Source of the DNA: Endomicrobiales bacterium
GTDB taxonomy: Bacteria > Elusimicrobiota > Endomicrobiia > Endomicrobiales > JALOBY01
DNA length: 64,000 bases
Direction: 5' to 3'
NCBI GenBank assembly: GCA_963796955.1
Contig: CAWCNJ010000005.1
Coordinates: 128,001-192,000 of the forward strand
In this document: positions 1 through 64,000 of the stretch, piece by piece
Position numbering within the stretch: position 1 is the first letter of the stretch
How the letters are laid out: every line of letters starts with the position of its first letter
Made by a program: the position numbers and the translations under genes
Notes under the pieces: generated by a model
What the model was told of the DNA's origin: nothing
What the model saw: the letters and a program-made list of their open reading frames with translations, nothing else
Database searches by the model: none

Positions 1-978
1 TTTATTTGCGGCAGCCTGCTGTTTATCATCACGGAATATCTGTCACATCACACCGCTTCCACCATACTGCGGCCCTTTATGCTGGCGGGGGTTATGTGGC
101 TTGGTCTTATTTCCATCGGGTTTTCCGTGACCGTCATTGCCGATATTTTCCGTCTGATATTTCACGCACCTCACACGCGCTGGATAATCTCGCTTGTCAG
201 CCTTATCGTGATCATCGGCCTCAGCGCATATTCTTATATAAACGTTCTGGGCAGGCCCGTACTTAAGAACATTCAGCTGCGCAGCGTTAAACTACCGTTG
301 AACATCCAATCCTTTAAGATCGTACAGCTCACCGATATCCATCTTGATTCCCTGAAAGATCCGGACTGGTTCTCGGATATCGTAAATACCGTCAACGCCC
401 AGCATCCGGACCTGATCGTTATTACCGGCGATCTTATAGACGCGAACGTCTACGAGCTGACGCCCTTTCTGGAAAGCATGAACAGCCTTAAGGCCACCTA
501 CGGGATCTATGCCATCACCGGCAACCATGAATTTTACATCGGAGAGGATATGTTCAAGGCCGCCTGCCTCTACTGCGGCATAACGCCATTACGCAACGAC
601 CACGTTTCGATAGACAGCATTATTGAACTGGCAGGCATTGACGACGTGACTTTTACCAGGAAAGAAGGAGTAGAGCCGGCGATGGAAAAAGCGCTGGAAG
701 GCTGCGACTTTACGAAACCGGTTGTTTTGCTTTCTCATCAACCGGATGTTTTTGACCGCGCCGCGGCCATGGGCGTTGACCTGCAGCTGTCCGGCCACAC
801 ACACGTGGGCCAGATACCGCCGATGGACCTGATCGTTGAAATGTACTTTAAATATCCTTACGGACTGTATCGGCAGGGAAAAGCGTACTTATATACCTCG
901 GCCGGCACGGGCACCTGGGGTCCGCCTATGCGCCTGTTCTCAAGATCGGAAATTACGGTGATCAAACTAACGCAATAA
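1..978 (+). CDS. Membrane-anchored metallophosphoesterase (YkuE-like), 5' end outside window
   Basis: Frame open from base 1; motifs DIH, GDLID, GNHE, SHQP and GHTH; N-terminal hydrophobic helices. Confidence 0.85.
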   Translation, partial: FICGSLLFIITEYLSHHTASTILRPFMLAGVMWLGLISIGFSVTVIADIFRLIFHAPHTRWIISLVSLIVIIGLSAYSYINVLGRPVLKNIQLRSVKLPLNIQSFKIVQLTDIHLDSLKDPDWFSDIVNTVNAQHPDLIVITGDLIDANVYELTPFLESMNSLKATYGIYAITGNHEFYIGEDMFKAACLYCGITPLRNDHVSIDSIIELAGIDDVTFTRKEGVEPAMEKALEGCDFTKPVVLLSHQPDVFDRAAAMGVDLQLSGHTHVGQIPPMDLIVEMYFKYPYGLYRQGKAYLYTSAGTGTWGPPMRLFSRSEITVIKLTQ

Positions 979-979
979 C

Positions 980-1007
980 GTAGAGACGCAAAATGTTGCG
1001 TCTCTAC
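980..1007. repeat. GTAG-footed REP-like palindrome, probable bidirectional terminator
   Basis: GTAGAGACGCAA-AATG-TTGCGTCTCTAC, a perfect 12-bp stem between convergent genes. Confidence 0.7.
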
Positions 1008-2107
1008 CGGTTAAATACAATATCCTGTAACCCCAATTCTTGCTGCATTACTTGTATCTCTTTGCGCAGGGCTTCGTCGATCGGCGCGCCTTTGTCTTTG
1101 CGGTCCAGCCAGTTCAAGTATTCTTTCTCGCCGGCAGTATAAATCCTTTTTGCGCCGGGCGCCTTTTTTGAAGCGCGCAGGGCGCGTAAAATAGCGCCCG
1201 TCGTTTTTTTGAATTCCTTCAACTCCGTAAACGCGTTCACATCTATCGCCATAAAAAAATGTCCCAGCGCGTAGGGTACTTTCTTTCCGCCGGAAACCCC
1301 GGTAAGCATATTCATAAAAGCGCCGCCCTGTAATGCCGCGCTCAATATCTCCACGACCGTCGCGTAACCGTACCCCTTATAACCGGCCTCTTCCTCGCCG
1401 ATACCGCCCAGCGGCGCCAGCGCGCAGATGCCCTTGTTCAAACCGTCGATCGCGACAGCCGCGTCGGTAACACTCTTGCCTTCCTGGTCTATCACCCAGC
1501 CGTGCGGCATGGTTTTTTTAAGCCGTGCGTACACTTCTATTTTGCCGCGCTGCGACAGCGAGGTCGCGTAATCCGTAACGAAGGGAAACTCCTCGTCGGT
1601 CGGCACACCAAAGACCAGGGGGTTCGTGCCCAGCATATTTTCAACGCCGAACGTGGGCGCTACGGAGGGTCTTGCGTTCGTTCCGGTTATGCCTATCAAC
1701 CCCTGCTCGCAGGCCTGCATCGCGTAGTAGCCTGAAATGCCGTAATGGGTAGAGTTCCTTACCGCCACCATGCCCATCCCGTAGTTTTTCGCCCTGTTGA
1801 TCGCCATGCCCATGGCCCGTTCGGCGATAACCTGCCCCATGCCGTGATGGCCGTCAACCACCGCCGTCGTCGTACCTTCCCTGATAACCTCAAAATTAGT
1901 TGTTGCCTGCTGAATACCCGCCTTAATGCGGTCATAATAAATGGTCTTCAGGCGGGAAATACCGTGCGAATCAATGCCGCGCTTGTCCGCCGTGATCAGC
2001 ACAGCCGCGCACACCTCGGCCTCCGGCCCCGGCACACCCAACCCTATAAAAACATCAGTCATGAACTTTTCGAGAATATCGAACGGCACCCATTGAATTT
2101 CAGCCAT
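1004..2107 (-). CDS. Ldh_2-family malate/L-lactate dehydrogenase
   Basis: RGIDSHG, NSTHYG, GTNPL and GYKGYG motifs; 367 aa. Confidence 0.85.
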   Translation of the reverse strand: MAEIQWVPFDILEKFMTDVFIGLGVPGPEAEVCAAVLITADKRGIDSHGISRLKTIYYDRIKAGIQQATTNFEVIREGTTTAVVDGHHGMGQVIAERAMGMAINRAKNYGMGMVAVRNSTHYGISGYYAMQACEQGLIGITGTNARPSVAPTFGVENMLGTNPLVFGVPTDEEFPFVTDYATSLSQRGKIEVYARLKKTMPHGWVIDQEGKSVTDAAVAIDGLNKGICALAPLGGIGEEEAGYKGYGYATVVEILSAALQGGAFMNMLTGVSGGKKVPYALGHFFMAIDVNAFTELKEFKKTTGAILRALRASKKAPGAKRIYTAGEKEYLNWLDRKDKGAPIDEALRKEIQVMQQELGLQDIVFNR

Positions 2108-2257
2108 ATACGCCTCCCCGTAACTAATTTTCTGTTGAACTACTGCGCAATTCTATCACTAAATAGCTGTCAGCGCAAGGTGGTACTTGTCAAGGGTGGC
2201 ATAAATAAGGTATAATCAACAGGCTATATATACATATATTTAACAGAGGGACGGATC

Positions 2258-2407
2258 ATGGCTAAGAGGGCTAACGGCAGAACGTTTCAACCTAACAATC
2301 ACCGCAGAAAGAAGAAGATCGGTTTTCGCGCGCGCATGAGCACAGCCGGCGGCCGCGGAGTCCTGTCGAAAAGGCGCGCAAAAGGGCGCAAGACGCTTTC
2401 TGCCTAA
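2258..2407 (+). CDS. rpmH: 50S ribosomal protein L34 (not in the ORF track)
   Basis: Translates [49 protein letters not shown]; lies directly upstream of rnpA. Confidence 0.95.
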
Positions 2408-2418
2408 TGTAGCCTGGT

Positions 2419-2814
2419 ATGTCACCCGAAAAGCCCGTACTCCGGTTCACCTTCTCCCGAAATGAGCGGCTTCACCTTCAGTCTGATTTCTCTGAAATCC
2501 TCAATCGCGGACGCAAGCTGACCAGTCCGGGGCTTTTCATTTTTGTGCAACGCCGTAAAAACACAGCCGCCGTTTCGAACCGTTTGCCGTTGGCCCGCAT
2601 GGGGCTGGTCACCAGCCGCAAGGTCGGCAACGCGCCCCAGCGTAACCAGGCGAAGCGCCGCCTTAGAGAGATATTCCGGCTGCATAAGCATTTGCTGGAA
2701 CCGGGCACGGACTGCATATTTATTCCCAGGGCGCCGATCACCGCAATGCCGTTTGGCGACCTTGAGGCCTTGGTGCTCGGCAGCCTTCGTAAAGCAGCCG
2801 TGCTGGCAGAATGA
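2419..2814 (+). CDS. rnpA: RNase P protein component
   Basis: [25 protein letters not shown] (RNR motif); synteny. Confidence 0.95.
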
Positions 2815-3044
2815 AACATATCGTTCTTTTTTTTATAAAAATTTATCAATTCTTTTCCGGCCTCGGACCACGCCGCTGCAGATTTTATCCGACCTGTTCG
2901 CACTACGCCGCCGAAGCGGTGAGGGAGCATGGAACGCTGCGCGGCCTGTGGCTTGCCGTGCGCAGAGTGATCCGTTGCCATCCGTTTAACGCCGGCGGCC
3001 TTGACCCGGTACCGCCTCGTATATCTAAGGAGCAGACTCAATGA
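2811..3044 (+). CDS. yidD: Membrane protein insertion efficiency factor
   Basis: [10 protein letters not shown] and RCHPF motifs. Confidence 0.95.
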
Positions 3045-4573
3045 ACCGTAATACTGTTTTAGCCGTTATCCTTTCCGCAGCATTCTTATTCTTCTGGTGG
3101 GCTTATGTTAAGCCGCCGGTGCAAAATACCGCCGTGCCCGCGGGCGCGCCGACCATTTCCGACGCCGGTTCCACCAGCTGCGCCGTAACCACGCCCGCAC
3201 CGGTCACACCACAGGCCCAGAAAGAGATCGCCGAAAAAGAAATAGTCGTCGAGAACGATCAGTATAAAGCGGTATTCACCAACCGCGGCGCCGCGGTCAA
3301 ACACTGGTTCCTGAAAGACCACGGGGTACAGACAGACCTGGTCCTGTGCGGTGAGCAGCTTTCCACCTATCCCGGCACCATGTTCGGCTGGCGGTTGCTG
3401 GGCGATAACGGCGTGGAGTTTACCACGACGCTGCGCGAAGGCTGGCGCATAACGAAAACCTACGATCTCTCTAATAAATTCCTGCACGAATTGACGCTCA
3501 AGGCGGACCGCACCAAAAAAGACGCGGTAAAAGTGCCTTTTGAGATCTTCTGGACGGGCGGCCTCGGCACGGTGGACAGCGAAAAGAACGACAACCTGGC
3601 CCAGACCCGCGCGATCGGCCTTACCGACGCAAAACCGCAGGCCCTGCAGAAATTCAAGCCCGGCGAATATAGCGCAGCCGAGTACAGCTGGAGCGCGGTG
3701 GACAACCGATATTTCCTGGCCGCCTTCCTGCCGGAAAAACTTAAAACCCTTACCGCCTTCACCAAGATAAACGTTTCAGTTGAAAAGAAAATGCCGCCCG
3801 AAGTGGCGATGTCCGGCTGGTTCGACCCCGCCGGCGAGTCGCACACCGTTACCACAAAATTCTATCTGGGGCCGAAAGGCTACCAGCACCTGAAATCCCT
3901 TAACCTGAAATTAGAAGAAGCCGTGGATTTCGGCTGGTTCGGATTTCTCGGCAAGGGCGCATTATGGATACTGACCACGCTCTTCTCCATTACACACAAT
4001 TACGGCTGGGCGATAATCCTGCTGACACTGCTGCTGCAGCTGCTGGTTTTCCCGCTGACGTTAAAAAGCCTGAAAGCCGCCGCCGCCATGAAAAAGATAC
4101 AGCCGCTGATGAAAGAATTACAGACAAAGTATAAAGCTGATCCGCAGCGCATGAACGTTGAGCTGATGAACCTGTACAAAACGCAGGGGGTTAACCCGCT
4201 CAGCGGCTGCCTGCCGATGATACTACAGCTGCCGATCTTCTGGGCGCTGTTTACCACGCTGCGCAACGCCTACGAGATCCACGGCGCGCCCTGGATCTTT
4301 TGGATCCACGACCTTTCTATGAAGGATCCCTACTACGTATTGCCGGTGCTGATGGGCCTGGGCATGCTGCTGCAGCAGAAGATGACCGCCACCGCCACCG
4401 ACCCCGCTCAGGCGAAAATGATGATGTTCATGCCGGTCATATTTACGTTCATGTTCCTTAAATTCCCGGCGGGCCTGGTGCTGTACTGGCTGGTGAACAA
4501 TATATTAACCGTCTCAGAACAATATGTGATCATGCGCATGGAAGAAAGACGCACGGCACTTGCTAAAATCTAG
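3041..4573 (+). CDS. yidC: Membrane protein insertase YidC
   Basis: VDFGWF, NYGWAII, GCLP..LQLPI, DPYYVLP and GLVLYW motifs. Confidence 0.97.
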
Positions 4574-4590
4574 CAGGTAAGAGGTATATC

Positions 4591-5244
4591 ATGAATGAAA
4601 TAGAAATAGACGGAAAAACTGTTGAAGACGCGATCAATGAAGGTCTCGCAAAACTGTGCGTTCGCCGCGACCAGGTTGATGTTAAAATACTTTCAGAAGG
4701 CTCAACCGGCCTGTTCGGCCTGATGGGCTCCAAGGCCGCCAGCGTGCGCCTGACTCTTAAAGAAGGTGTGCAGCCGGGCGTTCCAGCCGACCTTGCGCTG
4801 GTGCAGGAAAAAGCAAAGGAATTGCTGGGCCAGATCCTTACCATGATGAAGATCTCTTTCACCGAAATAAACACCTCCATGCTTACCGGCCGTGTATATA
4901 TCGACGTAAAATCTCCGGAAAGCGCCCTGATCATCGGCAAGGGCGGCGCAACGCTGGACGCGCTGGAGATGATACTGAACCTGATGCTGGCACGGGAACC
5001 CAAGACCAGGGCGAAAGTTAATATCGACACAGAAAAATACCGCCTTCGTCAGGAAGAAAAACTCACCGAGCTGGCATTGCAAGGCGCCACCTCCGCTAAA
5101 ACAAGCGGCAAGCCCTTCCGCTTTGAACCCATGAATTCGCACGACCGGCGCATTGTGCACATGGCGCTTAAAAGTGATACGTCGATAGAGACAGTTTCCG
5201 AGGGCGAAGGCGTGGTGCGCAGCGTGATAGTTAAACCAAAATAA
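4591..5244 (+). CDS. jag: Jag/EloR KH-R3H RNA-binding protein
   Basis: Jag_N start (GKTVEDAI), KH motif IGKGG, R3H motif RRIVH. Confidence 0.95.
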
Positions 5245-5252
5245 TTCACCGC

Positions 5253-6636
5253 ATGTACCAGAACACGGACGACACTATCGCCGCCATTACCACGCCCCCC
5301 GGGCGCGGCGGCATAGGGGTGGTTCGCGTCAGCGGTCCCGCGGCGCGTACAGATCGCCGATCATATTTTCAGCCCCTCCGGCACGACACCTCCGTCCCAG
5401 TTTGCGACCCATACCATACATTTCGGCCGTCTGCAGAACGAAGGAGCGGTCATTGACGAATGCCTTCTTTCGATCATGAAAGGGCCGCGCACGTATACCG
5501 GCCAGGACACCGTTGAATTCTCCCTGCACGGCGGCCCCGTCGTGGTGCGGCTTGCCCTTGTCGCCTGCATGACAGCGGGCGCACGACAGGCGGGCCCCGG
5601 GGAATTTACCTTCCGTGCATTTATGAACGGCAAGCTGGACCTTTCACGCGCTGAAGCGGTCTGCGATCTTATCTCTGCCAAAACAGAGGCAGCGGCCACC
5701 GCGTCCGTACGCGTGCTGGAAGGCGCGCTTTCGGAAAAAGTATCGGCCTGGCGAGAACGCCTGCTTTCAGTTTTAATGCGCCTTGAAACCGCCATCGACC
5801 ACGCGGGCGATGATTTTGAGCCTATAACCCAAACAGAACTTGAAGCGGAGTGCGCGGGCCTGCGCGGCGGCCTTGCCGGCCTCCTGAAAAACTACGCCAA
5901 AGCACGCCACCTCAGAGAGGGCATCAACGCCGTTATCTGCGGCCGGCCGAACACCGGGAAATCGTCATTAATGAACGCCCTGCTGCAGCGCGACCGGGCC
6001 ATTGTAAGCGCTATCCCCGGCACCACCAGAGATACGATAGAAGAGACGCTGGACATCGCCGGTATGCCGGTGATGATCACAGATACGGCCGGCTTGCGCG
6101 GCGCAAGCAGCGATCCGATCGAGGCAATCGGCCACGAACGGGCACGCAACGCGCTTTCAAAGGCCGACACCGTGCTTTGGGTGCTGGACGGTTCACAGCC
6201 CCTCAACGATGACGACAGGGCCATAGAACGCCTGCTGGCGGCGCAGGGACTCTTTACAAAAACGATCCTTATCATAAACAAAGCGGATCTTCCTCAGAAA
6301 CTGGAAGAGCCGGCGATGCCCGGCGTCCGCGCTGTGGTGCGGATCTCCTGCTTACAAGGTCTCGGGCTCGAGCCGCTGGAAGAAAGCATTGTGCAGTGTG
6401 CGGGAGATGCGGCGGCGGGCCCTGAACTTATTTTCGTCAACGAACGCCATTGCGCGGCGCTTACCGGCGCGGACAGGGCCATTGCAGAAGCGCAGGCGGC
6501 CCTGGCGACCGCCTCAGCCGATATCCTTGCCTTTCACATCCGGGAAGCCCTGGACTGCCTGGGAGAGATCACCGGCGACACCGCCGACGAAGAGATCTTG
6601 TCAAAAATATTCAGCAATTTTTGTATAGGAAAATAA
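5253..6636 (+). CDS. mnmE: tRNA modification GTPase MnmE (frameshift near 5350, probably a sequencing error)
   Basis: [23 protein letters not shown]-terminus; [23 protein letters not shown]-terminal FCIGK. Confidence 0.93.
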
Positions 6637-6638
6637 TT

Positions 6639-7403
6639 ATCAGACAAAAATACGGGCAGCACTTTTTATCGGACCATTCGATCGCGCGGCGGATCGTTGA
6701 AGCAGCCGCTATCGACATCGGCGATACCGTTATGGAGATCGGACCCGGCAAGGGCGTGCTGACCGATATGCTTGCCGCCCGCTGCAGCAAACTTATTGCG
6801 GTTGAGATCGACAGCGCGCTCGCCGACAAACTGAGAGCGCGTTTTGCCGCTGAACCAAAAGTTGAGGTGCTCAGCGCCAATTTTCTCGAATACGAACTTC
6901 CGGATGTAACCGCGCCGGTTAAAATAGTATCGAACCTGCCGTATTATGTTGCTACGGCTATTATCGAACGCTTCCTGCCCTGGCAGGGCTGGAGCCGCGC
7001 GACCGTCATGGTGCAAAAGGAAGTGGGCCTGCGCATCTGCGCGCCGGTAAACTCATCCGATTACGGTTATTACACATTATTGTGCCAGTATTACGCCGCC
7101 TGCAAAAGCCTTTTTGACGTCCCGCCCGCCAGTTTTTCGCCGCCGCCGGAAGTTGATTCACTGGTTATCACCCTTACCAACAACAACCCCCAGGCAGCGC
7201 CCGGGGAGGTATTAGAGCTTATCAAACAAGCCTTCGCGCATCGCAGAAAGAATATTTTGAATGCCCTCACCATCAGCACAACACGCGATAAAGAAGCCGT
7301 AAAACCACTGTTAGAGAAAGCCGGTATCGCGCAAACCACCCGCCCGCAAAACCTTTCCTGGAAAGATTATGAAACCCTCCAGCGATTATTGACAACGCTC
7401 TAA
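6639..7403 (+). CDS. rsmA: 16S rRNA m6,2A dimethyltransferase; start codon unclear (ATC at 6639)
   Basis: GQHFL, EIGPGKG, NLPY, MVQKEV and F.PPP.VDS motifs. Confidence 0.93.
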   Translation: MRQKYGQHFLSDHSIARRIVEAAAIDIGDTVMEIGPGKGVLTDMLAARCSKLIAVEIDSALADKLRARFAAEPKVEVLSANFLEYELPDVTAPVKIVSNLPYYVATAIIERFLPWQGWSRATVMVQKEVGLRICAPVNSSDYGYYTLLCQYYAACKSLFDVPPASFSPPPEVDSLVITLTNNNPQAAPGEVLELIKQAFAHRRKNILNALTISTTRDKEAVKPLLEKAGIAQTTRPQNLSWKDYETLQRLLTTL

Positions 7404-7476
7404 TACTTTTGTACTATATTTAAAGATATTACTCTTTAAAAGATAAAAGATAACATATAATAAGCAGTAGTCACAC

Positions 7477-7518
7477 AGTGGATAAGTTATACACAATTGT
7501 GCACAACCTTGTTAATAA
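7477..7518. promoter_or_regulatory. DnaA-box cluster upstream of dnaA
   Basis: AGTGGATAA (7477), TTATACACA (7487, fits TTATNCACA), TTGTGCACA (7497) and TGTTAATAA (7510) in an AT-rich gap. Confidence 0.8.
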
Positions 7519-7563
7519 CTTATTTTGTACGGATTTTAACTCACTTTTCAATGGATTTTGTGA

Positions 7564-8927
7564 ATGCAACTAGAGCATCTGTGGAAAACGGTTGTTGATA
7601 ACCTTAAAGAAGCAATGGGCCTGGAATCCTTTAATCTGTGGATCCACCCGATCAAACCCATCTCCTATGATAACGGAACATTGGTATTACAGGTACCAAA
7701 TAAATATTTTTCCGATTGGATAAAATCCCATCAGCTCGAAACGATACAAAAAATTATCTCCGGCGAAACCCATCAGGACGTTACCATACAATTTAACGAA
7801 GTGCAGGACCTCGCGCCCATCCTTAACCGCGTGGAAGCAATAGCGGACCCCGTGCCCGCGGGCGCCCTGCGACACGCATCCCCGACGATCAGTTCGCGCC
7901 CCGGTACGTGTTTGACCGTTTTGTCGTCGGTGCCTCCAACCGTTTCGCGCATGCCTCATGCGAGGCTGTTTCTAAGAGCCCGGGGAAACAATTCAACCCT
8001 TTATTTATTTACGGCGGCGTGGGTCTTGGTAAAACACATTTAATGCACGCGATCGGCAACAATATCCGCAAGAACAATCCCAACGCCCGCGTGCTCTACG
8101 TGACATCCGAAAAATTCATCAACGAATTTATTGATTCCATCCGCTTTGAAAAGCCGGCCTCGTTCCGCAACAAGTTCCGCAACCTGGACTGCCTGCTGAT
8201 AGACGACATCCAATTCCTTGCCGGCCGCCAAAGCTCGCAGGAAGAGTTCTTTAATACCTTTAATACCCTCTACGATTCGCGCAAACAGATCGTTATTACC
8301 TCAGACCGGCCGCCGAAGGACCTGCCCACCCTTGAGCAGCGCCTTATTTCACGCTTCGAGTGGGGCGTCATCGCCGACATTCAGCCTCCGGACCTTGAGA
8401 CCCGCATCGCGATACTCAGGAAAAAGGCCGAAGAAGAAAGCCTGTATATTCCTGATGATGTGGTGTTGTTCATAGCAACGCAAATTAAATCGAACATACG
8501 AGAGCTGGAAGGCACCCTGATACGCATAGCGGCCTTCTCGGCCTTCACCGGCACGCCTCTTACGGTAGATTCCGTGCAAAAGATAATTAAGGACGTTGTA
8601 CGGCCCTCTGAAGATTCCGCTCAGATCACCATAGAACGCATCCAGAACATTGTCGCCAGACATTTCAACCTGGATATAAAAGATATGAAATCAAAGCGAC
8701 GCAGCGATGCCATCGCGTTCCCGCGCCAGATCGCCATGTACCTGGCCCGCACGTTAACGGACCAGTTCTCCACCACCGAAATAGGCAACGAATTCGGCGG
8801 CAAAGACCATACCACGGTCATGCATGCCTGCAACAAGATAAAAGCCAGGATGTCTTCGGACCCGTATTTTGTCGCCAAGGTTAACCAGATCAGCCAGGAA
8901 ATACGCTCAAATTCAACTGAAGATTAA
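7564..8927 (+). CDS. dnaA: Chromosomal replication initiator DnaA (frameshift near 7860-7900)
   Basis: N-terminal domain in the 7564 [31 protein letters not shown] and [11 protein letters not shown] in the 7908 ORF. Confidence 0.97.
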
Positions 8928-9144
8928 CAGCTGTATAACGGACTAATAACTCCGTATTTACTGTATAACTTTTTTGTTCTCTAACATTCTTAATAACTTA
9001 ACTTATTATTAACAATTCCTTAACACACCACAGCAAGTGAAACATGTTTGTTTTGAGGCACTTTTTAAAGTTGTTAACAGTATACAGACAATACAGCTGC
9101 CTACTACCGCTACTACTAGCCTTTATTAAAAGGAGAAACACCAG
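8928..9144. other. Probable oriC unwinding region between dnaA and dnaN
   Basis: AT-rich gap; box variants TTATTAACA (9006) and TTGTTAACA (9071); CTGTATAAC twice; CTA-CTA-CCG-CTA-CTA-CTA run at 9101-9118 resembling DnaA-trios. Confidence 0.75.
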
Positions 9145-10248
9145 ATGAAGATCATTTGTGAAAAAGATGAACTGGTTAAAGGTTCTCAGATCACTTCAAC
9201 CGTGGTACCGCCCCGCAGCACGCTGCCTATCCTCTCCAATTTCCTTCTAGAAGCGGAAGGCACACAGCTGAAATTATCTTCTACGGACCTTGAAGTAGGG
9301 GTAACCTGCTTTATTAAAGGGGAAGTGATAAAAGAAGGTTCCATTACGATCCCTGCCAAACGTTTTGGCGATATAATACGCGAGCTTCCTGAAAAACAGC
9401 CGATAGAAATAAAAGCAGATGATACGAACCAGGTAAGCATTCGCTGCGGTAAAGCGCATTTTACGCTTATGGGTCTTTCCAAAGCAGACTATCCCGTGCT
9501 GCCGGTCTTCCCCCAGGAAAATTTCACCCTGAACCGCGATACCATGAAAGCCATGTTCCGTAAAGCGGCATTTGCCGTTTCAACGGATGAGACACGATAT
9601 GTTCTTAACGGCGTGTATATGCTGGTGGAAAAAGGAACCGTAAAACTTGTGTCGACAGACGGCCGCCGCCTTGCCTTTATTTCGCGTGATGCCGCCGATA
9701 AAAAGATACAGCGCTCGGCGATCATCCCAACCAAAGCCGTTAACGAACTGCAGCGGGTACTCAATTCAGATGAAAAAGGCGATGAGGTTACAGTCGGTAT
9801 CACAGAGAATCAGATAGCCTTTAAAGCCGGCAACATCACGATCATCTCACGCCTGATAGAAGGTTCCTTCCCTAATTACGACCAGGTGATACCTAAGAAG
9901 CATGATGTGCAGGTAAAGCTTAACGTTAAAGAAACCCTGCAGGCTGTGCGCCAGATGTCCACCCTTGCCCTTGATAAGGCCTCTGCCATTCGTTTTACGT
10001 TCGCCAAGAACACGCTGCGTATCTCGGCATCAGCCCAGGGCCTTGGCTCCGGTGAAGCGGAGATCGATGTTGAATATACCGGCCAGCTGCTGGAGATCGC
10101 CTTCAACCCGCAGTTCCTTATCGATATACTGAAAAATTCAGACGATGATGTCGTGATCATGGAATTGACCGGTTCGCTTAACCCCGCGCTGGTGCACCCG
10201 GTAAAAGATGCGAATTATCTCTGCGTTGTTATGCCGATGCGTTTGTAA
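9145..10248 (+). CDS. dnaN: DNA polymerase III beta clamp
   Basis: STDLE, STDETRYVLNG, TDGRRL and C-terminal VMPMRL. Confidence 0.97.
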   Translation: MKIICEKDELVKGSQITSTVVPPRSTLPILSNFLLEAEGTQLKLSSTDLEVGVTCFIKGEVIKEGSITIPAKRFGDIIRELPEKQPIEIKADDTNQVSIRCGKAHFTLMGLSKADYPVLPVFPQENFTLNRDTMKAMFRKAAFAVSTDETRYVLNGVYMLVEKGTVKLVSTDGRRLAFISRDAADKKIQRSAIIPTKAVNELQRVLNSDEKGDEVTVGITENQIAFKAGNITIISRLIEGSFPNYDQVIPKKHDVQVKLNVKETLQAVRQMSTLALDKASAIRFTFAKNTLRISASAQGLGSGEAEIDVEYTGQLLEIAFNPQFLIDILKNSDDDVVIMELTGSLNPALVHPVKDANYLCVVMPMRL

Positions 10249-10253
10249 TTCAC

Positions 10254-13012
<2,759 letters not shown>

Positions 13013-13044
13013 TTGTTCTCTCATATTTAAGAAAAGGAAATAAA

Positions 13045-15565
13045 ATGCCTGAAGAAAAAGATAACAAAGCATTGCCACCGGAACAACCAGTAAACCCGAA
13101 CATTTCACCGCGGGCCATCGAAGACGAGATGAAGACGCTACATAGATTATTCGATGTAGGTTATCGTCGGAAGAGCTCTGCCGGATGTGCGTGACGGTTT
13201 AAAGCCGGTGCACCGGCGCATACTTTATACCATGAAGGAAATGGGCCTGCGCCACAACACAGCCTATAAGAAATCAGCCCGCGTTGTCGGCGACGTGCTT
13301 GGTAAATACCATCCGCACGGCGACACCGCGGTCTACGACTCCATGGTGCGCATGGTGCAGGACTTTTCGCTCCGGTATCCGATGGTGGACGGTCAGGGAA
13401 ACTTCGGCTCCGTTGACGGCGACTCACCTGCCGCCATGCGTTACACCGAAGTGCGCCTTGCCGGCATCGCCGACGAGATGCTCGCCGACCTGGATAAAGA
13501 CACGGTGGATTTTTCACCCAACTACGACGGCTCTTTGCTGGAACCCGTGATACTGCCTGCAAAAATACCAAACCTGCTCATTAACGGCTCCACCGGTATC
13601 GCCGTTGGTATGGCAACGAATATTCCGTCCCATAATCTTTCAGAGGTCGTGGATGCGACGATCTGCGTGATAGACAACCCCAATATAGAGATCGCCGAGA
13701 TCTGCAAAGTAATAAAAGGGCCCGACTGGCCGACCGCAGGTATCATCCACGGGCGGGCCGGCATCAAACAATATATGGAAACCGGCCGCGGCTCCGTTGT
13801 TACCCGCGCCAAGACCGAGATAGAAGATATTAAGGGAAACCGTCAGGCCATCATTATTAACGAACTGCCGTACCAGGTGAACAAAGCCACCCTGCTTGAA
13901 ACCATCGCCGACCTGGTCCGCGATAAAAAGATAGAAGATATCTCCGACCTGCGCGACGAATCCGACCGCGACGGTATCCGTGTTGTTATCGAGATCAAGC
14001 GCGACGGTAACGCCCAGATCGTGCTGAACCAGCTCTTCAAGCACACCCAGATGGAGAACAGTTTCGGCGTGATCATGCTGGCGCTCGTCAACAACCGCCC
14101 GAAGGTCATGAACATCAAGGAAATGCTGTACCACTTTATCGAGCACAGAAAAGTGGTGGTCGTGCGCCGCACAAAATTCGAGCTTGCCAAGGCCGAGGCG
14201 CGCGCCCATATATTAGAGGGCTTGAAGATCGCTCTCGACAACCTGGACGCCGTCATCAAGACCATTAAGGAATCAAAAGATACCGACAACGCCCGTATAC
14301 GTTTGATGGAAAAATTCAAACTGTCCAAACTGCAGGCGCAGGCCATTTTGGATATGCGGCTGCAATCGCTGACGGGCCTTGAGCGCAACAAGATCGAAGA
14401 AGAATATCTGGAACTGATAAAGCTGATAGAAAAGCTGAAAGGCATACTTGCCGATTCGCGCAAAGTTCTCGACATCATTAAAACGGAACTGCTGGAAGTG
14501 AAAGAAAAATACGGCGATGAGCGCCGCACGAAGATCCTGGCGCAGGCCGCCGAAGATTTCGCGATAGAAGACCTGATCCAGGAAGAGGACGTGGTCGTAA
14601 CGCTGTCACACGCGGGCTACATTAAACGCCTGCCGGCCACGACCTACCGCGCACAGCGCAGGGGCGGCAAAGGCATTATGGGCGTTACCACGCGCGAGGA
14701 TGATTTCGCGGAGTCGATGTTCGTAACCTCCACGCACGCTTTCCTGCTGTTGTTCACCAACAAGGGCCGCGTCTACTGGCTGCGCGTATTTGAGATCCCC
14801 GAAGGGTCGCGCACCGGCAAAGGCAAGGCGATCGTGAACCTGCTGCAAATATCTTCGTCGGACGAGAAGATAACGGCGGCTATTCCCATACGGTCGTTCG
14901 AGGAAGAGAAGAAGTGTTTCCTGATCATGTGCACCAAGTTCGGCACTATCAAAAAGACGCCGCTTGAAGAATATGCCAACCAGCGCAAGGGCGGTATAAT
15001 CGCTATTAATTTGGACGACAACGACACGCTGATAGAAGTTAAATATACCGACGGCTCCGCCCAGATAATTATCGCGACAAAAATGGGCACCGCGATACGC
15101 TTTAAAGAAGAGAACGTACGCCCCATCGGCCGCGTCGGCCGCGGCGTCAGAGGCATCACGCTGGAAGACGGCGATGAAGTAATCGGCATGGAAGCGGTTG
15201 AGGACGAAAAAGACATTTTCCTTACCGCCAGCGAGAACGGCTACGGTAAACGCACCAAAGTAAGCGAATACCGTTTGCAGACGCGCGGCGGCAAGGGTGT
15301 TATAAATATGAAGACCAACGAGCGCAACGGCAAGGTCATCGGCATTAAGAAAGCCAATGACGGCGACGATCTGATGCTTATGACGGAAAAAGGCATTTCC
15401 ATCCGCCAGCCGATGAAAGACATCTCCATTATCGGCCGCAATGTGCAGGGTGTGCGCCTGGTCCGTCTGGAAGAGGGCGACAGGCTTGCGGCGATCGCCG
15501 CCGTGGTAAAAGAAGAAGAAGCCGCTCCGGGCGAAGCCGGGCCCGAACCGGAGGAAAAGAAATAG
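13045..15565 (+). CDS. gyrA: DNA gyrase subunit A (indel and in-frame stop near 13135-13160)
   Basis: ATG at 13045 after [28 protein letters not shown] and the GyrA-box QRRGGKG. Confidence 0.95.
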
Positions 15566-15568
15566 GTA

Positions 15569-16621
15569 ATGTACGCCTACGCGGGTTCTCTTCACCTTCA
15601 TTCCAGCTTTTCTTTCGACGGGAATGTGCACCCGCGGGAAATGATCGCCGCCGCAAAAAAATGCGGTCTTAACTTTATCGTTATCACCGACCATTTCCGC
15701 ATGGACGCGCAGGCGGACGGCTGGGCCGGCTGGCACGACGGCGTGTTTGTGCTGATCGGCGAAGAGATCTCCCCGCGCTACAACCATTGCCTGGCGCTGG
15801 GTATAACTAAACCCGTTATCGCCTGGAAAAAATCCTCGCAGCCGCAGGACTATATAGACGCGGTCGCCGAGCAGGGCGGTTTTTGTCTGGTAGCGCACCC
15901 CGATCACACCGGCGCGCCGCTCTTCGGCATAAAGGCCTACACGTGGAAGGACTGGAGCGTTAAAGGCTTCGCCGGTATGAGCATCTGGGACCTGATGACC
16001 GACTGGCAGGAAAAGCTTACCTCTATTCCGGCGGCCCTGTGGGCCTATTTGTTCCCCACCTGGTTCCTCAGCGGCCCCAAGCAGGAAACGCTGCGGCGCT
16101 GGGACGAAATGAACCGGAAGGGAAAAGTCTTCGGTTTCGGCGAGATAGACAACCATAATTCATTGAAGATGATGTGGGGTGTGCCCTTCAGGATATTCCC
16201 GTTCCACTATGCCTTCTCGACGGTGCGCACCCATGTGCTGCTGCCGGTGGAACTGAGCAGCGATAACGATACCGCCCGCTCGCAGCTGCTGGCGGCCATT
16301 AAGAACGGCAACTCCTACGTCTCCCAGGATAAATGGCGTAACGCCACTGGCTTCGAATTCAGGATATATAACGATGGTGCAATCGCGCACATAGGCGGCG
16401 AACTGGCCCTTGCGGGAAAACCCGCGCTGCTGGAAGCTAAGATCCCGCGCAACGGGATAGTGCGGGTCCTGCGCGACGGCGTGCTGATAGCGGAAGAACG
16501 CAAACGCTCCATACAGGTGGCAATCGACAGCCCCGGCGTATACCGCGTCGAGGCGCAACAGATGATGTTCGGCTTCAAAAAACCCTGGATATTCTCAAAT
16601 CCGATTTTTGTGAGACAATAA
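15569..16621 (+). CDS. PHP-domain metallohydrolase
   Basis: HLHSSFSFDG, ITDH, GEEI, AHP and DNH metal-ligand motifs. Confidence 0.75.
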   Translation: MYAYAGSLHLHSSFSFDGNVHPREMIAAAKKCGLNFIVITDHFRMDAQADGWAGWHDGVFVLIGEEISPRYNHCLALGITKPVIAWKKSSQPQDYIDAVAEQGGFCLVAHPDHTGAPLFGIKAYTWKDWSVKGFAGMSIWDLMTDWQEKLTSIPAALWAYLFPTWFLSGPKQETLRRWDEMNRKGKVFGFGEIDNHNSLKMMWGVPFRIFPFHYAFSTVRTHVLLPVELSSDNDTARSQLLAAIKNGNSYVSQDKWRNATGFEFRIYNDGAIAHIGGELALAGKPALLEAKIPRNGIVRVLRDGVLIAEERKRSIQVAIDSPGVYRVEAQQMMFGFKKPWIFSNPIFVRQ

Positions 16622-16622
16622 T

Positions 16623-17483
16623 ATGGCGATAATAGACGGAAAAAAGATCTCCGCGGGACTGCGCGAAGAGCTCAAGAAAGAAATAGCCGCTCTGTCGTTC
16701 AAACCGGGCCTGGCCACCATCCTGGTGGGTGAAGACCCCGCCAGCCATGTCTATGTCAACAACAAGATCAAGGCCTGCAAAGAGCTGGGTATCGCTTCCT
16801 TTCACCACCCGCTGGCGAAAACCGCGACCAACGACCAGATACTGGCGTTGATACGCGAACTGAACGATTCGCCGAACGTGCACGGTATTTTGCTGCAACT
16901 CCCGCTGCCGCCGGGGCTTGACGGCGAAGCCTGCGTGGCTGCAATTGCACCGGCAAAAGATGTTGACGGCCTGCACCCGTACAACCAGGGTTTGCTGCTC
17001 AGCTCTAAAAATTGGAAAGAGATGGCCGCCGGTAAACTCCTTATGCCGTGCACGCCCTACGGATCTATCATATTGCTGCAAAAATACGGCGTGAACCTGA
17101 ATGGTGCCCGCGCGGTGGTGGTAGGCCGTTCCGCGCTCGCCGGAAAACCGATAGCGCTTATGCTGTTGGCGAACAACGCGACGGTAACGATAGCCCATTC
17201 GCGCACCCACAACCTGCCTGCCCTCTGCCGCGAGGCCGACATTCTCGTCGCCGCGATCGGCAAGCCGCAATTCATAACGAAAGATTTTGTTAAGCCCGGG
17301 GCGACGGTCATCGACATAGGCATTAACCGCACCGAGAGCGGTCTGTGCGGCGATGTGGATTACGCGGGCGTAAAAGATATCGCGGGCCTTATCACGCCGG
17401 TCCCCGGCGGCGTCGGCGCCACGACCATTACCATGTTGATGAAGAACACCGTGCTTGCCGCAAAAGCCATAGAGGGCACATGA
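16623..17483 (+). CDS. folD: Methylene-THF dehydrogenase/cyclohydrolase
   Basis: LQLPLP, KDVDG, PCTP, GRS..VG-type motif and TPVPGGVG. Confidence 0.97.
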   Translation: MAIIDGKKISAGLREELKKEIAALSFKPGLATILVGEDPASHVYVNNKIKACKELGIASFHHPLAKTATNDQILALIRELNDSPNVHGILLQLPLPPGLDGEACVAAIAPAKDVDGLHPYNQGLLLSSKNWKEMAAGKLLMPCTPYGSIILLQKYGVNLNGARAVVVGRSALAGKPIALMLLANNATVTIAHSRTHNLPALCREADILVAAIGKPQFITKDFVKPGATVIDIGINRTESGLCGDVDYAGVKDIAGLITPVPGGVGATTITMLMKNTVLAAKAIEGT

Positions 17484-18013
17484 AGGCGATAACTCTTACA
17501 CCCGTGCCGGGCACGCAAAAAGTGCTGGATATGCTGGAAAAAAAAGGCGCCATTCGCTGTCTGCGGCCCAGCAAAGAACTGGCGGCGGGCACATGCAAAT
17601 GGAATATTCAGACGCACTATACGACGGCGCCGCGGTTCGGCACGCATAAGCTGATGGCGGTGCTCAAGGATTCAACGCAGATCGCGCTGACCACGCACCC
17701 GGATAACGAAGATATTATTTTGATAAACAACACAGGCAAAAACTATAAACCCCTGTACCTGATCACCGCGCTTATGACACAGAAAAAATTCGAGGACAAA
17801 GCCCGCAGGGGCGCCGTTACGGCAAAAGACGTGGTGGCCGTTGAATTGCAGTATAACACCGGTACCAGCGTATTCACCGTGCTGAAAGATATTCCGCACT
17901 GCGAGATCACGGTGCCCGGTAAAGGTACGGATCCCGTTTTCTTTGTGACGGAACCGGCTGATTTCGCGATGGACATGGTCGCTCAGGCAGGCTATACTTT
18001 CGTGCTGAAATAG
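17480..18013 (+). CDS. Hypothetical protein (possibly cupin-like)
   Basis: ATGA overlap with the folD stop; H-P-D-N-E and P-H-C-E could be metal ligands. Confidence 0.6.
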   Translation: MKAITLTPVPGTQKVLDMLEKKGAIRCLRPSKELAAGTCKWNIQTHYTTAPRFGTHKLMAVLKDSTQIALTTHPDNEDIILINNTGKNYKPLYLITALMTQKKFEDKARRGAVTAKDVVAVELQYNTGTSVFTVLKDIPHCEITVPGKGTDPVFFVTEPADFAMDMVAQAGYTFVLK

Positions 18014-18023
18014 GAAAACCCGC

Positions 18024-18848
18024 ATGCCGATACAATTTCTGATAAATATAGTAGTCCCGCTGCTCGCCGGTCTGACGTTCTTCGCGATGGCGACCGAGAT
18101 CAACCGCGTCAGCGCCGTGCGAAAGATGATCTTCGGCGAGGTCGGTTATAAGAAAGTTTTCGTCGCCTTCTTGCTGCTGGGCATCTATTTTGTGACCCGC
18201 CCGCTGCAAAATATACTTGGTCCCCATCCCTGGCCGATGATCGTCAACTGCGCCAGGCAGGTATTTTTAATGGCCGTTATCGCGCCCGCGATACTGGTAG
18301 GCATTTTGCACTGGGTGCCGCGGGAAAAAGGCATGCCGAAATCGGCGACGTGGGCGGCCTACGGCGTCGGGATACTGTCCGCGGTTATCTTTCTCTTGAT
18401 CAACCGGGTCGTGATAACCGGTTCCCATGAGATAGCCCATTACGGCGGCATCACCATGTATGATCCCGTCTGGGGCGCGACGGGGACCGGCAGCGCTGAA
18501 CTGATCATCATTCATCTTATATCGCAGCTGATATCGCCCGTCGGGTTTTTCATCCTGGCGGCCGCCTATGTGCGCCATCGCCGGTATAATTATCCGCTGG
18601 TGGAAGTATATAATCTGATACCCGTGAAATGGAAATATCTGGAGATAAGCCTGCTGATATTCGCCGGCTCATGGCTTGCCGCCGGCTTTGCCGCATTGTT
18701 CGGCCAGTATTACACCTATTTGTGGGTCATATATTTCGCGGGCTCGGCGATAGCCGGTCTTATAGAGATGGAAGGCGTAAAAATGCCGCCGCGCGAAGCG
18801 CCTGCCGATCTTGCCAACATAGAAGATGATCCGGAATCAGGAGATTGA
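18024..18848 (+). CDS. Hypothetical multi-pass membrane protein (about 7 TM)
   Basis: About 7 hydrophobic segments; RBS AGGA upstream. Confidence 0.65.
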   Translation: MPIQFLINIVVPLLAGLTFFAMATEINRVSAVRKMIFGEVGYKKVFVAFLLLGIYFVTRPLQNILGPHPWPMIVNCARQVFLMAVIAPAILVGILHWVPREKGMPKSATWAAYGVGILSAVIFLLINRVVITGSHEIAHYGGITMYDPVWGATGTGSAELIIIHLISQLISPVGFFILAAAYVRHRRYNYPLVEVYNLIPVKWKYLEISLLIFAGSWLAAGFAALFGQYYTYLWVIYFAGSAIAGLIEMEGVKMPPREAPADLANIEDDPESGD

Positions 18849-18881
18849 TCAGAAGCAATAAAAAACCAGGAGGGAAAACAC

Positions 18882-19115
18882 ATGCCTTACGATCAGAGTT
18901 TAGACAAACAGTTGTTCACAAAAGCCTTTGAGACGGACGCGGGAAAGATCATCGTCAGCGTATATTCGTACAACGGCGGGGCCAAGAAACTTCAGCTTTC
19001 CAGAGAGACCACCGACAAGGAAGGGAAACCGACCTTCGCGAAGCTCGGCCGCATGACCAAGGAAGAAGTTGAAGGCGTCCTTCCCGTCATAGCCGAAGCG
19101 ATGAAGAATCTATAA
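18882..19115 (+). CDS. Small hypothetical protein (PC4/whirly-like pattern)
   Basis: Strong RBS AGGAGG; VSVYSYNGG.KKLQLSR pattern. Confidence 0.6.
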   Translation: MPYDQSLDKQLFTKAFETDAGKIIVSVYSYNGGAKKLQLSRETTDKEGKPTFAKLGRMTKEEVEGVLPVIAEAMKNL

Positions 19116-19131
19116 CGGCAATTAAAAATTT

Positions 19132-19198
19132 GAAAATTCGAAGATTATGAAGATTAAAACCCTGTGATAAGGTTTTAATTTTCTAATCTTCGATTTTC
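19132..19198. terminator. Long imperfect hairpin between convergent genes
   Basis: GAAAATTCGAAGATTATGAAGATTAAAACC / GGTTTTAATTTTCTAATCTTCGATTTTC. Confidence 0.65.
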
Positions 19199-21616
19199 TT
19201 AATCTTTAATTGTCATAAGTCTTTTAACGAGGGGTGCCGCTTCTACGGCATCTCTCGCGTAGCTGTCAGCGCCTATCTCTTTCGTAAATTTTTCTGTTAC
19301 TGGCGCGCCGCCCAGCACTATCTTGAATGTTCCGCCCTGCGCGGTCCGTTGTTTTACCACTTCTTCCATTTCCAGCATCGTCGTGGTCATCAGCGCCGAT
19401 AGTCCTACCACCGGCACATTATTTTTTATCGCTATTTTAACAATATCTTCCGCCGCAATGTTCTTCCCCAGGTCCAGCACCTCAAAGCCGTGGCTTTCCA
19501 ATACCGCGGCCACTATATTCTTGCCGATATCATGTACGTCGCCTTTTACCGTAGCCAGTATGACCTTCCCGGCGGAAAAACCGCCCACCGAGGCCAGCAG
19601 CGGTTTGATAACGCCAAACGCCGTCTGCGCGGCTTCCGCCGCCAATATCACCTGCGGCAGGAAATATTCCTTATCGTTGAACTTTTTCCCCACCTCATTG
19701 AGCGCGGCGAGCAGTATGTCGTTGGCTATTACCAGCGGTTCTTTGCCGGCCGCGATAAGCGCTCTAACAAAACCCGCGATCTCTTCACGGTTCCCTTCCA
19801 CGACCGCCTGACGCAACGACTGCTCCGGTGTCAGCGTCTGTGCCGCCGCCGAGGCCGCTGTTTTCTTTGGTGCGCCGCCGTACGCGGCGATATAGCTGCC
19901 GCCATTGGGGTCTTTGTCAAGCAGGACATCGGCTGCTTTTTCGTCGAAAATACTCCAGTCTTCATGCGGGTTAAGTATCGCGAAATCAAGTCCCGCTTTC
20001 AGCGCCATATTCAAAAACGTGGCGTTCAGCAGCTGACGCGCAGGCATGCCGAATGAAATGTTAGAGACCCCGAGTATCGTTTTAACGTTCGGCCAGCGTT
20101 CCTTGGATCGGCGGATCGCCTCCAGCGTTTCATTGACCTGCCCGGGCATGGCGGAAACGGCCAGCGTCAGATAATCGATGATGATTTCGCTCTCGGGAAT
20201 ACCCGCCGCAACGGCCGTATCAATAATGCGCGAGGCGATCGCAAGGCGGTCGGCGGTCGTTTTAGGAATACCTTTTTCATCCACCGCAAGGCCCACGAGC
20301 GCCGCGCCGTAGCGTTTGGCCAACGGCACGATAATAGCCAGTTTTTCGCTCTCGCCGCTGACAGAATTAAGTATCGGTTTTCCCGCGCAGGCCTTCAGGC
20401 CCGCTTCGATCGCGGCGGGAGAACTGGAGTCTATGCACAGGGGCACGGGTACCACTTCCTGCACTTCTTCAACCGCGTGCGCCAGCAGCTCGGTCTCATT
20501 GGCGCCCGGCAGGCCCAGGTTAAGGTCCAGCACCAGCGCCCCCGCATTGACCTGTTCCTTCGCCTCCCTGCGCACGGAAGCAAAGTTCCCCGCGCCCAGT
20601 TCTTCCTGGAACTTTTTGCGGTTCGTGGGATTTATCCGTTCGCCGACCATAATAAGTTTGCCGAAGTTGTGGGCGTCAAAGGCCCTACCGCGCGATGCCA
20701 ATAGCAGCTTATCTTTTTTCGGTCGTAGTACGGGCTTTAAATTTTTTACTTTTGCGGCAAGATCTTTAATGAACTCAGGTGTGGTGCCGCAGCAGCCGCC
20801 CAGCATGTTTACGCCCAGTGCCTGTGCCGTAAGTCCCGCCTCAACGAACTCTTCACAGGTGCCGGGGAAAATAGTTTTGCGGTTCACCAGCATCGGAATG
20901 CCCGCGTTCGGCTTAAAAGATACGGGCAGCGCGGTGTTCGCGCAGATCGTTTCGATGATAGCAAGCAGGTCTTTGGGCCCCGCGGAACAATTAACGCCGA
21001 TACCGTCGGCGCCGCAGCTTTCGGCGGCAGCGACAAAAGAAAGCACGCCGGTGCCGGTCACCGTGTTGCCGTCCGGGGTAAAGGTCATCTGCGCAATGAC
21101 CGGACCGTTAAAATGGTCGCGGCAGGCGATAATGGCCGCTTTGGTCTCTCTGATCTCTGCCATGGTCTCTATGAAAATAAGGTCAGCGCCGGCTTTTTGC
21201 AAGGCCCGCGCCTGCTCGGCGAACAGCGCGTACGCGTCGTCGAAGGAAAAAGGTCCGAGCGGTGAAAGGTAGGCCCCGAGCGGTCCCATGTCGCCCGCCA
21301 CTAAAGCACCGAAGGGGGCCGCTACCTCGCGTGAGATGGTAATGCCGGCAATATTAAGTTCTTCGGTTTTATCCGCCAGACCGTAATCGGCCAGTTTGTG
21401 CCGGTTTGCGCCGAACGTGTTCGCGATAATTATGTTTGAGCCGGCTTTTAGATACTCCAGCTGCACCGTCTGAATTCGTATGGGGCATGTCAGGTTCAAT
21501 TCCTCGGGCGCACCGATATCGTCAAGATAACCGCGCTTTTGCAATTCGGTGCCCATCGCTCCGTCCAGCATCAGTATCCGTTCAGCAATAAGACTTTTAA
21601 ATTCGTTCCGGTTCAT
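19199..21616 (-). CDS. metH: B12-dependent methionine synthase (Hcy, pterin and B12 domains; no activation domain)
   Basis: LDGAMGT, GVNC, GGCCGTTP, GERINPT and DVHDIGKNIV. Confidence 0.93.
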   Translation of the reverse strand: MNRNEFKSLIAERILMLDGAMGTELQKRGYLDDIGAPEELNLTCPIRIQTVQLEYLKAGSNIIIANTFGANRHKLADYGLADKTEELNIAGITISREVAAPFGALVAGDMGPLGAYLSPLGPFSFDDAYALFAEQARALQKAGADLIFIETMAEIRETKAAIIACRDHFNGPVIAQMTFTPDGNTVTGTGVLSFVAAAESCGADGIGVNCSAGPKDLLAIIETICANTALPVSFKPNAGIPMLVNRKTIFPGTCEEFVEAGLTAQALGVNMLGGCCGTTPEFIKDLAAKVKNLKPVLRPKKDKLLLASRGRAFDAHNFGKLIMVGERINPTNRKKFQEELGAGNFASVRREAKEQVNAGALVLDLNLGLPGANETELLAHAVEEVQEVVPVPLCIDSSSPAAIEAGLKACAGKPILNSVSGESEKLAIIVPLAKRYGAALVGLAVDEKGIPKTTADRLAIASRIIDTAVAAGIPESEIIIDYLTLAVSAMPGQVNETLEAIRRSKERWPNVKTILGVSNISFGMPARQLLNATFLNMALKAGLDFAILNPHEDWSIFDEKAADVLLDKDPNGGSYIAAYGGAPKKTAASAAAQTLTPEQSLRQAVVEGNREEIAGFVRALIAAGKEPLVIANDILLAALNEVGKKFNDKEYFLPQVILAAEAAQTAFGVIKPLLASVGGFSAGKVILATVKGDVHDIGKNIVAAVLESHGFEVLDLGKNIAAEDIVKIAIKNNVPVVGLSALMTTTMLEMEEVVKQRTAQGGTFKIVLGGAPVTEKFTKEIGADSYARDAVEAAPLVKRLMTIKD

Positions 21617-22213
21617 TTACATAACTCCCAGTATCGCCGAGATAGATTTTTCCGGCAGCATCTGCGAATGTTCCGTCAGGGAAATACCGATACGGCGTGC
21701 GCCGAGCCAGTGGAGAAGATCGTTCTGCCCGGTCACCGGCCAGTCGCCGTAGCCGGGGGAAAATCTCATCGTGCAGGTCTCTCCGCGCTGCGCGGCTTCA
21801 TCGCAGAGCCGGGCGTTAGCCATCTCCGCCAGCAATTCTGCGGCCTCGGAACCGATCGCATCCAGCATCAGCGCGCGGGTTGTTTCCTTCTGTTGAATGT
21901 AGAGGGTCCTTTTTTCTTCAAGGTGGCGTCCGATAGTAACGGCAAAGCCGTACGCGGCTTTACAGGCGGCCAATAGTTTGTGGATGGAATTGCTTTTAAT
22001 GACCAGTCCGGGCTCCAGTGTGATCACGCCGGGCGCTGCCGTAATGGGCGAAAAAGCGGTTATCAGCCGCGGCATTATTAGACGGGGTGCGAACGCCATT
22101 TCTTCGTCCAGCAATTGCCTGGTACGGGCGTCAAGAAGCGTTTTGCCTTTGGCAAAGCGCAGCCTTGAAAGCACTTTATCGATCGGAACTACGATCTTCT
22201 GCGGGAATTCCAT
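21617..22213 (-). CDS. Stand-alone MetH activation domain
   Basis: DAIGS, RFSPGYGD and PEKSISA motifs; abuts metH. Confidence 0.88.
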   Translation of the reverse strand: MEFPQKIVVPIDKVLSRLRFAKGKTLLDARTRQLLDEEMAFAPRLIMPRLITAFSPITAAPGVITLEPGLVIKSNSIHKLLAACKAAYGFAVTIGRHLEEKRTLYIQQKETTRALMLDAIGSEAAELLAEMANARLCDEAAQRGETCTMRFSPGYGDWPVTGQNDLLHWLGARRIGISLTEHSQMLPEKSISAILGVM

Positions 22214-22309
22214 CCGGTAATATTACCAAAAACAGGCGGGAAACGCCAACCGCGCGGCCGCAATAGCAGGCACAATGGTGCCCGGGTTGTCGCGGCCGCG
22301 CGGCCGTAT

Positions 22310-22771
22310 TTATCGTCCGGACATCGCGGGCTCTTTAATGCCGTTCTTTTCCGTCTCGAACGTTGCGGCCAGCTCATTGGCCTTTTTGCGGTCAAAGACC
22401 TCGCGGGCATCGCTGAACAGGGTGCTTTCTTCCTCGTCAATGTGTTCTTCCACCACTTCCCGCAGCACGTCGATCTTCGCTATTCTGTGCTCCAGGTCGT
22501 CTTCGGGGACGCCCGTAATGTCCTTAATGATCTGGCGCGCGATGTTGTGTTCTTCAATGGCTTTCAGCGCGTCTTGTTTTGAAATATCGTTTTCCAGGAG
22601 CGGCGCGTAAAAAATTTTTTCTTCGCTTTGCATATGCGCGTCCAGCTCTTTTTGTATGTGCTCGAATGTGGAACTTAAAAAGCCGCTGTCCGGCTGTTCC
22701 TGCTTTTCTATGGACCTGAATAGTTTCTTGACCGTCCGGTGATCCTGCTTCAGTGCATCGTAGATGTTCAT
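22310..22771 (-). CDS. Hemerythrin-like (HHE) domain protein
   Basis: DH, H...EE, EEH and H..EEE pattern. Confidence 0.85.
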   Translation of the reverse strand: MNIYDALKQDHRTVKKLFRSIEKQEQPDSGFLSSTFEHIQKELDAHMQSEEKIFYAPLLENDISKQDALKAIEEHNIARQIIKDITGVPEDDLEHRIAKIDVLREVVEEHIDEEESTLFSDAREVFDRKKANELAATFETEKNGIKEPAMSGR

Positions 22772-22970
22772 AAACCCCCCTTTGCCCTCAATTTCTTCTG
22801 CAGTAAAAGTTTAGCACTCTACGGCGGAACGGTTAAATAGGTTGATACCGCTTTTTACTGATACCGTTGACTGCCGGCAAAAGAGTCATGTGTTGGTGGA
22901 GCCGGTCAATGGTTTAGCAACGGCGGATTTACTAGCATTGCTCATATTGTTTTTCAAGGCGGGTAACGCT

Positions 22971-23555
22971 ATGGCGCAACTATTCGGGCCTGGGGCCAAC
23001 TCCATTTTTCGTCGAAGCATACTGGCTGCGGCCCTGCTGATCGGGGCGAGCCTTGTCGTCATCGATCTGTACCCGCGTTCCAGGCTCAGCACCGGCACGG
23101 CGGGCTTTGTGCGGCAGGATATACCGTTCAGCCACGAGCATCATGTCAAGGAGATCGGTATCGATTGCCGCTTCTGTCACCAGTTCCCCGATCAAAGTTC
23201 TTTTGCGGGCCTTCCCCAGACCCAGACCTGCATGAAATGCCACCGGGTGTTATTCAAGGACGCTCCGATGCTGGCGCCCGTCAGGGAAAGTTTCAGCAGC
23301 GGGAAACCGCTCTCCTGGAACCGCGTGTACGACCTGCCCGATTTCGTTTACTTCGACCATAGCATACACGTAGCGGCGGGGGTGCAATGCCAAACCTGCC
23401 ACGGCGACCTCGGCAGCATGCCCTGGACGCGCAAGGTCGATCCCTTCTTTATGCACCGCTGTCTCCAGTGCCACTTGAAAGCGGGGGTATACGTGAAAAC
23501 CGCAACCGCCGGCGATATGACAACGCTCACGAACTGCTCAACGTGCCACAGGTAA
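22971..23555 (+). CDS. actA: Alternative complex III pentahaem cytochrome c subunit
   Basis: MAQLF start, one TM, FSH..H, five CxxCH, LPDFVYFDHS.H, C-terminal CSTCHR. Confidence 0.9.
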   Translation: MAQLFGPGANSIFRRSILAAALLIGASLVVIDLYPRSRLSTGTAGFVRQDIPFSHEHHVKEIGIDCRFCHQFPDQSSFAGLPQTQTCMKCHRVLFKDAPMLAPVRESFSSGKPLSWNRVYDLPDFVYFDHSIHVAAGVQCQTCHGDLGSMPWTRKVDPFFMHRCLQCHLKAGVYVKTATAGDMTTLTNCSTCHR

Positions 23556-23560
23556 AGATC

Positions 23561-26410
23561 ATGACGATAAAAAACGACGTACATCCCTTGAATTTCAGTT
23601 TAACGCGCAGATCCTTCCTGAAGCTGGCGGGCGCGCAGCTGATGATGCTTTCCCTGGCCGGCTGTCTGGAACCGTTAAAAAAAATAGTACCCTTTGCCCG
23701 TTCCCCGAAGACCTGGTGCCCGGCAAGCCGCTGTTTTACGCGAGCACCCTCTCATACGAGGGTTTTGCCCGCGGGGTCCTGGTGGAAAGTCATCTGGGCA
23801 GGCCGACTAAACTGGAAGGGAATCCGCTGCACCCCGACAGCCTGGGCGCGAGCGATGCGATCACCCAGGCGGCGATCTATCAGTTGTACGATCCGACACG
23901 TTCAAGATTGGTGCTGAACAACGGTCTGCCTTCCTCATGGAGTCATTTCAATACGGCATTGAAAGCGCGCCTGGATAACCTGGCACTGCGGCAGGGTGAA
24001 GGTTTGCGCTTGCTTTCCCGCCCGATCATTTCTCCCTCGTTCGCCGCATTGCGCAGGCAGATCAGCGCGAAATTCCCGAAAGCGGTCTGGCATCAGTTCA
24101 GTCCTTTAGAACCCGGTCACGGGTCTCAGGCGCTGCTGGCGTTATACGGCCGGGCGGTGCAGCCGGTGTACGATCTGCGTAAGGCGAACGTCATCGTTGC
24201 CATTGAAAGCGATTTTCTCTCGCGCGGTCCCGGTGCCATTGCGTACGCGCGGGCGTTCGGCGAACGCAGGCAGACCGATCCCGCCCGGATAGACCTTAAC
24301 CGGCTCTATGCGCTGGAAGCAAGCCCGACGATCACCGGCGCAACGGCGGACCACCGCCTGCCGCTGCACCCGGCGGAAACAGTAATATTCACCTACGCGC
24401 TCTACGATCTGCTGCGGGGCGTAGAGAGCGGCCGCGAAAATTCTTTGACAGTCGAAAAAAAAGAATTTTTGCGAGCCCTGGCGCACGACCTGCGCGCGAA
24501 CCGCGGCCGCAGTCTGATCATCGCCGGGCCGGAGCAGTCCGCCTCTATCCATACCGTGACGGCGCTGCTTAACGACCTGCTCGGCAATACCGGCACGACG
24601 GTAACCTATGTGCCGGCACTGCAGGAATTCCCGGAGGCCTACGCCGATTCCATTGCGCAGCTTACTGTTGCTCTTAACAGCAACAGTGTCAGCGATCTGA
24701 TCATTCTCGATTGTAACGCGGCCTACAGCGCGCCAGGCTATCTTGCGTTCCCGCAGGCGTGCCGTAAGGCCCCGTTCATGTGCTATCTCGGTTCTTTCAA
24801 CGACGAAACCGCGCAGCAGGCGACTTGGCACATTCCCATGGCGGATGAACTGGAGTCCTGGGGCGACCTGCGGGCCTACGACGGCACGGTAAGCCTGCGC
24901 CAGCCGGCGATAGCGCCGCTCTACAACGGGATCAGCGACTACGAGCTGTGTCTGGCGGTGCTCGGCCGGAATCGGGAGCAGTATGATGAAGTGATACGGG
25001 ACTACTGGAAGGGGAAACGGGGCGGTTTGGATTTTGATGCCTTCTGGCATACCTCCGTGCAGGACGGCGTGATGGCGGGCACAGCCTTCCGTCCGGTAAC
25101 GGTAACGCAAAAACGAGCCGCGCCGGGAGAACCGGAAAAAATAACGCAAACGAAACCGGTGATGCAGATCCGGCCCGATCCCCGCATCCTTGACGGAAGA
25201 TTTTCCAATAACAGCTGGCTGCAGGAATTACCGAAGCCTGTTACGCAATTAACCTGGGGCAACGCTGCGCTGCTGGCGCCGCCCACCGCCGAAAAGATGC
25301 GGTTGGCTGACGGAGACGTCGTACGAATAGCGGCAGGCACCGCCACCGTAGAGGCGCCGGTCTGCATTGTTCCCGGCCAGGCCGCCGGTGTGTTGACGGT
25401 CCACCTGGGCTACGGCACAACGCGCGCGGGTAACGGTCTCGGTCTTGGTTTTAACGCCTCCATGTTGCAAAACGCCGGCCGGCTATGGCTGTCGGAAGAT
25501 ATCACCATAACGAAAACCGTCAAAAAAGAGCCGCTTGCCGTGACTCAGCATGACGGCACGTTGAACGACGATCGCCAGTTGCTGCGCCACGGTGATGTTG
25601 CACGATATATACGCGATCCCCAATTTGCGCGCGATGCCGTCCGCGCTCCCCAGGATCGGGAAACGCTCTACAAGCCGCAGGAGCATCTGGGCGGCACATA
25701 TCAATGGGCCATGTGCATAGACATCAGCAAATGTACGGGTTGCGGCGCCTGCACCATGGCTTGCCAGGTGGAGAACAATATCGCTGTCGTCGGAAAAAGA
25801 GAGGTTATACGGAACCGGCAGATGCACTGGATCCGCGTAGACCGCTATTTTTCCGGTTCCGGCGCCGCTCCGGAGATCTATCATCAGCCCGTGCCCTGTA
25901 TGCACTGCGAGGACGCGCCCTGCGAGCTGGTATGTCCGGTGGAAGCCACCAGCCACAGCCAGGAAGGCCTCAATGAAATGACCTACAACCGCTGTATCGG
26001 CACCCGGTATTGTTCCAACAACTGCCCCTACAAGGTGCGCCGCTTCAATTTTTTCGACTACAACAAACTTGCGCCGTCGCAATTGCAGGGCAAGAACCCG
26101 GATGTTACCATCCGGTCCCGCGGCATAATGGAAAAATGCACCTACTGTCTGCAACGGATCAATAAGGCGCGTATCACGGCGAAAAAGGAAGGCCGCAGGA
26201 TCCGCGACGGGGAAGTCGTGACCGCCTGCCAGCAGGCCTGCCCGACGGGCGCGATATTTTTCGGCGATATACGCGATAAGGGTTCACAGGTGAACCGTAA
26301 ACGGGCGCAGCCGTTGAATTACGCAATGATGGCAGAGACGGGGGTCCGCCCGCAGGACAACCTACCTTGCCTGCATCAGGAACCCGAACAGGGATATTAC
26401 AAAAGGATAG
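23561..26410 (+). CDS. actB: ACIII molybdopterin-fold/Fe-S subunit (frameshifts near 23705 and 26352)
   Basis: Tat motif [25 protein letters not shown]; Fe-S cysteine motifs CTGCGAC, CMHC, CIGTRYC and KCTYC. Confidence 0.9.
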
Positions 26411-26414
26411 CGGC

Positions 26415-27782
26415 ATGATGGAGTCGGCAGAGAAATTAATCACCGGTAAAGCAACGTTCGAGAGCATCGCGCGCCAGATCGTGAGCATCCCCCTCGAACG
26501 CGGGTTCAGCGCGCAGTTGTTGTTCGTCCTGTCGGGCGCCTTCGTCTTGTTCTTTATACTGGGCATCGCGATCATCTGGCTGCTGATAAAGGGCGTCGGC
26601 ATCTGGGGCGTGAATATTCCCGTCGCCTGGGGCTTTGCCATCGTCAATTTCGTCTGGTGGATCGGTATCGGCCACGCGGGCACGTTCATCTCCGCTTTCC
26701 TGGTGCTGCTGCATCAGGAATGGCGCGCCTCCATAAATCGTTTCGCCGAAACGATAACCTTGTTCGCGGTGATATGCGCCGGCCTGTTCCCGCTGCTGCA
26801 TCTTGGCCGGCCGCGGTTCTTTTACTGGCTGGTGCCCTATCCCAACAGCATGTGGTTGTGGCCGCAGTTCCGCAGCGCGCTGGTGTGGGATTTTTTCGCG
26901 GTCTCCACCTACTTTACCGTCTCATTATTGTTCTGGTACACGGGCCTTATACCGGATCTGGCGCTTGCGCGCGACCAGGCGCGGGATGGGTGGCTGAAGC
27001 GGTTTTACGCCCTGTAAGCCTCGGCTGGCGCGGGGCGGGCAGGCACTGGCAGCGTTATCAGAAATTGTACTTGCTGTTAGCGGGCCTTGCGACGCCGCTG
27101 GTGGTCTCGGTGCACACGGTGGTCAGCTTTGATTTCGCCGACCGCTATTTTGCCGGGCTGGCATTCCACCATATTCCCGCCGTACTTCGTTGCAGGAGCG
27201 TTGTTTTCCGGTTTTGCCATGGTGCTTACGCTGATGCTGCCGATACGCCGGCTCTACGGTCTGGAGAATATTATAACCGACGTGCACCTGGACCGCATCA
27301 GCCAGTTGATGCTGGCAACGGGGACCATCGTCGGTTACGGCTATGTGATGGAAACCTTCATCTCCTGGTACAGCGGCAATCTGGGCGAGTGGTTCCACAC
27401 GCAAAACCAATTGCTCGGGCCCTACGGCTATATATTCATGATCGTGCTGCTGTGCAACGTCGTCTCAATCCAGGTGTTGTGGTCGCACCGCGCCAGAAGA
27501 AGCCCGCTGCTGTTATTCATTCTCTCGATAATTATCAACATCGGCATGTGGTCGGAACGGTTCATGATCGTCATAGTAAGCCTGCACCGGGCCAAGATAC
27601 CGTCGAAGTGGGCCATGTATTACCCGACGGTCTGGGATTGGGCGACGGCGCTTGGTTCCATGGGGCTGTTCCTGCTGGGCTTCCTGTTGTTTTTTCGGGC
27701 CTTCCCCATGATAGCCAGTTTTGAGGTTAACCAGCTTGTATCGAAGGACAAGGAGAAGAACGATGGATCAGCGGCACCATAA
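26415..27782 (+). CDS. actC: ACIII NrfD/PsrC-type quinol-binding subunit (frameshifts near 27013 and 27140)
   Basis: [34 protein letters not shown] and [16 protein letters not shown]. Confidence 0.9.
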
Positions 27783-28314
27783 GACTGAAAATATCTACGG
27801 GGTGAGCGCGCGCTACGGCAGCAATGAGGAATTGCTGAACGGCGTACGGCTTACCGTTGCGGCCGGCTACCGCCGTTTCGAAACGTATTCTCCTTTTCCC
27901 TCACCGGGCATGGCGCAGGCCGCGCGGTACCGGCCCACGCGTATCCAGTGGGCCGTTTTTTTCGGCGGCCTGGCCGGCGGGATCGGCGGTTTTTTTATGC
28001 AGTATTACGCCTTTGTTATAGCGTATCCGCTGGATATCGGCGGCAGGCCTTTCAACAGCTGGCCGGCTTTTGTGCCGATAACCTTTGAAATGACCATCCT
28101 GTTCGCCGCGTTGAGCGGTTTTGCGGCCTTGCTGCTGGGATGTCGTCTGCCGCAGGTGTACCACCCGATGTTCAACGTGCCCGGTTTTGACCGTGCGACG
28201 ATGGATTCTTTTTTTCTCTGTATCAAAGCGACTGACGACAAATTTGAAGAAACCGAAGCGCATCTGTTCTTAAAAAGGACGAACCCGCATGATCAATATA
28301 CGGTCACTCAATAA
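27763..28314 (+). CDS. actD: ACIII subunit D (DUF3341)
   Basis: YSPFP, GGRP.NSWPAFVPITFE and LPQVYHP. Confidence 0.9.
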   Translation: MDQRHHKTENIYGVSARYGSNEELLNGVRLTVAAGYRRFETYSPFPSPGMAQAARYRPTRIQWAVFFGGLAGGIGGFFMQYYAFVIAYPLDIGGRPFNSWPAFVPITFEMTILFAALSGFAALLLGCRLPQVYHPMFNVPGFDRATMDSFFLCIKATDDKFEETEAHLFLKRTNPHDQYTVTQ

Positions 28315-28768
28315 CTACCTTCCGGCGTTGTGCCTCCTGCTGCTCTTCGCCGGCTGCCAGAGAAAGCTGGCATACGAAGGCAAAATAAAACCGCTGGAAG
28401 GCGACGCCTTTTTTGCCGACGGAAGCTCTGCTAGAATGCCGGTGAAGGGTACCGTCCCGCGGGGAAGGATCGGAACACCCGCGGCGTCTGGCAAAGAGCT
28501 CATTGACCTCGGGAAGCGTCAGTACGGGATCTATTGTTCTATTTGTCACGGTCCGCGCGGCGCGGGTGACGGCATGGTCGTGCGCAGAGGTTTTACCAGG
28601 CCGCGCTCGTTCCTGCTGCCCGAACTGCGTAATGAGCCGCCGACCTATTACGTCCTGGTCATGGAACGCGGCTATAAGACCATGGATACGTTCCGCGATC
28701 TGGTGGACGCGCGCGGCAGGTTCGCGGTAGCGCGCTACATAAAAGATGTTTTGCAAAAGGAGCAGTAA
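28289..28768 (+). CDS. actE: ACIII monohaem cytochrome c lipoprotein
   Basis: Lipobox LFAGC, FADG..AR.PV.GTVPRG, CSICH. Confidence 0.88.
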   Translation: MINIRSLNNYLPALCLLLLFAGCQRKLAYEGKIKPLEGDAFFADGSSARMPVKGTVPRGRIGTPAASGKELIDLGKRQYGIYCSICHGPRGAGDGMVVRRGFTRPRSFLLPELRNEPPTYYVLVMERGYKTMDTFRDLVDARGRFAVARYIKDVLQKEQ

Positions 28769-29758
28769 ATGTTCTCTTTTCAAACTTTTATCGAAGGATA
28801 TTTTTTCGGCGCGCTGGCGGCGGTCAGCCTGCCTATAGGTGCCCTGGGCTTGCGGCTGCTGCATGCGCTGACCGGCGGCAAATGGGCCGGGCCGATAGAA
28901 AAGTATTACATCGCTGCCAGCCGCCTGATGCCGCTGGCTCTGCTTATCTGGGTACCCGTCATGGTTTGGGCGGCTCGCATATACACCTGGGCTCAGCCTG
29001 CCGCGGTAGCCGCCGATCCTCTGCTTATGCACAAAGCGGTCTATCTTAACGCCGGCTTTTTCAGCCTGCGCGCGATAGCGTATTTTGTCCTCTGGACGTT
29101 CTCGGTCTGGTGGTTGGATCGTGGTGAGCGGAAGAAAAATCTCTCAGGCCTGTTGAGCGTTGTGTATCTGCTCAGCGGTTCCTTTGCCGCTATTGATTGG
29201 GTCATGTCCCTTATGCCGCACTGGTACTCCACTATTTTCAGCTCCCTGGTACTTAACGGGCAGTTGTTGTTCGCCTATTGTTTCTCGCTGATGTGGAGCG
29301 GCTTTACCGCCGCGCCAAATGATATAGCTCTGAAAGGGGAAACCTATATCGACGAAGGTAATCTGCTTATGGCGCTGCTGATCTTCTGGGCGTATCTGGC
29401 CTTCTCGCAGCTGCTGATAATCTGGATGGGCAACGAGCCTGAGGAAATATCCTGGTACCTGATCCATATGGGCAACGGCTGGAAATTCATGGCCCCGTTG
29501 ATGGCGCTTGGCCAGCTGTTCGTTCCCTTCTTTCTGCTGCTCAGAAGGTCCTGGAAAGCGAATCCATTCTTTTTGGCCATGGTGGCGCTGCTGATCGTGC
29601 TGATGCGGTTTTGTGACATGGCCTGGAGTGTCTTCAGCAGTCTCGGCAGAGCGGTGAACGCCGTGTCGTTCCTGCACGTATTCGCCGCGGCAATGATATT
29701 TACCGTATACCTTTACGTTTGGCGCAGTCAGGTGCACAAGCCGGGGAGGGATGCATGA
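28769..29758 (+). CDS. actF: ACIII membrane subunit F
   Basis: YLNAGFF..R, DWVMSL.PHWYST and WAYLAFSQ..IIW.GN.PEE. Confidence 0.9.
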   Translation: MFSFQTFIEGYFFGALAAVSLPIGALGLRLLHALTGGKWAGPIEKYYIAASRLMPLALLIWVPVMVWAARIYTWAQPAAVAADPLLMHKAVYLNAGFFSLRAIAYFVLWTFSVWWLDRGERKKNLSGLLSVVYLLSGSFAAIDWVMSLMPHWYSTIFSSLVLNGQLLFAYCFSLMWSGFTAAPNDIALKGETYIDEGNLLMALLIFWAYLAFSQLLIIWMGNEPEEISWYLIHMGNGWKFMAPLMALGQLFVPFFLLLRRSWKANPFFLAMVALLIVLMRFCDMAWSVFSSLGRAVNAVSFLHVFAAAMIFTVYLYVWRSQVHKPGRDA

Positions 29759-31116
29759 ATTTTCCACCATTCCTGATGCCGTATCTCGGTAACGGTATGG
29801 TGATCGGCCTGAACGCGGTCATTCACGTCTTGATCAGCCACGGCATCGCGGTAGGCGCTTTCGCAATGATGATCCTCGGCGAGAGCAAATTCGGCGGCTT
29901 TCTCAGCGGCATGCCGGCATTTCCCGGCTGGCGGGAATTCAATAAAGGCTTCCTGCGCTTTATCGTCTTTTCCATTACGATCGTGGGCCCGGTCACGGGC
30001 GCAGGTATCTGGTTCACCATAATGACGCTCGCTTCGGCCGGGCAGGGGCACATGGTGCGGGTCTTTTTCTGGATATGGTTCTTCGAGTATATTATATTTT
30101 TCGCCGAGGTCGTGGTCTTGCTGTTATTATATTTCCAATGGGACAAACTCTGGGAACGCAATAAGGGCGGTTTGGTAAAGCTCGGTGTTATCTATTCTCT
30201 GCTGGCGATAACCTCGGCGGTAAGCATTTCTGCGATCCTTGCCTTCATGCTGACGCCGGGCGCCTGGGTGCAAACCGGCAGTGTATGGGACGCCGTATTG
30301 AATCCTTCGTTCCTGCCGCAGGCGTTTTCCCGTGTGTCGTTCTCGTTCGTTCTCGGCTCCCTTATCGCGATGGCCGCCGTTGCGCTGCGGGGCCATATTT
30401 CCTTTCGACAAGCGGCGTCGCAGTTGTACGGGCGGGTGCTGCTGGTTTCGACGATCTCGTTCGCCCTCAGCCTGCTGGTCTATCTCTACATTATCCCACG
30501 CGCCTTCGCCACACAGATCTCTTTCGCGGTATTGTCGTCTCATTTTTCCCGGTATCCCACGCTGTTGAGTTTCGCGAACATGGTATTTTTCGCAACGCTC
30601 ATCGCCTGCGCTGTCGCCGCGCGGACGTGCAATCGTACATCGCGGGCGTTGATCATTCCCGCATTGCTTTCTATCGTCGTGCTGGTGATCCAGTTCGAAC
30701 GTGTGCGCGAATTTATCCGCGGCCCCTACCTGATGCCCGGCCACATGTACGCCAACGGCCTGACCCTGGAAGAAATGCCGTTCTTGAAAGAGCATGGCCT
30801 GGCCGCGGCGAGCCCGTGGTACCTTTCAGTGTACCCGAAAGACGAGCTCAGCCACGGCGCTTTCATCTTCGCCCAAAACTGCGCTATCTGCCATACGGTC
30901 GGCGGCCTCAACAATATCCGTTCCCGCTTGAAAGGCAGAACCATCGACGGCATTTACGTGATCATCGGTAACATCCATGAAATGGTGCCGTTCATGCCGC
31001 CGTTCGCCGGCAGCCACACCGAGCGCCGCACGCTCGCCGTATATCTGGACAGGGTTAACCGCGAAGGTGTGCGGTTCAGATCCATCACGCGCGCGGTGCT
31101 GGAGCCGTTCCAATGA
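29755..31116 (+). CDS. Cytochrome bd subunit I-like membrane protein with C-terminal monohaem cytochrome c
   Basis: HVLISH in TM1, TGAGIWF, FEY..FFAE, NPSF and EFIRGPY resembling CydA landmarks; CAICH and a distal M (MPPF). Confidence 0.7.
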   Translation: MNFPPFLMPYLGNGMVIGLNAVIHVLISHGIAVGAFAMMILGESKFGGFLSGMPAFPGWREFNKGFLRFIVFSITIVGPVTGAGIWFTIMTLASAGQGHMVRVFFWIWFFEYIIFFAEVVVLLLLYFQWDKLWERNKGGLVKLGVIYSLLAITSAVSISAILAFMLTPGAWVQTGSVWDAVLNPSFLPQAFSRVSFSFVLGSLIAMAAVALRGHISFRQAASQLYGRVLLVSTISFALSLLVYLYIIPRAFATQISFAVLSSHFSRYPTLLSFANMVFFATLIACAVAARTCNRTSRALIIPALLSIVVLVIQFERVREFIRGPYLMPGHMYANGLTLEEMPFLKEHGLAAASPWYLSVYPKDELSHGAFIFAQNCAICHTVGGLNNIRSRLKGRTIDGIYVIIGNIHEMVPFMPPFAGSHTERRTLAVYLDRVNREGVRFRSITRAVLEPFQ

Positions 31117-32711
31117 ATTCCCTCTTCGATCTTTCACTACCGCGGCCGTTTCCCGGCGCCTTTTATCAGCCGGTGGAATTCTTCTTTTTCGTGCTCCATT
31201 TTTTCTTCGTGCTCTTAACGGTGGGCAGCGCCTTCTTCGCGGTATCGGCCATGTGCCGCAGAAGGTACCAGGGCCGCGCACCCTCCAACAGTGCGAAGGC
31301 AGAACAGCCCATGGCTCTGCTGCCCGTCTATTTTGCCGCCAAAAGCCTTATGATCAGTTTCGGTATCGCGGTGCTGCTGTTCGTCGCTGCCTATTACTCC
31401 GTGCCCTTTACGGGTGCCGCCAACCTCAACGGCGGTTTCTGGATGGCGATCATCGTGCTATTGAGCCTGGCCCTGATATTGCTGGAAGCCGTCGACCGGG
31501 ACAAGCAAACCGCAACGCGCAAAATATATCTGTGGACGGCGATCATGGGCTTGGCGCTGCTGCTGGTGGTGCCGGCGATCTTCGTGGCCTTCGTGGTAAG
31601 CGCGGAAAATCCCGGCCGCTGGCCCGAAATATTCCGGCACGGTCTGCTGTTCACACCGCTGTTCCCGCACTGGCTGGCGCGGCTGCTGCACGTGTACGGC
31701 GGCGCCGTCGTGACGGCGGGTCTGTTCTTTCAGATCTATGCCGCCTGGACCGGGAAAAAGTCTCCTGTGGAGCCGGATCTGGTGTTCGCGGCCGTTATGG
31801 TCCAGATCGTGCTCGGCATCATGCTGTACATGTCCATGCCGTCGACGCCGGGCATCGTCATGAACATATTTGTCGTCGCGGGCGCGGCGGCGGCGGTGTG
31901 GCTCGGCTGGCTTATGTACGCCAGGAAGCCAACTGCGGACGGAAAATATCTTTTATCGGCGTCGCTGGCGCTGATACTGCTGCCCATGCTGCTGGCACGA
32001 CAGGTCAATCAGGAAGCGGCGCTCGCCCCGTTCAGTAAGGTTTTGGCCGCGAACCTGCGCGTCCGGCAGGCGGAGATAAAACAATTTCAGGTCCCGGGGG
32101 AAAACCCGTACCTGAGCGAAAAGTATGATGCCTACGATCTGCCACAATTCATATTTCAGCGCAGCTGTGCCTTCTGCCATGGGGGCGTCGGCAACGGGCA
32201 GGGCAGGGAAGCGGCTGAACTGCGAACACCGCCGGCCGACCTTACAAAACTGCGCACCAGGCCTGCCGATATCATGAAGGTGCTGCAGCGCGGCGTGCCC
32301 GGTTCGGCGATGCCGTACTTCAGCATCTATACCGGCCGCGCGCTAAAAGGACTTATCGGGTATCTCTACAGCTATGTCGGCGTAAGAGAAGAGCTGGAGC
32401 CCGTTGCCGCCGCCACCACGCCCGGCGAAGAACGGGAAGCGGCCCGCGTATACACGACCGTCTGCGCCGCCTGCCATGGTGGTGATGGAACGGTCTCCCC
32501 GCAGGGCCGGCTGCTGCAGCCTGAGCCGCATAATATGACCGTATGGGAGCTGCAGCCGCAAGCGGCATGTAAGGCATTAACAGAAGGCATCCGCGGCAGC
32601 GCGATGAGCGGTTATCCAAACCTGCCGGCGGGGGTGCGCTGGGCGCTGGTGAAACAGACGAATGCTTTTTACCGGTACCGGACGGTAAAAACACCATTGA
32701 AAAGTCAGTAA
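31113..32711 (+). CDS. Second CydA-like membrane protein with a dihaem cytochrome c C-terminus
   Basis: LHFFFVLLTVG and RLLHVYGGA resemble the CydA His-ligand helices; CAFCH and CAACH, each followed by GSAM. Confidence 0.65.
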   Translation: MNSLFDLSLPRPFPGAFYQPVEFFFFVLHFFFVLLTVGSAFFAVSAMCRRRYQGRAPSNSAKAEQPMALLPVYFAAKSLMISFGIAVLLFVAAYYSVPFTGAANLNGGFWMAIIVLLSLALILLEAVDRDKQTATRKIYLWTAIMGLALLLVVPAIFVAFVVSAENPGRWPEIFRHGLLFTPLFPHWLARLLHVYGGAVVTAGLFFQIYAAWTGKKSPVEPDLVFAAVMVQIVLGIMLYMSMPSTPGIVMNIFVVAGAAAAVWLGWLMYARKPTADGKYLLSASLALILLPMLLARQVNQEAALAPFSKVLAANLRVRQAEIKQFQVPGENPYLSEKYDAYDLPQFIFQRSCAFCHGGVGNGQGREAAELRTPPADLTKLRTRPADIMKVLQRGVPGSAMPYFSIYTGRALKGLIGYLYSYVGVREELEPVAAATTPGEEREAARVYTTVCAACHGGDGTVSPQGRLLQPEPHNMTVWELQPQAACKALTEGIRGSAMSGYPNLPAGVRWALVKQTNAFYRYRTVKTPLKSQ

Positions 32712-32797
32712 CAGGCGGAAGACGGTCAAGCTGCGGTAAGACACAAATTTGTAGAATCAGCACTGTTGAACGCAGGGCGCTATCAGGAGAGAGAAAA

Positions 32798-33940
32798 ATG
32801 AACGTCATTATCGTCGGCGCCGGTTTCGCCGGCATACAAGCCGCACACAGCCTGCGCTCACTGAAAAAAAAATATCCTGACGCCTCTGTGGCCGTGTACG
32901 ATACTAACCCCTATACTACTATGCTGCCCGCCCTGCCCGAGATCGTGAGCGGGGCTATGGGCTCCGCCTGCGCTGTCGGGGCGATACCGGCGCTGCTGCC
33001 CCCGGGCGTGGCATTCCGGCGGGAAACCATAACCCGCATTGATCTTCACAAACGCACCGTTTTCACCGCCGCCTCAACGGAACAATATGACCGTCTGGTG
33101 CTGGCCTGCGGTTCTTCAAAGGCCGATCTTCACGGCTTCGATCAGTCTGTGGCGAGCGTGCACACGCTGGATAGTTTGGAAAGCGCTTTCCGTATGGGCT
33201 GCGCCCTGGGCGAATACCTTACCAGGGCCGCCAGTCCCGTCTGTATCATAGCGGGCGGCAGCTATACCGGTGTTGAGCTGGCCTGCGCCGTCTACCGGCT
33301 CGGGCTGCGGTGCGGGAAACCCATAGAACTGGTCATCGTTGAAGCGGGTTCCGAGCTGCTGAGCCTGCTGGATGCAAAAACCAGGCAGATCACGAACGAA
33401 CACATTAAAGGTTTGGGTTTTAAGACGATAACCTCAGCTCGCGTAGCCGCATTCAACGGAACGGACGTCGGGCTGTCGACCGGCGAACTGTATAAAAACG
33501 CCTTCCTCTGCTGGTGCGCCGGCACCAAGCGGGCCATTGAAGATATTCAGGGAGATTTTGAAAGTCTGCCCGATAAGCGCATCAAGGTCAATGAGTTCCT
33601 GCAGCTGGCGAACCACCCCGATGTTTTCGTACCGCCCGACACCGGCGCCGTGCTGCATAAGGGCGCCTATCTGCGCAAAGCGGTCAATTTCGCTTTTTAC
33701 GGCGGAAAATGCGCGGGCGACAATATTCTCAGGAGCATCGGTCGCCGGGCGTTAAGAAAATTCGTCCCGATGGACCTGGGCGAAGTATTGCCGCTATACC
33801 AGACCAGCGCCGGCAGGGTGCTTGGGTTCCTCACCGGAACAACAGGCTTACGGCTTCACTATTTTATGACAGGGTACCGAAACTATAACGCCGCGAACCG
33901 GCTTGCGTTCTTCTCCCGCGCGCTCGCACCGTTCGACTAG
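32798..33940 (+). CDS. Type II NADH:quinone oxidoreductase-like flavoprotein
   Basis: GAGFAG FAD motif; second motif GGSYTGVE; LVLACGS. Confidence 0.75.
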   Translation: MNVIIVGAGFAGIQAAHSLRSLKKKYPDASVAVYDTNPYTTMLPALPEIVSGAMGSACAVGAIPALLPPGVAFRRETITRIDLHKRTVFTAASTEQYDRLVLACGSSKADLHGFDQSVASVHTLDSLESAFRMGCALGEYLTRAASPVCIIAGGSYTGVELACAVYRLGLRCGKPIELVIVEAGSELLSLLDAKTRQITNEHIKGLGFKTITSARVAAFNGTDVGLSTGELYKNAFLCWCAGTKRAIEDIQGDFESLPDKRIKVNEFLQLANHPDVFVPPDTGAVLHKGAYLRKAVNFAFYGGKCAGDNILRSIGRRALRKFVPMDLGEVLPLYQTSAGRVLGFLTGTTGLRLHYFMTGYRNYNAANRLAFFSRALAPFD

Positions 33941-33949
33941 GAGTCTACA

Positions 33950-34867
33950 ATGACACAAACGTTTCCCCGCAGTAAAACAGAAATATGGCTGCAGGAGCTG
34001 CGGCTGCCGTTTTTGGTCGTCACGCTGCTGCCGGTATTGTTCGGGGCGGTCGTCGCCTGGGCCTCGCACATCCATTTGAATATGCCCGTCTTCGTGATAG
34101 CGGCCTGTGCCGCGGTATGCGTACATCTGGGAGCGAACGTTATTAATGATTATTTCGACCACCGCAACGGCACCGACGCGGTGAATGTGGAATACGTGCG
34201 CGGTTTTACCGGCGGCTCCAGGGCCATACAGGACGGCGCCCTCACGCAGGGGGAAGTGCTTGCCGGGGCGGTCGCATGCTTCTCAATGGCAGCTTTCATG
34301 ACCGCTTATCTCGGCGCCCGTTTCGGTCTGCCGATATTGTTCATGGGCATGGCGGGCCTGGCCGCAGCTATAACGTATTCCATGTTCCTGCATTCATTAT
34401 TGGTCGGCGAGCTGATGGTGGGCCTCTGTTTCGGCACGCTGCTGCCGGCGGGAAGTTTTTATCTGCAGGCGGGTTTTATAAGCAGGGAAGTATTGTACAC
34501 CTCTATCCCTATGGGCCTGCTGGTCTTCCTGATCCTGCTGATCAACGAGATCCCGGACCATACCGCCGATAAAGCAAGCAACAAAAAGACGCTGGCGGTA
34601 CGGCTGGGCAGAAAAGGCGCTGCGCTGCTGTATGTGGCCACGCTCGCGTTCGTCTACGTCTATATGATCGCTATAGCGCTGGTGCTGCGCACCCCGATAC
34701 CGTTTATCTCGCTCTTTACGGTGCCGGTAGCCTTCAGGTCTTGCGTGCATCTGTTGAAATATTATGACGTTCCCATCCGTCTCAGGTCCAGTATCGTCGC
34801 GACCATTCTGCTGTTCGCCGTCAACAGCCTGGTGCTGCTGAGCGCGTATATCGTACGGGGTATCTGA
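33950..34867 (+). CDS. menA: MenA/UbiA-family prenyltransferase
   Basis: NDYFD..GTD, GGSR and NEIPD..AD....K.TLAVRLG. Confidence 0.8.
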   Translation: MTQTFPRSKTEIWLQELRLPFLVVTLLPVLFGAVVAWASHIHLNMPVFVIAACAAVCVHLGANVINDYFDHRNGTDAVNVEYVRGFTGGSRAIQDGALTQGEVLAGAVACFSMAAFMTAYLGARFGLPILFMGMAGLAAAITYSMFLHSLLVGELMVGLCFGTLLPAGSFYLQAGFISREVLYTSIPMGLLVFLILLINEIPDHTADKASNKKTLAVRLGRKGAALLYVATLAFVYVYMIAIALVLRTPIPFISLFTVPVAFRSCVHLLKYYDVPIRLRSSIVATILLFAVNSLVLLSAYIVRGI

Positions 34868-34868
34868 T

Positions 34869-35683
34869 ATGGCCTTAAAAACGCTGGTTGATATCGGCAC
34901 GCTCATAGAAGACGACCTGCAGACCGTACGGGACGTGATCAAAAAATGCGTCAAGGACCAGCCCGCCGAGATCCGGCAAAGCCTGGACTATCATTTCTCA
35001 TCCGGCGGAAAACTGCTGCGGCCAATGCTCGCCTTTCTGACGGCGCGGGCCGCGGCCGGCGGCGAGCTGAACAGCGACCAGACGCGCGAGCTGGCCTTGT
35101 TCGCGGCAGCTTCGGAATTCGTGCACAACGCAAGCCTGGTGCATGACGACATTATGGACGGCGATCTTTTCAGACGCAACCTGCGCACGCTGCAGGCGCT
35201 CTACGGCGAGACTTGCGCCGTGCTCATAGGGGACGTGCTGCACATAACCGCTTTCGACCTGCTGTCCCGGCTGCGCGATCGCTCGGCGATAGGCATGATG
35301 ACAAAGACGATCCGGGACATGTGCTACGGCCAGCTGCTGGACGTGAAAAAAAAGAACGCACGGCCAGGGAGTATGAGAATATAATCCGCTACAAAACAGG
35401 CGCGCTGATGGAAACGGTCTGCACCGGCGGCGCGGTGATGTGCGGCCGCGCTATGGCGGAGCGCGACCTGCGCCAGGTGGGCGATTACGGTATGCACATC
35501 GGCATGCTCTATCAAATGGTGGACGATTATCTTGACGGTGATTCGGGTGTTACGCTGACCATGCACGCGATAACGCGGCTGGCGGATAAAAGCAAAAACT
35601 ATTTACAGGTCCTGCCGCACTCGCAATACCGGACGAAGTTGTTGGACCTGGTAGACCACGTGGCCCGCATGGCAATGAATTAA
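34869..35683 (+). CDS. Polyprenyl diphosphate synthase (frameshift near the A-run at ~35350)
   Basis: GGKLLRP, HDDIMD..RR, KTG and QMVDDYLD. Confidence 0.85.
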
Positions 35684-35704
35684 TAATGACCAAAGGGGAA
35701 TAGT

Positions 35705-37508
35705 ATGGCAAAAACAGCAAGTGACTTTCTGGTTGAACGGTTGTATGAGTGGGGTGTGCGCAGAGTGTACGGTTATCCCGGCGACGGCATCAACGGCGTC
35801 ATGGGGGCGCTCAACCGGGCCCGGGAGAAGATCGAGTTCGTCCAAACACGGCACGAGGAACATGGCTTCCTTCATGGCCTGCGCGCCACGCGAAATTCAC
35901 CGGCGAAGTCGGCGTCTGCATCGCCACGTCGGGCCCGGGCGCCATTCACCTGCTCAACGGACTTTACGACGCTAAGCTCGACCACCAGCCGGTCTGGCGA
36001 TCGTCGGGCAGCAGGCCCGCATCTGCGCTCGGGGCCGATTACCAGCAGGAAGTCGACCTCATTTCCCTCTTCAAGGACGTCGCCCGCGATTTCGTCCATA
36101 TGGCGCGCACCCCGGCCCAGATCCGTCAACTTATCGACCGCGCCCTCCGCATCGCAAAGCCGGAGCGCACCGTGACGTGCATCATTGTCCCGAACGACGT
36201 GCAGGAAATGGAGGCGGTCGAAGCAAGCCGGAACGCAAGCACGGCACGATTCTTCACCGGCATCGGCTATGAACCCGCGTAATCGTACCCAACGAATGCA
36301 GCTGCTCTCCAGGGCGGCCGAAATATTCAACACCGGCAAAAAAATGGCCATTCTCATCGGCGCGGGCGCGCTCGGGGCCGCCGAGCGAGGTGCATGGAAA
36401 CGGCGGAACTGCTCGGGCGCGGGCGTGGCCAAGGCGCTGCTCGGCAAAGGCGGTTCTGCCGGACGATCTTCCCTATGTCACCGGCCCCATCGGCCTGCTC
36501 GGGAGCCAGCCGAGCTGGGACATGATGGAGGAATGCGACACGCTGCTGATGATCGGCAGTAGTTTCCCGTATTCGGAATTTCTGCCGAAAGAAGGCCGGG
36601 CCCGCGGCGTTCAAATAGACATCAGCGCCCGTATGCTGAGCCTGAGATACCCGATGGAAGCCCTGCTGCAGGGCGACAGCAGGCAGACGTTGCATGCGCT
36701 TATTCCGCTGCTGCAGCGCAAAGAAGACCGGACCTGGCGTACGAAGATAGAGGACGGTGTCGTCCAATGGTGGAAAGTGCTGGAAGCCCGCGCCGGCCAT
36801 GAGGCTGAGCCTGTTAACCCGCAAAAACTATTCTGGGAATTATCGCCCCGGCTGCCGGAAAACTGCATCATTACCTGTGACTCGGGCACTTCTGCCAACT
36901 GGTATTCCCGCGACCTGAAATTCCGTCAGGGAATGCGCGGCTCCCTCTCAGGCGGCCTTGCCACCATGTGCCCCGCCGTACCGTACGCGATAGCAGCGAA
37001 ATTCGCCTACCCCAGCCGGGTGGCCATCGCTATTTCCGGGGACGGCGCCATGCAGATGCTCGGCAATAACAACCTGGTGACGATCGCCAAATACTGGAAA
37101 GAATGGAGCGATCCGCGTCTTATAATACTAGTGCTTAAAAACAAGGACCTGAACATGGTCACCTGGGAACAGCGGGTCTTCAACGGCGACCCGAAATACG
37201 AGGCTTCGCAGGATATCCCCGCAATGAAATATGCCGAATACGCAAAGCTGCTGGGCCTGGACGGTATTGAGATACAAAGCCCGAAGGCTATCGGCGACGC
37301 TTTCGACATGGCCCTGCGCAGCGATCGTCCGTTCGTAATAGACGCCCCCTGCGACCCGAACGTTCCTACTCTGCCGCCGCATATCAACCTGAAGCAGGCC
37401 AAGGGCCTTATGTTCTCGCTGCTTGGCGGCGACGTGGACCGCAAGGGCATTATCGTGGAGACCGCTAAAGAAATGATGGAAACGGTGTACGCGGGGGTTA
37501 AGAAATAA
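35705..37508 (+). CDS. TPP-dependent pyruvate oxidase/dehydrogenase-like enzyme (several frameshifts 35870-36450)
   Basis: GYPGDGING, RHEE, TSGPGAIHLLNGLYDA, SGGLATM and GDGAMQM..N. Confidence 0.85.
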
Positions 37509-37911
37509 GCTGGTCAATAGAATACTTTTTGCCTCCTTCGATCACGAACATGACGGCGCACACCAGATAGAGCAGATCCAGCTCCCTGCCCCCGAAGCCT
37601 CCCGTCTGGTGCACCACAAGAGAGGTAACGACCATCTCTATGGCGATAAGCGCCGCGCTTGTCCGGGTAAAGAAGCCTGCTGCCAGAAAGAGCCCGCCGA
37701 AGACTTCCGTGATAGCCGCGGCGTAGGCCATCGGAGCGGCAAGCGGTATGTGCATGGCGCGCACATGTTCCGTGAACGCTCCCATGCCTCCAAAAAGTTT
37801 CCCGTGGCCGTGCCAGACGAACGCGCACCCCATAAAAACGCGCAGCAACACAGAGCCGATATTCAGGTCATATTTGACCGGACTGCTTTTCACTACGTTA
37901 AAAATTTTCAT
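37498..37911 (-). CDS. DoxX-family membrane protein
   Basis: LLRV..G..F.WHG..K, E..GG....GFFTR, and G..KYSID. Confidence 0.85.
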   Translation of the reverse strand: MKIFNVVKSSPVKYDLNIGSVLLRVFMGCAFVWHGHGKLFGGMGAFTEHVRAMHIPLAAPMAYAAAITEVFGGLFLAAGFFTRTSAALIAIEMVVTSLVVHQTGGFGGRELDLLYLVCAVMFVIEGGKKYSIDQLIS

Positions 37912-38073
37912 TTTTGCCTCCCCTCTCTGTTTAAGCAATCGTATAATATTTTCCTCCCGAACACGCTGTGATGCCATGACATCGGACTGACCTTGTTCCC
38001 CTGTTTCGAAAACGGAAAGAAGCCATTTTAAAATTGTGTCCGGTCATTGTGTATGACAGGATGTTAAGGTACG

Positions 38074-39156
38074 ATGGTGAACATGAACAAAAAAATAGTC
38101 CGGACCCTACTTATAACTGTTATTGTGCTGGTCTCGGCCCGTCTGGCGCTGCCATACATCGTGCGCTATTATGCCAACCGCACCCTGGCGCATCTGCAGG
38201 GCTATTACGGCCATGTGGGCGACGTGCATATGGCGGTGTACCGGGGCGCGGCCATTGTCAACGGTCTCTACTTAAATAAGATCGATCCGCAGACCGGCAA
38301 CCAGGTGGAATTCTTTACGGCGCGTGCGATCGACGGTTCAATAGAATGGGGCGCGCTGTTCCACGGTTCCATCGTAGGAAAAATTTCAGCGGATGCACCG
38401 CGGCTTATTTTTACGAAAGACAAGACCGATCCTGCAAAAGTAAGCAAAGACACGCCGCTTTTCCGGCGGCTGCTGAAAAAATTCATGCCGTTAAAGATCA
38501 ACCGTTTGGAAATTAAGGACGGCGCCATTCATTATGTGGACGCAGGGAAAAAGCCGCCCGTCGACGCTTCTTTGAAACAGGTGCATGTGCTCGCCCTTAA
38601 TCTTACGAACGTCGTTAATAACACCATACCGCTGCCGTCCACCGTTACCGCCAACGCCGCGGTCTACGGCGGCTCTCTGAACGCAACGGTCCGCTTGAAC
38701 GCCCTTGCCCAATACCCGACCTTTGAAATGAACGGTGAACTGAAAGACGCCGATCTCACCCAATTTAACGACCTGTTAAAAGCATACGGAAAATTCGTCG
38801 TCAACCGGGGAAGGCTCGGCGTATATACGGAGATGGCGGCCAAAGACGGTAAGCTGACGGGCTATATAAAGCCGATCATCAGGGATCTGGACGTGACCGG
38901 CCCCGGCGACACGAACAAGAATATTTTTCATAAGATGTGGGAATCAATGGTCGGCACCACCGCCTATGTGTTCAAGAACCAAAAAAAAGACCAGCTGGCT
39001 ACCAAAATACCCATCGCCGGCGATTTCAAAGATCCCACAACCGATAAGATCTATTCGCTCTGGGAGGTGCTGCAAAACGCCTTTATCAAAGCGCTGAAGC
39101 CCAGCCTTGATAACGGGGTGAATATTAATTCTATCGACGGAAAGAAAAAGAAATAA
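38074..39156 (+). CDS. DUF748/AsmA-like protein
   Basis: N-terminal TM; GYIKP, ATKIPIAG and LQNAFI. Confidence 0.75.
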   Translation: MVNMNKKIVRTLLITVIVLVSARLALPYIVRYYANRTLAHLQGYYGHVGDVHMAVYRGAAIVNGLYLNKIDPQTGNQVEFFTARAIDGSIEWGALFHGSIVGKISADAPRLIFTKDKTDPAKVSKDTPLFRRLLKKFMPLKINRLEIKDGAIHYVDAGKKPPVDASLKQVHVLALNLTNVVNNTIPLPSTVTANAAVYGGSLNATVRLNALAQYPTFEMNGELKDADLTQFNDLLKAYGKFVVNRGRLGVYTEMAAKDGKLTGYIKPIIRDLDVTGPGDTNKNIFHKMWESMVGTTAYVFKNQKKDQLATKIPIAGDFKDPTTDKIYSLWEVLQNAFIKALKPSLDNGVNINSIDGKKKK

Positions 39157-39178
39157 GCGCTATTTAGAGGAGCGTTAC

Positions 39179-40177
39179 ATGAAAAAGAAAGACGTCGTAT
39201 TCATTACCGGGGCTTCTGCGGGGGCCGGCCGCGCCATCGCGGATATATTCGCGCAGCACGGGTGTTCGCTGGGCCTGTTCGCGCGGGGCACAGAGCGGCT
39301 GGAAGCAGCGAAAACCTACGCGGAGTCGCGTGGCGCCCAGGCGATGATCTTTTCGGGCGATGTCGCTGACGCCGCTGCTCTGGAAAACGCGGCAGCCGCC
39401 TGTGAGGCAAAATTCGGGCCGATCGATATCTGGATAAACGACGCGATGACCACGGTCTTCGCGCCCTTCTGGGCGATAACCCCCGATGAGTTCAAGCGGG
39501 TGACTGAGGTGACCTACCTGGGGTATGTGTACGGGACCATGGCCGCACTTAAGCGCATGCGGCCCCGCAACCGCGGCTCCATTGTTCAGGTGGGTTCGGC
39601 GCTCGCCTACCGCTCCATCCCGCTGCAGTCGGCCTATTGCGGCGCAAAGCACGCGATCAAAGGCTTTACCGACTCTATACGTTCCGAGCTGCTGCACGAA
39701 AAAAGCAGGATCATGGTCTCCATGGTGCAGATGCCGGCGCTCAACACGCCGCAGTTCGACTGGTGCGAAGATAAAATGGATAAACAGCCCCAGCCGGTGC
39801 CGCCCATCTATCAGCCAGAAGTGGCGGCGCGCGCCGTCTATTGGGCGGCCTACCACAAGAACCGTGAATTGAATGTCGGCATCCGTACCTCCGTTATCTT
39901 ATGGGGAAATAAATTCTTTCCCGGATTCGGCGATAACTATCTGGCCAGGTTCGGCTACAGCGGCCAGTTCACCGACGAGCCCGCCACCCCAGACCGTCCT
40001 TCTAATTTATGGCACACGGTTAAAGGCGATTACGGCGCGCACGGTCAGTTCGATAAGCGCGCTCTGACGACATCGCGTTTTCTGTGGCTGGAGACCCATT
40101 GTCCCTGGCTGTGGAAAGCCGCGTGCGCCGCTGCCGCTGTCGCCGCGGTACTGGCGCTGAAACCAAGGAGAAAATGA
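39179..40177 (+). CDS. SDR-family oxidoreductase
   Basis: TGASAGAG and YCGAK (YxxxK). Confidence 0.9.
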   Translation: MKKKDVVFITGASAGAGRAIADIFAQHGCSLGLFARGTERLEAAKTYAESRGAQAMIFSGDVADAAALENAAAACEAKFGPIDIWINDAMTTVFAPFWAITPDEFKRVTEVTYLGYVYGTMAALKRMRPRNRGSIVQVGSALAYRSIPLQSAYCGAKHAIKGFTDSIRSELLHEKSRIMVSMVQMPALNTPQFDWCEDKMDKQPQPVPPIYQPEVAARAVYWAAYHKNRELNVGIRTSVILWGNKFFPGFGDNYLARFGYSGQFTDEPATPDRPSNLWHTVKGDYGAHGQFDKRALTTSRFLWLETHCPWLWKAACAAAAVAAVLALKPRRK

Positions 40178-40180
40178 ACT

Positions 40181-41308
40181 ATGACAGTACGGGATTTTGA
40201 GGCGCGTATTGAAAGCATCAGTGTCCGGGCCTTCAGTGTGCCCACGGACTATCCGGAAGCCGACGGCACTCTTGAGTGGGACAGCACGACGATGATACTT
40301 GTCGAGATAAAAGCCGCCTGCTGCGTGGGGATCGGCTACACCTACGCCGATGCCTCCGCCGTCCGGTTGATAGAGACGCTTTTCGCGCCCGCGATACACG
40401 GGGCAGATCCTTTTGACATCGCGTCCTGCTGGCAGGCGCTCACGAACGCCGCGCGCAACAACGGTGACAGCGGTATATGCAGAATGGCGATAGCTGCCGT
40501 CGACAGCGCGCTCTGGGATCTGAAGGCGCGGCTGCTGGAACTACCGCTGGTGAAATTGCTCGGCATGGTACGCGAACAGGTGCCCTGTTACGGCAGCGGC
40601 GGCTTCACCACCTATTCCATTGATCGTTTATGCCGGCAGCTCGGCGGCTGGGCGGGTGAGGGTTTTACGATGGTGAAGATGAAGATCGGCAGTGAGCCGC
40701 TTGATGATCCGGCCCGCATGGCGGCCGCCAAAGAGGCGATTGGGAAAGATGTGCAGCTGTTCGTAGACGCCAACGAAGCTTTTGAGCCTGCACAGGCGCT
40801 GCGCATGGCCGGGCTGTTTCCCGCTCTTGGCGTGACCTGGTACGAACAGCCGATCCGCCACCTGAACTTGGCGGGCATGCGGCAACTCCGTTCGCGGCTT
40901 CCCGCGGGGACTGAACTTGCCGACGGTGAATACATTTACACGGCCGACGACGCGCGCCGCATAATAGAGGCGGGCTCGGCGGATGTGCTGATGCCGGACG
41001 CCACCCGCTGCGGCATTACCGGTTTCCTGCAGGTCGCGGCATTGTGCGAAGTGTATGGCCTGCCTATGTCTTCCCACTGCGCGCCGAGCCTGCATGTGCA
41101 TGTATGCTGCGCGATACCACACCTGCGCCATATAGAATACTTTTACGACCACGCAAGGATCGAGAAGATCTTTTTCGGTGAAGCAGCCTCGGCGGCCAAA
41201 GGGATGATGAAGCCCGATCTTACAAAGCCCGGCATGGGCTTGTCGCTGAATGAGACCGCGGCCGCCCGGTTCGAGATAAGAACACAGGAGTTACTATGTC
41301 AGAAATAG
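40181..41308 (+). CDS. Mandelate racemase/muconate lactonising enzyme-like enolase-superfamily protein
   Basis: ALWDL, YGSGG, KMKIG, VDAN, EQP and DGE. Confidence 0.88.
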   Translation: MTVRDFEARIESISVRAFSVPTDYPEADGTLEWDSTTMILVEIKAACCVGIGYTYADASAVRLIETLFAPAIHGADPFDIASCWQALTNAARNNGDSGICRMAIAAVDSALWDLKARLLELPLVKLLGMVREQVPCYGSGGFTTYSIDRLCRQLGGWAGEGFTMVKMKIGSEPLDDPARMAAAKEAIGKDVQLFVDANEAFEPAQALRMAGLFPALGVTWYEQPIRHLNLAGMRQLRSRLPAGTELADGEYIYTADDARRIIEAGSADVLMPDATRCGITGFLQVAALCEVYGLPMSSHCAPSLHVHVCCAIPHLRHIEYFYDHARIEKIFFGEAASAAKGMMKPDLTKPGMGLSLNETAAARFEIRTQELLCQK

Positions 41309-44250
41309 CCGAACTCGTTAAGGAACAAATACGGAACGTAGATGTACGGGGCTTGGAAGCGGAACTGAAAGCCCGGGTGAACGGGGAAGTACGTTTTGAC
41401 GCCGGCGCGCGTGCGCTGTACGCGACCGACGGTTCCAATTACCGTCAGGAACCGCTGGGCGTGGTGCTGCCGCACGATCGGGAGGCGGTGAAAGATGCGG
41501 TAACGATCTGTCACCGTTACGGCGCCCCCATCATTTCCCGCGGCTGCGGCACCGGCCTTGCCGGCCAGACCTGCGGCGCGGGCGTGATCATAGACCACTC
41601 GAAATATTATAACCATATATTGAGCATGGACGGACAGCGCCGCACCGCGGTGGTGGAACCCGGCGTGATACTGGACCGTTTGCGCGAAAAAGCCCAGCGC
41701 GAATTTACGCTAACGTTCACGGCGGATCCCGCCACCCACGCCTATTGCACGCTGGGCGGCATGCTGGGCAATGATTCCTGCGGCGTTCACTCGGTCATGG
41801 GCGGTCGCACCGTTGATAACGTCGAAGAAATGGAAGTGATGACGGCCGACGGGATCGTTATGCGCGTGGGGCCCACCTCCGAAAAAGAACTTGAGGAAAT
41901 TATCGCCGCGGGCGGCCGGCGCGGCCAGATCTATCAGGCGATGAAGAACATCCGCGACAAATATGCGCAGCTTATCCGTAAGCGTTACCCGAAAATACCG
42001 CGGCGGGTTTCCGGCTACAACCTGGATGAATTACTGCCCGAGAACGGCTTTAACGTTGCGCGTGCCCTGGTAGGTACCGAAAGCACCTGCGTGACCATAC
42101 TTGAGGCGACGCTTAAACTTATTTACAGCCCGCCAAAACGCGCGCTGGTGGTGTTCGGGTATCCCGACGTATACAGCGCGGCCGATCATGTGGAACAATT
42201 AATGCAGTTCAAGCCGACGGCGCTGGAAGGCATGGATTCCCTGCTGGTGCGCTTTATGAAACTGATGCACCTGCACCCCCGGGATATTGAACTGCTGCCG
42301 AAGGGAAAGGGCTGGCTGCTGGTGGAGTTCGGCGGCGACAGCGACGAAGAGGCGCAAGATAACGCGAAAAAATGTATGCAGGCGATACGCCAATTGCCGG
42401 ATGCGCCCTCCATGAAACTGTTCGACGACCCGGCGCAGGAACACGCGGTCTGGACCGTGCGGGAATCAGGCCTTGGCGCGACGGCGAACGTGCCGGGCCA
42501 GCCCCTGCAATGGGATGGGTGGGAAGACGCGGCCATCGCGCCGGCGAAGCTCGGCAAGTATCTGCGGGAATTTCGCGACCTGCTGAACAAACACGGCTAT
42601 GTCGCCTCACTCTACGGCCATTTCGGGCAGGGGTGCGTGCATTGCCGCATCAGTTTTGATTTTTTCACTAAACAGGGCATCGACAATTATAATAGTTTTA
42701 TCGACGAAGCATCCGATCTGGTCGTAAAATACGGCGGCTCGTTCAGCGCCGAGCACGGCGACGGCCAATCCAAGGCGGTGTTCCTGCCGAAAATGTACGG
42801 GCCGGAACTGGTGGAGGCCTTTTGGGAATTTAAAAAAGCATGGGACCCGAACAACATCATGAACCCCGGAAAAATAGTGCACCCCTACCTGCCCGACGAA
42901 AACCTGCGGCTCGGCACGGATTATAACCCCATTCAGTCCCCAACACATTTTAAATTCCCAAAAGACGACGGCAGCCTGGCCAGGGCCACCCTGCGGTGCG
43001 TCGGCGTCGGTAAATGCCGCCGCACGGAAGACGCCTTCATGTGCCCCAGCTTTCTGGTTACCCGCGAAGAACAGCACACGACCCGGGGCAGGGCGCACAC
43101 GTTGTTTGAAATGACGCGCGGTGATATTATACGATCAGGCTGGAAAAGTCAGGAGGTAAAAGACGCCCTGGAATTATGCCTCGGCTGTAAAGCCTGTAAA
43201 AAAGATTGTCCGGTCAATGTGGATATAGACCAGTACAAGTCGGAATTCCTGTATCACTATTATCGCGGCACAGTGCGCCCGCCGGTCTCGTACCTGATGG
43301 GCTACATAGGCCTGCTTGCCCCGCTTGGCGCGCGGTTCTATCAGCTGGCGAATTTTCTGGCTGACGCCCCGCTTATAGGCCTGGCCGCAAAAGTAGCCAC
43401 GGGCATCGCGCCGGAACGCAGTATCCCGTTATTTGCGCCCCAGCCGTTCACCCAGTGGTTCGCGCGCAACAAAACCGGTCAGGCGGGAAAAAAGAAAGTG
43501 GTGCTGTATACGGATGTTTTCAATAATTATTTTTACCCGCACACCCTGCAGGCGGCGTACCTGATCCTGCGGAACTGGGGCTATAACGTTATAGTGCCGC
43601 CCGGCAGAATATACGCGCCGCGGCCCCTGCTGCATTACGGGTTCCTGGATTCGGCCATCAGCGAGATACGGAAAGCCGTCCAAAAACTGAGCGCCTATAT
43701 CAGGGAAGGCATTCCCGTGATCTTTTGTGAGCCAAGCTCAGCTTCAGTATATCGCGACGAGGTTCCCGCCTTGTTCCCCGCCGAGCCCGACATGCAGCGC
43801 ATGACCGAAAATTCAGTCCTGCTCAGCGAGTTCATAGAACAGAATTCTCTGCCCCTGCCGGTCCTGAGCGGTAAAGCGGTATTTCACGCCCATTGTCACC
43901 AGCGGGCCGTGCTGAACCCCGATGCCGCCCGCAACATTATCCGCAAACTCGGCCTGGACTTTTCCGAACCGCAAAAAACCTGTTGTGGCATGGCAGGCTC
44001 CTTCGGCTACGAAGCCAAAAAGTACCCCATCTCCCAGAAGATCGGTGAAACAAAACTCTTCCCCGAGATACGCAGCGCACCCCCCGACAGCTACATCGTC
44101 GCCGAAGGTTTCAGCTGCCGTACCCAGATAAAAGACGGCACCGGCCGCTCACCCCTGCATGTATCGGAGCTGCTGCTGCTGGCGCTCCGCGACAAGCGCA
44201 ATGAGCGACTACTGCACCCCGAAGTAAAGCAGGTATTCGCCCAGGACTAG
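41296..44250 (+). CDS. FAD-binding plus Fe-S (GlcD/GlcF-fusion type) 2-hydroxyacid dehydrogenase-like protein
   Basis: G.GT.LAGQ, AEHGDG, CVGVGKC, CLGCKAC..CP, HAHCHQ and CCGMAG. Confidence 0.88.
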   Translation: MSEIAELVKEQIRNVDVRGLEAELKARVNGEVRFDAGARALYATDGSNYRQEPLGVVLPHDREAVKDAVTICHRYGAPIISRGCGTGLAGQTCGAGVIIDHSKYYNHILSMDGQRRTAVVEPGVILDRLREKAQREFTLTFTADPATHAYCTLGGMLGNDSCGVHSVMGGRTVDNVEEMEVMTADGIVMRVGPTSEKELEEIIAAGGRRGQIYQAMKNIRDKYAQLIRKRYPKIPRRVSGYNLDELLPENGFNVARALVGTESTCVTILEATLKLIYSPPKRALVVFGYPDVYSAADHVEQLMQFKPTALEGMDSLLVRFMKLMHLHPRDIELLPKGKGWLLVEFGGDSDEEAQDNAKKCMQAIRQLPDAPSMKLFDDPAQEHAVWTVRESGLGATANVPGQPLQWDGWEDAAIAPAKLGKYLREFRDLLNKHGYVASLYGHFGQGCVHCRISFDFFTKQGIDNYNSFIDEASDLVVKYGGSFSAEHGDGQSKAVFLPKMYGPELVEAFWEFKKAWDPNNIMNPGKIVHPYLPDENLRLGTDYNPIQSPTHFKFPKDDGSLARATLRCVGVGKCRRTEDAFMCPSFLVTREEQHTTRGRAHTLFEMTRGDIIRSGWKSQEVKDALELCLGCKACKKDCPVNVDIDQYKSEFLYHYYRGTVRPPVSYLMGYIGLLAPLGARFYQLANFLADAPLIGLAAKVATGIAPERSIPLFAPQPFTQWFARNKTGQAGKKKVVLYTDVFNNYFYPHTLQAAYLILRNWGYNVIVPPGRIYAPRPLLHYGFLDSAISEIRKAVQKLSAYIREGIPVIFCEPSSASVYRDEVPALFPAEPDMQRMTENSVLLSEFIEQNSLPLPVLSGKAVFHAHCHQRAVLNPDAARNIIRKLGLDFSEPQKTCCGMAGSFGYEAKKYPISQKIGETKLFPEIRSAPPDSYIVAEGFSCRTQIKDGTGRSPLHVSELLLLALRDKRNERLLHPEVKQVFAQD

Positions 44251-44319
44251 GCACACCCCGCGAACAAGCCGAAAGCAAGCCCCTATTTTCTGGCCTTGCT
44301 AATATTCACAAATTTCCTC

Positions 44320-44358
44320 GCATGCTTGTACCCATTGGTAACCCAAATGGATACCTAC
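44320..44358 (+). repeat. 39-bp direct repeat, copy 1 (copy 2 at 46259-46297)
   Basis: GCATGCTTGTACCCATTGGTAACCCAAATGGATACCTAC; 37/39 identical to copy 2. Confidence 0.85.
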
Positions 44359-44408
44359 ACCCGCTAATTTAACTTGCAATGTTAAATTATAAGGGTTATA
44401 ATAAGATC

Positions 44409-45620
44409 ATGAAATACTTAAACCGCACTCTTTCCAGCAAAATACTTAAAGCTGTAAAAACCTTTCCTGCTCTTGTTTTGACCGGCCCCAGGCAGGTTGG
44501 GAAAACTACTCTGCTGAAGAAGATGTTTTCCACCACCCACCAATTCGTCAGCCTTGAAAACCCGGATATTCGTATGAGAGCAAAGGCTGATCCCGCTGGA
44601 TTCATTAAAGGTTTCACAAAGTCGGCAATAATTGATGAGATCCAGTATATGCCTGAATTATTGTCATATATTAAAAGCGCGATAGACGAAGACCGCAGGC
44701 CGGGACGGTGGCTGCTAACCGGTTCCCAACAGTTTGCTTTGATGCATAATGTGAGCCAGTCCCTTGCGGGAAGGGCGGCGATCATGTCGTTGTTACCGTT
44801 CTCTTTGTCAGAGGCCTCGGGCAATGGCGCTTCGTCATTATCTGTTGCACAGTGGGTGAGTGGCAGAAAGCAGCCGCCCGAGAAACTTAAGCTTAATGAC
44901 TGTCTATTAAGAGGTTTTTACCCGGAAATAGCGCTTAATAAAAAAGTTGACCGCCAGCTTTGGTGCGGCTCGTATATAAACACGTATCTTGAAAGGGATA
45001 TAAGAAATATTGCCCATGTAGGCGACCTGTCGCAGTTTGAGCATTTTGTGACAATGTGCGCGGTGCGGACAGGCCAGGTGCTTAACATGTCCGAAATGGC
45101 AAGGGATCTGGGAATTAGCGTTACGACGGCTAAAAGGTGGGTTTCAATACTCGAGACCGGGTTCCAGGTAGTGTTGCTTTACCCGTATTACAGGAACATT
45201 GGTAAGCGAATGGTTAAAAACCCCAAGATCTATTTTAATGACCCTGCACTTTGTTGCTACTTGCTGGGTTTAAATGATTTTGAGACACTTAAAAACAGTC
45301 CGCATTTCGGCAGCATATTTGAGACGATGATAGTGATGGATTTTTGGAAACGGTTCATGCACTCGGGAGAAAAGCCATCGATGTATTATATTAGGACGCA
45401 GGATGGACTGGAAGTTGATCTTGTGCTGGATATTGGCGGCAAATTACATTTGATAGAAGTTAAAAGCGGGATGACTGTAATCCCAAAACACGCGGCATCC
45501 ATGCTGCGCCTTATGGGCGAGCTAAAAGATCAAATACAATCAGGTTCAATAATATCCCGTGCCGAGAATGTGGCTTCGCTGGGAAACAATATAAGCCATT
45601 ATAACTGGGCCGAGCTGTAA
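44409..45620 (+). CDS. AAA_14 + DUF4143 ATPase
   Basis: GPRQVGKT, IDEIQ, LTGS, SLAGR, KIYF.D and EVD...IEVK (PD-(D/E)xK-like tail). Confidence 0.9.
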   Translation: MKYLNRTLSSKILKAVKTFPALVLTGPRQVGKTTLLKKMFSTTHQFVSLENPDIRMRAKADPAGFIKGFTKSAIIDEIQYMPELLSYIKSAIDEDRRPGRWLLTGSQQFALMHNVSQSLAGRAAIMSLLPFSLSEASGNGASSLSVAQWVSGRKQPPEKLKLNDCLLRGFYPEIALNKKVDRQLWCGSYINTYLERDIRNIAHVGDLSQFEHFVTMCAVRTGQVLNMSEMARDLGISVTTAKRWVSILETGFQVVLLYPYYRNIGKRMVKNPKIYFNDPALCCYLLGLNDFETLKNSPHFGSIFETMIVMDFWKRFMHSGEKPSMYYIRTQDGLEVDLVLDIGGKLHLIEVKSGMTVIPKHAASMLRLMGELKDQIQSGSIISRAENVASLGNNISHYNWAEL

Positions 45621-45653
45621 AAGTGAGCCAGGTACGAGGTACAGGTTACGGAT

Positions 45654-45684
45654 TCAGACTTAAGTAGCTTGAGTAAATTGACTT
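45654..45684 (+). repeat. Orphan copy of the Y1 element left end
   Basis: TCAGACTTAAGTAGCTTGAGTAAATTGACTT; 29/31 identical to 61382-61412. Confidence 0.8.
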
Positions 45685-45726
45685 ATTTGGAAGGAAGTGA
45701 GTAGAAGTATACATACCGCCCTTTGT

Positions 45727-45755
45727 TTGAGAAAATTCTTAAAGAATGCTATACT
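45727..45755 (+). promoter_or_regulatory. Sigma70-type promoter, copy 1
   Basis: TTGAGA-17 bp-TATACT with extended TG; near-identical copy at 49985. Confidence 0.75.
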
Positions 45756-45881
45756 GCCACCGATGGTAAATATGTGTTTTGTACAAGCTGGGATCAAGAA
45801 TAGACACCCAGTGGACAACCAGTGGTTTAGACCGGAAAATAGCCAAGCTAAAAAAAGCATTGAAAATACAACAAGATAAGC

Positions 45882-46025
45882 ACAAATGGAAGGATGGGCG
45901 CGTGTTGCGACGAACAGGAGCAACGAGAAACGCGCGGGCACCGCAGCAGAGCGAGGATGCCCCGGACGAGACAGAAAGTCAGCGTAAGCTTAGAAGATAG
46001 CGTAACAAATGGAAGGATGGCCGAG
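45882..46025 (+). repeat. 144-bp perfect direct repeat, copy 1 (copy 2 at 50059-50202)
   Basis: Base-by-base identity; contains two tRNA-Ser 5' ends and a structured insert. Confidence 0.95.
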
Positions 46026-46125
46026 TGGGCCACAGTGCGACGAATAGGAGCACAAGCTTGTGGCGGGCGCTTGATGAAAACGCACCGGAACCACATCCTG
46101 GACAGACTGTAACGAACGTAGTGAG
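45898..46125 (+). ncRNA. Two related structured inserts, each bounded by tRNA-Ser 5'-end duplications
   Basis: Shared hairpin with different but still paired stems and a conserved GC-GACGAAYAGGA-GC core. Confidence 0.5.
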
Positions 46126-46126
46126 T

Positions 46127-46165
46127 GGAAGGATGGCCGAGTGGTTTAAGGCGCTAGTCTTGAAA
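46127..46165 (+). pseudogene. tRNA-Ser(TGA) 5' half ending exactly at the end of the anticodon loop (att-like)
   Basis: GGAAGGATGGCCGAGTGGTTTAAGGCGCTAGTCTTGAAA; 38/39 identical to 50188-50226. Confidence 0.9.
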
Positions 46166-46258
46166 TCCTCCCGACGGTAAAACAGCAATTCCGACGACAA
46201 CCCCAAATCCCACGTTTTACCGACGACAAAAGCCATCTTGCGCATTAATGACAACCTT

Positions 46259-46317
46259 GCATGCTTGTACCCATTTGTAACCCAAATGGACACCTACTGG
46301 ACACCTGATAGACACCT
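46259..46317 (+). repeat. 39-bp repeat copy 2 plus three GACACCT repeats at 11-bp spacing
   Basis: GACACCT at 46289, 46300 and 46311. Confidence 0.75.
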
Positions 46318-46775
46318 GAAACCTTGATAGAAATATCAGGGTTTTTTTAATCCGTTGGCCCCATTACGTATAAGTTTACCAACGTTTTTCCCAATTACTG
46401 TGTAATTGTAAAACGTTGGAACGTCAACAAAAACGGAATTGGTATGTCAAGGGGGAGGGATACAGGGTGTTTGAGACGTAGAGCTATGTATCGGCCTTAT
46501 AAAAACAACTTCTAGTTAAACATATAGAGGTCACAGGCAATTTTTCAGTAAAAACGGCACGGAATAGGCAAAAACATGGACGCGCCTATTTCGACGTAAG
46601 GAGTTATGCAAAATGTCGTAACCTTAAAGTCCAAGTCCGTGGTGAGATCATTGAAGTGCCATGTCAGTTGTCAAAACGCTATCATAGAGGTACAATACAG
46701 CTAGAAGATCATTTCTATTGGGGAGAAAATCATAAATCATCGGAACATCCAATAGCAAATGTGGCGTAAATATAG

Positions 46776-46913
46776 CAATACGTAGAGGACTTTAATAAAA
46801 TTCCTGATGACGAATGGTATAAATTCATCCAGGCAAATACCAGTTTCGCAAACTGGAATGAGATGCAGAATAAAGCGGCGGGTGAGTGGGGTGCGAAAAA
46901 GATGGGCCTGTAA
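46776..46913 (+). pseudogene. C-terminal remnant of a small mobile-element hypothetical protein
   Basis: EDFNKIPDDEWYKFIQANTSFANWNEMQNKAAGEWGAKKMGL preceded by an in-frame TAG. Confidence 0.4.
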
Positions 46914-46927
46914 AGGGGTGATTGGCA

Positions 46928-48094
46928 ATGAATACACAATCCGCAGATCTTCTCATTAAATTTCTAGAAAGTGATGGTGTCAAATATCCACGAATCAGAG
47001 CGGGCAACGTTGATTTTCAGGAATATATTACCAGTATTTATCAGCAATATATTAAGGAGGTCAAAGACCACGCCGATGCCTTGAATGCTTTGGGATTAAT
47101 TGTTGATGACGAATTGCCATTTTTAATAAGCCAAATGGGAGCTATAAATGATGCATTAGAGGCATATTTGAAGGGACAACCCGCAAAAGCCTATAATTTT
47201 ATAGCGAAGTGGATGGATGATAATCGAAATGCATATCAAATACTTCAACCGAATTATGCGCAATACGAAGATCAAGTTGTTTCTCTGTACCGTATAAGGG
47301 AAATAAAATCCGAGGAAATAATAACAGAACCAAAAAACATGTTTCATGTGCCTTTTGAAAAAAGACATAAGATTAAGAGATATAGGTTTAGTATTCCAGG
47401 GTATCCATGTTTATATGCCGGTTCATCAGTTTATGCAAGTTGTCAAGAATTAAATGGTGTGTCGCTTAGTAATATATGTGCAATATTGTTAAAACCTACA
47501 GAAAAAAATATCAAAATTCTTGATTTTGGAATAACACCCAAACGGATCGCAGCATGCATAAGGAATATAGTGAAGGATGGTAATCAACATATATTACAAC
47601 GTGAACAAAACTGTAAGGATATTAAAGCACGGATTCTTATGTGGCCAATGCAAGTCGTAAGTATGCTTGAAGTTTTATATAAAGAGGAGCCATTTGTTCC
47701 AGAATACATAATACCACAACTTCTTCTTCAATATATACAAGATGATAAATATGGTAATCAAGTTATTTCGGGGATACGTTATTATTCAACGAAGTGCCAT
47801 ATACAAAATGACAATACAAGATTGGGTTGTAATTATGTATTTCCTGTTAAAACAATTAAAAAACAAGGATATTGTGCAAGCCTTATAAATCTATATCATG
47901 CTTCAGATCTAATTAATTATGCTGAATACATAAAAGGGAAACATTGGGGAACTCCTAGATCGTCAGATTCTTCCGAAGAAATTACTTTTGAGGATAACGG
48001 AATATCAAAAACCTTACCATATCTTAATACTGATATGTATACATTGGAAATGTGGCTTAACAATCTAAATAATACAGTGAGGCCAATATCGTAG
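46928..48094 (+). CDS. RES-domain-like protein
   Basis: LYRIR, FHVPF, RFSIPGYPCLY, EYIIPQLL and GIRYYS (R-E-S order); very AT-rich. Confidence 0.65.
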   Translation: MNTQSADLLIKFLESDGVKYPRIRAGNVDFQEYITSIYQQYIKEVKDHADALNALGLIVDDELPFLISQMGAINDALEAYLKGQPAKAYNFIAKWMDDNRNAYQILQPNYAQYEDQVVSLYRIREIKSEEIITEPKNMFHVPFEKRHKIKRYRFSIPGYPCLYAGSSVYASCQELNGVSLSNICAILLKPTEKNIKILDFGITPKRIAACIRNIVKDGNQHILQREQNCKDIKARILMWPMQVVSMLEVLYKEEPFVPEYIIPQLLLQYIQDDKYGNQVISGIRYYSTKCHIQNDNTRLGCNYVFPVKTIKKQGYCASLINLYHASDLINYAEYIKGKHWGTPRSSDSSEEITFEDNGISKTLPYLNTDMYTLEMWLNNLNNTVRPIS

Positions 48095-48211
48095 ATATTT
48101 AATCATGCCCAGTAGGTGAGTTCACGATTATTTTTTGTAATACACCTTGATAATTCAGGAACTTGATAACTCTTAAAATGATCTAAAACCAGGCACCAAC
48201 AAAGGCACATC

Positions 48212-48306
48212 CAAAGTTAACCACAAACTCCACAAGCTACTACGTTCCGCTTCGCTCTGGGAGCACGCTACACTTCGTACCTTGATGGATTTTATGGATA
48301 ACTTTG
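48212..48306. repeat. Imperfect ~26-bp inverted repeat enclosing a CGCTTCGCTC core
   Basis: CAAAGTTAACCACAAACTCCACAAG ... CTTGATGGATTTTATGGATAACTTTG. Confidence 0.6.
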
Positions 48307-48326
48307 ACATCCAAGTGGGTATTAAA

Positions 48327-49187
48327 TTATTTAATTTTTGTAAGAAGATTTTTAATTACTTCAACGGTTCTTTTTCTCAAGAAACCTTTCTCAAAGCTGC
48401 CGGGCAACAAGGCAAGTTCTTCAATTCCCTTTGGCCCGCGTGACGCCTCGGTTCTAAAATATTTCGTCAAGTTATCACAGAAATGGTTAAACATATCAGG
48501 ATCCTGGCTCTTATATCCTTTAAGCTTTGTATAAAATGCTTCTTTATTGGCTTCGGGAATATATTCAGCAACATAATATACTGACCACAGATCCTTCTTG
48601 AACTTATACTCGCCGTCTTTGCCTTTTACATCGCGTTCAGCGCAGGCAAGCCCTTTAAGGTAGAGATAAGCGGCAGGTACAGGTATTGTAACCTGGGCAG
48701 ATAACTTCCCAACCGTTACATCCGCCTTCATAAGGCTGGTTTTATCAAGCAGTATTTCCGTATATCCCATAGGTGCAACGTCTACGCCGTGTCCGGCAAC
48801 CCTTTCAATGAGCTTTGGGTCCATCAGCTCATGGCTTATAAGGTCTATCTTCATTTTTAACTCGCCGTTTACTACGGTGTAGCCAAACGGTTCAGCTTCT
48901 TTGGAGTATACTCTCCGTTTTGTATAAATAGCTTTGTGCGAAAACATCTCGGCCAGGGGTATTCCCTTAAACCCAAAGTTTTCTCTTACGGCATAGTCTA
49001 TGTCCGTTGTAGCCATTATGCGTGCGGTGCCAGGGTTTTTCCATACAAAATGCGTGTAAATGAACGGCAGCCAGCCGCCCACAAGAATAACATTGTCTTT
49101 ATACGGCTCCATATCTTTAAGAACTTGTACAAAAAGAGCCTCAGGGCTTATTTCAGGCTTGCCAGTGGAGGAATGAGCCATGTTCAC
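48327..49187 (-). CDS. Nucleotidyltransferase-fold protein (AbiEii/GSU2403-like), putative toxin
   Basis: LVGGW...TTDIDY (GG + DxD), KIDLI, LKG and KKDL. Confidence 0.7.
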   Translation of the reverse strand: MNMAHSSTGKPEISPEALFVQVLKDMEPYKDNVILVGGWLPFIYTHFVWKNPGTARIMATTDIDYAVRENFGFKGIPLAEMFSHKAIYTKRRVYSKEAEPFGYTVVNGELKMKIDLISHELMDPKLIERVAGHGVDVAPMGYTEILLDKTSLMKADVTVGKLSAQVTIPVPAAYLYLKGLACAERDVKGKDGEYKFKKDLWSVYYVAEYIPEANKEAFYTKLKGYKSQDPDMFNHFCDNLTKYFRTEASRGPKGIEELALLPGSFEKGFLRKRTVEVIKNLLTKIK

Positions 49188-49863
49188 CTCTTAAAATATT
49201 TTCCATGTGTGAGGCTTGTTGCAGAGCCATGGGATCCTTTGAAGATTTCATGCTCAGATAAGCGTAGAAATCCGGCGTAACGTGCGATCCTGGATTATAT
49301 ATTTCGGAGAGTTTATTAAGAAACCTGTGATATCTTGGCAAAACAATTTCTATATCGCCACCATGATGAACCTTGTTAATTCCGAGTTTTAGCTGTAGTT
49401 CCTGCTGTTTGTACCCGGCAAACCATTCGCGTTCAGGTATAAGTATGGTCAGCCGGTTATCCCGCACTTCTCTAAGGGCTGGCCTTACACCCTGCATACC
49501 ACCAATAAAAAACTTAATGTTTAATGATATAAGGTGCTTTATAATGTCATTATGCGAAAGCTTTGAAACATACTGGAACTGTTTCAACCTGTTATCAGCG
49601 AAGCCTTCAACGCACAGGGCAAGCAACCGTTTAGGGTTAATCAACCTTGACCCGCTATTGGGCCCACGGGCGGCAAGGCTTCTTACGATGATGCGATCTG
49701 CTATCAGAAGATTGAAGAACTCTACAACGTCACTATTCTTGTAACCCTTAAAATCAAGCGTTGACCAAACGGTAGCATCTTTATGATTGCCTGGCGCTGT
49801 CGCCTTCATAAGCATCTCATAAGCTATGCCAAGGTAGGACGATTTAATCTTTAAAAAGCCCAT
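49153..49863 (-). CDS. Putative AbiEi-like antitoxin/transcriptional regulator
   Basis: Upstream of and overlapping the nucleotidyltransferase; wHTH-like N-terminus with RLINPKRLL. Confidence 0.45.
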   Translation of the reverse strand: MGFLKIKSSYLGIAYEMLMKATAPGNHKDATVWSTLDFKGYKNSDVVEFFNLLIADRIIVRSLAARGPNSGSRLINPKRLLALCVEGFADNRLKQFQYVSKLSHNDIIKHLISLNIKFFIGGMQGVRPALREVRDNRLTILIPEREWFAGYKQQELQLKLGINKVHHGGDIEIVLPRYHRFLNKLSEIYNPGSHVTPDFYAYLSMKSSKDPMALQQASHMENILRGEHGSFLHWQA

Positions 49864-49984
49864 ATAGGCCCCTTTTTATATATTCCCCTTTTAGACACAT
49901 ATAATAAAGGGAATATATCTATTACCTTTATAGCATACGCTATCAAATATTGCAATGATTACGATTAGTACATCCGCACGTTTC

Positions 49985-50013
49985 TTGAGAAAGTCCTTAA
50001 AGAATGCTATACT
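49985..50013 (+). promoter_or_regulatory. Sigma70-type promoter, copy 2, upstream of the intact tRNA-Ser
   Basis: TTGAGA-17 bp-TATACT with extended TG. Confidence 0.8.
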
Positions 50014-50058
50014 GCCACCGATGTTAAATATGTAGTATGCCTGCTCTGAAAGATTTGT

Positions 50059-50202
50059 ACAAATGGAAGGATGGGCGCGTGTTGCGACGAACAGGAGCAA
50101 CGAGAAACGCGCGGGCACCGCAGCAGAGCGAGGATGCCCCGGACGAGACAGAAAGTCAGCGTAAGCTTAGAAGATAGCGTAACAAATGGAAGGATGGCCG
50201 AG
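50059..50202 (+). repeat. 144-bp perfect direct repeat, copy 2
   Basis: Identical to 45882-46025. Confidence 0.95.
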
Positions 50203-50275
50203 CGGTTTAAGGCGCTAGTCTTGAAAACTAGTGTAGGGTTATACTCTACCGGGGGTTCAAATCCCTCTCCTTCCG
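50188..50275 (+). tRNA. tRNA-Ser(TGA), CCA not encoded
   Basis: Acceptor GGAAGGA/TCCTTCC plus discriminator G; anticodon arm CTAGT-CTTGAAA-ACTAG; long variable arm; T-loop GTTCAAATC. Confidence 0.97.
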
Positions 50276-50315
50276 TTGTTTTTTGTCTGGGCCACGGGCC
50301 CATACAAAAAACAAC
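50275..50315 (+). terminator. Long hairpin immediately after the tRNA
   Basis: GTTGTTTTTTGT-CTGGGCC-ACG-GGCCCA-T-ACAAAAAACAAC. Confidence 0.5.
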
Positions 50316-50417
50316 TAATTGGCCAGGGATTTGAAGCTGACCCGACCGCTGCCGCGTAGGCAGAAAAAGGGAGGGCAGCCGATTGCGGGTGAGGGTACGA
50401 AGTACCCGATGGAGCAA

Positions 50418-50435
50418 AAATCCCTCTCCTTCCGT
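50418..50435 (+). repeat. 18-bp duplication of the tRNA-Ser 3' end
   Basis: AAATCCCTCTCCTTCCGT, identical to 50259-50276. Confidence 0.9.
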
Positions 50436-50663
50436 ATCATTTTTCAATCAGTTTTGAGTTGTAGAAATCGCACCTAAAAACACCCCGTTTTACCGTCTTG
50501 TGTCCGATTTGTGACGTGTCGTTGCGTCACAAGCCTAAAAAATGCAGAAAATCATAAAAATCTTACGCTCACTTTTTAGTGACCGTAGGATTTTTTTGTT
50601 GCCGAAATCCCCTCACCCGTTTACTGTGTTAGTAGGAAGTAAAATCGAGCAAGGGAGAAAAAC

Positions 50664-51404
50664 ATGGGCAACCAGCAAATAGTTTTCAGGGAGTACACTA
50701 AAGATATATTCCCAATCTTCAACGGCTACGGCGTTGCCATCCACACAATCGCGGCATCATGTAAAGATCCAGCCAAAGCTGTAATAGAACATTCTTTCGG
50801 CCGCGATGAGGGCTTAAATGAATTTGTTGAGCTAGGTGATATTATCGAAGCATACAGACTGGGCCTGAACAATATTCAGCCGTACAAGAATCGCGACTAC
50901 TCGTTTATTATAAACAACGGTAACGCACCAGACGAACAGGTAATGTTTAAAGAAATAAAAACTACGTCCGCCGAAAAGAAGTTTCAACTAAAGTGGCAAA
51001 CTTCCTTCGGAAGGAAAAAGCGGGCAACCTACAGCTGGGGCTGGATGAACAGGGTAATGTTCAGCTCATACACCGAAACCATGGAGCAAAGCAGCAGCCT
51101 TAAACTAAATTATCCTACCGGAAAGCTGAAGCTGCGTATATTCCTGCCAAAGCTATTTCCGCTGGACGAAAACCCATGCCTTGAAATGCAAAATTCCAAA
51201 GGCCAGAAGGCCAGGCTGCGCATTACAAACGAAGTAGGAGTTCTAAAAGAAGACATAGGCTTCAGCCTAAAAGTTAAGGAAGACTTTAAGTGCTACCAAA
51301 TCGAGATCTTCCGCCCCAACGTCAATGAAACCTACAAAATCACATGGTCGATGGGTGTAAAAGCCCTACCAAAGTATCTGGCCTGGCTTGAGTCCAGGGT
51401 ATAG
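50664..51404 (+). CDS. Hypothetical protein
   Basis: 246-aa ORF with RBS GGGAG. Confidence 0.65.
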   Translation: MGNQQIVFREYTKDIFPIFNGYGVAIHTIAASCKDPAKAVIEHSFGRDEGLNEFVELGDIIEAYRLGLNNIQPYKNRDYSFIINNGNAPDEQVMFKEIKTTSAEKKFQLKWQTSFGRKKRATYSWGWMNRVMFSSYTETMEQSSSLKLNYPTGKLKLRIFLPKLFPLDENPCLEMQNSKGQKARLRITNEVGVLKEDIGFSLKVKEDFKCYQIEIFRPNVNETYKITWSMGVKALPKYLAWLESRV

Positions 51405-51413
51405 GAGCTACTT

Positions 51414-51644
51414 ATGCATATAAAAGCGATAGTGTTGTTAATGGAAGCCCCAACACAAAACAAAAGCGTTTTGCCCACCCGCGAAGATTGGGCATCCCTG
51501 CGCCAAGCAGTAAAGCAAAAGACCGGCTATAACGAAGATGAGGCCGTCCAAGACTACATCATGGACAAGCTTGGCACCCAAAACCTGCAACTTGTCTCTG
51601 GCCAAGAAGTAAGGCAGCTAATCACACTACTAAAAGCAGCGTAA
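51414..51644 (+). CDS. Hypothetical protein
   Basis: RBS AGGAG; operonic spacing. Confidence 0.5.
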   Translation: MHIKAIVLLMEAPTQNKSVLPTREDWASLRQAVKQKTGYNEDEAVQDYIMDKLGTQNLQLVSGQEVRQLITLLKAA

Positions 51645-51668
51645 TCAAAGCGAACCAGGAGATATCAA

Positions 51669-52055
51669 TTGAAAAGACAACTTGAACAAAAACTCCTTAA
51701 AAGATTTTCCGGACTATTTAAAAGCACCACGCTGTATTGTGAGTGCAGTGATGGCTGGTATCACATTTTGTGGCGAATATTTGAGCAAATAGAGGAATCG
51801 TTGAAGAAGGAAAACAAGGGGTTTTGTGATCAACTATTTATTCACCAGGTCAAAGAAAAGTTTGGCAGGCTAAAAATATACATGTACGGAGGAAACGAAT
51901 CGATTAACAAAATAATCCAGCAAGCCGAAGCCGATTCCCGCAAGGTCTGCGAGCTATGTGGCAAACCCGGAAAATTACGAAGTATAAGGGGCTTACTGTC
52001 TACGTTGTGCGATGGTTGCTGTACCAAACTCCAAAAGCGTCGCAACCGGCTCTAA
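51669..52055 (+). CDS. Phage-type hypothetical protein with a zinc-finger-like C-terminus
   Basis: C.DGWY, QVKEKFGRL, CELCGKPG and TLC..C. Confidence 0.65.
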   Translation: MKRQLEQKLLKRFSGLFKSTTLYCECSDGWYHILWRIFEQIEESLKKENKGFCDQLFIHQVKEKFGRLKIYMYGGNESINKIIQQAEADSRKVCELCGKPGKLRSIRGLLSTLCDGCCTKLQKRRNRL

Positions 52056-52223
52056 ATTGTTGAAATATCATCTCTAAAGAGGTATCATAATCTAGACGGA
52101 TGAAGCCATAATTGGGGAATTAATGTATCATCAACATACAAGTACGATATAGCAAAGATTAAAACCACCTTCAAGGGTGGTTTTTTGTAGTTTTAATAAG
52201 CTTAAAATAATAAAGGAATATCA

Positions 52224-54605
52224 ATGGCGATTAAAAAATCACAACTCTATAGTTCAATCTGGAAAAGCTGCGATGAACTTCGCGGCGGGATGGATGCGTC
52301 TCAGTACAAGGACTATGTGCTGGTGTTGTTGTTTATCAAATACATCTCTGATAAATATGCCGGTGTTTCGTTTGCGCCGATAACGGTTCCTAAAGGCGCA
52401 AGTTTCAAGGACATGGTTGCGCTAAAGGGAAAGCCAACCATCGGTGATGATATTAACAAGAAGATTATCCAGAAAATTGAGGAAGCAAACAAGTCACTGG
52501 GCAAGATATCAGTAAATTTTAATGATCCAGAAAAGCTGGGTAGTGATAGTGCAATGGTTGATAGACTGACTAGGCTTATTGCAATATTTGAGAATCCCGC
52601 ACTCGATTTCAGTAAAAACCGTGCGGAAGGTGATGACATTCTTGGCGATGCCTATGAATACCTGATGCGACACTTTGCCACAGAAAGTGGTAAAAGCAAA
52701 GGACAATTCTATACGCCTGCTGAGGTTAGCCGAATTATTGCCAAGATTATTGGTATTGCTAGTACTACTAACAAAACGCCGACGGTGTATGACCCCACGT
52801 GTGGTTCTGGATCATTGCTGTTAAAAGTGGCAGATGAAACAGACAAGAATGTAAGGCTTTTTGGACAGGAAAATGAAGGCCCTACCGCCGCTTTGGCACG
52901 CATGAATATGGTTTTGCATAATAATCCAACAGCGGTCATCGAGAAAGAAAATACCCTAGCCACCCCACTATTTAAAGATGGGGATCAACTTAAAACGTTT
53001 GACTTTGTGGTAGCCAATCCGCCATTCTCCTACAAATCGTGGAGCAACGGCGTTAATGCAGAGAATGACCCTTTCGGAAGATTTCAGGGCTTTGGCGTAC
53101 CTCCTACAAAGAATGGTGACTACGCGTTTCTGCTCCATATAATCCGTTCAATCAAGACCACTGGTAAGGGTGCGTGTATTCTGCCTCACGGTGTGCTGTT
53201 TCGCGGCAATGCCGAGGCCGAGATACGAACCAACATCATCCGTCGAGGCTACATCAAAGGCATAATAGGTCTGCCAGCAAACCTTTTCTATGGCACGGGC
53301 ATACCTGCTTGTATTATCGTGATAGACAAGGAAAATGCCGACAATCGTAAAGGTATCTTTATGATAGATGCCGGCAAAGGTTTTGAAAAAGATGGCAACA
53401 AAAACCGCCTGCGTGCCCAGGATATTCATAAGATCGTTGATGTGTTCAATAAACAGATAGAAATACCCAAATATTCGCGCATGGTAAGCGTTGTTGAAAT
53501 TGAGAAGAATGAGTTTAACCTTAACATCCCGCGCTACATTGATAGCCAGGAGCCAGAAGACATACAGGATATCGAAGCACACCTGAAAGGTGGCATCCCA
53601 AATCAAGATATTGCTGACCTTAATAATTATTGGGATGTATATCCAACTCTTAAGGCTTCGCTGTTTAAGTCGAGCGAGAGAAAAGGATATAGTGCGCTAA
53701 AAATCACCCAGGAAGAGATTAAGTCTAAAATATTCTCTCACCCAGAATTTACTGCATACGCCAAAACAATGGAAGCAACATTCGACGCATGGAGAACGAA
53801 AAACACTGCTGTTCTCAAAAAGCTTTCGGTTGATGCTATACCAAAGAAAGTAATCCATCAAATATCCGAACATCTACTGGACACTTTCAGTAAAACAAAG
53901 TTAATTGATAAGTACGACATTTACGAACACCTTATGGAGTACTGGGCAGCAACCATGCAAGATGATATGTACTTGATAGCCGCCGATGGCTGGCATGTCG
54001 TGCTTGCTCCCGTTGAAGGCAAGAAGGGCGTGCTAGAGTGTGACTTGGTTCCTAAGTGCCTTGTTATCAATCGCTATTTCTCCAAAGAGATGAAGGAAAT
54101 AGAGGAACTGCATCTCAAGTTGGACGCCACCGCACGTGATATGGAAGAACTTGTCGAAGAGCATAGTGGTGATGATGGATATTTTGCAGACTTTGAGAAA
54201 ATCAATAAAGCAAGCGTCTTAGAGAGAGCCAAAGAAATTAAAGGCAAGAAAGCAGATATTGCCGAACTTGAAGTAATGGAAAAATATCTTGAGATTAGTG
54301 CAACTGAGTCTGACACCAAGAAGAACCTCAAAGAATCTGAAAAGGCAGTTGAGGCAAGCGTAGTTGCTAAATATGAAATGCTTACAGAACCAGATATCAA
54401 GATACTGGTTGTTGAAGATAAGTGGATGACAGCTCTCGAACAGGCAGTTCATGGTGAAATGGATCGTATTAGCCACCGGCTTAACGGCCGCATTAAAGAA
54501 CTTGCTGAACGCTATGAAACGCCAATGCCAGCACTCACCACTGAAACCGAATCACTTGCCAACAAAGTAGATGAACACCTCAGAAAAATGGGGTTTACGT
54601 GGTAA
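52224..54605 (+). CDS. hsdM: Type I R-M methyltransferase subunit
   Basis: GQFYTP, DPTCGSG, ANPPF and PHGVLFRG. Confidence 0.95.
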   Translation: MAIKKSQLYSSIWKSCDELRGGMDASQYKDYVLVLLFIKYISDKYAGVSFAPITVPKGASFKDMVALKGKPTIGDDINKKIIQKIEEANKSLGKISVNFNDPEKLGSDSAMVDRLTRLIAIFENPALDFSKNRAEGDDILGDAYEYLMRHFATESGKSKGQFYTPAEVSRIIAKIIGIASTTNKTPTVYDPTCGSGSLLLKVADETDKNVRLFGQENEGPTAALARMNMVLHNNPTAVIEKENTLATPLFKDGDQLKTFDFVVANPPFSYKSWSNGVNAENDPFGRFQGFGVPPTKNGDYAFLLHIIRSIKTTGKGACILPHGVLFRGNAEAEIRTNIIRRGYIKGIIGLPANLFYGTGIPACIIVIDKENADNRKGIFMIDAGKGFEKDGNKNRLRAQDIHKIVDVFNKQIEIPKYSRMVSVVEIEKNEFNLNIPRYIDSQEPEDIQDIEAHLKGGIPNQDIADLNNYWDVYPTLKASLFKSSERKGYSALKITQEEIKSKIFSHPEFTAYAKTMEATFDAWRTKNTAVLKKLSVDAIPKKVIHQISEHLLDTFSKTKLIDKYDIYEHLMEYWAATMQDDMYLIAADGWHVVLAPVEGKKGVLECDLVPKCLVINRYFSKEMKEIEELHLKLDATARDMEELVEEHSGDDGYFADFEKINKASVLERAKEIKGKKADIAELEVMEKYLEISATESDTKKNLKESEKAVEASVVAKYEMLTEPDIKILVVEDKWMTALEQAVHGEMDRISHRLNGRIKELAERYETPMPALTTETESLANKVDEHLRKMGFTW

Positions 54606-55798
54606 CGAATACTTTGGTTAAAAAAGGTTACAAGAAGACTGATGTGGGATTGATCCCCGTCGATTGGTTTGTTAAAAGGTTTGTTGATGTTACTAAAATC
54701 ATAACATGTGGCTTAGCCGCGACTCCCAAATATGTAAGTGAGTCGACAGGTAAACCATTTCTTTCAGCCCAAAATGTTCAAAATGGCAAAGTCGTTTATA
54801 GCAAATATCGATATATCTCAAAAGAGTTGTTCGAACAAATTACAAGGCACAATAAACCACAAAAAGGTGATTTGCTGTACACTCGCGTAGGTGCTGGAAT
54901 TGGCGAAGCTGGCGTGGTTGAAGATGATTTTGAATTTGGAATATATGTCAGTTTGTCATTAATAAGAGCTGATAAAGTTCAGTTACATAATTATTATTTG
55001 CTTCACTTACTGAATAGCCCGAAATTCAAGCTTCTTGCAAAGAGCGGTCAGTTGGCTGGAGGCGGCGTTCAAAACTTAAATGTTCATGTTGTTCGTGAAT
55101 ATTTGATTCCACTTCCATCACGTAAAGAACAAGCTGCCATTGCCAAGGTCCTTTCTGACACCGATGCACTGATTGAAAACATTGATAAACTGATTGCCAA
55201 AAAAAGGGATATCAAGTTAGGAACAATGCAACAGGTGCTAACTGGGTCGAAAGGAATACAAGGGTCTGGTGGAAAGTGGGATGTAAAAAGACTGGGTGAT
55301 ATTGCGGAAATACGGAGGGGGCAATTAATCACTGAGAGCACACGGTGTGAGGGCAGCATACCGGTAATTGCTGGCGGAAAGACTCCTTCATATTATCATA
55401 ATCAAGCAAATCGTAATGGCAAGACGATCTCTGTTAGTTGTTCGGGTGCTAGTGCGGGATATGTTTCTTTTCACACTACCCCAATATTCGCATCAGATTG
55501 CTCTACAATTGAAGAATTAGAAACATACTCAGTTGAATTTCTGTATCATTCCATGAAGTTTAGGCAAGAGGATATATACAAAATGCAAACTGGTGGTGCT
55601 CAACCCCATATTCACTCCAGAGATTTAAAGCCAATCAGTATGCTCATTCCGCCGCTTAGCGAGCAAAATGCAATTGCCAACATTCTTTCCGATATGGATG
55701 CAGAAATTGAACAACTGGAACACAAACGAGATAAATATATAATGATCAAGCAGGGCATGATGCAGCAACTATTAACGGGGAGAATTCGGTTAGTATGA
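54599..55798 (+). CDS. hsdS: Type I R-M specificity subunit
   Basis: Two target-recognition domains separated by P..EQ.AIA..L repeats; ends LLTGRIRL. Confidence 0.93.
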   Translation: MVTNTLVKKGYKKTDVGLIPVDWFVKRFVDVTKIITCGLAATPKYVSESTGKPFLSAQNVQNGKVVYSKYRYISKELFEQITRHNKPQKGDLLYTRVGAGIGEAGVVEDDFEFGIYVSLSLIRADKVQLHNYYLLHLLNSPKFKLLAKSGQLAGGGVQNLNVHVVREYLIPLPSRKEQAAIAKVLSDTDALIENIDKLIAKKRDIKLGTMQQVLTGSKGIQGSGGKWDVKRLGDIAEIRRGQLITESTRCEGSIPVIAGGKTPSYYHNQANRNGKTISVSCSGASAGYVSFHTTPIFASDCSTIEELETYSVEFLYHSMKFRQEDIYKMQTGGAQPHIHSRDLKPISMLIPPLSEQNAIANILSDMDAEIEQLEHKRDKYIMIKQGMMQQLLTGRIRLV

Positions 55799-58344
55799 AT
55801 TCAGGCATAGTGCAATGGCTTAACAAGCAACCCATATGGATACGAGAGGCGTCGAGACGCATTTTTGTAAACGGTGTACTGGCTGAAAATGATTATAAAG
55901 ACTTGCTATCTTTTGTAAAATCGCCCGATATTTGTGACATTGAATTGGGTGAGGGTTATTCACAGGTTGTTGCAACCAGCAAATCATCGGACACCATAAG
56001 AATCAATGCAATTGGTAAAATTGAAAATATTGACAACCTATCACCAACAAAGCCTCTCGTTTTTGGTTCAGAAAACCTCAGTGTTGTGTATGGCAACAAT
56101 GGTTCTGGTAAGTCTGGATATGTGCGTATATTAAAAAATGCCAGTGGTAAGATGGGGTCTGGAAAGCTGAAACCAAATGTTTATAAAATTGCAACAAGTG
56201 ATCAATCATGTGATATTTCTTATTTGATTAATGGTAACGATACTAAGGCTAGGTGGATCGCAAATGGCAATCCACTGGATGATTTAAGATCTCTTGGGAT
56301 ATTCGATGACACTTGTTGTCGTATGTATATTGATGATGAATCAGAACCATCATATCTCCCTCCTGAATTAGTGTATTTTACTGATTTGGTAAACGCGTGT
56401 GATACTATAGATAAAGCATTGCAAACTGAACAGGCTGCTCTAGTAAAAAAGTTGCCCGAGTTACCACCCAGGTTTTCTCGCACCGTGGCAGGAATTAATT
56501 ACACAAATCTGAGTCTGGATTTGGATCAAACAAAACTCGATGAGTTAAGATCTTGGACCGATGAAGATGCCAAGATGCTTACAGATATAAATACACGCCT
56601 TACAACCGGTGATCCAGCTGTAGAAGCCAGGAAAAGGTGTGTCGTAAAAGAACAGATTGATCAAATAGTTGCGCAAATTGACATTGTTTCGAATTTCGTT
56701 AGCAAAGAATTTTATATTACTATCGCTGAACTAAGGTTAGCCGCACGACAGAAGCGTAGTGCTGCACTTGATGGAGCTCGTGTTCTTAGTAATGTATCAA
56801 TTCATGATGGGGTAGGTTCTGAGACATGGCGATTATTATGGAATGCTGCTCGCGAATACTCAACAACAGTGGCATATGTTGATAAACCTTTTCCTAATAT
56901 CGAAGAACACTCACGGTGTATTTTCTGCCATCAGCAGCTCGATAATCAGGCATGCGATCGTCTTAGGTCTTTCGAAACGTATATGACAGGAAAATTGCAA
57001 CAAGAAGCGGAAAATAGTGAGATAGAGTTAAATAACACGATGGGCAAGATTCCGATAATGCCTACTGAAGAGAGTATAATAGCTAGTTGCCAAGTTGCTG
57101 AGTTGTCTAACGACCTTCGTGATAGAATAGGAGCAGTCTGGAAAGAAATTCGGCAGAATGTGCAATGTCTCAAAACAGCAACTACGTTGAGTGATTTCAA
57201 AAGTGTAAGTCCATCCTTGGAGTGCTTAGTCACTGAATTAAATGAGTTGTTACGTTATAACGAAAACCTAAAACGACAATATGAGAATGATGCCAAATCA
57301 TTCAACAGGGCTGTTATATCGGCTGAGGCACTTGAGCTTCAGGCAAGGGAGTGGACTGCACAACAGATGGGTGCAATTAAAACCGAACTTGAAAGGCTTG
57401 AGAAAGTATGTCAGTACGATAAATGGAGAAAGCTTACAAGTACAACATCGATTTCAAAAAAAGCAAGCGAGGTGTCTGAAAACCTTCTTACTGATGCATA
57501 TATTGCTCGGTTTAATGATGAGCTCAAAAATCTTGGTGCAAAACATATTAGTGTTGAACTTGTTAAAACTCGTGTATCTCAGGGCCGTAGTATGCATCAA
57601 GTGAAATTGAAAGGTCTTGCAGTGCTAAATACTGATGCGTCCGACATATTAAGTGAGGGTGAGAAGGGTGTTGTTTCGCTTGCTGCATTTCTTGCTGATA
57701 CTAATGGGAAGCCATCAGTAGCTCCCTTAATTTTCGATGATCCAATATCCTCACTTGATCAATTGTATGAAGAAAAAACAATTGATAGATTGGTTCAGCT
57801 TAGTAAGGATCGACAGGTAATTGTTTTTACACACAGGCTGAGTTTCGTGGGTATGATATATGATAGGGTGACTTCGGAAGTTTTAAGTATACGATGTGAA
57901 ACTTGGGGATCAGGTGAGCCGTGTGAAGTACCGCTCTTTGCTAAAAAACCTGAGAATGCATTAAGGGATTTAAAAAATGGTCGACTTTCTAGGGCAAAAG
58001 TAACCTATATCAACAAAGGCTATGATGCATATTATCAAGATGCAAAATCGATATGTGGAGATATTCGTATTCTTACGGAACGTATTGTTGAATCCATCCT
58101 ATTGTTTGGTATTGTTCAAAGACATCGTAGGGAAGTACAAACAAAAGGTAAGATTCACAAACTGTGCCAAATTTCGCAGAATGATTGTGCGATGATTGAT
58201 GAAATAATGACTGATTATTCATGTTATGAACATAGCCAATCACAAGAGTCTCCAATTGAATTGCCGAAACCAGAAAAATTGGAAGCAGATATTGATAAGA
58301 TTTTGTCATGGACTGATGAGTTTAAAGGGCGGCATCATGAATAG
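55795..58344 (+). CDS. Rad50/RloC-like ABC ATPase with coiled coil and zinc hook
   Basis: Walker A GNNGSGKS, CIFC, signature LSEGEK, Walker B/D-loop FDDPISSLD, H-loop VFTH. Confidence 0.8.
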   Translation: MNSGIVQWLNKQPIWIREASRRIFVNGVLAENDYKDLLSFVKSPDICDIELGEGYSQVVATSKSSDTIRINAIGKIENIDNLSPTKPLVFGSENLSVVYGNNGSGKSGYVRILKNASGKMGSGKLKPNVYKIATSDQSCDISYLINGNDTKARWIANGNPLDDLRSLGIFDDTCCRMYIDDESEPSYLPPELVYFTDLVNACDTIDKALQTEQAALVKKLPELPPRFSRTVAGINYTNLSLDLDQTKLDELRSWTDEDAKMLTDINTRLTTGDPAVEARKRCVVKEQIDQIVAQIDIVSNFVSKEFYITIAELRLAARQKRSAALDGARVLSNVSIHDGVGSETWRLLWNAAREYSTTVAYVDKPFPNIEEHSRCIFCHQQLDNQACDRLRSFETYMTGKLQQEAENSEIELNNTMGKIPIMPTEESIIASCQVAELSNDLRDRIGAVWKEIRQNVQCLKTATTLSDFKSVSPSLECLVTELNELLRYNENLKRQYENDAKSFNRAVISAEALELQAREWTAQQMGAIKTELERLEKVCQYDKWRKLTSTTSISKKASEVSENLLTDAYIARFNDELKNLGAKHISVELVKTRVSQGRSMHQVKLKGLAVLNTDASDILSEGEKGVVSLAAFLADTNGKPSVAPLIFDDPISSLDQLYEEKTIDRLVQLSKDRQVIVFTHRLSFVGMIYDRVTSEVLSIRCETWGSGEPCEVPLFAKKPENALRDLKNGRLSRAKVTYINKGYDAYYQDAKSICGDIRILTERIVESILLFGIVQRHRREVQTKGKIHKLCQISQNDCAMIDEIMTDYSCYEHSQSQESPIELPKPEKLEADIDKILSWTDEFKGRHHE

Positions 58345-61300
58345 TGTTGGTCAAATTGAGCGTATAACCCAAAACCGTGTTGTAGCCTTGTTTCGAGATC
58401 AGCTTGATTATAAGTATCTTGGAAATTGGGAGGATCAACCTAACAATAGCAATATTGTGGAAGCCGAGGTCAGAAAGTATTTGACTGGGCGTGGGTATAG
58501 TGATGCTTTGATAGCACGTGCATTGGACAAGCTGCGTGATGCGGCCAATAACTATGGAGAAAGCCTATACACAAATAACCAGAATGTATATAAGCTTCTC
58601 CGATATGGCATTGGTATTGTAGAAAGTGCAGGAGAAAACCATGAGCAAGTGCACCTGATAGACTGGAAGCATCCTGAGAAAAACAATTTTGCTATAGCTG
58701 AAGAAGTAACAATTATGGGAAACCGCGAAAAACGGCCCGACATAGTGTTGTATGTAAATGGCATTGCTATTGGTGTGCTTGAACTGAAACGTAGCACCGT
58801 ATCCATAGGTGACGGTATACGCCAAAGCATAGTCAATCAACAAAAAGAGTTTATAGAGTCTTTCTTCTCAACAGTACAGTTTGTTTTCGCAGGCAACGAT
58901 ACCGAGGGTCTAAGGTATGGAACAATTAAGACCCCAGAAAAGTATTTTTTAAACTGGAAAGAAGACGAGCAGAATAGTAGTATGCTGCAGTTGGACAAAT
59001 ACCTGCTTAAAATGTGTAACAAAGAAAGACTGTTGGAAATAATATACGACTTTGTGCTTTTTGATGGCGGCTACAAAAAGTTGCCACGGCCACACCAATA
59101 CTTTGGTATTAAAGCAGCACAAGAATATGTCCGCCGGCGTGAAGGCGGCATAATATGGCATACGCAGGGTAGCGGTAAAAGCTTAGTAATGGTTTGGCTT
59201 GCAAAGTGGATTCTGGAAAACAACCCAAATGCTCGTGTTGTGGTGTTAACAGATCGCATTGAGTTAGACAAACAAATTGAGCGTGTGTTCCGTGATGCCG
59301 GTGAGGTGGGGATTAAGCGTACTATAAGCGGTACTGATTTGATGGGACAACTTAGCCAACCGTTGCCGCGCTTGCTGTGTTCCCTTATACATAAGTTTGG
59401 TGTGAGGGATGTGGCGAACTTTGATGCATATATTAAAGAGCTGCAGAATGCGCCTAGCAGTACTGTGGGTGAGCTGTTTGTGTTTGTTGATGAATGTCAT
59501 CGGTCTGAGTCTGGCAAACTGCATAAAGCTATGAAGGCGATACTCAGGAATGCGGTATTCATAGGTTTTACGGGTACACCGCTTCTTAAGAAGGACAAGC
59601 AAACAAGCAGGGAAGTTTTCGGTAAATATATTCACACATACAAATTTAACGAGGCTGTAGAGGATGGGGTTGTATTAGATTTGGTGTATGAAGCCCGCGA
59701 TATTGATACGAAATTATCATCAAACGATAAAGTGGATGCATGGTTTGAAGCAAAGACGAAAGGACTTAATGACTTTCAAAAACATGAGCTCAAGAAGAAG
59801 TGGGGTACGATGCAGCAAGTACTCAGCTCTAAATCGCGCTTAGATAAGATTGTACAGGATGTGGTGTTTGATTTTAGCACTAGGCCGCGCCTGAGTTCAG
59901 ACTTCGGGAATGCGATAGTGGTTGCAGGTAGCATTTATGAAGCAACTAGATACTTTGAGATGTTTCAGAATACCTCACTTAAAGGCAAATGTGCCTTGAT
60001 TACCTCGTATAACCCTGCCACAAAAGATATTACAACCGAAGGCACAGGTGACAATACAGAAACTGGCAAAGAATACGTGTATAAAATGTACACTGCATTG
60101 TTGAACGATGTTGTGGCAGAACCGGGTAAAACTAAATCTGAAACGTACGAAGATAGGGCTAAACTGAAGTTTATTACTGAGCCCGCAAATATGAAACTGC
60201 TTGTCGTTGTTGATAAGCTGCTGGTAGGATTTGATGCGCCGCCATGTACTTACCTTTATATAGATAAGAATATGCAGGATCATGGCTTGTTTCAGGCAAT
60301 TTGCCGCGTGAATCGGCTGCATACGGAAGATAAGGACTTTGGATATATTGTTGATTACAAAGATTTATTTTCTAAACTCGGTGATGCATACAAGGTATAT
60401 GCAACGGAATTGGATGACCTCGGAAATGACACAACAAATATTGATATTGTGTTAAAGGATAGGTTGGCAAAAGGCAAGGAACGGTTGGACGATGCTCTGG
60501 AAGCTGTTGCCCTTGTTTGTGAGCCTGTGTTGCCTCCAAGGGACAACCTGGCCTACATTCACTATTTCTGCGGTAATCCAGAGAGTAAGCAAGACCTTAA
60601 GGATACCGAGGTAAGACGAAATGCATTGTACAAGAATACTGTTGCCCTGATACGCGCCTATGCCAATATTGCGGATGAGATGAGCGAAGCCGGCTACAGC
60701 ACCAGCGAAATTGACGGTGTTAAGAAATCACTAACTAAATATTTAAATCTCAGAGAAGAGATTAGGATGGCTAGTGGGGAAAAGCTTGACCTTAAGACCT
60801 ATGAAGCTGATATGCGGCACTTGATTGATACCTATATTCAGGCCGAGGATAGCAGGCGAATAGATCCATTCGAAAATCAGTCTCTGCTAGATATTATGGT
60901 TAATAGCGGCATTGCTGATGCCATAAAAAGCCTTCCTGATGGTATACGAAGCAGTAAAGAAGCAATGCAGGAGACGATTGAAAACAATGTACGCGTTAAA
61001 ATAATTAAAGATCATTTAATTGACCCGGCGTACTTTGATGAGATGTCTAAGCTATTAAACGAAATTATACGAGAAAGAAAAGAGAAGGCGGTAACGTATG
61101 AGGAATACCTGAAAAGGATTGCCGAATTGGCAAAACGCGTTGCCAATCTTACACGGAATGATTTGCCGGCTCGTATACAGACGGGAGCGCAGCGGGCCTT
61201 ATACGATAATCTTGAAAGAAAGACTGAGCTGGCAATAGATGTTGATACCTCAGTAAGAGAACATGTGCGTGCTGATTGGCGTGGGAATGTGCCTGCGGAA

Positions 61301-61432
61301 AATTTGATAAAACAGGGAATTTATGAAGTTCTGCACGATAAAGAAGAAGTTGAAAGAATTTTCCAAATTAAATGTACGGTGTCAGACTTAAGTAACTTAA
61401 GTAAATTGACTTTTCTGGCAGAAAATAGATAA
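58337..61432 (+). CDS. hsdR: Type I R-M restriction subunit, last residues replaced by Y1-element sequence
   Basis: RPDIVLYVNG..LELK, HTQGSGKS, DECHR, FTGTP and QAICRVNR. Confidence 0.93.
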   Translation: MNSVGQIERITQNRVVALFRDQLDYKYLGNWEDQPNNSNIVEAEVRKYLTGRGYSDALIARALDKLRDAANNYGESLYTNNQNVYKLLRYGIGIVESAGENHEQVHLIDWKHPEKNNFAIAEEVTIMGNREKRPDIVLYVNGIAIGVLELKRSTVSIGDGIRQSIVNQQKEFIESFFSTVQFVFAGNDTEGLRYGTIKTPEKYFLNWKEDEQNSSMLQLDKYLLKMCNKERLLEIIYDFVLFDGGYKKLPRPHQYFGIKAAQEYVRRREGGIIWHTQGSGKSLVMVWLAKWILENNPNARVVVLTDRIELDKQIERVFRDAGEVGIKRTISGTDLMGQLSQPLPRLLCSLIHKFGVRDVANFDAYIKELQNAPSSTVGELFVFVDECHRSESGKLHKAMKAILRNAVFIGFTGTPLLKKDKQTSREVFGKYIHTYKFNEAVEDGVVLDLVYEARDIDTKLSSNDKVDAWFEAKTKGLNDFQKHELKKKWGTMQQVLSSKSRLDKIVQDVVFDFSTRPRLSSDFGNAIVVAGSIYEATRYFEMFQNTSLKGKCALITSYNPATKDITTEGTGDNTETGKEYVYKMYTALLNDVVAEPGKTKSETYEDRAKLKFITEPANMKLLVVVDKLLVGFDAPPCTYLYIDKNMQDHGLFQAICRVNRLHTEDKDFGYIVDYKDLFSKLGDAYKVYATELDDLGNDTTNIDIVLKDRLAKGKERLDDALEAVALVCEPVLPPRDNLAYIHYFCGNPESKQDLKDTEVRRNALYKNTVALIRAYANIADEMSEAGYSTSEIDGVKKSLTKYLNLREEIRMASGEKLDLKTYEADMRHLIDTYIQAEDSRRIDPFENQSLLDIMVNSGIADAIKSLPDGIRSSKEAMQETIENNVRVKIIKDHLIDPAYFDEMSKLLNEIIRERKEKAVTYEEYLKRIAELAKRVANLTRNDLPARIQTGAQRALYDNLERKTELAIDVDTSVREHVRADWRGNVPAENLIKQGIYEVLHDKEEVERIFQIKCTVSDLSNLSKLTFLAENR

Positions 61433-62326
61433 AATCTGGTATGCCCAGACACCCGAGAATACACCAACCGGAGTTGTTGTTCCACGTAATGGCGCGTGGG
61501 AATAACAAACAGAAGATATTCAACTCGCCGAAAGATTACACTACCTTCCTGTCGATGTTGCGCGACACAAAGCAACGTTATCATTTCAAATTGTACGCCT
61601 ACGCTCTGATGCCTAACCACATCCATTTGCTGATCCAGGTAGGCGAACATCCAAGCGCCCGCATTATGCAGTCGGTGCTTACTGGCTATGCAAGATATTA
61701 CAACCGGGCGTATAAACGCAGCGGGCATCTTTTCCAGGGAAGATATAAGGCGATCCTTTGCGAGAGAGATGCTTATGCCATGTGGCTTGTGAGATATATC
61801 CACCTTAACCCTGTAAGAGCGCATCTTGTTGGTGTGGTCGATCAATGGAGGTGGACGGGCCATGCTGAATATGCCGGCACCGAAAAACAGGATATGATAG
61901 ACGCTGGTGTGGTTGCAGAGTTGTTTGGCAAAGGATCAATGGGGCTGCTAATTACAGGGAATATTTATCAGACGGTCTTGCTCAGGGGTGTAAATACGAT
62001 GAAGACCTCCATCCATCTGATAGTTCACCGTTTTTAGGGAGTGATCGTTTCAAGGAAGAAGTGGTATATAAAGTTGATCAACTCGTTGAAACCAAGCGCA
62101 AGTCGTTACGTGATATAATCCTTGAGCAGACGCAAGATACCGGTGTAAGCCCTGAAATGGTCCTTGGAAAGAGCAGGAAGAAGAAGGTCGCAATGATTCG
62201 TAGAAATGTAATAATCAAAGCTGTGACAGAATATGGATATATAGCTTCGGAGCTAGCCAGGCAGTTAAATCGCAGCGAGGCGTATATCAGTATGGTAGTT
62301 AGTTAAGTTACTTAAGTCTGACACCG
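61377..62326 (+). mobile_element. Y1/RAYT-type element with 24-bp perfect terminal inverted repeats
   Basis: CGGTGTCAGACTTAAGTAACTTAA at 61377-61400; its reverse complement at 62303-62326. Confidence 0.85.
61441..62306 (+). CDS. HUH Y1 transposase (RAYT-like) with C-terminal HTH; frameshift near 61945
   Basis: HVMARGNNK, MPNHIHLL (HUH), GHLFQGRY, YIHLNP; HTH in the 62061-62306 ORF. Confidence 0.88.
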
Positions 62327-62893
62327 CCGGACTTAACATTTATCTTTACCGGATTACGGGCAGGCGAACTATTGTTTTTGGAGTGGGAAGACGTGGATTT
62401 TGAGAACAATGTTATAAATGTGCGTGAAAAGGACATTTGGCTTCCGAAAACCTACGAGCGCCGGGAAATCCCCTTGCATCCAGATCTGAAAACGATATTG
62501 TTGAGGCGAAAGAAGACAAAGAAAAACGAGTTCGTATGCTTTAAGAGCTCCGGCGACAGAGCAACCGAGAAAATACGAAGAAAACCCTGTGAAGGCAGCA
62601 CATACAGAATACTGTACGCCAAATATAAGCGCACACTTGCAAAGGCAGGCATCACAGATGCCGGCCTGCACACACTGCGCCATACCTTCGGCAGCCAATG
62701 CGTGATGAATGGAATAGATGTGCCCACCCTCTCAAAGATCATGGGCCACTCAAGCATCAAAACAACCATGATTTATGTCCACCTCTCAACCGACCACATG
62801 CAAAGCTCCATTCTGAAACTGGGCTATGAAAGCCCCGATTATGACAAGCGGTGCGGCCCAGATGAAGGCAGCGGTGCCGGGGTCAGTGTGTAA
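62327..62893 (+). pseudogene. Tyrosine integrase catalytic domain, 5'-truncated
   Basis: TGLRAGEL, PKT, HTLRH, MGHSS and TMIY; frame begins at the Y1 right end. Confidence 0.85.
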
Positions 62894-62923
62894 GTGACAG
62901 TACTACAAAATATTGAGGTGATC

Positions 62924-63973
62924 ATGAAATACATTTGGCAGACGAAACAATGGCCGCATTTCACATGGGATAGTGCAGTGTTGTTGCCTTTGATCGGGCA
63001 GGCGCGGCGTGCGCAGAGCGGGTTGCTTGCTAACGTGAAGCGCCTTGGCATATATCAACTCAAGGAAACGCAGCAGATTGCGCTGTCAGAGGAGGTTATA
63101 GCCACATCCGTGTTCGAAAGGGAGCCGTTGAACAGGCAAAGCGTTCGCTCAACTATAGCCCGGCGTCTTGGATTGCCTTCAGCAGACTTTGAACCCAAGG
63201 AAAGCTTAGGTGACAACCTCGCGGATGTTTTGCTTGACGCAACGCAGAATCATGCGGCGCCTTTGACGATCAAGCGTATCCATGGCTGGCAGGCTACGTT
63301 GTTTCCAAATTCAGGAGGAGAATGCTCCCTGCGCGATAGTGAGTTACCGCCCTCTGATGATATTTCCCGTATGACGAATGAGTTTCTGAATTGGTGGGAT
63401 ACAAGCAAATCTACTGTTGATGGGCTACTTCGCGCGGCGATCGCGCATTTCTACTTTGCTACAATTTATCCTTTTGAGGATGGCAATGGTATAATTGCGC
63501 GTGCAATAACAGATATGGCTCTGGCGCAAGACGAAAAGTTTCGCCTGCGATATTACAGTCTTTCTTCTCAGATATTGAAAGAGCGTAACTCATATTACCA
63601 AACACTGGAACGTTCCGTGAAGACCGAGTCTACTGATATCACTGAGTGGTTGGTCTGGTTCCTAAGCTGTTATCAACGCGCTATTGCCCGTTCAGCAATG
63701 CTCCTTGATCCTATTCTTCGCAAGGCTAACTTCTGGCAACTGCACGCCCAAGCCGGGTTGAGCGAACGGCAATGGGAAGCAATCAATGGAGTCCTTGACT
63801 CCGGCACAAAGAATTCCCCAGAAGTGCTTACAACGCAAAAATATGTGAGTTTTACAAAAACCAGCCGGGCAACCGCTATCCGTGAAATCAAAGCCCTGCT
63901 AGAAAAGAACGTCGTGCGCCAGGTAGGCGAGATTGGCCGGTATGTCCATTATGACCTTGTCTGGCCGCAGTAG
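62924..63973 (+). CDS. Fic-family protein (DUF4172 + Fic) with degenerate active site
   Basis: YIWQ..QWP.F.W N-terminus; YPFEDGNGIIAR in place of HPFxDGNGRxxR. Confidence 0.85.
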   Translation: MKYIWQTKQWPHFTWDSAVLLPLIGQARRAQSGLLANVKRLGIYQLKETQQIALSEEVIATSVFEREPLNRQSVRSTIARRLGLPSADFEPKESLGDNLADVLLDATQNHAAPLTIKRIHGWQATLFPNSGGECSLRDSELPPSDDISRMTNEFLNWWDTSKSTVDGLLRAAIAHFYFATIYPFEDGNGIIARAITDMALAQDEKFRLRYYSLSSQILKERNSYYQTLERSVKTESTDITEWLVWFLSCYQRAIARSAMLLDPILRKANFWQLHAQAGLSERQWEAINGVLDSGTKNSPEVLTTQKYVSFTKTSRATAIREIKALLEKNVVRQVGEIGRYVHYDLVWPQ

Positions 63974-64000
63974 GGGTGGCTCAGGACGGTAGTATGCAGA

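Follow-up and report, generated by a model that had tools for sequence, protein, structure and literature searches.

A core of 58 to 65 nt that is defined by its structure, two abutting hairpins, is present at many unrelated sites in bacterial genomes; it is specific to one strand, and compensatory changes keep its stems paired. The family that it defines belongs to the small structured non-autonomous repeats. The window, i.e., the whole 64-kb stretch of an Endomicrobiales genome (G000) that we analyzed, holds three copies upstream of tRNA-Ser sequence, where the original prediction had described structured units of about 100 nt. Only the core proved to be conserved, and the remainder of each unit is a variable tail.

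The tRNA-Ser locus

The tRNA-start 10-mer GGAAGGATGG lies at 45888, 46011, and 46127, with spacings of 123 and 116 nt, just as had been noted from the sequence; it occurs five times in the window, against about 0.06 occurrences per strand expected arithmetically for a given 10-mer. The exact repeats said to flank the inserts are likewise present (16 nt, ACAAATGGAAGGATGG, at insert 1; 19 nt, TGGAAGGATGGCCGAGTGG, at insert 2), and both inserts have the stems described for them, with the 5-nt bulge and the GACGAAYAGGA loop. The features of the locus are as follows.

45727..45755, plus strand: sigma-70-like promoter before the array, a consensus match only; repeated at 49985-50013
45882..45897, plus strand: 16-nt repeat, copy 1 (tRNA-Ser positions 1-10 and the 6 nt before them; last letters GG)
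45898..45965, plus strand: core of insert 1, class B; outer stem 45898-45903/45930-45935
Within 45898..45965, plus strand: inner stem of insert 1, with tandem GA, a GAACA loop, and a 5-nt 3' bulge
45936-45962, plus strand: second hairpin of insert 1, followed by CGG
45966..46004, plus strand: variable tail of unit 1, without family conservation
46005..46028, plus strand: 16-nt repeat, copy 2, continuing as 19-nt repeat, copy 1 (tRNA positions 1-18, ending in the D-loop GG)
46029..46088, plus strand: core of insert 2, class A; outer stem 46029-46034/46059-46064; model match of 65 bits
Within 46029..46088, plus strand: inner stem of insert 2, with a GAATA loop
46065-46085, plus strand: second hairpin of insert 2, in which the GAG..TGA loop motif of the family is lost, followed by CGG
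46089..46125, plus strand: tail of unit 2, beginning with CCACATCCT; this stretch is complementary to the tRNA piece that is duplicated, a feature shared by related tRNA-Ser units
46126..46165, plus strand: tRNA-Ser(TGA) truncated to its 5' half, which runs to the anticodon loop; left junction of the integrated module
46166..50226, plus strand: module of about 4 kb without integrase, with its own promoter, insert 1, and tRNA 5' half; missing in one run-X2 contig
50059..50181, plus strand: third unit (16-nt repeat 50059-50074, core 50075-50142, tail), identical to unit 1
50187..50276, plus strand: intact tRNA-Ser(TGA), called by ARAGORN and Rfam

A fold common to both inserts had been proposed. 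Insert 1 adopts it at its minimum free energy (z of -2.6 to -2.9), whereas insert 2 is unremarkable when taken alone; folded on the plus strand it has a z of -0.2 to -0.75, and the family fold lies 2.6 kcal/mol above its minimum. The inserts had also been placed between a promoter and a tRNA gene. A sigma-70-like promoter (TTGAGA-17-TATACT, 10 of 12 consensus positions matched) does lie upstream, but the sequence at 46127 that was read as the tRNA is dead, a 5' half that reaches no further than the anticodon loop. The one tRNA that ARAGORN and Rfam find in the whole window is the intact tRNA-Ser(TGA), and it is preceded by a third copy of insert 1, letter for letter the same, together with a copy of the promoter, neither of which figured in the original prediction.

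Dead half and intact gene are separated by a module of about 4 kb, which comprises three ORFs and has arm-like direct repeats at its left end; no integrase match was found within 46166-50226. In one run-X2 contig (depth, 2.9), insert 2 leads straight into the intact tRNA, with 4,061 bases skipped, and a strain therefore exists in which unit 2 stands before the whole tRNA. One run-X4 contig (depth, 2.1) follows unit 2 and departs from the window sequence at 46006, which is a weak hint of an allele without unit 1. Among the sequencing runs listed as containing the stretch, the best DNA share was 0.16 and there was no RNA run, a result that says nothing about expression. In the available part of a survey of genomic islands, a displaced 5' tRNA fragment is documented for a small minority, 159 of 3,919 (PMC4383910). 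Islands of this kind, as far as that part of the survey describes them, account for the module and for the truncated tRNA in front of it (46126-46165); they explain the arrangement of the locus, not the 60-nt core, and the module here has no integrase match.

The tRNA-Ser is flanked on its other side by a second island, since the tRNA 3' half recurs 16.6 kb further on, outside the window. This 16.6-kb island extends from window position 50220 to G000 C5:194849, ends in a 56-nt tRNA 3' half, and contains type I restriction-modification-like ORFs, a Y1 transposase, an integrase fragment, and a Fic gene. Several other features of the surroundings may be recorded here. A 43-nt repeat with short TGGACACC-type direct repeats (44316-44358 and 46255-46331) marks the left ends of two tandem modules, in the manner of integrase arm sites, and the first of these modules carries an AAA-DUF4143 gene. 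The stretches 46922-48094 and 48327-49863 encode a 390-amino-acid ORF that matches nothing in Pfam and, as a pair, a nucleotidyltransferase (PF12281) and a 236-amino-acid ORF without match; this pair may be of the type IV toxin-antitoxin or defense kind. A Y1 (RAYT-like) gene at 61441-62037 is enclosed by 28-nt inverted repeats (61377-62326), and a lone copy of this 28-nt repeat is found at 45647-45696, just upstream of the array promoter.

Structure and distribution of the core

The first hairpin of the core combines an outer stem of 6 to 7 bp with an inner stem of 4 to 5 bp, usually with tandem GA and with a closing C-G or G-C pair. Among 69 non-redundant rows of 107, its GAAYA(A) loop is conserved at 94 to 97% per position, and the 3' bulge of 5 to 6 nt has G as its third base in 91%. 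The second hairpin sets apart class A, the type of insert 2, with C-GAG..TGA-G and a loop that may hold an extra stem, from class B, the type of insert 1, in which this hairpin is different. Conservation of the class A motif reaches 88% at G47, 91% at A48, 90% at T53, 94% at G54, and 93% at A55. We take this motif to resemble an RNA kink-loop, with tandem G-A pairs on the stem and a U just before the 3' GA; judged by sequence only, class A fits a kink-loop-type pattern, and class B and insert 2 lack it. The GGAC..AGAC element, which had been listed as a feature common to both inserts, was rejected as a family motif, as it lies outside the conserved core and was found in 1 of 176 members, a set that does not include insert 2.

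Pairing preserved despite sequence change had been read as a sign of selection on structure, and the family alignments show the strong covariation that this implies. In 97 sequences, aligned by fitting to the model and counted without regard to their relatedness, 94% of the cells are paired and 17 of 18 pairs have changed on both sides; none of 500 shuffles reached as high, and slid alignments were 21 to 52% paired. Counted in the same way, an unfitted seed of 22 sequences shows covariation at 15 of 22 pairs and class B at 10 of 21. The top covarying columns form nested stems throughout, with no pseudoknot and no invariant unpaired C. The given strand folds better than its complement in 141 of 144 cores with RNA parameters and in 138 of 144 with DNA parameters; the strand therefore matters, and a bias so equal does not distinguish RNA from DNA.

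A family not yet described had been predicted, and Rfam 15 indeed holds no match to the inserts or the core. At gathering score, the tRNA was the only hit in the window, and E-value scans of 45700-46350 and of 20 homologous loci, ribozymes and introns included, returned no core match. Homologues of the inserts, for which a search had been proposed, are numerous. The class A model matches 37 of the 122 genomes of the class, among them 26 of the 67 that are near-complete, and a single genome can have as many as 41 matches; the class B model matches 9 of the 122, with 13 strong matches in 7 genomes. The loop pattern occurs in 27 of 301 genomes of the phylum (reversed control, 3), and an exact 20-letter pattern was found in at least 122 stretches of the GTDB collection. 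Of the 80 GTDB matches listed, 59 are labeled Nitrospirota; the others listed belong to Elusimicrobiota, Planctomycetia, Omnitrophota, unnamed bacteria, and one Acidobacteriota, the last in a Nitrospira-type context and possibly misbinned. Metagenomes added 99 stretches with the core pattern. Two core patterns gave 0 matches in viral contigs, and blastn gave 0 core matches in plasmids and phages. In G000 itself, three further copies precede tRNA-Glu(TTC), tRNA-Glu(CTC), and tRNA-Gln(CTG), and all six copies lie just upstream of a tRNA gene or fragment. Units at tRNA-Ser with similar tails recur in several families.

Targets, junctions, and tails

The element had been thought to target tRNA genes and to insert with target duplication. 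Among 176 distinct copies, which a structure-driven script extracted from the collected sequences and which form a sample biased by the search patterns, only 28 have a tRNA fragment as left flank, a lower bound given that the flank had to be a fragment of an intact tRNA within 450 nt. Duplication lengths vary widely, and most copies borne by repeats have no duplication at all, a few target bases being replaced instead. The element is therefore neither specific to tRNA genes nor tied to a fixed duplication. The tRNA-fragment copies are in sense orientation in 27 of 28 cases, involve nine isoacceptors, and interrupt the tRNA near positions 10, 19, 23-26, 41, and 46.

By type of flank, the 176 copies divide into 35 with a duplication, 38 in GTCA-type hairpin repeats, 18 in CCCT-type repeats, 29 in a Nitrospira MITE, and 56 others. 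The targets thus comprise tRNA copies, GTCA- and CCCTC-type palindromic repeats, the Nitrospira MITE, the element itself (cores nested inside other cores in L008 and L210), and, once, a protein gene start. The GTCA-type carrier hairpins presumably resemble NTS/dRS3/SRM repeats. High copy numbers come largely from riding in self-amplifying repeats. Empty target sites, the existence of which had been put forward as a check, were found for the MITE, the GTCA hairpin (22 empty matches), and the CCCTC repeat (28 empty matches).

The left junction is well defined. The flank ends in GG in 119 and in CA in 33 of the 176 copies, against about 5% each in the nearby flank, and TA is also seen; apart from GG or CA, the left-flank columns are variable. 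NGG follows the core in 108 of the 119 GG-flanked copies. Comparison of 32 junctions with the flank in its uninterrupted form showed a loss of 0 to 10 target bases overall, with 3 bases missing in 16 junctions and 4 in 8; the core was followed by 0 to 26 extra bases, often a third hairpin. A repeat of at least 12 nt ends at the left edge of 36 of 207 copies versus 9 of 204 controls. At L128, an exact 54-nt duplication of a protein gene start surrounds the core, with 4 bases between core and repeat. Duplications appear where the target is a gene that must be kept. Every clear tRNA 5' duplicate found in G000 contains a structured insert.

The tails are of more than one kind, some matching the native continuation of the target and others the reverse complement of the left flank. 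In L016, L022, and L040 the tail resumes the tRNA sequence, and in unit 2 of the window, L002, L247, and L243 it is complementary to the duplicated fragment. In nascent units, the tail pairs with the upstream tRNA fragment more than shuffled tails do in 14 of 20 cases (8.2 versus 6.1 pairs; units not independent), and pairing counted from the junction averages 2.74 pairs versus 2.38 with swapped tails (31 units, not independent). The idea that tails protect the fold of the downstream tRNA was not supported at equilibrium: folding of the full precursors gave no sign that native tails favor the correct tRNA fold, and with native and shuffled tails alike, the duplicate is predicted to pair with the 3' strand of the tRNA in most units. 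For the tail of insert 2 as a mere remnant of a tRNA-Ser(GGA) anticodon arm, the evidence was mixed.

Other structured sequences were seen at tRNA genes as well. At G000 C4:10890-10986, a 10-nt 5' duplicate of tRNA-Leu(TAA) stands before a structured insert of another kind, which suggests that further families have the same habit. The window also holds, at 50321-50436, a member of another structured family, unrelated to the first, in which it is the 3' end of the tRNA that is duplicated (18-nt repeat at 50259 and 50418), and five more copies lie just downstream of tRNAs in this genome; one run-X2 contig lacks the window element, skipping 159 nt, and the two-hairpin core can sit inside this family (L095). 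L005:1400-1800 contains tandem units antisense to tRNA-Arg(CCT), in which class B cores and other hairpin modules occupy duplicated tRNA 3' parts. In L243, L248, L249, and L301, the downstream tRNAs are interrupted near the anticodon by other sequence and are not called by ARAGORN. In L452, L441, and L437, the two carrier halves to the left and right of the core come from different repeats, owing to either recombination between copies or assembly chimeras.

Mode of spread and relation to known repeats

With no more than moderate confidence, we favor a non-autonomous element that an enzyme supplied in trans copies into new sites by way of single strands and that is kept at tRNAs only if the duplication restores the gene. 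An enzyme encoded elsewhere that recognizes hairpins would nick the structured target; nucleases of the Ssn-type GIY-YIG, DUF559, or RAYT kind are candidates. Repair synthesis would then switch template to an existing copy of the core, and synthesis that resumes upstream of the nick would duplicate the 5' part of the target. Within a tRNA gene, such an insertion would survive only if the duplication left an intact tRNA downstream, which would yield units like those at this locus, and unequal recombination between repeats could generate tandem arrays. In the window, an integrative module would later have acquired a promoter, unit 1, and a tRNA 5' half and would have cut the tRNA behind unit 2 at the anticodon loop. 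Partial precedents can be found in the available portions of two reports: SsnA cuts one strand only of single-stranded hairpin repeats (PMC11893778), and TnpA-REP cuts and rejoins single strands and has been proposed as a builder of tandem arrays (PMC3333891). Against such copying-in, the cut reported there for SsnA lies outside the hairpin and that of TnpA-REP at CT, and neither matches GG; the kink-loop-like motif of the second hairpin would be superfluous for an element acting purely as DNA; and no enzyme gene is tied to the element, whose mobility is inferred from sequence.

The search for such an enzyme covered both neighbors and genome content. No recurring neighbor gene was found among 147 ORFs at 80 GTDB loci or 92 ORFs at 57 other loci. 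Conversely, 80 loci around reverse-transcriptase, Y1, GIY-YIG, and DUF559 genes contained one copy, at a DUF559 locus and inside a carrier repeat. None of the 20 best Y1 loci holds a core copy, and no model match lies within about 1.5 kb at 30 GIY-YIG loci; in genome G006, two copies lie within about 130 nt of GIY-YIG matches, at least one of them inside a GTCA carrier. Among the nine genomes with at least 14 copies, all nine have a strong short GIY-YIG match, six a strong DUF559 match, and five a Y1 match, the last being missing in the other four. Over the 122 genomes, Y1, GIY-YIG, and DUF559 correlate with the element about equally, in a sample in which kin are not independent, and these correlations may merely mark genomes rich in mobile DNA. 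A parent element of the TnpB or IS110 type was not found in five high-copy genomes (0 of 5 each), and the DDE transposase PF01609 was present in one of five. A gene-bearing parent with its gene in the second hairpin was also considered and rejected, as none of 93 metagenome copies has a gene there. The element has no gene of its own.

It is unlikely, in our estimate, that the element is instead an RNA-level mini-retroelement or mini-intron, co-transcribed, cut at the GG junction by itself or by a host nuclease, and reverse-transcribed back in trans, the tail serving as a guide by pairing with target sequence immediately upstream, like the EBS/IBS of group II introns. The kink-loop-like C-GA-G..U-GA-G motif and its G-U pair, conserved at 88 to 94%, would make sense for such an RNA, as would the sense orientation of nearly all tRNA copies, the tandem units, the duplications of variable length, including the exact one at L128, and the excess of tail pairing over shuffled and swapped tails. 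That pairing, however, is missing at L128 and in several of the units, many of which are related by descent. Reverse transcriptase gave no match in the nine high-copy genomes and matches 7 of 37 carriers versus 8 of 85 non-carriers, and 0 of 10 reverse-transcriptase loci hold a core copy. Rfam ribozyme or intron matches, a pseudoknot among the covarying columns, and copies in viral contigs, phages, or plasmids were likewise not found. A minimal mobile RNA class that is protein-free in cis, with a 60-nt catalytic or protein-docking core and a 3' guide tail that pairs 5' of the site, inserts at GG in structured RNA or single-stranded DNA, and rebuilds the 5' end of its target by duplication, seems to us quite improbable.

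Alternatively, the duplications might be scars of integrase-driven islands that brought a promoter and a tRNA 5' half, with the element landing harmlessly in the dead halves. The window module is such a case, with its empty site in one run-X2 contig, tRNA sequence continues behind the core up to the anticodon loop in G000 C2, L040, and L289, and islands with a 5' tRNA fragment are on record (PMC4383910, in the part available). Nevertheless, we consider this explanation improbable: at L128 an exact duplication of a gene start lies flush with the core where no tRNA is involved, many tRNA units have short tails and no tRNA remainder, the clear tRNA 5' duplicates of G000 all hold a structured insert, and the mechanism of insertion would still be unaccounted for. 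A domesticated host RNA, acting as a leader module that tunes tRNA processing or as a released small RNA, would fit the recurrence of tRNA-Ser units with similar tails, the placement of the six G000 copies, and the conservation of loop sequences across phyla but is very improbable, given that it was not found in 85 of the 122 genomes of the class (41 of the 67 near-complete ones), that most copies lie in unrelated repeats, that insert 2 has lost the conserved motif, and that equilibrium folding gave no sign of native tails aiding the tRNA fold.

Returning to the single-strand reading, we compared the element with known small repeats, relying for each on the available part of the source. Like REP/BIME sequences mobilized by RAYT (TnpA-REP), it consists of short, imperfect, strand-specific hairpins, is non-autonomous, and forms tandem arrays with variable junctions; unlike them, its core is two abutting hairpins rather than one palindrome, lacks a GTAG foot, has its junction after GG or CA instead of CT, inserts into other repeats and tRNA copies, and does not flank Y1 genes at the 20 loci considered (PMC3333891). 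The NTS/dRS3/SRM repeats served by Ssn GIY-YIG enzymes are brought to mind by the Ssn-like genes of all nine high-copy genomes, but the core is a passenger in such repeats and also in unrelated carriers (PMC11893778). TwoAYGGAY RNA (RF01731) is likewise a multi-copy, two-hairpin intergenic element of variable copy number, conserved in structure and without known function, that is associated with REP arrays; our core differs in having no RF01731 match, in its GAAYA(A) and GAG..UGA loops in place of AYGGAY, in its length of about 60 nt, and in forming units with tRNA fragments (bioRxiv 10.64898/2026.09.22.753630).

With bacterial MITEs the element shares small size, lack of coding capacity, a stable fold, and filled and empty sites, but it has no terminal inverted repeats or fixed duplication and rides inside a MITE in Nitrospirota (PMC3184786, available part); over 176 copies, a mean of 2.3 and a maximum of 6 of 10 end positions were complementary. 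Theta (HDV-like) ribozymes, too, are small structured RNAs that adjoin tRNA genes and have a first stem of 6 to 7 bp followed by GG. As described in the part of the source at hand, they have a pseudoknotted fold, are located on the 3' side of phage tRNAs, and depend on a catalytic C (PMC10879173). The core, in contrast, shows no pseudoknot and sits in 5' fragments, and viral contigs yielded no copy of it; an HDV-like nested double pseudoknot with a catalytic C in J4/2 does not agree with the covarying columns. Retroelements linked to reverse transcriptase (group II-like, retrozyme, UG27 array) differ in that none of the nine high-copy genomes has a match to the enzyme. In short, and within what these partly available sources describe, the element works like REP-type and TwoAYGGAY repeats and fails the tested defining features of MITEs, REPs, theta ribozymes, and reverse-transcriptase-linked arrays. 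No description of it was found in the literature covered, a search that stopped short of most subscription papers and of the motif supplements of comparative-genomics RNA papers.

The origin and spread of REP-like and other small bacterial repeats are still largely open, and the family makes them unusually accessible: the loops of its 60-nt core are fixed, the left junction is defined, sites are known in both filled and empty form, and the unrelated targets number more than a dozen. Short oligonucleotides should therefore be enough for assays of candidate enzymes and of self-cleavage. Should the guide-bearing RNA reading prove true, this would be the smallest guide-bearing mobile element, parasitizing tRNA genes and repeats across phyla. 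As an element living inside other repeats, the family represents a second tier of parasitism. In Elusimicrobiota-like and Nitrospirota genomes, it also accounts for odd 5' fragments of tRNAs, which might otherwise be taken for tRNA genes or for scars left by islands.
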